Shown piece after piece: positions 1 to 29,481 of a stretch of DNA of 29,481 nt. The stretch covers positions 1 through 29,481 of the forward strand of contig JBEQAY010000009.1 in the NCBI GenBank assembly GCA_041640075.1, read 5' to 3'. Position 1 is the stretch's first letter, and every line of letters begins with the position of its first letter. The notes under the pieces were generated by a model, which worked only from the letters and a program-made list of their open reading frames with translations, made no database searches and was not told the DNA's origin. The position numbers and the translations under genes are program-made. The DNA is from Candidatus Nanohaloarchaea archaeon. GTDB lineage: Archaea > Nanohalarchaeota > Nanosalinia > Nanosalinales > Nanosalinaceae.

Positions 1-127
1 TCAGGGATTTGAACCCTGGGCCTTCCCCTGTCTTGCCTTGTCCGCCAGGAAAGGCAGACAGAGCATACTTTCCAAAGGAAAGATGCAGTTGCAAGGGGGA
101 CGTTCTGCCAGGCTGAACTAAGGGCCC
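1..127 (-). tRNA. tRNA-Ala(UGC) with a 60-nt intron (30..89) at position 37/38; the 3' acceptor strand runs off the window edge
   Basis: The reverse complement reads GGGCCCT-TA-GTTC..GAAC-G-TCCCC-CT-TGC-A|intron|A-GGGGA..GTTCAAAT. It has a canonical bulge-helix-bulge: central CTTG/CAAG with bulges CA|A and AC|A. Confidence 0.93.
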
Positions 128-280
128 GTCTTAATCCGATATAAATGCATTTATTGGGAATTTTTTTAAGTGGTAAAGAATTTTTGAGTATGTATCGGCG
201 AATATTGCCAAATCAACCAAAGTGTTTTTATTAGTTAGTGACAACACTATGTTATATGGTTGGAGGTGTACGTGAAAACT

Positions 281-2122
281 ATGGCTCAAGCCTTAGAAGA
301 ATTAGTTGAAGGTCCGGAAGAATTTTTAAACGAAGATTTCTATGGAGAAGCTCTATTTGGAGAGGAAGGCGATGAGCCAGATGACCATGATTTTGAAATA
401 TTTGACCATGAAGGAGAACCAGAGAACAATGACTTTCTATTAGATGAGGAGTTAGATGGAATTTTCGGAGAAGGTTACAACGACGAATTTGAGTACGAGT
501 TTAATGAGGAAGACCTTGCACAAATAGGTGACGTCCAAGACCATGCTCACGAATACCAAGTTCAAGACCCAATCAATTTTGAAGAATATCAAGAACATAT
601 AGAACCATTAGGACCTGGCGAAATCCCAGAATTAGGTGAAGTAGGTTTAGGTAATGACGAACTTGAGGCCTTACCCGATAATCTAACGAGAAATGATCAA
701 GTTAGGGAAGTAATTCCAAACTTTGTCAGAGAAATGAATATTTCTAGAGAAGAGGCTCTTAAGGATCTTGAGTTATTGGAAAAACTTGATTCTAATATAG
801 ACCATGTTGAAGTCAAAGATGATGAAAGAAGACGGAGGAAAGAAGCTGCTAAAAAACTTTACAGAGAGAAGAAAAGATTTTTAGAGCATATCCAGGAAAC
901 TTATGAGGTTTCGCCGTTTATTGTAGGTGCTGCACCAGCAATTGAATCTGAAATGGGCTTATCTACCGAGGAATTTGTACACATATTTAATGGGGGAGAT
1001 TCCAGCAGAGTTATTGGAGAAGGATTTCATTCTCAGGGAGTTGTTGGAGGACAATATGACCAGGGTGTTGAGAAGCTTGAAAGTTTATCGAGGAAAGAAG
1101 GAAAATTTGAAACAGATATAGACTACGAAAATACAGTTAGAAGAGCCCTTGGAGAAGAATTATTCAATGATTTAGATCTTAAGGATAAAATTAGAGAGGC
1201 GAAGATGGGAGATAGAGATGTTGAAGCAGCTATATTGGAAGATGAATTTAACCAGTTGATTGGGGAGTTAATGCAGGAGGATCCTGAAAAAGGGCAGGAG
1301 ATGATAGATAAGAGAAATGAGTTGAAGGCAGAAATTAATGAAGAAAAGAGAACCGAGGCGCTCAAGTATGCGATGAAAACCGGTATTTCGGATCCAGAGA
1401 TTGGGGAAAAAGCATATAGACAGATAATGGAGTCCGAAAACCCTGATCTTGGGTTTTTGAGACAGGACAATGTCGAAAGTATGCTTGACTCTTTGGCCGA
1501 AGAACACCTTTCAGATGATTGTTCTGCTTATCATGAGGCGAAAAGATTAGCAGATAACATGGATGGTAGAGAAGTGGAGTTTGAGTTGTATGATAAGAGC
1601 TTTGAAAACATGCCTTATAAGGAGAATAGAAATCTTCCGTGTACCTTCCCCGGAAGCTCTCATGCTAAATCTGTTGCTTTTACGAGCTACATGCTTGATC
1701 CTGCTACACAGGTAGGAAAGATTGAAACGGACAAAGGGGATGGTGTAGCTTTGATGAAATTAGTCGAATATGAAGGAGACGGATTCCTTTATGTTCACTC
1801 TGTTGAGGCAGACAAAGGAGAAAATATTGCCAGCAACAAAGAAATGGCTAGAGAGATAAAGAATCAGATAGAGAAATATGCTGAGGAGATCAGCCAGTAC
1901 AGCTTTGAGGTCGATGATGACCGAGAGATCGAGATGGAAGGTATAATGTACTGTATGAGCCGTCATAACCACGGTACGGCTTCCAGCTTCCAAAGTGCGT
2001 TAAGAGACTACGAAGATCCTGAAATAGAGACAAAAGAATTAGAACATGCCGGAGTTAGACACCAAGGCTTCGACCACAACATTGAAACCGGTGTGAGAGT
2101 GTATGAGAAGAACTTGGGTTAA
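281..2122 (+). CDS. Large acidic hypothetical protein (~613 aa; TTG at 260 is an alternative start)
   Basis: Long ORF with a D/E-rich low-complexity N-terminus, a helical middle and an alpha/beta-looking C-terminal domain. No family recognised. Confidence 0.8.
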   Translation: MAQALEELVEGPEEFLNEDFYGEALFGEEGDEPDDHDFEIFDHEGEPENNDFLLDEELDGIFGEGYNDEFEYEFNEEDLAQIGDVQDHAHEYQVQDPINFEEYQEHIEPLGPGEIPELGEVGLGNDELEALPDNLTRNDQVREVIPNFVREMNISREEALKDLELLEKLDSNIDHVEVKDDERRRRKEAAKKLYREKKRFLEHIQETYEVSPFIVGAAPAIESEMGLSTEEFVHIFNGGDSSRVIGEGFHSQGVVGGQYDQGVEKLESLSRKEGKFETDIDYENTVRRALGEELFNDLDLKDKIREAKMGDRDVEAAILEDEFNQLIGELMQEDPEKGQEMIDKRNELKAEINEEKRTEALKYAMKTGISDPEIGEKAYRQIMESENPDLGFLRQDNVESMLDSLAEEHLSDDCSAYHEAKRLADNMDGREVEFELYDKSFENMPYKENRNLPCTFPGSSHAKSVAFTSYMLDPATQVGKIETDKGDGVALMKLVEYEGDGFLYVHSVEADKGENIASNKEMAREIKNQIEKYAEEISQYSFEVDDDREIEMEGIMYCMSRHNHGTASSFQSALRDYEDPEIETKELEHAGVRHQGFDHNIETGVRVYEKNLG

Positions 2123-2147
2123 CAAAATTTTCAGTCGGCATTCCCTA

Positions 2148-2232
2148 TTTAAAGTTTAGACCTAAGTTCTTGGATGCGGACAGTCCGACAGGGTGAAAAC
2201 CTTGAGAGGACAACCCGTTAAAAAGGTTAAGT
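2148..2232 (+). promoter_or_regulatory. Putative tandem archaeal promoters for the 23S transcript
   Basis: TATA-like TTTAAAG at ~2148-2154 and purine-rich BRE plus TTAAG (AAAGGTTAAGT) at ~2222-2232. Each is followed ~20-25 nt later by GC-richer structured sequence. Confidence 0.45.
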
Positions 2233-2448
2233 CCGTGATTGTTTGATACCGAGTAAGGTTAGTCCTGTCGTGCTTGATAGGCCGACAATTTATGGACTGT
2301 TTACGTATGGAGGGGCGTCTCTACCATAGGATGTCCTGAGCACGAACCCAACACCTGAATCTTCACTTGTGGGTGTGAGTAGTGCACGCCTGAGAACACG
2401 TTGCCGCGTGTACGACCCTAGTTATGTGGTCGTTGGATCTGGGTGTAA

Positions 2449-5400
2449 GTAGGGTTTGACCATTACATATTTTGCATTCAAACTTAGGCTTAGCCTGATA
2501 TGGTCTACTCTGTTTCAGCTTTGCTGAGACGTGGAGCATATCAAGCTGGTTGCCTGAAGTTGGATTGCGACGATATCCAGTTAGTGGATGGCTCGGTTCG
2601 AGAAGCCGATGAAGGACATGGCAAGCTGTGATAAGCTTGGGCGAGGCGCATGCAGCCTTTGAGCCCAAGATTTCCGAATGTGAGTTAACACACGCCGTTT
2701 CGACGGTGTATCCCGAGAGGGAGGGTAACGCGGTGAATTGAAACATCTTAGTAGCCGTAGGAACAAAAATCAACCGAGATTCCCTTAGTAGCGGCGAGCG
2801 GAAGGGGAAATGGCATAAACTGAACGCAGTTCCGAGAGGATCTGTGGATGTGGTTTGGGCCGTCTTTCTGGACTGAATGGTTTAGCCGAACTCTTGCTGG
2901 AAAGCAGGACCATAGAGAGTGATAGTCTCGTAGGTTGTAACCAAGACGTCCTTCGACGTGCCCCAAGTAGCGTGGGTTGGAAATCCTGCGTGAAGATGGG
3001 AGGCACTTTCCTTCCAATGCTAAATACTTCTCGAGTCCGATAGCGCACTAAGTACCGTGAGGGAAAGCTGAAAAGTACCCCTAGAAAGGGGGTGAAAAGA
3101 GCCTCAAACTAACTGGTTATAGGCTAGACAGGGCGTTCAAGCGTCGATATCTGTGAAAGAACTTTCCGAGAGGTCTTAGTATAAATCAGGTGGAGCAGCG
3201 TCCTGTCATCCGTTTTGAAAAACGGGGCAGGGAGTGTACCTCCGTGGCGAGGCTAACCACCGTTTCGGTGGGGAGTCATAGCGAAAGCAAGAAGACCGCA
3301 GCAGTTTTACTGTGAGGGTCCTCGTGTTAACGTGCGAGAAGTCACCGCGGTACTATCCGAAGCTGGTCGATCCTGGCCTGGGCAGGTTGAAGCGGCGCGA
3401 AAGCTCCGTGGAGGACCGCAAGAGGTGCTGCGATACAAGCGCTCTCGTGACCTGGGTCAAGGGGTGAAATGTCAATCGAGATCAGCAATGGCTGGTTCCT
3501 TTCGAAATAGGCCGAAGTCTAGCCTCGAGCGAGGTGGTTGCACAGGTAAAGCGACTGATTCCGATCCCTGTAGGGTTACCTACAGGCCGGAGTCAAACTC
3601 TGAACTGTGTAACGCCGTAGACCTCGGGAGTGAGGGATGGCGGGTAAGCTGCCATTCCGAGAGGGAAACAACCCAGAGCAAGGTTAAGGCCCCTAATTCC
3701 TGACTAAGTGTCATTGGAGGATGTCGCGGTTCTCAGACAGTGGGGAGGTTAGCTTAGAAGCAGCTACCCTTTAAAGATAGCGTAACAGCTCACCCATTGA
3801 GAACTGTGGCGCCGTAAATGGACGGGGCTCAAGTCAGGAGCCGAGACCTTGCCGCCGAGCATTAGCTTGGTGGATAGGAAGGCGCTCCGCATGGGCGGAA
3901 GCATGGCTGTGAAGTCGTGTGGACCGTGTGGAGATGAAGATCCTGCCGGCAGTATCATCGTAAAAAGAGATGCGAATTCTCTTCGTCGCAAGGATAAGGG
4001 TTCCTCTGCAATGATTTTCAACAGAGGGTTAGTCGGTCCTAAACCGGACCGTAATTCGAATCCGGTGAATAGGGAAACAGGTTAATATTCCTGTACCTCC
4101 TCACATTTACTGACGATTCGGGATAATGGTAGCTGCGCCTTCGCGCAGTCGAAACCGTTAAACCGGGCGAGCGTAATGCTTCGACCCCGGCGAACCGGTG
4201 ATCGGCCTGGGAATAATCCCGGGTTGCCACGATTCCTGGATCCCATGAAAAGGTGTGAGAGACCGTACCCAGAACCAGCACAGGTATCCTGGCTTAACAG
4301 GCTAAGACGTATCGGGTTTAATGCAGCTTAGGGAATTCGGCAAGTTAGCCCCGTACCTTCGGTATATGGGGTGCCTATCGTCTCGATACGATAGGTCTCA
4401 GTGACTAGGGAAGCTCGACTGTTTACTAAAAACGTAGCCGACTGCTAGTCCGAAAGGATTTGTATAGTCGGCGACTCTTGCCCAGTGCCAGTACCTGAAA
4501 TCTCCGTCCAAGGAGTAGAAGGGCTGGTAAACGGCGGCGGTAACTATGACCGTCTTAAGGTAGCGTAGTCCCTTGCCAATTAATTGTTGGCCCGCATTAA
4601 TAGGGAAACGAGGCTTCTACTGTCCCAAGCTGTAGCCCGGTGAACCCGCCGTACCGGCGCATAGGCCGGTGACTCCCGGTGGGAAGCGAAGACCCTTTGA
4701 ACCTTTACTGCAGTCTATCGTTGCTGCGGGGTTCCAAGTGTGAAGTGTAGGTAGAAGACGTTACAGAGACGCATGCGCCAGCATGTCGCCCAGTCGATCA
4801 TGGGACACTACCCACTTGGAACCCTGCGGCTTGACCTCTACGGAGGGACAGCGTTAGCTGGGCAGTTTAACTGGGGCGGTATCCATCTGATAATAAATCA
4901 GATGGGTCCAAAGGTAGGCTCAGACCGGTCAGAAATCGGTCGTAGAGTACAAAGGCAAAAGCCTGCCTGACTGGTCTCTTGTTAGCAGAGGGACCAGGCG
5001 CGAAAGCGTGGCTTAGCGAACGCCTACAGCCAAATAGTGAGGCTTAGGCCTGACGAAAAAGGTACTCAAGGGATAACTGGATTGTCTGAGGCGCGAGTTC
5101 ACATCGACCCTCAGGCTTGTTACTTCGATGTCGGCTCTCCGTATCCTGGCTGTGCAACAGCAGCCAAGGGTGAGGGTGTTCACCTATTAAAACGGATCGT
5201 GAGCTGGGTTTAGATCGGCGTGAGCCAGATCTGTTGCTATCTGCCGGGAGCGTTTACACGGTCTGAGAGGAAAGTTCGGACAGTACGAAAGGAACCCCGA
5301 ACTGAGGCCTCTGGTGTATCTGTCATCCGAGAGGGTGGGCAGAGTAGCTACGCCTCACAGATGTAAAAGCTGAAAGCATCTAAGCTTGAAAGTCTCCTCA

Positions 5401-5596
5401 AAACGAGACCGTTTCCGCTCTTGTACAAGACAAGTTGATAGAGTGGCGGTGTAAGATCCAAGGCAACGAGGATTTCAGCCGACCACTACTAATCGCGGGT
5501 TCAATCTAATGGACGGCGACCAGCTTGAGCTCTAACACAAGTGTTTAGAGACCAAGCAGGCTAAGTCCTGAGAACAACGTATTGGTCAAACCCTAC
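2449..5596 (+). repeat. Long-range inverted repeats forming the pre-23S processing stem
   Basis: GTAGGGTTTGACCA (2449-2462) pairs with TGGTCAAACCCTAC (5583-5596). GGCTTAGCCTG (2487-2497) pairs with CAGGCTAAGTC (5557-5567). TCAAGCTGGTTGCC (2541-2554) pairs with GGCGACCAGCTTGA (5515-5528). Confidence 0.85.
2560..5509 (+). rRNA. rrl: 23S ribosomal RNA (archaeal); ends approximate
   Basis: Universal LSU motifs are present: GAATTGAAACATCTTAGTA, AGTACCGTGAGGGAAAG, GTPase centre TTAGAAGCAGC, GGTAACTATGAC..TAAGGTAGC, PTC GGGATAAC and TCGATGTCGGCTC, and the SRL. Terminal helix is TTGGATTG/CAATCTAA. Length ~2950 nt. Confidence 0.98.
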
Positions 5597-5696
5597 CTCT
5601 TTTTCCATACGCAACTTTCTATATTCTACAACAATTACACTAAATTATGTACAGTTAATCAAACCTGATTTAATTTTAATCATTGAATAACATTCT

Positions 5697-6219
5697 TGCT
5701 GGGAGATGGTTTGACCGTCCCCGCTGGTAGACACACTCGGCTTGGCGACAAGACGAGATATATCAATCAGAGGTCTACCGAGTGAGGAAAGTCCTGACAC
5801 CCACTCCGAGCTCCTTGAGGTCGGAGTTTGAGAAGATTCCTGCGAAGGGATTTTCGAGTTATGTGTGGCGGATGCAAATCCGTGGGCCAAGAGGTCGCAC
5901 CAAGATCTTCCGTAACCTCTGTAATATGAGGACCGGAGTCTTGAAACCTGCAGCAGAAACGACACGTCCAGTGCCGATGATCGTGATCGGACAACAAAGA
6001 ACACGGCTCGAGACCTTGTACGTCTCGGCGGTGCAAAAAAGTCCGTGAATCCTTGAAGCACCTGGGATCGTTGAAACGAGGCAGGACACACGGTGCAAGC
6101 GCCAAAGCAGCGTGCAAGTGCGAACTCGCAGAGTTCGACTCTTCAGAGAAGAGCTCTGCTCTTCGCCAAGTTAAATGCGGTTGTAGAAACAGAATCAGGC
6201 TTACTACCGTCACCCAGCA
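5697..6219 (+). ncRNA. rnpB: RNase P RNA (~520 nt)
   Basis: CR-I GAGGAAAGTCC (5784-5794), CR-II GCAGAAAC (5953-5960), CR-III TTGAAAC (6071-6077) and CR-V AACAGAATCAGGCTTA (6188-6203) are in order. P1 is TGCTGGGAGATGGT/ACCGTCACCCAGCA, P2 is TGACCG/CGGTTG and P3 is GGTAGAC/GTCTACC. Confidence 0.93.
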
Positions 6220-6311
6220 CTATCTTTTCTGTTGAACAAAGACACCTCTCGAAAATTTTCCGTGTTTTAGGGAACACCTTTTTTGAAGTTAAGCGACCTG
6301 AAAATAGTATT

Positions 6312-6482
6312 ATGGCAGGAAACCAGCAGCAAGGTGGAGCACTTCCTTCCTCACAGGGGGGACTGGTACAGTACTTCGACGCTGATTCAGGGTACGAGAT
6401 GGATCCCAAGACAGTAGTCATGATAACAGGAATGGTAGCTGTACTGGAACTTGTACTTCAATCCGGTATGCTGCCGATTTAA
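6312..6482 (+). CDS. secG: Preprotein translocase subunit Sec61beta (archaeal SecG)
   Basis: 56 aa, MAGNQQQGGALPSSQGGLVQYFD...MDPKTVV, followed by one C-terminal TM helix. It matches the Sec61beta pattern xGLxxYF...P. The longer 6093 start overlaps the RNase P RNA. Confidence 0.88.
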   Translation: MAGNQQQGGALPSSQGGLVQYFDADSGYEMDPKTVVMITGMVAVLELVLQSGMLPI

Positions 6483-6491
6483 ACCAGTGAA

Positions 6492-6621
6492 GGGCCCGTA
6501 GCTCAGCTTGGACAGAGCGATCGGCTTCTATCAAAGTTCTGAAAGTTTGATCCAAAGAAAGCGCTTTCAGAAAAACAGGGAAGATACCGATCGGTCGAGG
6601 GTTCAAATCCCTCCGGGTCCG
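6492..6621 (+). tRNA. tRNA-Arg(UCU) with a 55-nt intron (6531..6585) at 37/38
   Basis: GGGCCCG-TA-GCTC..GAGC-G-ATCGG-CT-TCT-A|intron|A-CCGAT..GAGGG-TTCAAAT-CCCTC-CGGGTCC-G. Central helix CTTC/GAAG with 3-nt bulge AT|A. A20 and G73 Arg identity elements are present. Confidence 0.93.
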
Positions 6622-6656
6622 TTGCTCATAAATTTGTCCTGTTAACTACTGTTTCT

Positions 6657-7214
6657 ATGAAACCTTTCGATAGGATATACGAGGAGATATCCAATAAAAG
6701 AAGGTCGAAGGCTGCGGAGAACCTTCCTGGAATCGAAAAACTTGATGATGGCTGGGGATTTGACAGGACTGTATTCCGTATTGAAACAGAGAAGTACGGC
6801 GAAGAATACGAGGGAAAGGTTCTGAAAATCGGTGCAGGAGCAGAGAACGCCAGAACGGCAAACAAGAAAGAACTGGAGACGTGGATGGCTTTAAAAAACG
6901 ATAAAGAGCTAGGCAAACATTTTTGCCCTATAAGAGATCGGGGAAAAAACTTCAAATGGATAATAATGGATTATGCTCCACCGGTTAAGTCTTTCCTATC
7001 ACGAATCAAGTCTAGAAGGAAACAGAAAAAGATAGAAGACACTCTCGCAGAAGTTGAGGAGTACCTAGACTTGAAACATGAAAACATGGGAGTCCACAGG
7101 AATAGAGGTGTAGTCTTCGTTGACTACCCCTGGGGAGGAAATTTTGTAAGAGAAAAGGATGAAGGGAATCTAGGGAAACTCCTGAACAGGATTAACAGGA
7201 TTGCTGAATCATGA
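6657..7214 (+). CDS. Small protein-kinase-like fold protein
   Basis: Kinase-like motifs occur in order: GWGFDRTVF (Gly loop), VLKI (catalytic Lys), NKKE (helix C Glu), WIIMDY (hinge), DLKHEN (catalytic loop) and FVDY (DFG position). Confidence 0.7.
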   Translation: MKPFDRIYEEISNKRRSKAAENLPGIEKLDDGWGFDRTVFRIETEKYGEEYEGKVLKIGAGAENARTANKKELETWMALKNDKELGKHFCPIRDRGKNFKWIIMDYAPPVKSFLSRIKSRRKQKKIEDTLAEVEEYLDLKHENMGVHRNRGVVFVDYPWGGNFVREKDEGNLGKLLNRINRIAES

Positions 7215-7987
7215 AAGAAGTAAAATCTCCTCAGGAGGCCGAAGCACTGGTACAGAAACTTTCTTCAGACATGGGAATCCACAGAAACCCGAGGAAAGGT
7301 ACTTTGAACGCACCTGACAAAATCCTATCCAATTTTTCAACTCAGAGGTCTGTCCTCGTGGACGAAGTTTTCCCCGACGAGTTCTCGCTTCACCAGACCC
7401 ATGAAAAAATACTGGAAAATACTGAAGACTTGTTAAAACATGGTAAACCTGTGATATCGGTCGGTGGCGACCACTCCGTAAGTTTCCCTGTTTTAAAAGC
7501 TATGAAGGAACTTTTTCCCGAGCTTAAACTGGTCTGGCTGGATTCTCATCTTGACCTAAAGGAGAAAGTAGGTGAAAATATTTCTCACGATGTTGTTGTC
7601 CGTGAACTTCTCGAAAACGGGTTTGAGCTGGATGATATACATTTTATAGGCATCACGAAAAAAGATGACGACGAAAAAAAGTTTCTGGAAGGACGTGAAC
7701 CAAGAATTTACAGACCGAATGAACTGGAGAAGTTCAGAAGAGAGTTCAGTTCAGGCGAACAACCTGTTTATCTCTCCGTTGATATCGATGTGCTGAAAGA
7801 GGATGAGGCACCGGGAACCGGGTATCCTGATGGAGAACTTGAAACAGAAGACGTTCTGGATCTGATAGAGTATATATCCGCCGATCACGGAGATCTCGTG
7901 GAGGTTGCGCCACCTTTTGATCAGGATAACAGGACTGTAGAGAAAGCACAGAAGATTCTGCAGAAAATTGTGGAAACAGCTAGCTGA
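7211..7987 (+). CDS. Ureohydrolase (arginase/agmatinase/formiminoglutamase family)
   Basis: Mn-binding motifs GGDHS, DSHLD and SVDIDVL, plus APGTG and DLVEVAP. ATGA overlap with the upstream ORF. Confidence 0.9.
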   Translation: MKEVKSPQEAEALVQKLSSDMGIHRNPRKGTLNAPDKILSNFSTQRSVLVDEVFPDEFSLHQTHEKILENTEDLLKHGKPVISVGGDHSVSFPVLKAMKELFPELKLVWLDSHLDLKEKVGENISHDVVVRELLENGFELDDIHFIGITKKDDDEKKFLEGREPRIYRPNELEKFRREFSSGEQPVYLSVDIDVLKEDEAPGTGYPDGELETEDVLDLIEYISADHGDLVEVAPPFDQDNRTVEKAQKILQKIVETAS

Positions 7988-8510
7988 GTCTTTCTCGGAG
8001 TATTTCAAGAGTTTCAGATGCCCGACTGTCGTCTACAACCAGGTGTGTATCCTCTCGACAGGATATCACATGGTCAACGTTGACCCCTTCAGCCGCCAGA
8101 GAGGAAAGTACAAACTCCAGCACCCCAGGCGTGCTCTCAAGCTCCACAGGACTTTCAAGCGACACCAGAGCTTTCTCACCCCCATCCAGAACAGAGGTAA
8201 AACCATTATATGTTCTTGCAGAGACGATACATTCATCTAAATCTTCCTTGACTACTTTTACACCAGTTTTAAGTTCCATACTGGTATCCTCCAGAACTTC
8301 GCTGACTTTATCCCTCCTCTCCCGTCTTAATCTGGAAACATGGTCTTGATAACGGGATAAAGCCGCCTTGACAGCATCAACAGACTCAAGACCTTCTTCA
8401 CGACAGATTTTACGTGCCAGCGCACTGTAATTAACGACATCCTCGGCTAAGGCCTCCTTAATGTATGGCCTCTTTGACACGTAGAGCTCAACTTTTGCAG
8501 CTGTCGACAT
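7980..8510 (-). CDS. Archaeal ACT-domain protein with an N-terminal helix-turn-helix-like region; probable amino-acid-sensing regulator
   Basis: N-terminal PYIKEALAEDVVNYSALARKI. C-terminal ACT signature TPGVLEFVLSSLAAEGVNVDHVISCREDTHLVV. Confidence 0.75.
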   Translation of the reverse strand: MSTAAKVELYVSKRPYIKEALAEDVVNYSALARKICREEGLESVDAVKAALSRYQDHVSRLRRERRDKVSEVLEDTSMELKTGVKVVKEDLDECIVSARTYNGFTSVLDGGEKALVSLESPVELESTPGVLEFVLSSLAAEGVNVDHVISCREDTHLVVDDSRASETLEILRERLS

Positions 8511-8512
8511 AG

Positions 8513-8556
8513 AAAATGTTTAATTTAAAACATTTTTGTATTTTTTGTTGCAAAAA
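8513..8556. promoter_or_regulatory. Two palindromes (candidate operators) in the divergent ACT-gene/argG promoter
   Basis: AAAATGTTT-N6-AAACATTTT (8513-8536) and TTTTTG-N3-CAAAAA (8542-8556). Confidence 0.45.
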
Positions 8557-8618
8557 TCTGGTTCACCGATTAATAACTCCCACACCAAAACTCGATCAAC
8601 GTGAACAACAAATGAAAC

Positions 8619-9884
8619 TTGGAACTAAAGGTGGATACGAAAGACTCTATCGACTATCTAGCAAAACCCTCTAACATCGACACAGTCGTTCTTCTATACT
8701 CAGGAGGATTGGACACCTCCATAATGGTAAAATACATCCAGGAAGAATACAACGCCGACGTCGTAACTCTCACTCTGGATCTCGGCCAGCCAGGCGTCGA
8801 CCTTGAAGTGACGAAGCAGAAAGCTCTGGATATCGGCGCAGAAAAGGCCTTCGTCCTGGATGTGAAAGAAGAGTTCTCCGAGAACTTCATCGCGAAGAGC
8901 ATCAAGGCTAACGGACTCTATCAGGGCGAATACCCGCTTTCAACCGCGATCGCACGGTACCTTGTATGTGAGAAAGCAGTAGAGATCGCAGATGAAGTAG
9001 ACGCCGACGCAGTAGCTCACGGAGCGACAGGAAAAGGTAATGACCAGGTGCGTTTCGAGGCAGGAATCCTCTCGCTTGATCCTGACATCAAGCTTCTGGC
9101 ACCGGTCCGTGAATGGAGTATGACCCGTGACAAAGAACTGGATTACGCAAAGGAACACGAAATTCCTGTCGAGGCCTCAGAAGATTCCCCTTACTCGACT
9201 GATGAGAACCTCTGGGGTAAGAGTTCAGAGTGTGGGCCTCTGGAAGATCCTGCAACGGAGCCGCCGGAAGACGTCTTCGAGTTCGTGACCTATCCGGAGA
9301 ATGCTCCTGAAGAACCAGAATATATTGAGATCGAGTTCGAAGCAGGCGTTCCAAAGGCCTTGAATGGTGAAGAACTTCCGCTACATGAACTCATAGAAGA
9401 GCTGAATTCTTTAGCCGGAAAACACGGTGTAGGCATCATCGACATGATGGAGGATCGTGTAGTAGGGCTGAAATCACGTGAAGTGTACGAATGTCCGGCA
9501 GCCGTAACACTGATCGAGGCGCATCAGGAACTGGAAAAATTTGTCTCGACAAAACATGAGAACCAGTTTAAGGCCTCAGTGGACCAGAAATGGGCTGAGT
9601 ACGCGTACAATGGGTTGTGGTTTGATCCTGTGATGGACCACCTCGAAGGATTTATTGATTCGATGAACGAGAACGTCTCCGGAACAGTCGAGTTAAAGCT
9701 GTACAAATGTTCCGTTCAGGTCACCGGCCGAGAATCAGAAGAAGCCTTGTACGACCACGACTTGGCGAGCTACGAGGAAGGAGAGACCTTCAACCAGGAA
9801 GCCAGTCCTGGATTCATCCAGCTTCACTCGCTCCAAACAAAGCTGAGCAACGAGATATCGGACAAAGAAGGAGGTGGATCTTAG
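8619..9884 (+). CDS. argG: Argininosuccinate synthase
   Basis: LLYSGGLDTS, YPLSTAIAR, HGATGKGNDQVRFE, YSTDENLWG and KSREVYECPA motifs. TTG start. Confidence 0.97.
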   Translation: MELKVDTKDSIDYLAKPSNIDTVVLLYSGGLDTSIMVKYIQEEYNADVVTLTLDLGQPGVDLEVTKQKALDIGAEKAFVLDVKEEFSENFIAKSIKANGLYQGEYPLSTAIARYLVCEKAVEIADEVDADAVAHGATGKGNDQVRFEAGILSLDPDIKLLAPVREWSMTRDKELDYAKEHEIPVEASEDSPYSTDENLWGKSSECGPLEDPATEPPEDVFEFVTYPENAPEEPEYIEIEFEAGVPKALNGEELPLHELIEELNSLAGKHGVGIIDMMEDRVVGLKSREVYECPAAVTLIEAHQELEKFVSTKHENQFKASVDQKWAEYAYNGLWFDPVMDHLEGFIDSMNENVSGTVELKLYKCSVQVTGRESEEALYDHDLASYEEGETFNQEASPGFIQLHSLQTKLSNEISDKEGGGS

Positions 9885-11146
9885 TGGTCCTCTGGAGCGA
9901 GGACCCAACCTCTTCTTTAACACAACAGTACACCGAGGAAAGTAAGGAACTAGAGCAGAAACTCCTACCCTATGACATCATAGGAAATCTGGCGCACGTC
10001 AAGATGCTGGAGAAACAGGGATACCTCGAGAAAGAAGAATTAGAAGATATAGAGAAGGCCTTGAAAGAGATCTACGGGAAAAAACCTGAAGTGGATGCGG
10101 AGGACGTCCACACGTTCGTCGAGGAGAAAGTAACAGAGAAGACGGAAGCTGGAAAAAAGATGCATACAGGGCGTTCCCGTAACGACCAGGTAGCGGTCGA
10201 TACACATCTCTTTATGAAAGAGGCTAGTATAGAAATCGCAGAAAAAGGCCTTGAGCTTGTAAAGGCTCTGGAAAAATTCGGGAAAGAGGAAAATAACCTA
10301 ATACCTGGTTATACCCATCAGCAACAGGCTATGCCTTCAAGTACAGGCCTCTGGGCCTCGAGCTTCGTCGACGCATTAGTTGATGATCTGAAACTGCTGA
10401 AATCAAGCTACAAAGTCTTTGATCAGTCCCCTCTAGGAGCTGCAGCCGGTTACGGAACTTCTCTGGATATCGACCGCGAGTACACTGCCGAGCTTCTAGG
10501 CTTTGATTCTGTCCAGGAGAACCCGGTTTATTCCGTGAACCGTGGAAAACATGAGTTAATGCTTGTTCAGGCCTTGAATCAGGTTATGCTGGATATCGGA
10601 AAGCTTTCCGAAGACATCATCAACTTCTCCGAGGCTCAGGAAATTTTCCAGATTTCGAATGAGTTTACGACCGGCTCCAGCATCATGCCTCAGAAAGAAA
10701 ACCCTGATGTGCTTGAAATCGCACGTGGGAAGAGTAAAGAGCTGAACGCAAATACTCAGGCTATATATGGCGTTATCTCGAAGCTTCCGTCTGGTTACAA
10801 CCGTGATACACAGTTGACGAAGAAAAATCTGTTTGAGGCCGTAGAAACAGTACTTGAAACTCTCGAGATTATGGAAGAGCTGGTTTCAGGCCTTGAAGCG
10901 GTTCAGAACTTTGATCTGAAAGAGGAGATCTTTGCTGCTCATACTGCGAATCAGAAGGTCGAATCCGATGTTCCTTTCCGTGAGGCCTATTCTCAGGTGA
11001 AAGAGGAGCAAAATTATGTGAAAAACGAGGAGGTTAAGGAGCCGAAAAATCAAAGTTTTGAAGGCCTGGAAGAGTTCTGGCAGAGTGAGAAAGAGGAGTT
11101 TGAACATATGAAGGCCTCACTGCTTGGAAACAGTTTTGAAGCTTGA
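9884..11146 (+). CDS. argH: Argininosuccinate lyase
   Basis: EDVH, HTGRSRNDQV, PGYTHQQQA, SPLGAAAGYG and GSSIMPQKENPD (fumarase superfamily signature). The GTG start at 9884 follows SD GGAGGTG and overlaps the argG stop. Confidence 0.95.
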   Translation: MVLWSEDPTSSLTQQYTEESKELEQKLLPYDIIGNLAHVKMLEKQGYLEKEELEDIEKALKEIYGKKPEVDAEDVHTFVEEKVTEKTEAGKKMHTGRSRNDQVAVDTHLFMKEASIEIAEKGLELVKALEKFGKEENNLIPGYTHQQQAMPSSTGLWASSFVDALVDDLKLLKSSYKVFDQSPLGAAAGYGTSLDIDREYTAELLGFDSVQENPVYSVNRGKHELMLVQALNQVMLDIGKLSEDIINFSEAQEIFQISNEFTTGSSIMPQKENPDVLEIARGKSKELNANTQAIYGVISKLPSGYNRDTQLTKKNLFEAVETVLETLEIMEELVSGLEAVQNFDLKEEIFAAHTANQKVESDVPFREAYSQVKEEQNYVKNEEVKEPKNQSFEGLEEFWQSEKEEFEHMKASLLGNSFEA

Positions 11147-11162
11147 CGGGGACAGTGGTAGT

Positions 11163-12800
11163 ATGAAGCAAGTCAAAAAAAAGTTGGCCGATGAGCTCTC
11201 CGAAAAACTCGAAGTAGAAATAGATTCAGAGGATATCGAGAGGCCTGAACCAGAACACGGAGACTTTGCCTACCCGGTCATGCAGGCAGCATCCGAGTTA
11301 GGCGAGAACCCGCGCAAGTTAGCGGAGAAAACCGCCGGCGAGCTTGAAGACTCAGATCTGGTCGAATCCGTAGACGTAGCAGGTCCAGGATACCTCAACT
11401 TTAATCTGAACAAAAAGGCCTTCAGTGAAAAAATACTGGAAGTCCTCGAGAGCGAGAACTTTGGTTTCGAAGATAAAGACGAGAAAGCTCTCGTCGAATT
11501 TTCGTGCCCGAATCTGGCGAAGCCTATGCACATCGGCCACGTACGTAACAACTGTATAGGCGATTCTCTACAGCGTATCATGCGTTTCGTAGGCTACGAC
11601 GTTACCTCAGAGAACTACATCGGTGACTGGGGCACCAAACACGGCCAGGTAATCTATGCATACAAGAAATGGGGCTCGAAAGAGGAATTCGAAGAAGCTC
11701 CTATGGAGCATATGTACAGCCTCTACGTCAAGTTCCACGATGAAGCAACGGAAGAAGATGAGAAAAAGGCCCGTGAATGGTCTAAAAAGATCGAGGAAGG
11801 AGATAAAGAAGCTATACGTATCTGGAAGATGTTCCGACAAGCGACAATAGATTACAGCCAGAAAGAATACGAACGAATGAACATCAAGTTCGATCGGGTC
11901 ACAGGAGAGTCTGTAGTAGCAGATGAAGCCCATGAGATAGTAGATGAAGGCCTTGAGAAAGGAATTTTCGAGAAAGACGAGGACGGATCAGTTTACGTAG
12001 ACTTTGAAAATGAAGGCCTTCCAAGCACCGTTGTGAAACGTGATGACGGGGCTACGCTTTATCTAACCCGTGATATCGCGAATATCCGCAAGCGTGAGCG
12101 TGAAGGATTTGATTATAACTTCTATATCGTTGCTAACGAGCAGGATCTGCATTTCCAGCAGCTTTTCGACCTCGCCGAGCGTTTCGGTATAACCGAGATC
12201 CAGAGCGAACATATCTCCTACGGTATGCTACGGTTACAGGAAGGGTCTATGAGTTCTTCTAAAGGGAATATCATCCGTTTATCCGAGATAATCGATGAAG
12301 CAGTGGAAAAGGCCTCGGAACTTGAACAGCGAGATGTAAACAACGCCGAGGAAGTAGGCCTCGGAGCTATCAAGTACGCGAATCTTTCAGTTTCCCGTCC
12401 AAAGGACATAGAGTTTGACTGGGACGAGGTACTGGACTTTGAAGGAGATTCAGGTCCTTACCTCCAGTACACTAATGTTCGTGCAAAAAGCATTTTGCGT
12501 GAAACAGAAAAAGAAGGTGAAATGATAGGAAAGTTTGAGAAAGAGGAGTACCGTTTGCTGAAGAAGCTTTCAGAGTTCCCTGAAAAAGTTGAAAGTGCTG
12601 CGAACCAGCGTGAGCCAGCCAAAATCGCAAATTATATCTCAGATCTTTGTGAACAGTTCAATAGTTTCTATCACAGCTGCCAGGTTACTGGTGTAGAAGA
12701 GGACGTGGAGAAGCGGCTTGTAAAGCTTGTAGAGTTATTCGTTGATGTCACGGATGCTGGTTTGGATCTCCTTGGTATCGAGCCTCTTGAAGAGATGTGA
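11163..12800 (+). CDS. argS: Arginyl-tRNA synthetase
   Basis: HGDFA, VAGPGYLNF, PNLAKPMHIGHVRN (HIGH), NYIGDWG, MSSSKGN and GDSGPYLQY motifs, plus a DALR anticodon-binding domain. Confidence 0.97.
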   Translation: MKQVKKKLADELSEKLEVEIDSEDIERPEPEHGDFAYPVMQAASELGENPRKLAEKTAGELEDSDLVESVDVAGPGYLNFNLNKKAFSEKILEVLESENFGFEDKDEKALVEFSCPNLAKPMHIGHVRNNCIGDSLQRIMRFVGYDVTSENYIGDWGTKHGQVIYAYKKWGSKEEFEEAPMEHMYSLYVKFHDEATEEDEKKAREWSKKIEEGDKEAIRIWKMFRQATIDYSQKEYERMNIKFDRVTGESVVADEAHEIVDEGLEKGIFEKDEDGSVYVDFENEGLPSTVVKRDDGATLYLTRDIANIRKREREGFDYNFYIVANEQDLHFQQLFDLAERFGITEIQSEHISYGMLRLQEGSMSSSKGNIIRLSEIIDEAVEKASELEQRDVNNAEEVGLGAIKYANLSVSRPKDIEFDWDEVLDFEGDSGPYLQYTNVRAKSILRETEKEGEMIGKFEKEEYRLLKKLSEFPEKVESAANQREPAKIANYISDLCEQFNSFYHSCQVTGVEEDVEKRLVKLVELFVDVTDAGLDLLGIEPLEEM

Positions 12801-12848
12801 ACTAATAAAACTGGAGGAGAACAATTTTCGATAAGAGGATCAAGAACT

Positions 12849-13055
12849 ATGGGGGAGGAAGACAACTACTGGATAATCGAACTCTACGACGACGAAACCG
12901 CCAACGTCTCCATCATGAGCAAGGAGGAGGCAGAGGCCATGAAGAAAATAAACGACGACTTCGAGGACTGGCAGATGGAGCCTTGCAGCGAGAAAAGCGA
13001 AGACGATATGATTGAGATTGCGGAAGAACACGGCTACGAACACGATCCGTGGTAA
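12849..13055 (+). CDS. Small acidic hypothetical protein (68 aa)
   Basis: ATG start, codon usage and acidity typical of this genome. It fills the gap tail-to-tail with the next gene. Confidence 0.7.
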   Translation: MGEEDNYWIIELYDDETANVSIMSKEEAEAMKKINDDFEDWQMEPCSEKSEDDMIEIAEEHGYEHDPW

Positions 13056-13409
13056 TTACTCCCTAAAACGGTAAACCTTTTTCTCGAATTCTTCGGGAGA
13101 TAAATCAATCCCCATTCTCCTGTATACCTCTCCATTAGGTGCTTTTAGCTCCCATTCGTGATCTGGAGCCATCCTGTAAGAACCTGTAGCAAAAGGTTCC
13201 TGTACTTTCTTCAAAGACTTCTCAAACAAACTTTCAGAGCTATCATAAAGCAGCGCCTGCCAACCATAATCAAGCTCTAGACGAGTGTTTTCCTCGCTTT
13301 CCCTCGGTCTTACACGAGTCTCAAACACAGAAAGATCCTGAATCAGCTCCTGCACCTCCTCTTCATAAGGAAAACCTAGTTCCCGAGGCTCCAAAATGTC
13401 AAAGCTCAC
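13056..13409 (-). CDS. Hypothetical protein (117 aa)
   Basis: Acidic ORF with a GTG start, directly downstream of tRNA-Phe. Confidence 0.65.
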   Translation of the reverse strand: MSFDILEPRELGFPYEEEVQELIQDLSVFETRVRPRESEENTRLELDYGWQALLYDSSESLFEKSLKKVQEPFATGSYRMAPDHEWELKAPNGEVYRRMGIDLSPEEFEKKVYRFRE

Positions 13410-13453
13410 AGAAAATCTATTTGATATGAAGAAATTAATCAGTTACGACTCAA

Positions 13454-13527
13454 TGGCCGATCCCGGATTTGAACCGGGGACAACTTGATCTTCAGTCAAG
13501 CGCTCTCCCAGGCTGAGCTAATCGGCC
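13454..13527 (-). tRNA. tRNA-Phe(GAA)
   Basis: GGCCGAT..GCTC/GAGC..CTTGA-CT-GAA-GA-TCAAG..CCCGG-TTCAAAT-CCGGG-ATCGGCC-A. No intron and no encoded CCA. Confidence 0.95.
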
Positions 13528-13593
13528 AAGTCTACGAAAATTATTGGAAAGGTGAGTTTTAAGAAATAAAACCTTCTCTCGGAAATTTTGGTT

Positions 13594-14091
13594 ATGCCGT
13601 TCACACATTTCCATCTGGGGCCTGGAATCCTGCTGGGCCTCCTGCTTTTGAAGAAACTGGATTTCCCGACTCTCGTGGCTGCGAACATAATTGTCGACTG
13701 GCGCGCAGCTCTGGTATTTCTCGGATTCTGGCCTGGACCGAGACACGGATGGGTTCACACCTACATCGGTGCAACAATCATGGCGATACTGCTTGGAGCT
13801 GTAATGATCTATGCAAGGCCTCTGATTGATGGAGAACTGCGGGAGATGAAGATCGTACAGAAGTTTTCCAAAGGAAAAATTTTCCTGTCTGCTTTCCTGG
13901 GAACATTTCTGCACGTCACGATCGACGCGTTCCATCATCCCACTATGAAGCCGTTCATGCCTCTTGACTTCAACCCCTTGCTAGGCCTCTTCTCGACAGC
14001 TGAGCTTCGTGGAGTATTATTTTTCTGCCTGCTGATTTCTTTTCCTCTGTATATTTTCCACGTACAGGACTGGATGGATCTTTCTGCATGA
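13594..14091 (+). CDS. Membrane-bound metal-dependent hydrolase (YdjM/DUF457-like)
   Basis: MPFTHFH, IIVD, HGWVHT and HVTIDAFHH metal-ligand motifs among TM helices. Confidence 0.8.
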   Translation: MPFTHFHLGPGILLGLLLLKKLDFPTLVAANIIVDWRAALVFLGFWPGPRHGWVHTYIGATIMAILLGAVMIYARPLIDGELREMKIVQKFSKGKIFLSAFLGTFLHVTIDAFHHPTMKPFMPLDFNPLLGLFSTAELRGVLFFCLLISFPLYIFHVQDWMDLSA

Positions 14092-14144
14092 AATTCCGGA
14101 GAGGCCTTTGAGCGATAAAAAATTTTGTATACAAATTCTTCTCT

Positions 14145-15167
14145 ATGACTGACGAAAAAGAGACCTCAGATACGCGTGAGCACGTGATCCCTGGAACGAA
14201 GAAAAAATTTACCGGTGAAGACGTGGAAGGCTACGACTTCCGCGGAGAGTTCGACATGACAGAGATGCTGGAGAAATACTCTACTACCGGCTTCCAGGCC
14301 ACTCACATGAAAGAGGCGATCGAACTCGTCAAGGAGATGAGGGACGAGGACGCAAAAATTTTCCTGACTTTCACCTCGAATATTATCTCTTCAGGCCTCA
14401 GAGAGGTAGTGGCGTACCTGGCGAGAAAAGATTACGTTGACGTCATGATCACCTCCGCAGGCTCGCATACAGAGGACGTTATCAAGACAAACGACGACTT
14501 CCAGATGGGAGAGTGGGAGGCCGACGAAGCCAAGCTCAGAGAGGAAGGAATCAACAGGCTGGGCAACATCTACGTAGAGTCCGATCACTACGTCTGGCTG
14601 GAAAGCTGGCTGAACGACGGATTCTTCCAGGACTTTTTCTCGGATGAAAAAATCAGGACTCCGAGCGACCTTGCCTATGAACTTGGAGAAGCGGTCGGAG
14701 GAGACGGAGATCTTGATGAATCAGATTCGTTTATTTATCACGCAGCGAATAATGATATCAGAGTTTACTGCCCGGCGATGATCGACGCCGAGATCGGGGA
14801 TTTCATGTTTTACTACCGGCAGGAACAGGACGAAAATATCGGGATCGAGATCCTTGACGACTGGGACAGTCTGATCAACGAGGCGATCGGGGCTGAGAAG
14901 ACTGCTATCATAGCGGTGGGCGACGGCGTGCCCAAGCACCAGGCAATCATGTCGAATCTGTTTAGAGGCGGCACCGACTACGCTGTATACATCTCCACAG
15001 GCATGGAAGGAGACGGAAGCCTAAGTGGAGCTCCTCCTAAAGAAGCTGTTTCCTGGGGAAAGATCAAGGAGGAGACAAATAATTACACACAGATAGAAGC
15101 TGAAGCGACTCTAGTCTTCCCGATGCTTGTGGCGGAGGCTTTCAAGAAGTATGATCCTGAAGAGTAG
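14145..15167 (+). CDS. dys: Deoxyhypusine synthase
   Basis: TGFQAT, FTSNIISSGLRE, GINRLGNI, GVPKH and DGSLSGAPPKEAVSWGKI (active-site Lys) motifs. Confidence 0.95.
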   Translation: MTDEKETSDTREHVIPGTKKKFTGEDVEGYDFRGEFDMTEMLEKYSTTGFQATHMKEAIELVKEMRDEDAKIFLTFTSNIISSGLREVVAYLARKDYVDVMITSAGSHTEDVIKTNDDFQMGEWEADEAKLREEGINRLGNIYVESDHYVWLESWLNDGFFQDFFSDEKIRTPSDLAYELGEAVGGDGDLDESDSFIYHAANNDIRVYCPAMIDAEIGDFMFYYRQEQDENIGIEILDDWDSLINEAIGAEKTAIIAVGDGVPKHQAIMSNLFRGGTDYAVYISTGMEGDGSLSGAPPKEAVSWGKIKEETNNYTQIEAEATLVFPMLVAEAFKKYDPEE

Positions 15168-15199
15168 AGGTTAAGAAAAAGCTTCTGTAATTTCTTAGT

Positions 15200-16579
15200 G
15201 TGGTATACGGAGAGGAAAGCTACTGGATTGCCAAGTTCATCTTCCAGAGAGGTATCGCGCTCGTCTATTTCACAGCTTTTCTTATAGCTTTCAGGCAGGT
15301 AAAGGGTCTTCTGGGCGAGAAAGGGATACTGCCGGTCAGAGAGTTTGTTGAAGACAAAGAGTTTGGAGAGGTTGTAAGCCTATTTTACTTCTTTCCGAAA
15401 GGAATGCATATCAGGTTTTTCACTGGTTTAGGTCTCTTGATCTCAGTATTGAGTTTTCTGGGAATACCTGACATTCTTGGAACCTGGGCTTACGTTGCAG
15501 CCTGGGGATTGATGTGGGCAATCTTTCTATCTCTCAAAAACGTGGGACAGAAGTTCTATCTATCAGGTAACGCTCTCCTGGAGGCAGGTTTTCTGGCTAT
15601 CTTCCTCGGCCCTTTTACTTTTACCGCGCCGATCATCATGATACTTCTGCTGCGCTGGTTTCTTTTCAGGATGATCTTTGGATCAGGTCTCTGTAAGGTA
15701 AAGAGCGGTGGGGAATGGTTGAACCTGAACTCTCTCGATCACTTTTTCGAGACCCAGGGCTCGCCAAACCCTCTCAGCTGGTATTTTCACAACCTTCCAG
15801 GATCTCTGAAGAAGATAGGTGTCCTTTTCACACATTTCAACCTTCTGATCCTACCCTTCCTGCTCTTTATGCCTCAGCCTGTAGCCGGCATAGCAGGGCT
15901 TACAGCGATAGGTATGCAGATCTTGCTTATCCTGAGCGGGAACTTCTACTGGCTCAACCTGATTACTATCACAGCAGCCACGACAACTCTGAGCGACAGC
16001 TTCTGGATCCAGCTAACAGGAATAAGCACACCAGAATTTGTCTCAGCCTACTCTTACCCGTCATTACCCCTAATTCTTGCAGGTTTGATAGGAATCCTCA
16101 GCTTGAAACCTGTTTACTACATGTTAACCTCAGAAAAATTCCCTAGCTCCAGTTACAGCATGCTCAGGATAGTGAACACCTACGGCAGATACCCGACAGT
16201 CCCCGAAGAAAGGAAAGAGATCATAATCAAAGGTTTCAGTGATGGAAAATGGAAAGAATATCGTTTCAAGCAGAAGCCGGACGCCACAGACAGGAGGCCT
16301 CCTCAGGTAGCACCATACAACCATAAACTCGACGATGTACTGTGGCTGGCGGCGCATGAACCTGAAGAAAATAGATGGATAGAGAATCTAGGGGAGAGAC
16401 TTCTCGAAAACGAGGATGCCGTGGTTGATCTGTTGACAGAAGCACCATTCAAAAGTTCACCAGAGAAAATAAGGATATCGCTCTACAATTACAGGTTCAC
16501 GACCCCTGAAGAGAGGTCTGAAACCGGCGACTGGTGGAGAAGGGAGCGTGTCGAAACCCTGTTCGAGATAGAAAGGTAA
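15200..16579 (+). CDS. Lipase maturation factor (LMF1) family membrane protein
   Basis: GLLGEKGILP, NVGQKFY, LLEAGFLAIFL, RWFLFRMIFGSG, ETQ..PNPLSWYFH, SGNFYWLN, VNTYG, EYRFKQKP and YRFTTPEER...WWRR motifs. Confidence 0.88.
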   Translation: MVYGEESYWIAKFIFQRGIALVYFTAFLIAFRQVKGLLGEKGILPVREFVEDKEFGEVVSLFYFFPKGMHIRFFTGLGLLISVLSFLGIPDILGTWAYVAAWGLMWAIFLSLKNVGQKFYLSGNALLEAGFLAIFLGPFTFTAPIIMILLLRWFLFRMIFGSGLCKVKSGGEWLNLNSLDHFFETQGSPNPLSWYFHNLPGSLKKIGVLFTHFNLLILPFLLFMPQPVAGIAGLTAIGMQILLILSGNFYWLNLITITAATTTLSDSFWIQLTGISTPEFVSAYSYPSLPLILAGLIGILSLKPVYYMLTSEKFPSSSYSMLRIVNTYGRYPTVPEERKEIIIKGFSDGKWKEYRFKQKPDATDRRPPQVAPYNHKLDDVLWLAAHEPEENRWIENLGERLLENEDAVVDLLTEAPFKSSPEKIRISLYNYRFTTPEERSETGDWWRRERVETLFEIER

Positions 16580-16588
16580 AAATTTCCC

Positions 16589-16972
16589 TTAACCTGTTCT
16601 TTCGATTATACCACCGTTTTCCTGGTTGACTATGCATCTTTCGCTGCTACATTCAGGTTGTTTTACACCTGTCCTTCTGCTGAGGACCGAGAAAGTTTTT
16701 GAGAGGTACGGGTAGAGTTTCAGGAAGATTTTTCCTGCGATCTTTGATCTGTAAAGTTTTTCCGCAGTTCTCTGCGCGGCTCTGTCTCCGAAGTAGATTT
16801 TTTCTTCTTCAACCAGGTAAAAGGTAAATCCAGGATCTTTGAACTCTTTTTCAAGTATCTTCTGTGCTTCTTCGGAATCAAACGAGATTATTTCGAATCT
16901 AGGACTTAAGTTGACTATTCTGGCTATTGTTACGCAGTACGGGCAGCCTTCATCGTATATGACAGTGTACAT
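16589..16972 (-). CDS. DCC1-like thiol-disulfide oxidoreductase (DUF393)
   Basis: N-terminal VIYDEGCPYC motif (DxxCxxC). Confidence 0.8.
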   Translation of the reverse strand: MYTVIYDEGCPYCVTIARIVNLSPRFEIISFDSEEAQKILEKEFKDPGFTFYLVEEEKIYFGDRAAQRTAEKLYRSKIAGKIFLKLYPYLSKTFSVLSRRTGVKQPECSSERCIVNQENGGIIERTG

Positions 16973-17040
16973 ATCCACAAATTTCTGCGGGAGTGATAAA
17001 TATCAAACACATTTTAACAGTGAAAACCCAATCTCGGGTT

Positions 17041-17820
17041 ATGAAGGTGCTGGTGGCTGGAAGAGGTTTCATCGGAAAGAAAATCGTGGAGAAACTGAGA
17101 GGTGAACACGAGGTAAAGACTCTTGACAGAAGCCCTGATGCGACTTTCCAGCAGGATGTAACTGAAGAATTCAAGCTAGACGGAGAGTTCGATGTCTTGA
17201 TTCATACTATCGGGCTGGCACCAGGGATGCATTCTCCGGCAGAGTACGAGAAAGTTCACGTTGAAGGAACTGGAAACCTGCTTGAAGCCGTGAATACAGA
17301 TAAAACGGTTTTTCTCTCAGCCTTGGGAGTCGGGAAAATTGATCACAGCTTTTTCACCACCAAGAGAAAAGCCGAGAAACTGGTAGCGAAAAAATCTGAA
17401 AGATATACTATCCTGAGACCATCTACAGTCTACGGAGAAGGTAATAAGCTTCTGGAACTTATCAAGAAGGCTGCTCCGACCATGACGTTCCCGGACATCA
17501 AAACGGAAACGCAACCTATCCATATCGAGGATCTTGTCTCCGTAGTAGGGGAAAGCCTTGACGATTTCGACCAGCAGATACTGAAACTGGGCGGACCGGA
17601 AAAAATGACCGTGGGAGAGATGGCGAAAAAACTTTACAGAGAAAGAGGATTTCCCTGCATCCTGGCGCCTGCTCCTCTCTTCCTGCAGAGAACTGGTCTG
17701 AAAATACTTTCTCCTCTACCCGGACCGTTTAACAGAGAAAATATCCGGTTGCTGGAGCATCAGAACACTACCGACGTTAACGACGCCGAGAAAATTCTTG
17801 GTGAAATGAAAAAGATTTGA
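17041..17820 (+). CDS. NAD(P)-dependent epimerase/dehydratase (atypical SDR, NDUFA9-like)
   Basis: MKVLVAGRGFIG Rossmann motif, plus VHVEGT, SALG, TKRKAE, ILRPSTVYG and QPIHIED. Confidence 0.88.
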   Translation: MKVLVAGRGFIGKKIVEKLRGEHEVKTLDRSPDATFQQDVTEEFKLDGEFDVLIHTIGLAPGMHSPAEYEKVHVEGTGNLLEAVNTDKTVFLSALGVGKIDHSFFTTKRKAEKLVAKKSERYTILRPSTVYGEGNKLLELIKKAAPTMTFPDIKTETQPIHIEDLVSVVGESLDDFDQQILKLGGPEKMTVGEMAKKLYRERGFPCILAPAPLFLQRTGLKILSPLPGPFNRENIRLLEHQNTTDVNDAEKILGEMKKI

Positions 17821-17850
17821 AAAGACTTGGTTACAGAAAACTTTCTCCTG

Positions 17851-18333
17851 ATGGACACATCACATCTCGTAACCGAAGTAAACATAGAGGAAATCGATAC
17901 AGATGAAATATACGATAAAGAGGTAATTGAATCCTCCATCAACGAGATTCTCGGCGCGAACTCCTCGATCGAACAGAGCTCCGAAGACTGGATGCACAAC
18001 GTATCCGCAAAAGTAGAGGAAGCTACCGAAAACTACTTCCACTCAGCCATCAACTATATCAACGGAGAAAAAATCAGTTTAGAGAGCGAAGCCCTGGAGA
18101 TGGCAGAGACCATGCAAAGCCTGGACCAGAGCCTGGAACTTCTCAGCTTCAGAAAAGGCGTCAAGAACCAGGACTACAAGGAAAGACTTCTGGAAGTCAA
18201 GAACAGACTGGAAGAAGAGGTTATCGCACCTTTAACAGCTGAAGCACTTCAGTACGGAAATTTTACAGAAGACATACCTGACGCAGATGTTGACTACCTT
18301 CTGAGACCGGTAAAGGACAATTATGTGGATTGA
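17851..18333 (+). CDS. Acidic helical hypothetical protein
   Basis: ~160-aa ORF with genome-typical composition. Start uncertain (TTG 17827 or ATG 17851). Confidence 0.7.
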   Translation: MDTSHLVTEVNIEEIDTDEIYDKEVIESSINEILGANSSIEQSSEDWMHNVSAKVEEATENYFHSAINYINGEKISLESEALEMAETMQSLDQSLELLSFRKGVKNQDYKERLLEVKNRLEEEVIAPLTAEALQYGNFTEDIPDADVDYLLRPVKDNYVD

Positions 18334-18392
18334 CTCAGATCCAGTCAGAAAATTTGAGAAGTTTAAACCCTAATAGTTAAGGCAAGGTTCAA

Positions 18393-18465
18393 CGCCCAGG
18401 GCAGGGCTCGAACCTGCGACCGCCACGTTAACAGCGTGGCGCTCTACCTGCTGAGCTACCTGGGC
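18393..18465 (-). tRNA. tRNA-Asn(GUU)
   Basis: GCCCAGG..GCTC/GAGC..CCACG-CT-GTT-AA-CGTGG..GCAGG-TTCGAGC-CCTGC-CCTGGGC-G. Confidence 0.95.
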
Positions 18466-18543
18466 CTTATATCCAAGTTATCAGGTACAAGATTTTTTAT
18501 AATGAAATCAAAGGAGACCTCTTCCGAGGTCCTGAAGTTTTCT

Positions 18544-19674
18544 CTAGTCGAGGAACTGATCCTGTTCGATCTTCTGTGGCAGGTACTCGTTTGCCACGAA
18601 CTCCAGGCTCTGTGATGCAAGAGCCTGCTGCTCCACTCTGACACCCATGTCAAGCATCTTGTTGAGCTGTTTCTGCCACTCGTCCTTCTGCATCCATTCA
18701 TAATCCATGACGTCGTGGATACGCTTGAAGTCCTTTGTTGGACCGCCGTTGTCCTTGGCTTTTCCTTTCAGATCCTCTGTGACATGGTGGAGGTCGTAGG
18801 CCTCGATGTCCTCCATTGTCATCCCGATGAGCTTGGCGCTTGGTGTTGCCAGTCTATCGGACTGGAATGCAAGAGACATGGATCCGGATTTGAGCACGGA
18901 GTAGATGTAGTATCCCCATGGGTCGCCGTCAGTGAAGACGTAGACAGGCAAGTCTAGACGGTTGTGCATGATGTTAATGAGCCTTCGTGCTCCTCTTGCT
19001 GGCTGTCCGCCTGTTCCGATCAGGATTGCGTTGTGTTCCTTGTGGAAGTCCTCCTCCACAAGTCTGTTAACCATAGCACTTGTCTCGACGACCATGATGA
19101 AGTCTGCCGAGTGTTCCTCGAACTCGTAGTGATCAACGATAGATGGTATTGCGAGTCCTGAGGTTCCCATGGACATGCAGTCGATGCTGTCACCGGAGTC
19201 GTTGATTGTAATCGGTCCGAAGAGACGTCCTTTCGGCTCTGCGAACAGGTGAAGGTCTTCTCGGATCGCTCCTGTAGCCGTCTCAATGTCGACAACTACG
19301 TTGTTGGATTCATCCTGATCCTCGAACGTGTTCTCGTCGAGACCTGGAACCGAGTGCTTCAGCTGGTAGTAAACCTCTCGAATGGAGGCTGTTCTGCCGT
19401 TTTCGACCAGTTCCTTCGCCTTGTTCGCCACCAGTGTCGTCTGCATGAACTTCCTGGCGTGGCTGATGTTCAGGAACTTTCTCGTGGAGTAAGAATCTCC
19501 AAGTGAAAGCCTTCCTTCTTCTTCATCGTATTCAACATTGGACTTGGATCTGACCTGTGTCTCGATCGTCAGGTTATCGTTTTCCGCATCTTCAAGCTGG
19601 TTTCTAAGTTTCTTTCCCAAACGCGTCAAGCGGTCCAGGGTTGATTCATCATTTGCTAGATCTTTCTTTGGCAT
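18544..19674 (-). CDS. top6A: DNA topoisomerase VI subunit A
   Basis: SIREVYY (catalytic Tyr), TFEDQDES, Toprim VVE, GGQP and FTDGDPWG..IY motifs. Confidence 0.96.
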   Translation of the reverse strand: MPKKDLANDESTLDRLTRLGKKLRNQLEDAENDNLTIETQVRSKSNVEYDEEEGRLSLGDSYSTRKFLNISHARKFMQTTLVANKAKELVENGRTASIREVYYQLKHSVPGLDENTFEDQDESNNVVVDIETATGAIREDLHLFAEPKGRLFGPITINDSGDSIDCMSMGTSGLAIPSIVDHYEFEEHSADFIMVVETSAMVNRLVEEDFHKEHNAILIGTGGQPARGARRLINIMHNRLDLPVYVFTDGDPWGYYIYSVLKSGSMSLAFQSDRLATPSAKLIGMTMEDIEAYDLHHVTEDLKGKAKDNGGPTKDFKRIHDVMDYEWMQKDEWQKQLNKMLDMGVRVEQQALASQSLEFVANEYLPQKIEQDQFLD

Positions 19675-19719
19675 TTACCTATCACCTTCTGTGATCGTGT
19701 AATTGAGAAAATGTTTCAT
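19675..19719 (-). CDS. Putative 14-aa mini-ORF (MKHFLNYTITEGDR) bridging top6B and top6A
   Basis: SD AAGGTGA (19729-19735) lies 9 nt upstream of the ATG. The TAA stop directly abuts the top6A ATG. Confidence 0.4.
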   Translation of the reverse strand: MKHFLNYTITEGDR

Positions 19720-19733
19720 TTTCGATTTTCACC

Positions 19734-21326
19734 TTAAAGCTGTTCAGGATTGTAGTCTTCCTGAACCATTTTCTGTATCTGATTTTCAATCTCTTCAGGG
19801 TCTCCTTCGCCGGCAAGCTCTGCGATTGCTGGCCCCATCTCCTGTGCATAGCTCGTGAGCTGTCTTCTCTTCTTCTCCTGAATTTCTTTTCTCTCCTTCC
19901 TCTTCAGGTATTTTCCAAGCTTCCTACCTGCTTCCTGAAGGGCCAGTTTCATTTCCTTCCGGATAGGATCGTAGTTCGCAACTGCTTCCTTACCTTCAGA
20001 TGTGAAAGGTACCCATACAGATGCGATATGGATGGAGATGTAGAGAGGTCCCTGAGGACGGTTTCCTGTCTGCGAAATGTTGTAACGGTTCCAGGAAACA
20101 TTTTCAATAGCCTTTGTCGTTACACAGGCCGATTTCTTGTAAAGTAGAGGCACTTTATTCGCGTATCTCAGCTCTTCGAAGCTTCCCTCGTCTTCGATGT
20201 CTCCCCCCCAGGCCAGTCCAACTTCCACCTGGAACGGGTTGCCCTGGTAGACAGTTGGTTTACGTGTGACTGCTGTAGAGTATTCCGGGTTCAGCTCTTT
20301 CTTGAGTCCTTTAAGCATCAGATCTTCTCCCAGAGGGGATAGACAGTCTGTTGGAGGGCTCTGAAGGTCTACTTCCTGAGCTGCGTTAAGTAGCTGTTCT
20401 GATTCATCCTTGCTTAGAGTGTTCGGTCTTCTTCCTGTATCGATACCGGCTTCCTCACATATTTTATCCGCTGATGTCCTTCCAACTCTCGTGAATTCGT
20501 TTTGCAGGAAGCTGGAGATGGTACGTGCATCGCTGTTGTCGATCATCCTCAGCATTACTCCTAGCTGGACTCCGTGAGGGTGTGGCTTGATCTCCTTCGG
20601 TCTCTCCGGCAGTTCCTTGGAAACCCGTGGGTACTCGATCTTGTTCCCGTCAGGTTCTCTTAGTACTATTCTTGCGTACGGGTTCATGATGGCCGTGTGC
20701 TTCAGGTAGTTCCTTACTGAGTGATGGCCTCTCGTGTACTTGGCCTCGATATCCATCTCGATCGTGGTTCCGTGGTCAAAGTAGTAATCCTTGTCGCCAG
20801 GGAACTCGTCGCCTTCAGGATCAATGATCTCGTCCTCCATGATTTCAGGTTCGTTCTTTTCTGTGTCGATCCTGATAACGAACTTGTGGCATGGCTCCCC
20901 TTCCTGCTTAGAGTAAACTGTTACCGGCTCTCCGGTCGTCAGCTGAGCGTACATCGCAGAAGCGGAGATACCAATTCCCTGCTGTCCACGGCTCTGCTGC
21001 AGCTTGTGGAACTTTGAACCGTAAAGTAGTTTTCCGAATACTTTTGGTATGTTTTCACGTGAAAGTCCTATAGCGTTGTCTCTTATCTCTACTCGGGCTT
21101 TTTCGTCGCCTTTATCGTCGATCAGGACCTGTATTTCAGGCAAGATGTCTTCTTCCTCGCACGCATCCAGCGAGTTATCTACTGCCTCTTTAATTACTGT
21201 TATTATTGATTTTTGCGGGTTCTCGAATCCTAGTAGGTGCTTGTTTTTCTCGAAGAACTCTGCTACCGATATTTCGCGGTGGTCAGTTTCTTCTTGTACT
21301 GGTTCTTCTTCAATTCCATTTGGCAT
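19734..21326 (-). CDS. top6B: DNA topoisomerase VI subunit B
   Basis: EISVAEFFEKN, KEAVDNSLDACEE and FGKLLYGSKFH..QSRGQQGIGIS (GHKL ATPase), plus RYANKVPLL and VPFTSEGKEA. ATG follows SD GAGGT. Confidence 0.97.
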   Translation of the reverse strand: MPNGIEEEPVQEETDHREISVAEFFEKNKHLLGFENPQKSIITVIKEAVDNSLDACEEEDILPEIQVLIDDKGDEKARVEIRDNAIGLSRENIPKVFGKLLYGSKFHKLQQSRGQQGIGISASAMYAQLTTGEPVTVYSKQEGEPCHKFVIRIDTEKNEPEIMEDEIIDPEGDEFPGDKDYYFDHGTTIEMDIEAKYTRGHHSVRNYLKHTAIMNPYARIVLREPDGNKIEYPRVSKELPERPKEIKPHPHGVQLGVMLRMIDNSDARTISSFLQNEFTRVGRTSADKICEEAGIDTGRRPNTLSKDESEQLLNAAQEVDLQSPPTDCLSPLGEDLMLKGLKKELNPEYSTAVTRKPTVYQGNPFQVEVGLAWGGDIEDEGSFEELRYANKVPLLYKKSACVTTKAIENVSWNRYNISQTGNRPQGPLYISIHIASVWVPFTSEGKEAVANYDPIRKEMKLALQEAGRKLGKYLKRKERKEIQEKKRRQLTSYAQEMGPAIAELAGEGDPEEIENQIQKMVQEDYNPEQL

Positions 21327-21333
21327 AGTATCT

Positions 21334-21837
21334 TTACCTCTCAATCTTCATCTGGTTCTTTTCCAGGTAGTTATATGCAGTTGAATGGGTGGAGCCTTTT
21401 AACAGCATCGTGATTGCTTCCTGAGCCACTTCGATGTTAATCCCTTTACCTATAAGGCTTATTGTGCCGCCGTAGATGCTTAACTCAGTCTGTGTTTCTT
21501 TTTCTATATGTCTTCTTGCTTCTCCGTCTCTTCCTATTACTCTTCCCTTCAGTCTTTCCCTGTCGTTGCTTGTATCAGCGTATCTGTCGATATCTATGAC
21601 GTAGAGCATTTTTCCCTCTTCTATAAGCTGGAAGGCTCTTTCCGGACTGAACCCTCTTCCTATCGCTTTAACGATTTCCTGTGCCTTCATCTCGTCAAGT
21701 ACCTCTCCTTCGACCTGTACAAGGTTGTCCTTGATGGTTACTGTGCAGTCTGTAAGGTCTTCGAACTCTTCCTTGGTGCTACCGTCTTCTCCTATAACGA
21801 CACCAACTCGTTCTTCAGGTATTCTAACTTCTTTCAT
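21334..21837 (-). CDS. KH-domain pre-rRNA processing protein (Dim2/Pno1/Krr1 family)
   Basis: RVGVVIGEDG, KAIGRGFSPE, KGRVIGRDG and GSTHSTAY motifs. Conserved position between rio1 and top6B. Confidence 0.92.
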   Translation of the reverse strand: MKEVRIPEERVGVVIGEDGSTKEEFEDLTDCTVTIKDNLVQVEGEVLDEMKAQEIVKAIGRGFSPERAFQLIEEGKMLYVIDIDRYADTSNDRERLKGRVIGRDGEARRHIEKETQTELSIYGGTISLIGKGINIEVAQEAITMLLKGSTHSTAYNYLEKNQMKIER

Positions 21838-21875
21838 CAGTAGAGGCTCTAATTAAAATGGGTTTGCCAACCTTT

Positions 21876-22670
21876 TTATAGGTTAAATCCGGCTTCCGAC
21901 GCCTCTTCCTCCGAAATTATCGACTTCAAGGCTTTCTCAGGATCACGATCAGCACCCTGTTCATCGAAGAACTCGACCACATTCTCAACATCCCTCTTCA
22001 AAAGATGCTTCGCCTCAGGATGGGTCCTGTGAACACCCTGCGAGAAATCTATCCACACAAGCTCTCCCTCATCCGTCACTAAAACATTGTACTCCGAAAG
22101 ATCACCGTGAACCAGCTCTTCATCCTCCCAGAGCTCCCTGATCTCCCTCAAAGTCTTTTTCAGAGCCGTATCCGGATTCTCTATCTCCACATCCTTCAAC
22201 TTGGGGAATGGAGAGAAATCACGACCTATAAACTCCATTACCAGTATATTTTTCTGAAAAGCGATAGCTTCTGGACATTCAACCACGTTTGAAGCTTTTT
22301 TCAGGTTCTTGTACTCTTTTTTACACCATTCATTGATTATAGATCTTCTATCGCTCTTGAAGTTGCGGAAACGCCGGTCACCACGCAAGTACTGTTCCAT
22401 GTCCCGGAACCCTCCTGCTTGGTTCATGTAGATCTTCACTAATACACGTTCACCTTCAGGAGTGTCTGCAAGGAAGACGAGAGACTCCTTGCCGGACTCT
22501 ACCGTGCCGTATATTAGATCAAGAACTTGACGCTCCTGCAGCTTGATCAAGGACATCAAAGTATCGTGATCAAGCACGTTCTCAAAGGCTTTCCTTGCCT
22601 CTGAAGAATCAAACATCCTTCGGGCCTTCTGTTTCTCACGGTCATGACGATAGATATCATCTTCAGACAT
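21876..22670 (-). CDS. rio1: RIO1 family serine/threonine kinase
   Basis: SGKESLVF, VKIY, WCKKEYKNL, LVMEFIG, LVHGDLSEYNVL and IDFSQGV motifs. ATG at 22670 follows a GGTGA SD. Confidence 0.94.
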   Translation of the reverse strand: MSEDDIYRHDREKQKARRMFDSSEARKAFENVLDHDTLMSLIKLQERQVLDLIYGTVESGKESLVFLADTPEGERVLVKIYMNQAGGFRDMEQYLRGDRRFRNFKSDRRSIINEWCKKEYKNLKKASNVVECPEAIAFQKNILVMEFIGRDFSPFPKLKDVEIENPDTALKKTLREIRELWEDEELVHGDLSEYNVLVTDEGELVWIDFSQGVHRTHPEAKHLLKRDVENVVEFFDEQGADRDPEKALKSIISEEEASEAGFNL

Positions 22671-22671
22671 T

Positions 22672-23112
22672 TCATTCACCATACTTCCGATAGGTATATG
22701 CAGATAGAACTCCTGCAGCAACTGCCAAAATCCAGAAATACCAGCTCTGAAGCGGATTTGAAAGAAGTAGTGTGATCCAGTTCTCAAGGAATCCTCTGCA
22801 TACCTGTTCGGTTGATAATGCGTTAGTAAGTTGAGAGTTTGTTTCTGCAGCAGCTCGTGCAGTTTTACACAGGTTATCCAGAAAGAGTACTTTACCTGTA
22901 GCCGCTAAAGCAAAACTAGATACTGTAAAACCTGCAGCACCTGAAGCAAGTTCTTTTAGTGAAAATTCACCGGTTTCAAGTAGATAGTATGCTGATGCTG
23001 CGAGCCCAACTAATAATGCTCCGCCTAGTGAGAAGTTAAAGAGCAGTGCCAAAGCCTGTGATGTAGAAAGTAAAATTACAATTTGAAGTATTTTTCTCCA
23101 GGCTTTTTTCAT
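22672..23112 (-). CDS. Hypothetical membrane protein (~4 TM)
   Basis: Hydrophobic helices. Tightly packed between aIF-1A and rio1. Confidence 0.75.
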   Translation of the reverse strand: MKKAWRKILQIVILLSTSQALALLFNFSLGGALLVGLAASAYYLLETGEFSLKELASGAAGFTVSSFALAATGKVLFLDNLCKTARAAAETNSQLTNALSTEQVCRGFLENWITLLLSNPLQSWYFWILAVAAGVLSAYTYRKYGE

Positions 23113-23116
23113 AGTT

Positions 23117-23428
23117 TTAGAGGAATTCCTTTACGTTGTCAAGGTAATCTCGGTCTTCCAGCCAGCGTGTTTCGGCGTTTGAGTAACTGTGTACAATATC
23201 TCCTTTTTCGTCGCCCTGAATTTTCCATGGCTCGATAAGGACTAGAGAGTCTCTCTTCACGAAAAGTCCACGCTTCTTGCTTCCCGGTATCCGGCAGATT
23301 CTTTCGTTCTCGTCTGTACAGTAAACCCTGTACTTTCCTCCTCCTTCTTTCCTGAGGACTACTCCAAGTACTTCCTTCCCTTCAGGTTCACGTACACGTC
23401 CTACTCCCTCTTCCTCATCTTCTGGCAT
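23117..23428 (-). CDS. eif1a: Translation initiation factor aIF-1A
   Basis: EVLGVV...GGG..RVYC.D...RICRIPG...LVLIEPW..Q.DEKGDIV OB-fold signature. Confidence 0.94.
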   Translation of the reverse strand: MPEDEEEGVGRVREPEGKEVLGVVLRKEGGGKYRVYCTDENERICRIPGSKKRGLFVKRDSLVLIEPWKIQGDEKGDIVHSYSNAETRWLEDRDYLDNVKEFL

Positions 23429-23512
23429 ACAAACCTGTTCCCGAGCAAGTTTTTTAAATTCGTTTTAACCTGTAAAGGAAGAAAACTTAACTCTAAGAAG
23501 AAAAAGTTTTAC

Positions 23513-23875
23513 GTGCCAAGGGAAATCAAGCGGGAACTTGAAGAAGTCCCTGAAGACGTTAAAGCACTTTTTCAGACTGTTCAGGTCTCCGAACCTGTTG
23601 AAAACTTACATGATGGGGATTACGTTGCAATCTACGATGAGGAAGAAAGGACAGGAGGACGAAACGAGCTCAGGTGGATGAGGATAGGCAAGTATGACGA
23701 AGTAACTGAACAGGTTCTGGTGGAGTACCTGTTGAGATATGATACTTCTTCAGAGAAACTTAGTGCAGAGATGAATTTTTCAGGCATGGAGGGAAATTTC
23801 AGGGACGGAGATCTAATGCATATTCCCGACAATCTCTATGAATCAGCCAGGAACTCGCTCTATGAAATACTCTAA
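23513..23875 (+). CDS. Hypothetical protein (120 aa)
   Basis: Acidic ORF with a GTG start ~25 nt after TATA-like TTAA. Convergent 4-nt overlap with nmd3. Confidence 0.65.
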   Translation: MPREIKRELEEVPEDVKALFQTVQVSEPVENLHDGDYVAIYDEEERTGGRNELRWMRIGKYDEVTEQVLVEYLLRYDTSSEKLSAEMNFSGMEGNFRDGDLMHIPDNLYESARNSLYEIL

Positions 23876-24555
23876 TCCATCCTGACCGAGACAACATTCC
23901 TGTAGACTTCCTCACCGTTTTCCTCACCGATAAGCTCGTAGCTTCTCTTGACCTCCGGCTCGTACTTGTCCCTCAACATCGAGAGAATCTTTTTGGTAAT
24001 TCTTTCTGTAGAGAGGTAGAAGTCAAAGCCGTGATCGGTTTCATTGATGTTAGAGAGGAAATCCTTCCGGGTCTCGTTGGTGGCTTCTGCCGCAACGTCG
24101 ACTATCTCATTTGAAATCGGCTCAAGATCTCTTTCTCCTCTAAGCTGTAACTTAACCTTGTAAAAACCTCCATTGAACTTTGAACAGTCCTGGCACTGGT
24201 CCTCTTCGAAGTCAACTCTTGTATCATACTCATCCTTTATTTCGCCCTTGAAGGCATGGACTCTGACGTTTATCTGCTCTTCCTCGTCCTCCCAGAACTG
24301 CAGTTCCATCTCTACTTCATCCTCGGCAAAGTCTGCAAACTTCGCACCCAGCTGCTCCTGTATAGAGTACTCCTCTATCCATTCCCCGGATTTACGCATC
24401 CGACCGCAGACCCCGCAAACCGTGATATCGACGACCGGAGGAATATCCAGTAAATCGTTTTTTCTAGGGTAGCAGTTGGCGCAGAGCTTCTTCTCATCGC
24501 CGTACAGCTCCTCCGTCTCCTTGCCGCACATTGGGCAGAATTTTGAAAACTCCAT
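23872..24555 (-). CDS. nmd3: NMD3 family ribosome biogenesis protein
   Basis: FCPMCG..LCANC..VCGVCG..QCQDCS..GGFY..KLQLRG zinc-knuckle pattern and GFDFYL. Confidence 0.9.
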   Translation of the reverse strand: MEFSKFCPMCGKETEELYGDEKKLCANCYPRKNDLLDIPPVVDITVCGVCGRMRKSGEWIEEYSIQEQLGAKFADFAEDEVEMELQFWEDEEEQINVRVHAFKGEIKDEYDTRVDFEEDQCQDCSKFNGGFYKVKLQLRGERDLEPISNEIVDVAAEATNETRKDFLSNINETDHGFDFYLSTERITKKILSMLRDKYEPEVKRSYELIGEENGEEVYRNVVSVRMD

Positions 24556-24584
24556 GAACTGAAATAAGGCCGCAAAACTTTTAT

Positions 24585-24929
24585 CTATAGACTGAAATCA
24601 AGCCTGTCGCCCTCTTGAAGCCCCAAGTCCTCGAAAGACTCCAGCAAAAACTTTGAATCCTGCTCTGGCCGGTAAATACTCCAGGTCCTCGGATCAAAAG
24701 TCCACGGCTCCGCATACTGCACATCAACAACCTCCTTCTCCTCGTTCAGGAAATACATATGCAGAGGTTCCGGCACAAGCATCATGTCGATCGCAGGACG
24801 TCTTAGACGGGAGAAAACAAACAGCATCTTGCCCGAACTTCGCCGTGAAAGACCCCAAGACTTGCTTAACAAAGTATCAGCAAGTTCAGCCTCCACCTTC
24901 TTAGAGTCATCTAGATTGATTTCAGTCAA
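24585..24929 (-). CDS. DUF192 family protein
   Basis: ELADT...GL...GKMLFVF...IDMMLV..PL..YFL...VV...LLE...GL..GD pattern. Confidence 0.82.
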   Translation of the reverse strand: MTEINLDDSKKVEAELADTLLSKSWGLSRRSSGKMLFVFSRLRRPAIDMMLVPEPLHMYFLNEEKEVVDVQYAEPWTFDPRTWSIYRPEQDSKFLLESFEDLGLQEGDRLDFSL

Positions 24930-24930
24930 C

Positions 24931-25359
24931 CTATCTCTCCCTCTCAACAGCCAGAACAGGCTTTCTACAATCTCTTATCACTTCCTCAGTTACACTTCCC
25001 TCTAACACTCTTGATATCCCAGTACGGGCATGTGTCCCCATGACTATCAGATCTATACCTCTGCTCTCAGCATATTCAACTATCTCCTCTGCAGGATCGC
25101 CATGTACAACATCAGCCTCTGTTTCAACACCGTAACGGCTGGCCTGCTGCTCAACACTCTTGACAGCAGCTTTTTCCCCAGGAGACTTCTCACCCATATA
25201 TACCGCAGTATCCCCCACTTCCTCCTCATTGTCTGAAACATAGAGAATGTGCAGAACAGAATCAAACTGTTGAGCCTGAACTAGTGCATGATTCAGAGAG
25301 TTCTGAATACCATTCTCACTGCCATCTGTCGGCAACAGTATGCGATTATAAGCAGACAT
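24931..25359 (-). CDS. uspA: Universal stress protein (UspA family)
   Basis: YNRILLPTDGS, GDPAEEIVEYA, DLIVMGTHARTG and GSVTEEVIR..PVL motifs. Confidence 0.93.
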   Translation of the reverse strand: MSAYNRILLPTDGSENGIQNSLNHALVQAQQFDSVLHILYVSDNEEEVGDTAVYMGEKSPGEKAAVKSVEQQASRYGVETEADVVHGDPAEEIVEYAESRGIDLIVMGTHARTGISRVLEGSVTEEVIRDCRKPVLAVERER

Positions 25360-25429
25360 AATCAGAAATAACCTACTCTCCAATAAATAATTGACTCAAA
25401 AAGTCGAAAAATATTCTAAAATAGCTGGA

Positions 25430-25501
25430 CGCCCGCACAGGGATTTGAACCCTGGATCTGCACCTCCGCAAGGTGCCGTCTTTCCACTAGACCATGCGGG
25501 C
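25430..25501 (-). tRNA. tRNA-Arg(GCG)
   Basis: GCCCGCA-TG-GTCT-AGTGGAA-AGAC-G-GCACC-TT-GCG-GA-GGTGC..CAGGG-TTCAAAT-CCCTG-TGCGGGC-G. Confidence 0.92.
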
Positions 25502-25610
25502 ATCTCTGTTTCTCGAGTTATTTGCTTGTTATTTTAAATGGAGCGGTTCAGGAGGACTCTTGTTTTAAAGATTCTCTGTAAAGTGGTTTTCTATAAGGTG
25601 AAAAATTAGA

Positions 25611-25865
25611 ATGGGAAAAATCTCATGTGTTTACAAGGTCATGCCAGAGGATGCTGAAACCGATCTAGAAGAAATCAAAAACCAGATCAGAGACGTCATA
25701 GACGTTGAGGACATCGGGGAAGAGGAAGTTGCTTTCGGTTTAAAGGCTGTGAAGGTTTCCACCATCACCACAGATGAAGAAGGAGGAACTGACACTGTCG
25801 AGGAAAAGCTGGAGAAAGTTGAAAACGTGCAGAGCATCGAGTTAGAGCATTTCGACAAGCTCTAA
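25611..25865 (+). CDS. ef1b: Translation elongation factor aEF-1beta
   Basis: KVMPED..DLEE, EEVAFGLKA and EGGTD.VEE.L..VENVQS motifs. SD AAGGTGA. Confidence 0.94.
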   Translation: MGKISCVYKVMPEDAETDLEEIKNQIRDVIDVEDIGEEEVAFGLKAVKVSTITTDEEGGTDTVEEKLEKVENVQSIELEHFDKL

Positions 25866-25916
25866 CCCAATTTTTTAAAGAGTGGACTCCTATCATTTGA
25901 TACAGGTGTGATATAA

Positions 25917-25967
25917 ATGCCAGAGTTTATCGAGAAGATCAAGAAGAAGCTTTCCTCTATCTTCTAA
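25917..25967 (+). CDS. Putative 16-aa amphipathic peptide MPEFIEKIKKKLSSIF
   Basis: TATA-like TTTTAAA (~25873-25879), SD-like AGGTGTGA (25904-25911), ATG, genome-typical codons (GAG, AAG, ATC) and downstream T-tracts (~25994-26010). Confidence 0.5.
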   Translation: MPEFIEKIKKKLSSIF

Positions 25968-26037
25968 GAGGATACTCAGCAGTCAAAAACATGTTTTTCT
26001 CTATTTTTATTCACAGCCAGGCATCTAAAGTAAATCT

Positions 26038-26172
26038 TTAGAAGGTCTGTACACCACCGTTGCACGATTTACAGCCATTTTCAAGCTTGCATTCATTGCA
26101 GACTCGGGAGCCGCATACACCGCATGATGTTTCTGCTTCTCTTTTCTGACAGTTGTCGCATAGGTCGGCCAT
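26038..26172 (-). CDS. 44-aa zinc-finger microprotein with four CxxC motifs
   Basis: MADLCDNCQKREAETSCGVCGSRVCNECKLENGCKSCNGGVQTF. Below the ORF-track cutoff and divergent from fen. Confidence 0.85.
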   Translation of the reverse strand: MADLCDNCQKREAETSCGVCGSRVCNECKLENGCKSCNGGVQTF

Positions 26173-26209
26173 AGCAATTGTTTAAACTTCAACTCATAAA
26201 CGGTTTGTT

Positions 26210-27241
26210 ATGGGAGTTGACCTAGGTGACCTTGTTGAAGGTGAAAACGTCGATCTGGAGGAGTTAGGTGACAGGGATATCGCTGTCGACGCTATGAATG
26301 TTCTCTACCAGTTCCTCTCCATCATCAGGCAGCGAGACGGAACTCCATTAAAGGATTCAAGCGGCAATGTTACTTCTCATCTCTCAGGGCTTTTCTACAG
26401 GAATATTGGTTTGCTGGAGAACGATATACGGCCTGTGTATGTTTTTGATGGCAAGGCACCTGATTTAAAGGAGAAAGAATCTGCAAAGCGGAAAAAGAAG
26501 CGTGAGGAAGCCCGTGAGGAGTGGAAAAAATTGAAGGAAGAAGGGAAAATTTCCGAGGCATACTCAAAAGCCACTCAAAGCTCCAAGCTGACCGGCGACA
26601 TGGTAGAGGAATCCAAGGAGCTTCTGGAGGCGATGGGCATCCCCTGCGTCCAGGCTCCCAGCGAGGGAGAGGCTCAGGCAGCTCACATGACTACAGAAGA
26701 ATACACCGAGAAGGTATTCGCGGTCGGTAGCCAGGACTGGGACTGCCTGCTCTTCGGTGCCGAAAAGATGGTGAAAAATCTTACTCAGAGAAAGACCAGG
26801 AAAACCTCTGGAGGGGGCAAAAAAGAGATCTCTACTCAGGTTATCCGTCTGGAGGAAGTTCTTGAAAAACTTGATATTTCACATGAGAAACTTGTATGGA
26901 TGGGTATACTAGTAGGAACAGATTTCAACCCAAAGGGCGTACATGGGATAGGTCCTAAAACAGGCCTGAAGCTGGTGAAAGAATATGAAGACTTTGACAG
27001 CCTTCTTGAGGATGAAAAAGTTGAATGGGAGTCCGAAAACGATCCACACGTGATCAAGGAATTTTTCATGAACCCTCCTGTAGAAGATGAAGAATACTCC
27101 ACCGGAGAACTTGATAGAGAAAAAATAAAGGATATCTTGGTGGATAAACATGAATTTTCCGAGGATAGAGTGGATTCCGGGCTTGATGACCTGGAGAAGG
27201 CGCTTGAATCCCGTCAATCAGGATTAAACAGTTTTATGTGA
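26210..27241 (+). CDS. fen: Flap endonuclease 1
   Basis: MGV, AVDAMNVLYQFLSIIRQRDGTPL, TSHLSGLFYR, VFDG, QAPSEGEAQAA, SQDWDCLLFGA and GTDFN motifs, plus C-terminal PIP box QSGLNSF. Confidence 0.97.
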   Translation: MGVDLGDLVEGENVDLEELGDRDIAVDAMNVLYQFLSIIRQRDGTPLKDSSGNVTSHLSGLFYRNIGLLENDIRPVYVFDGKAPDLKEKESAKRKKKREEAREEWKKLKEEGKISEAYSKATQSSKLTGDMVEESKELLEAMGIPCVQAPSEGEAQAAHMTTEEYTEKVFAVGSQDWDCLLFGAEKMVKNLTQRKTRKTSGGGKKEISTQVIRLEEVLEKLDISHEKLVWMGILVGTDFNPKGVHGIGPKTGLKLVKEYEDFDSLLEDEKVEWESENDPHVIKEFFMNPPVEDEEYSTGELDREKIKDILVDKHEFSEDRVDSGLDDLEKALESRQSGLNSFM

Positions 27242-29024
27242 ACTCAGAAGTTTCCAGGTTTCTCTCATTATTGGAGCGGTACTCCTGAAGCAGTATCTGC
27301 ATCATTTCACCGAGCTCTGTGTAACCTTCTCTTATCTCCCGTATCTGTTGATCCTGAGACTCTATCTTGTTGACTATGGCCTCTAGATCCTCCTGAACAT
27401 CCTGTCCTGATTCCTGGAGCTCGCTTTCAACTCTTGACACTCTCTCCTCAAGTTTATTCACATCTTCTGCTGAGGAAGTTACATCGATTATCTTCGCAAG
27501 TCTGTCGTCAAGTGACTGGAAAAGCTGTTTGACCTCTTCCTGACCAACGTTCTGCGAGTTGAGATCCGTGAACTCCTCTTGAGAAAGAAGTTTCAGCTCG
27601 GAAAGATCATCAAAATCATTAAACAGCCACTTGAAGTCAGAAACAATGGATTTAACCTGGTCAAGCTCCTCTCTAATGTTTTTAACCTCTTCCTGACTTC
27701 CTCGCTGCTCAAGTTTATTTACCTTAGTTTCAAGGTTATCTAGTGATACTTCAAGCTCTTCTATCCTCTTCATGCTGAAATCCTCAGGGAGTGCATCTGT
27801 TTCCTCTTCCAACTCCTCTTCAAGACTTTCTACTCTTTCACGGAAGTCCTCCAGTTCTTCCTCAAAGTCCATATCCTGTACATCATCTCCGATCAAGGCG
27901 ACCTCATCCTGTAGTTCATCCAGTCTTTCCTCAAGATCCTCTTGATCTTCCTCCTGTTCTTCCAGATTATCTACACGTTCCCGAACCTGCTCAAGTTCTT
28001 CTACACTGTCCTTTACATCTTCAAGCTGGTCTACACGCTCCTGTAATTCTTCCAGTTTCTCCTCTAGTTCCTCAGAATCTTCAGACTCTATATCCTCTAT
28101 CTTTTTCTGAAGTTCTTCAGTTTCTTCTCTAAGTGAGTCCAGATCGTCTTCAAGGTTTTCAGTGCTCTGTTCAGCGATTCTGTCTTCAAGAGATTCTACT
28201 TCCTCCTTTAAATCAGAGTATTTTTCGTTATTTTCTTCCTTGACTTCTTTCAGGAGGTCTGACTTTTCTGCAACTCTATCCTTGACTTTTTCGACCTCCG
28301 TCTCAAGTTTATCGACTTTTTCAGTCTCTTCAAGTTCGTTTATCCGAGATTTAAAGTTCTCAAATCTTTCAGAGAAATCGTTTTCAATCCTGTTCAGTTC
28401 CTCGTCTAGGCCAGGATCCTCGGTATCGAGGTCTTCTATCTCATCTTCAAGCTCCTCTATCCTGTCAAACTCCTCTCTTAGATCATCAAGTTCGTCTTCG
28501 AGATCCCGTAGAGATTCAGGTTCTTCTTCTATATCCTCTTTTAACTCCTCTATATCGTAGGAAACGTCTTGCTCCGAAAACTCCTTGATCTCATTTTCAA
28601 GATCTTCGATTTTGCCTTCCAGCTCTTCAATTCTTTCAAGCTGTTCCTGGGAAGGTTCAACGGAGTCAGAAACCTTTGATTCTTCTGTTTCATCAATTTT
28701 TTCTTCAGAAACTATATCCTCTGGCTCAGAAGATCTTTCTTCAGATGATTCTGAGTCCTCGGAGTCATCTTCTGTGTCCCCGGAGAAAAGTGTTTCACCA
28801 GTATCTGATTCCTCTTCCTGTGCGTCCTGGTCTTCATCAGTTTCTTCTTCATCTTCAACTTCCTGGGTATTATCGTTGTCTTCCTGTGAGTCTTCTGATC
28901 CGAATAGTACGTCTTGCTGGCTTTCCGTCTGTTTATCTTCTTCGTCTTCATTTACTTCGTCGAGTGTTTCTTCTGTTTCCTCAGGTTCTTCCTCGTCGTC
29001 TCCAAATATTACGTCGCCAGCCAT
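27234..29024 (-). CDS. Extremely acidic long coiled-coil protein (596 aa)
   Basis: ~125-aa D/E/S disordered N-terminus followed by ~450 aa of heptads (LEExxEEL, RIEELE and RVxxLEE repeats). No Walker motif or TM segment seen. Confidence 0.85.
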   Translation of the reverse strand: MAGDVIFGDDEEEPEETEETLDEVNEDEEDKQTESQQDVLFGSEDSQEDNDNTQEVEDEEETDEDQDAQEEESDTGETLFSGDTEDDSEDSESSEERSSEPEDIVSEEKIDETEESKVSDSVEPSQEQLERIEELEGKIEDLENEIKEFSEQDVSYDIEELKEDIEEEPESLRDLEDELDDLREEFDRIEELEDEIEDLDTEDPGLDEELNRIENDFSERFENFKSRINELEETEKVDKLETEVEKVKDRVAEKSDLLKEVKEENNEKYSDLKEEVESLEDRIAEQSTENLEDDLDSLREETEELQKKIEDIESEDSEELEEKLEELQERVDQLEDVKDSVEELEQVRERVDNLEEQEEDQEDLEERLDELQDEVALIGDDVQDMDFEEELEDFRERVESLEEELEEETDALPEDFSMKRIEELEVSLDNLETKVNKLEQRGSQEEVKNIREELDQVKSIVSDFKWLFNDFDDLSELKLLSQEEFTDLNSQNVGQEEVKQLFQSLDDRLAKIIDVTSSAEDVNKLEERVSRVESELQESGQDVQEDLEAIVNKIESQDQQIREIREGYTELGEMMQILLQEYRSNNERNLETSEFT

Positions 29025-29144
29025 GGTTCTTCAGTTACACCTGAAATTTAAATCCGCTCAAAACGTTAAAAGCTTTTTTCACTCTGCAACGACAACACCT
29101 CCAATAGGGTTTGTGATAAAAACAACGAAACCGAACTTAAGACC

Positions 29145-29481
29145 ATGAAACCTGTACTCCTGGTAGTCATGGACGGCGTAGGCCTCCGGAAAGAGACAGA
29201 AGGGAACGCATTCAAACAAGCAGACACACCCAACATAGGCAAACTCATGGCCAGAAACGGGTTCGCCAAGCTAGAGGCATCCGGCCCCGCCGTAGGACTG
29301 CCCGAAGGATACACAGGCAACTCAGAGGTCGGTCATCTCCACCTAGGAGCAGGCCGAAAAATACCACAGAGACTCACAAGAATCAACCAGGCAATAGAAC
29401 AAGACGAACTAAGAGAAAAAGAGGCCCTAAAAGACGCGCTGGAGAGAGCAGAAAAAAACAATACTACAATGCATTTCGCCG
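29145..29481 (+). CDS. gpmI: 2,3-bisphosphoglycerate-independent phosphoglycerate mutase (5' part, truncated by the window)
   Basis: Translates as MKPVLLVVMDGVG...NAFKQADTP...LEASGPAVGLPEGYTGNSEVGHLHLGAGR. Confidence 0.93.
   Translation, partial: MKPVLLVVMDGVGLRKETEGNAFKQADTPNIGKLMARNGFAKLEASGPAVGLPEGYTGNSEVGHLHLGAGRKIPQRLTRINQAIEQDELREKEALKDALERAEKNNTTMHFA

What the first reader, a model, noticed from the sequence alone, without database searches (positions are those of the whole stretch)
5697..6219. RNase P RNA with an architecture that fits none of the known archaeal types (A, M, T)
Seen, folded by eye: all conserved regions are present but the periphery is rebuilt. (i) Between P5 (CACC 5798-5801 / GGTG 6092-6095) and P7 (TGTGT 5862-5866 / ACACA 6086-6090) there are ~60 nt forming two hairpins (5803-5827 and 5828-5857, the second with a GCGA tetraloop). 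Type A has only the short P6 strand here. (ii) After P8 (5868-5883) and P9 (5885-5896) there is an extra ~43-nt hairpin (5901-5943) before P10/11. (iii) P15 is a short closed hairpin GCGC-CAAAGCA-GCGT (6099-6113), so there is no P16/P17 and no P6 pseudoknot. (iv) A ~47-nt hairpin (6120-6166) lies between P15 and the CR-IV-like AAGTTAAATG, where bacteria have P15.1/P18. Established: archaeal RNase P RNAs lack P18, type M lacks P8, and bacterial type B replaces P6/P16/P17 with P5.1, P10.1 and P15.1. Inference: this may be a convergent 'B-like' archaeal RNase P RNA. An expanded ribozyme in a genome-reduced DPANN lineage could compensate for lost Rpp protein subunits.
Basis: partly seen in the sequence, partly recalled or inferred. 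Interest (0 to 1): 0.78.

Follow-up and report, generated by a model that had tools for sequence, protein, structure and literature searches.

The report
Nanohaloarchaeal RNase P with extra helix
This is the gene for the tRNA-trimming RNA enzyme (RNase P) of a tiny salt-loving archaeon; its whole family carries an extra conserved RNA helix at the place where Bacillus-type bacteria have one, which likely braces the RNA, while its usual five helper-protein genes are all still present.

Summary
The RNA at 5697-6219 is the genome's single RNase P RNA, and the four described features exist. They are not equal. The helix between P9 and P11 (5901-5943) occurs in all 33 family RNAs found and in 0 of 9 sister-family RNAs. 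It covaries (122 of 128 cells paired; 34 coupled changes against 12-16 in slid controls) and keeps a conserved internal loop and A-rich tip. It sits where bacterial type B has P10.1, so it is likely a convergent brace. Loss of P6/P16/P17 is shared with sister families and known in archaea. The hairpins at J5/7 (22 of 32) and J15/2 (28 of 32) come and go independently, so there is no type-B L5.1-L15.1 strut. Pop5, Rpp30, Rpp21, Rpp29 and L7Ae are all encoded, which refutes compensation for lost proteins here. Side result: 8 of 50 family genomes, two of them single-contig, have HARP and no detectable RNA or Rpp genes, against two reviews. Earlier scan notes report other P6-less archaeal variants on other DNA, not this helix. 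Verdict: new structural variant of archaeal RNase P RNA.

The parts
5697..6219 (+). RNase P RNA gene (523 nt), single copy in the genome
   Evidence: RF00373 E 4e-9; one match in G000 with RF00373 and with model R1; P1 closes 5697-5710 with 6206-6219
5712..5783 (+). P2 5' strand (5712-5718, pairs with 6177-6183) and extended P3 (5723-5783)
   Evidence: sequence, fold, family comparison
5784..5801 (+). CR-I / P4 5' strand with bulged U, then P5 5' strand (5798-5801, pairs with 6092-6095)
   Evidence: P4 pairs 31-32 of 32 per position, P5 31-32 of 32
5803..5855 (+). Two hairpins in J5/7 (5803-5827, 5832-5855): variable expansion segment
   Evidence: fold z -3.9; present in 22 of 32 family RNAs, at least 6 gains or losses on the tree
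5863..5896 (+). P7 5' strand (5863-5867, pairs with 6087-6091), P8 (5868-5883), P9 (5885-5896)
   Evidence: P8 99% and P9 98% of cells paired with compensatory changes; P7 register
5901..5943 (+). Family-wide extra helix at the J10/11 position (P10.1-like): lower stem, internal loop 5912-5915 / 5932-5934, upper stem 5916-5919 / 5928-5931, A-rich tip 5920-5927
   Evidence: 33 of 33 family RNAs, 0 of 9 sister-family RNAs; covariation
5947..6085 (+). P11 (5947-5951 with 6081-6085), CR-II (about 5952-5965), long P12 region, CR-III (6072-6078)
   Evidence: aligned to the Rfam model at high posterior; P11 pairs 25-32 of 32
6099..6113 (+). Short closed P15; no L15 GGU, no P16/P17, no P6
   Evidence: same short form in 9 of 9 sister-family RNAs
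6120..6166 (+). Hairpin in J15/2 (position of bacterial P15.1/P18): variable expansion segment
   Evidence: fold z -2.8; present in 28 of 32, CAAG-to-CR-IV span 18-119 nt
6169..6204 (+). CR-IV (6169-6176), P2 3' strand (6177-6183), no P19, CR-V and P4 3' strand (6195-6202)

Best explanation
This is the genome's only RNase P RNA, carrying an intact catalytic core and a family-wide extra helix before P11 that likely braces the specificity domain, and it likely works as an ordinary five-protein archaeal enzyme that cuts 5' leaders off precursor tRNAs. Shown: the conserved regions and P4; genes for all five proteins; the extra helix, its covariation and its restriction to this family; loss of P6/P16/P17 before the helix arose (sister families have the loss without the helix). 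Inferred: the helix was inserted at J10/11 in the family's ancestor, independently of bacterial type B P10.1. Its conserved unpaired bases (NYAA opposite GUA, and a UAAU tip) would form a loop-E-like stack and an A-minor contact that hold the P7-P11 junction and the CR-II/III T-loops in shape, as P10.1 does in type B. The docking partner is unidentified. The J5/7, J15/2, P19 and P12 additions are likely tolerated expansion segments, partly built from one recurring two-hairpin module.
For: Helix in 32 of 32 RNAs analysed and in held-out G012 (89 bits with model R1). L9-to-CR-II distance is 61 nt here, against 15-16 nt in 9 of 9 sister-family RNAs and 15 nt in 17 of 18 parsed RNAs of another archaeal phylum. 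Upper stem 122 of 128 cells paired against 47-71 in slid registers; the two pairs below the loop 59 of 64 against 5-30; the true partner has the highest mutual information for 5 of 6 columns. 34 coupled changes on a tree built without the helix, against 12-16 slid. Unpaired bases conserved: NYAA 30 of 32, GUA 24 of 32, UAAU in the tip 25 of 32. An exact-motif scan of 185,579 genomes gave 18 hits: the 14 that are RNase P RNAs are archaeal records (10 labelled nanohaloarchaea, 4 'uncultured archaeon'), and the 4 bacterial hits lack all other conserved regions. Type B P10.1 follows P10 by one linker base and holds a loop E motif that stacks on the T-loop region (PMC1747187, passage); a UAA or GAA triloop A-minor junction is reported in its P10-P10.1 region (PMC3035441, passage). 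Five proteins present.
Against: No probing, structure or activity data. In the window's own RNA the 3' loop strand is degenerate (ACC for GUA), and in 7 of 32 RNAs the tip lacks UAAU. The strongest pair counts needed a one-base shift of 14 of 32 MAFFT rows by a sequence-motif rule; unshifted, the upper stem is 99 of 128, and a -1 slide gives 85. P10 is not conserved, unlike type B. No docking partner was found; the CR-II-to-CR-III span, which holds P12, the partner in type B (recalled), ranges from 31 to 150 nt. The tree is from 192 RNA columns with weak deep nodes.
Confidence: 0.65

Rival explanations
1. The extra helix is mainly a protein-docking arm (for L7Ae, Rpp21-Rpp29 or an unknown halophile-specific subunit), not an RNA-RNA brace.
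For: Conserved unpaired bases can be protein sites. PMC12974513 (passage) says common archaeal expansions provide protein-binding sites. Rpp21-Rpp29 binds the specificity domain (PMC4919917, passage). No RNA partner was found.
Against: By eye the loop lacks the tandem G-A pairs of a kink-turn described in PMC5499556. The helix and its motif are kept in G014, G028 and G073, where Rpp21 and Rpp29 were not found.
Confidence: 0.15
2. All additions, the extra helix included, are neutral expansion segments that only need to fold out of the way.
For: J5/7, J15/2, P19 and P12 behave this way. A related two-hairpin module also occurs in tRNA introns of this genome. The window's own internal loop is degenerate.
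Against: The helix is never lost (33 of 33), while the other inserts change at least 3-6 times on the same tree. Its length is nearly fixed (P8-to-CR-II span 82-100 nt) and its unpaired bases are conserved.
Confidence: 0.12
3. A full bacterial type-B-like ribozyme (P5.1, P10.1, P15.1 struts) that compensates for lost protein subunits.
For: Positions of the inserts match those of type B (PMC7191817, passage). In genus g10 the single-contig genome G014 lacks detectable Rpp21 and Rpp29 while keeping the RNA, Pop5 and Rpp30.
Against: All five proteins are encoded in this genome. J5/7 and J15/2 hairpins are not co-required and have no conserved loops. No GGU in L15 in 32 of 32.
Confidence: 0.06

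Closest known systems
Archaeal type A RNase P RNA (Rfam RF00373; Pyrococcus, Methanothermobacter)
   Same: CR-I to CR-V, P1-P5, P7-P9, P11, P12; five archaeal proteins encoded
   Different: No P6, P16/P17 or L15 loop; extra helix before P11; scores 38 bits against a gathering score of 84
Archaeal type M RNase P RNA (Methanococci, Archaeoglobus)
   Same: Lacks P6, P16 and the P15 substrate loop (definition in PMC4919922, passage)
   Different: P8 is present and covaries; extra helix present
Bacterial type B RNase P RNA (Bacillus subtilis, Geobacillus; Rfam RNaseP_bact_b)
   Same: No P6/P16/P17; a helix with a non-canonical internal loop inserted just 5' of P11 (P10.1 position; PMC1747187, PMC7191817)
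   Different: No fixed P5.1/P15.1 pair or L5.1-L15.1 strut, no L15 GGU, P10 not conserved, archaeal proteins; better Rfam match to the archaeal model
Bacterial type C RNase P RNA (Thermomicrobium, Sphaerobacter)
   Same: Precedent for P10.1 outside type B (PMC7191817, passage)
   Different: Type C keeps P6, P16 and P17 according to that paper; it is bacterial
RNase P RNAs of sister nanohaloarchaeal families (f3, f4)
   Same: Short closed P15 and P8 kept in 9 of 9; some have J5/7 or P19 hairpins
   Different: Ordinary 15-16 nt L9-to-CR-II segment; no extra helix and no J15/2 hairpin

Membership tests
RNase P RNA (ribonucleoprotein, archaeal) | Conserved regions CR-I to CR-V in order | tested here: met
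RNase P RNA (ribonucleoprotein, archaeal) | P4 pseudoknot with bulged U | tested here: met
   8 pairs, 31-32 of 32 each
RNase P RNA (ribonucleoprotein, archaeal) | Genes for Pop5, Rpp30, Rpp21, Rpp29, L7Ae | tested here: met
   41, 89, 71, 74 and 95 bits in G000, all over cut-off
RNase P RNA (ribonucleoprotein, archaeal) | Rfam RF00373 gathering score (84 bits) | tested here: not met
   38.1 bits, E 4e-9; only 7 of 50 family genomes pass it, so the model fits this family poorly
RNase P RNA (ribonucleoprotein, archaeal) | Pre-tRNA 5' cleavage | not testable with these tools
   needs an assay
Archaeal type A | P6 pseudoknot, P16/P17 and L15 loop | tested here: not met
   short closed P15, no GGU, at most 4 nt complementarity
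Archaeal type M | P8 absent | tested here: not met
   P8 99% paired in 32 RNAs
Archaeal type M | P6, P16 and L15 loop absent | tested here: met
   definition from PMC4919922
Archaeal type T | Most of the specificity domain (P11, CR-II/III, P12) absent | tested here: not met
   all present; definition from PMC7191817
Bacterial type B | P6, P16, P17 absent | tested here: met
Bacterial type B | P10.1 helix 5' of P11 | tested here: met
   position and covariation met; homology of sequence or 3D fold to type B P10.1 not tested
Bacterial type B | Fixed P5.1 and P15.1 with an L5.1-L15.1 contact | tested here: not met
   both present in only 21 of 32; loops and lengths not conserved; hallmark per PMC5066622
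Bacterial type B | GGU in L15 pairing with the tRNA 3' RCCA | tested here: not met
   0 of 32 L15 loops
Bacterial type B | L12 tetraloop docking into P10.1 (recalled feature) | not tested
   only P12 lengths were tabulated, CR-II-to-CR-III span 31-150 nt

The most novel reading that the evidence does not exclude
One nanohaloarchaeal family has reinvented the Bacillus-type P10.1 strut in an archaeal RNase P RNA, stabilising the specificity domain enough that one genus could drop Rpp21-Rpp29, while four other genera include species that threw out the ribozyme and all four dedicated proteins for HARP: the first protein-only RNase P archaea. The HARP-only part alone I put at about 0.8; the causal link between helix and protein loss is the weak step.
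Probability: 0.35. Interest if true: 0.82.

Novelty: new variant of a known kind. Interest (0 to 1): 0.58.

Why it matters
A 2026 survey (PMC12974513, main-text passages) lists P10.1 among bacterial expansions and says archaeal deletions of P6/P16/P17 generally come without added segments. This family is an exception: an archaeal RNA that gained a conserved helix at the P10.1 position, a test case for convergent RNA architecture. It also explains why standard annotation misses these genes (7 of 50 pass the Rfam cut-off). The family further holds natural variants with all five proteins, without Rpp21-Rpp29, and with HARP only, which makes RNA-to-protein replacement directly testable among close relatives. 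Two reviews (PMC6380272, PMC10941002) state that archaeal HARP always coexists with the RNA enzyme.

Tried and rejected
P6 pseudoknot or an ordinary P15-P16-P17 reading of 6099-6166: rejected. L5.1-L15.1 contact: rejected by independent presence and absence. The GCGA tetraloop as a conserved docking loop: by eye about half of the two-hairpin RNAs have a GNRA loop there and the rest do not, so not a family feature. A degenerate 5S rRNA at 5520-5610: rejected, two normal 5S genes lie on other contigs. The recurring module as a genome-wide mobile repeat: weak, 12 strict hits against 2-6 in five shuffles. An 11-base CR-I pattern search over 70 genomes was mostly chance hits; of 20 stretches fetched from it, 5 held an RNase P RNA. 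RNAalifold on the raw MAFFT alignment found only the upper stem of the helix. A search of the phylum of G060 covered one genome and found nothing. Sequencing runs: no RNA holder listed. The promoter scan is for bacterial promoters and was uninformative. The supplement of PMC12974513 could not be read; its element map of 298 archaeal RNAs might include a nanohaloarchaeon, which bears on the novelty claim. PMC1874661 was seen only as a search listing. R-scape was not available; shuffled, slid and tree-based controls were used instead.

Full report
Identity and setting. The stretch 5697-6219 lies between the 23S rRNA gene (2559-5510) and a Sec61-beta gene (6312-6482). Rfam RF00373 matches 5867-6215 at 38.1 bits, E 4e-9, below the gathering score of 84, and forces its 5' half onto P8/P9. 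CR-I to CR-V are in order and P1 closes the ends. It is the only match in the 0.98-Mb, 89% complete genome.

Homologue set. DNA and Rfam searches of 61 and 50 genomes gave 32 family RNAs that I parsed by anchors. A model of the P7-to-CR-II segment built from these 32 (R1) found 33 of 50 family genomes, the extra one (G012) at 89 bits, and 7 of 20 genomes of four sister families weakly. Nine sister-family RNAs were read in full. The core holds: P4 31-32 of 32 per pair, P5 31-32, P11 25-32; P8 99% and P9 98% of cells paired.

Feature (ii), the extra helix, is the real finding. It is in 32 of 32 parsed RNAs and in G012. The L9-to-CR-II distance is 61 nt here. It is 15-16 nt in 9 of 9 sister-family RNAs and 15 nt in 17 of 18 RNAs parsed from 30 loci of another archaeal phylum (12 not parsed, one mis-anchored). 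On the raw MAFFT alignment the upper stem is 77% paired with two-sided changes at all four pairs, and 0 of 500 shuffles reach the whole structure's covariation score; a -1 slide there still gives 85 of 128 against 99, because MAFFT put 14 rows one base off. Re-anchoring by a sequence-only rule (NYAA strand) gives 122 of 128 paired against 47-71 slid, and 59 of 64 for the two pairs below the loop against 5-30. On a tree built without the helix there are 34 coupled changes over six pairs against 12-16 slid. Unpaired bases are conserved too: NYAA in 30 of 32, GUA opposite in 24 of 32, UAAU in the tip in 25 of 32. The window's own 3' loop strand is degenerate (ACC). An exact-motif scan of 185,579 genomes returned 18 stretches: 14 RNase P RNAs, all archaeal records (10 labelled nanohaloarchaea, 4 uncultured archaeon), and 4 bacterial hits without other conserved regions. 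That scan finds only the exact motif, so it does not exclude unrelated helices at this site elsewhere.

Feature (iii), the short P15 without P6/P16/P17, is real but older and less special. All 32 family RNAs and 9 of 9 sister-family RNAs have it. No L15 loop has GGU, and complementarity to J5/7 is 1-4 nt. PMC12974513 (passages) calls such deletions frequent in archaea; PMC4919922 (passages) gives them for type M, which however lacks P8.

Features (i) and (iv) are expansion segments. J5/7 carries hairpins in 22 of 32 RNAs (at least 6 changes on the tree), J15/2 in 28 of 32 (3), P19 in 13 of 32 (5). Both J5/7 and J15/2 are filled in 21, only J15/2 in 7, only J5/7 in 1, neither in 3. They differ within genera, and loop sequences are not kept. 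[quoted passage not shown] A two-hairpin module with a purine-rich linker recurs at J5/7, P19, P12 and J15/2 (18 pattern hits in 38 RNAs, 3 spurious by eye), and by eye in at least three tRNA introns of this genome.

Proteins. Pop5 (C17), Rpp30 (C17, adjacent), Rpp21 (C20), Rpp29 (C1) and L7Ae (C8) all pass their Pfam cut-offs without internal stops; HARP was not found. PMC4919917 (passages) already lists all five for Nanohaloarchaeota. Compensation for lost proteins therefore fails for this genome. One point in its favour lies elsewhere: in genus g10, Rpp21 and Rpp29 were found in 1 of 5 genomes each and not in single-contig G014 (98% complete), by Pfam or by a family protein query, while its RNA, Pop5 and Rpp30 are present.

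How it likely works. Catalysis and tRNA-elbow recognition are inferred to be standard, from the intact P4 and CR-II/III and established RNase P biochemistry. Without an L15 GGU the enzyme would not pair with the tRNA 3' end, as in type M. The new helix enters between the P9 3' strand and P11, the place of type B P10.1, which follows P10 by one linker base and whose loop E motif supplies a stack on the T-loop region (PMC1747187, passages); UAA or GAA triloop A-minor contacts are reported in that region (PMC3035441, passages). I infer an analogous brace, at 0.65. That the internal loop is loop-E-like is my recalled structural reading, not a tool result. Independent origin is inferred from its absence in sister families and from the RNA's archaeal character; I did not compare it directly with type B sequences.

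HARP in the same family. Eight of 50 genomes have full-strength HARP (PF08745, 161-227 bits; two checked as TIGR03875). None of the eight has a match to RF00373, R1, Pop5, Rpp30, Rpp21 or Rpp29, and none of the 33 genomes with the RNA has HARP over the cut-off (two have 18-22 bit fragments). G010 and G018 are single contigs, 98% and 96% complete. Relaxed tests on five of the eight: RF00373 at E up to 1 gave nothing in three and 13-14 bit hits without CR-II in two; a CR-V pattern hit once, in G019, not followed up. A family Rpp30 query found nothing in four of four, and an Rpp29 query gave one E 0.04 hit in a 309-aa frame. In G018 and G019 the 23S and Sec61-beta genes are still neighbours, about 320 and 200 nt apart against about 830 here, with no conserved regions between; in G010 and G026 that neighbourhood is rearranged. 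PMC6380272 (passages) found HARP in no DPANN genome and never without RNP proteins in archaea; PMC10941002 (passages) says all HARP-encoding archaea also code the RNP.

Literature and novelty. Searches for RNase P with Nanohaloarchae/HARP, rnpB with Nanohaloarchae, HARP with DPANN, and RNase P with Nanohal gave 0, 0, 1 and 6 papers. Of the last six I read passages of two; neither passage set describes this RNA's structure; three were seen as listings only and one was not listed. PMC7191817 (passages) and PMC12974513 assign P10.1 to bacterial types. PMC5499556, PMC11143913 and PMC8172020 were read as passages and gave background only. The library lacks most subscription papers, and the supplement of PMC12974513 was unreadable, so prior notice is not excluded. 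Earlier scan notes describe other P6-less archaeal variants but not this helix.

Verdict. Observation confirmed, interpretation partly supported. A new structural variant of archaeal RNase P RNA, defined by a conserved P10.1-like helix with P8 kept and P6/P16/P17 lost. Interest 0.58; the HARP-only relatives deserve a follow-up of their own.

Noticed in passing
G010, G018, G019, G025, G026, G030, G063, G065 (HARP loci L073-L075; synteny loci L096-L099): Eight family genomes in four genera have HARP and no detectable RNase P RNA, Pop5, Rpp30, Rpp21 or Rpp29; two are single contigs. In genus g21 both states occur. This contradicts two reviews and would be the first HARP-only archaea in the papers I saw.
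   Followed up: partly
G014, G028, G073 (genus g10; loci L013, L010, L054): RNA, Pop5 and Rpp30 present, Rpp21 and Rpp29 not found, also in single-contig G014; P12 is short (CR-II-to-CR-III span 37-55 nt). G072 of the same genus has both proteins.
   Followed up: partly
window 5803-5855 and 6146-6166; G000 C13 near 3549, C7 intron of tRNA-Leu(TAA), C3 intron of tRNA-Arg(CCT): A recurring two-hairpin module with a purine-rich linker is found in several RNase P RNA insert sites across the family and in tRNA introns and tRNA flanks of this genome.
   Followed up: partly
L097 (G018), about 100 nt upstream of Sec61-beta: A short GC-richer stretch remains where the RNase P RNA gene lies in relatives; it may be a remnant.
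   Followed up: no
L148-L150 (family f4): Three sister-family RNAs share a J5/7 hairpin with a conserved loop sequence and long P8 arms, without any J15/2 hairpin.
   Followed up: no
L053 (G064): CR-IV and one P4 pair are divergent in this RNA.
   Followed up: no
window 5511-5610: A structured trailer after the 23S rRNA is conserved in relatives; it is not 5S rRNA (two 5S genes lie on C12 and C13) and is probably the 23S processing stem.
   Followed up: partly
window 6492-6621: Intron-containing tRNA-Arg(TCT); ARAGORN tRNA genes in the genome, 12 with introns of 42-121 nt, a few probably misnamed or false.
   Followed up: no
window 7211-12800: Arginase-family gene, argininosuccinate synthase, a lyase and arginyl-tRNA synthetase cluster together, an amino-acid pathway in a reduced symbiont genome.
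   Followed up: no
window 260-2122: A 620-aa ORF without any Pfam match directly upstream of the 23S rRNA gene; no 16S gene in the window.
   Followed up: no
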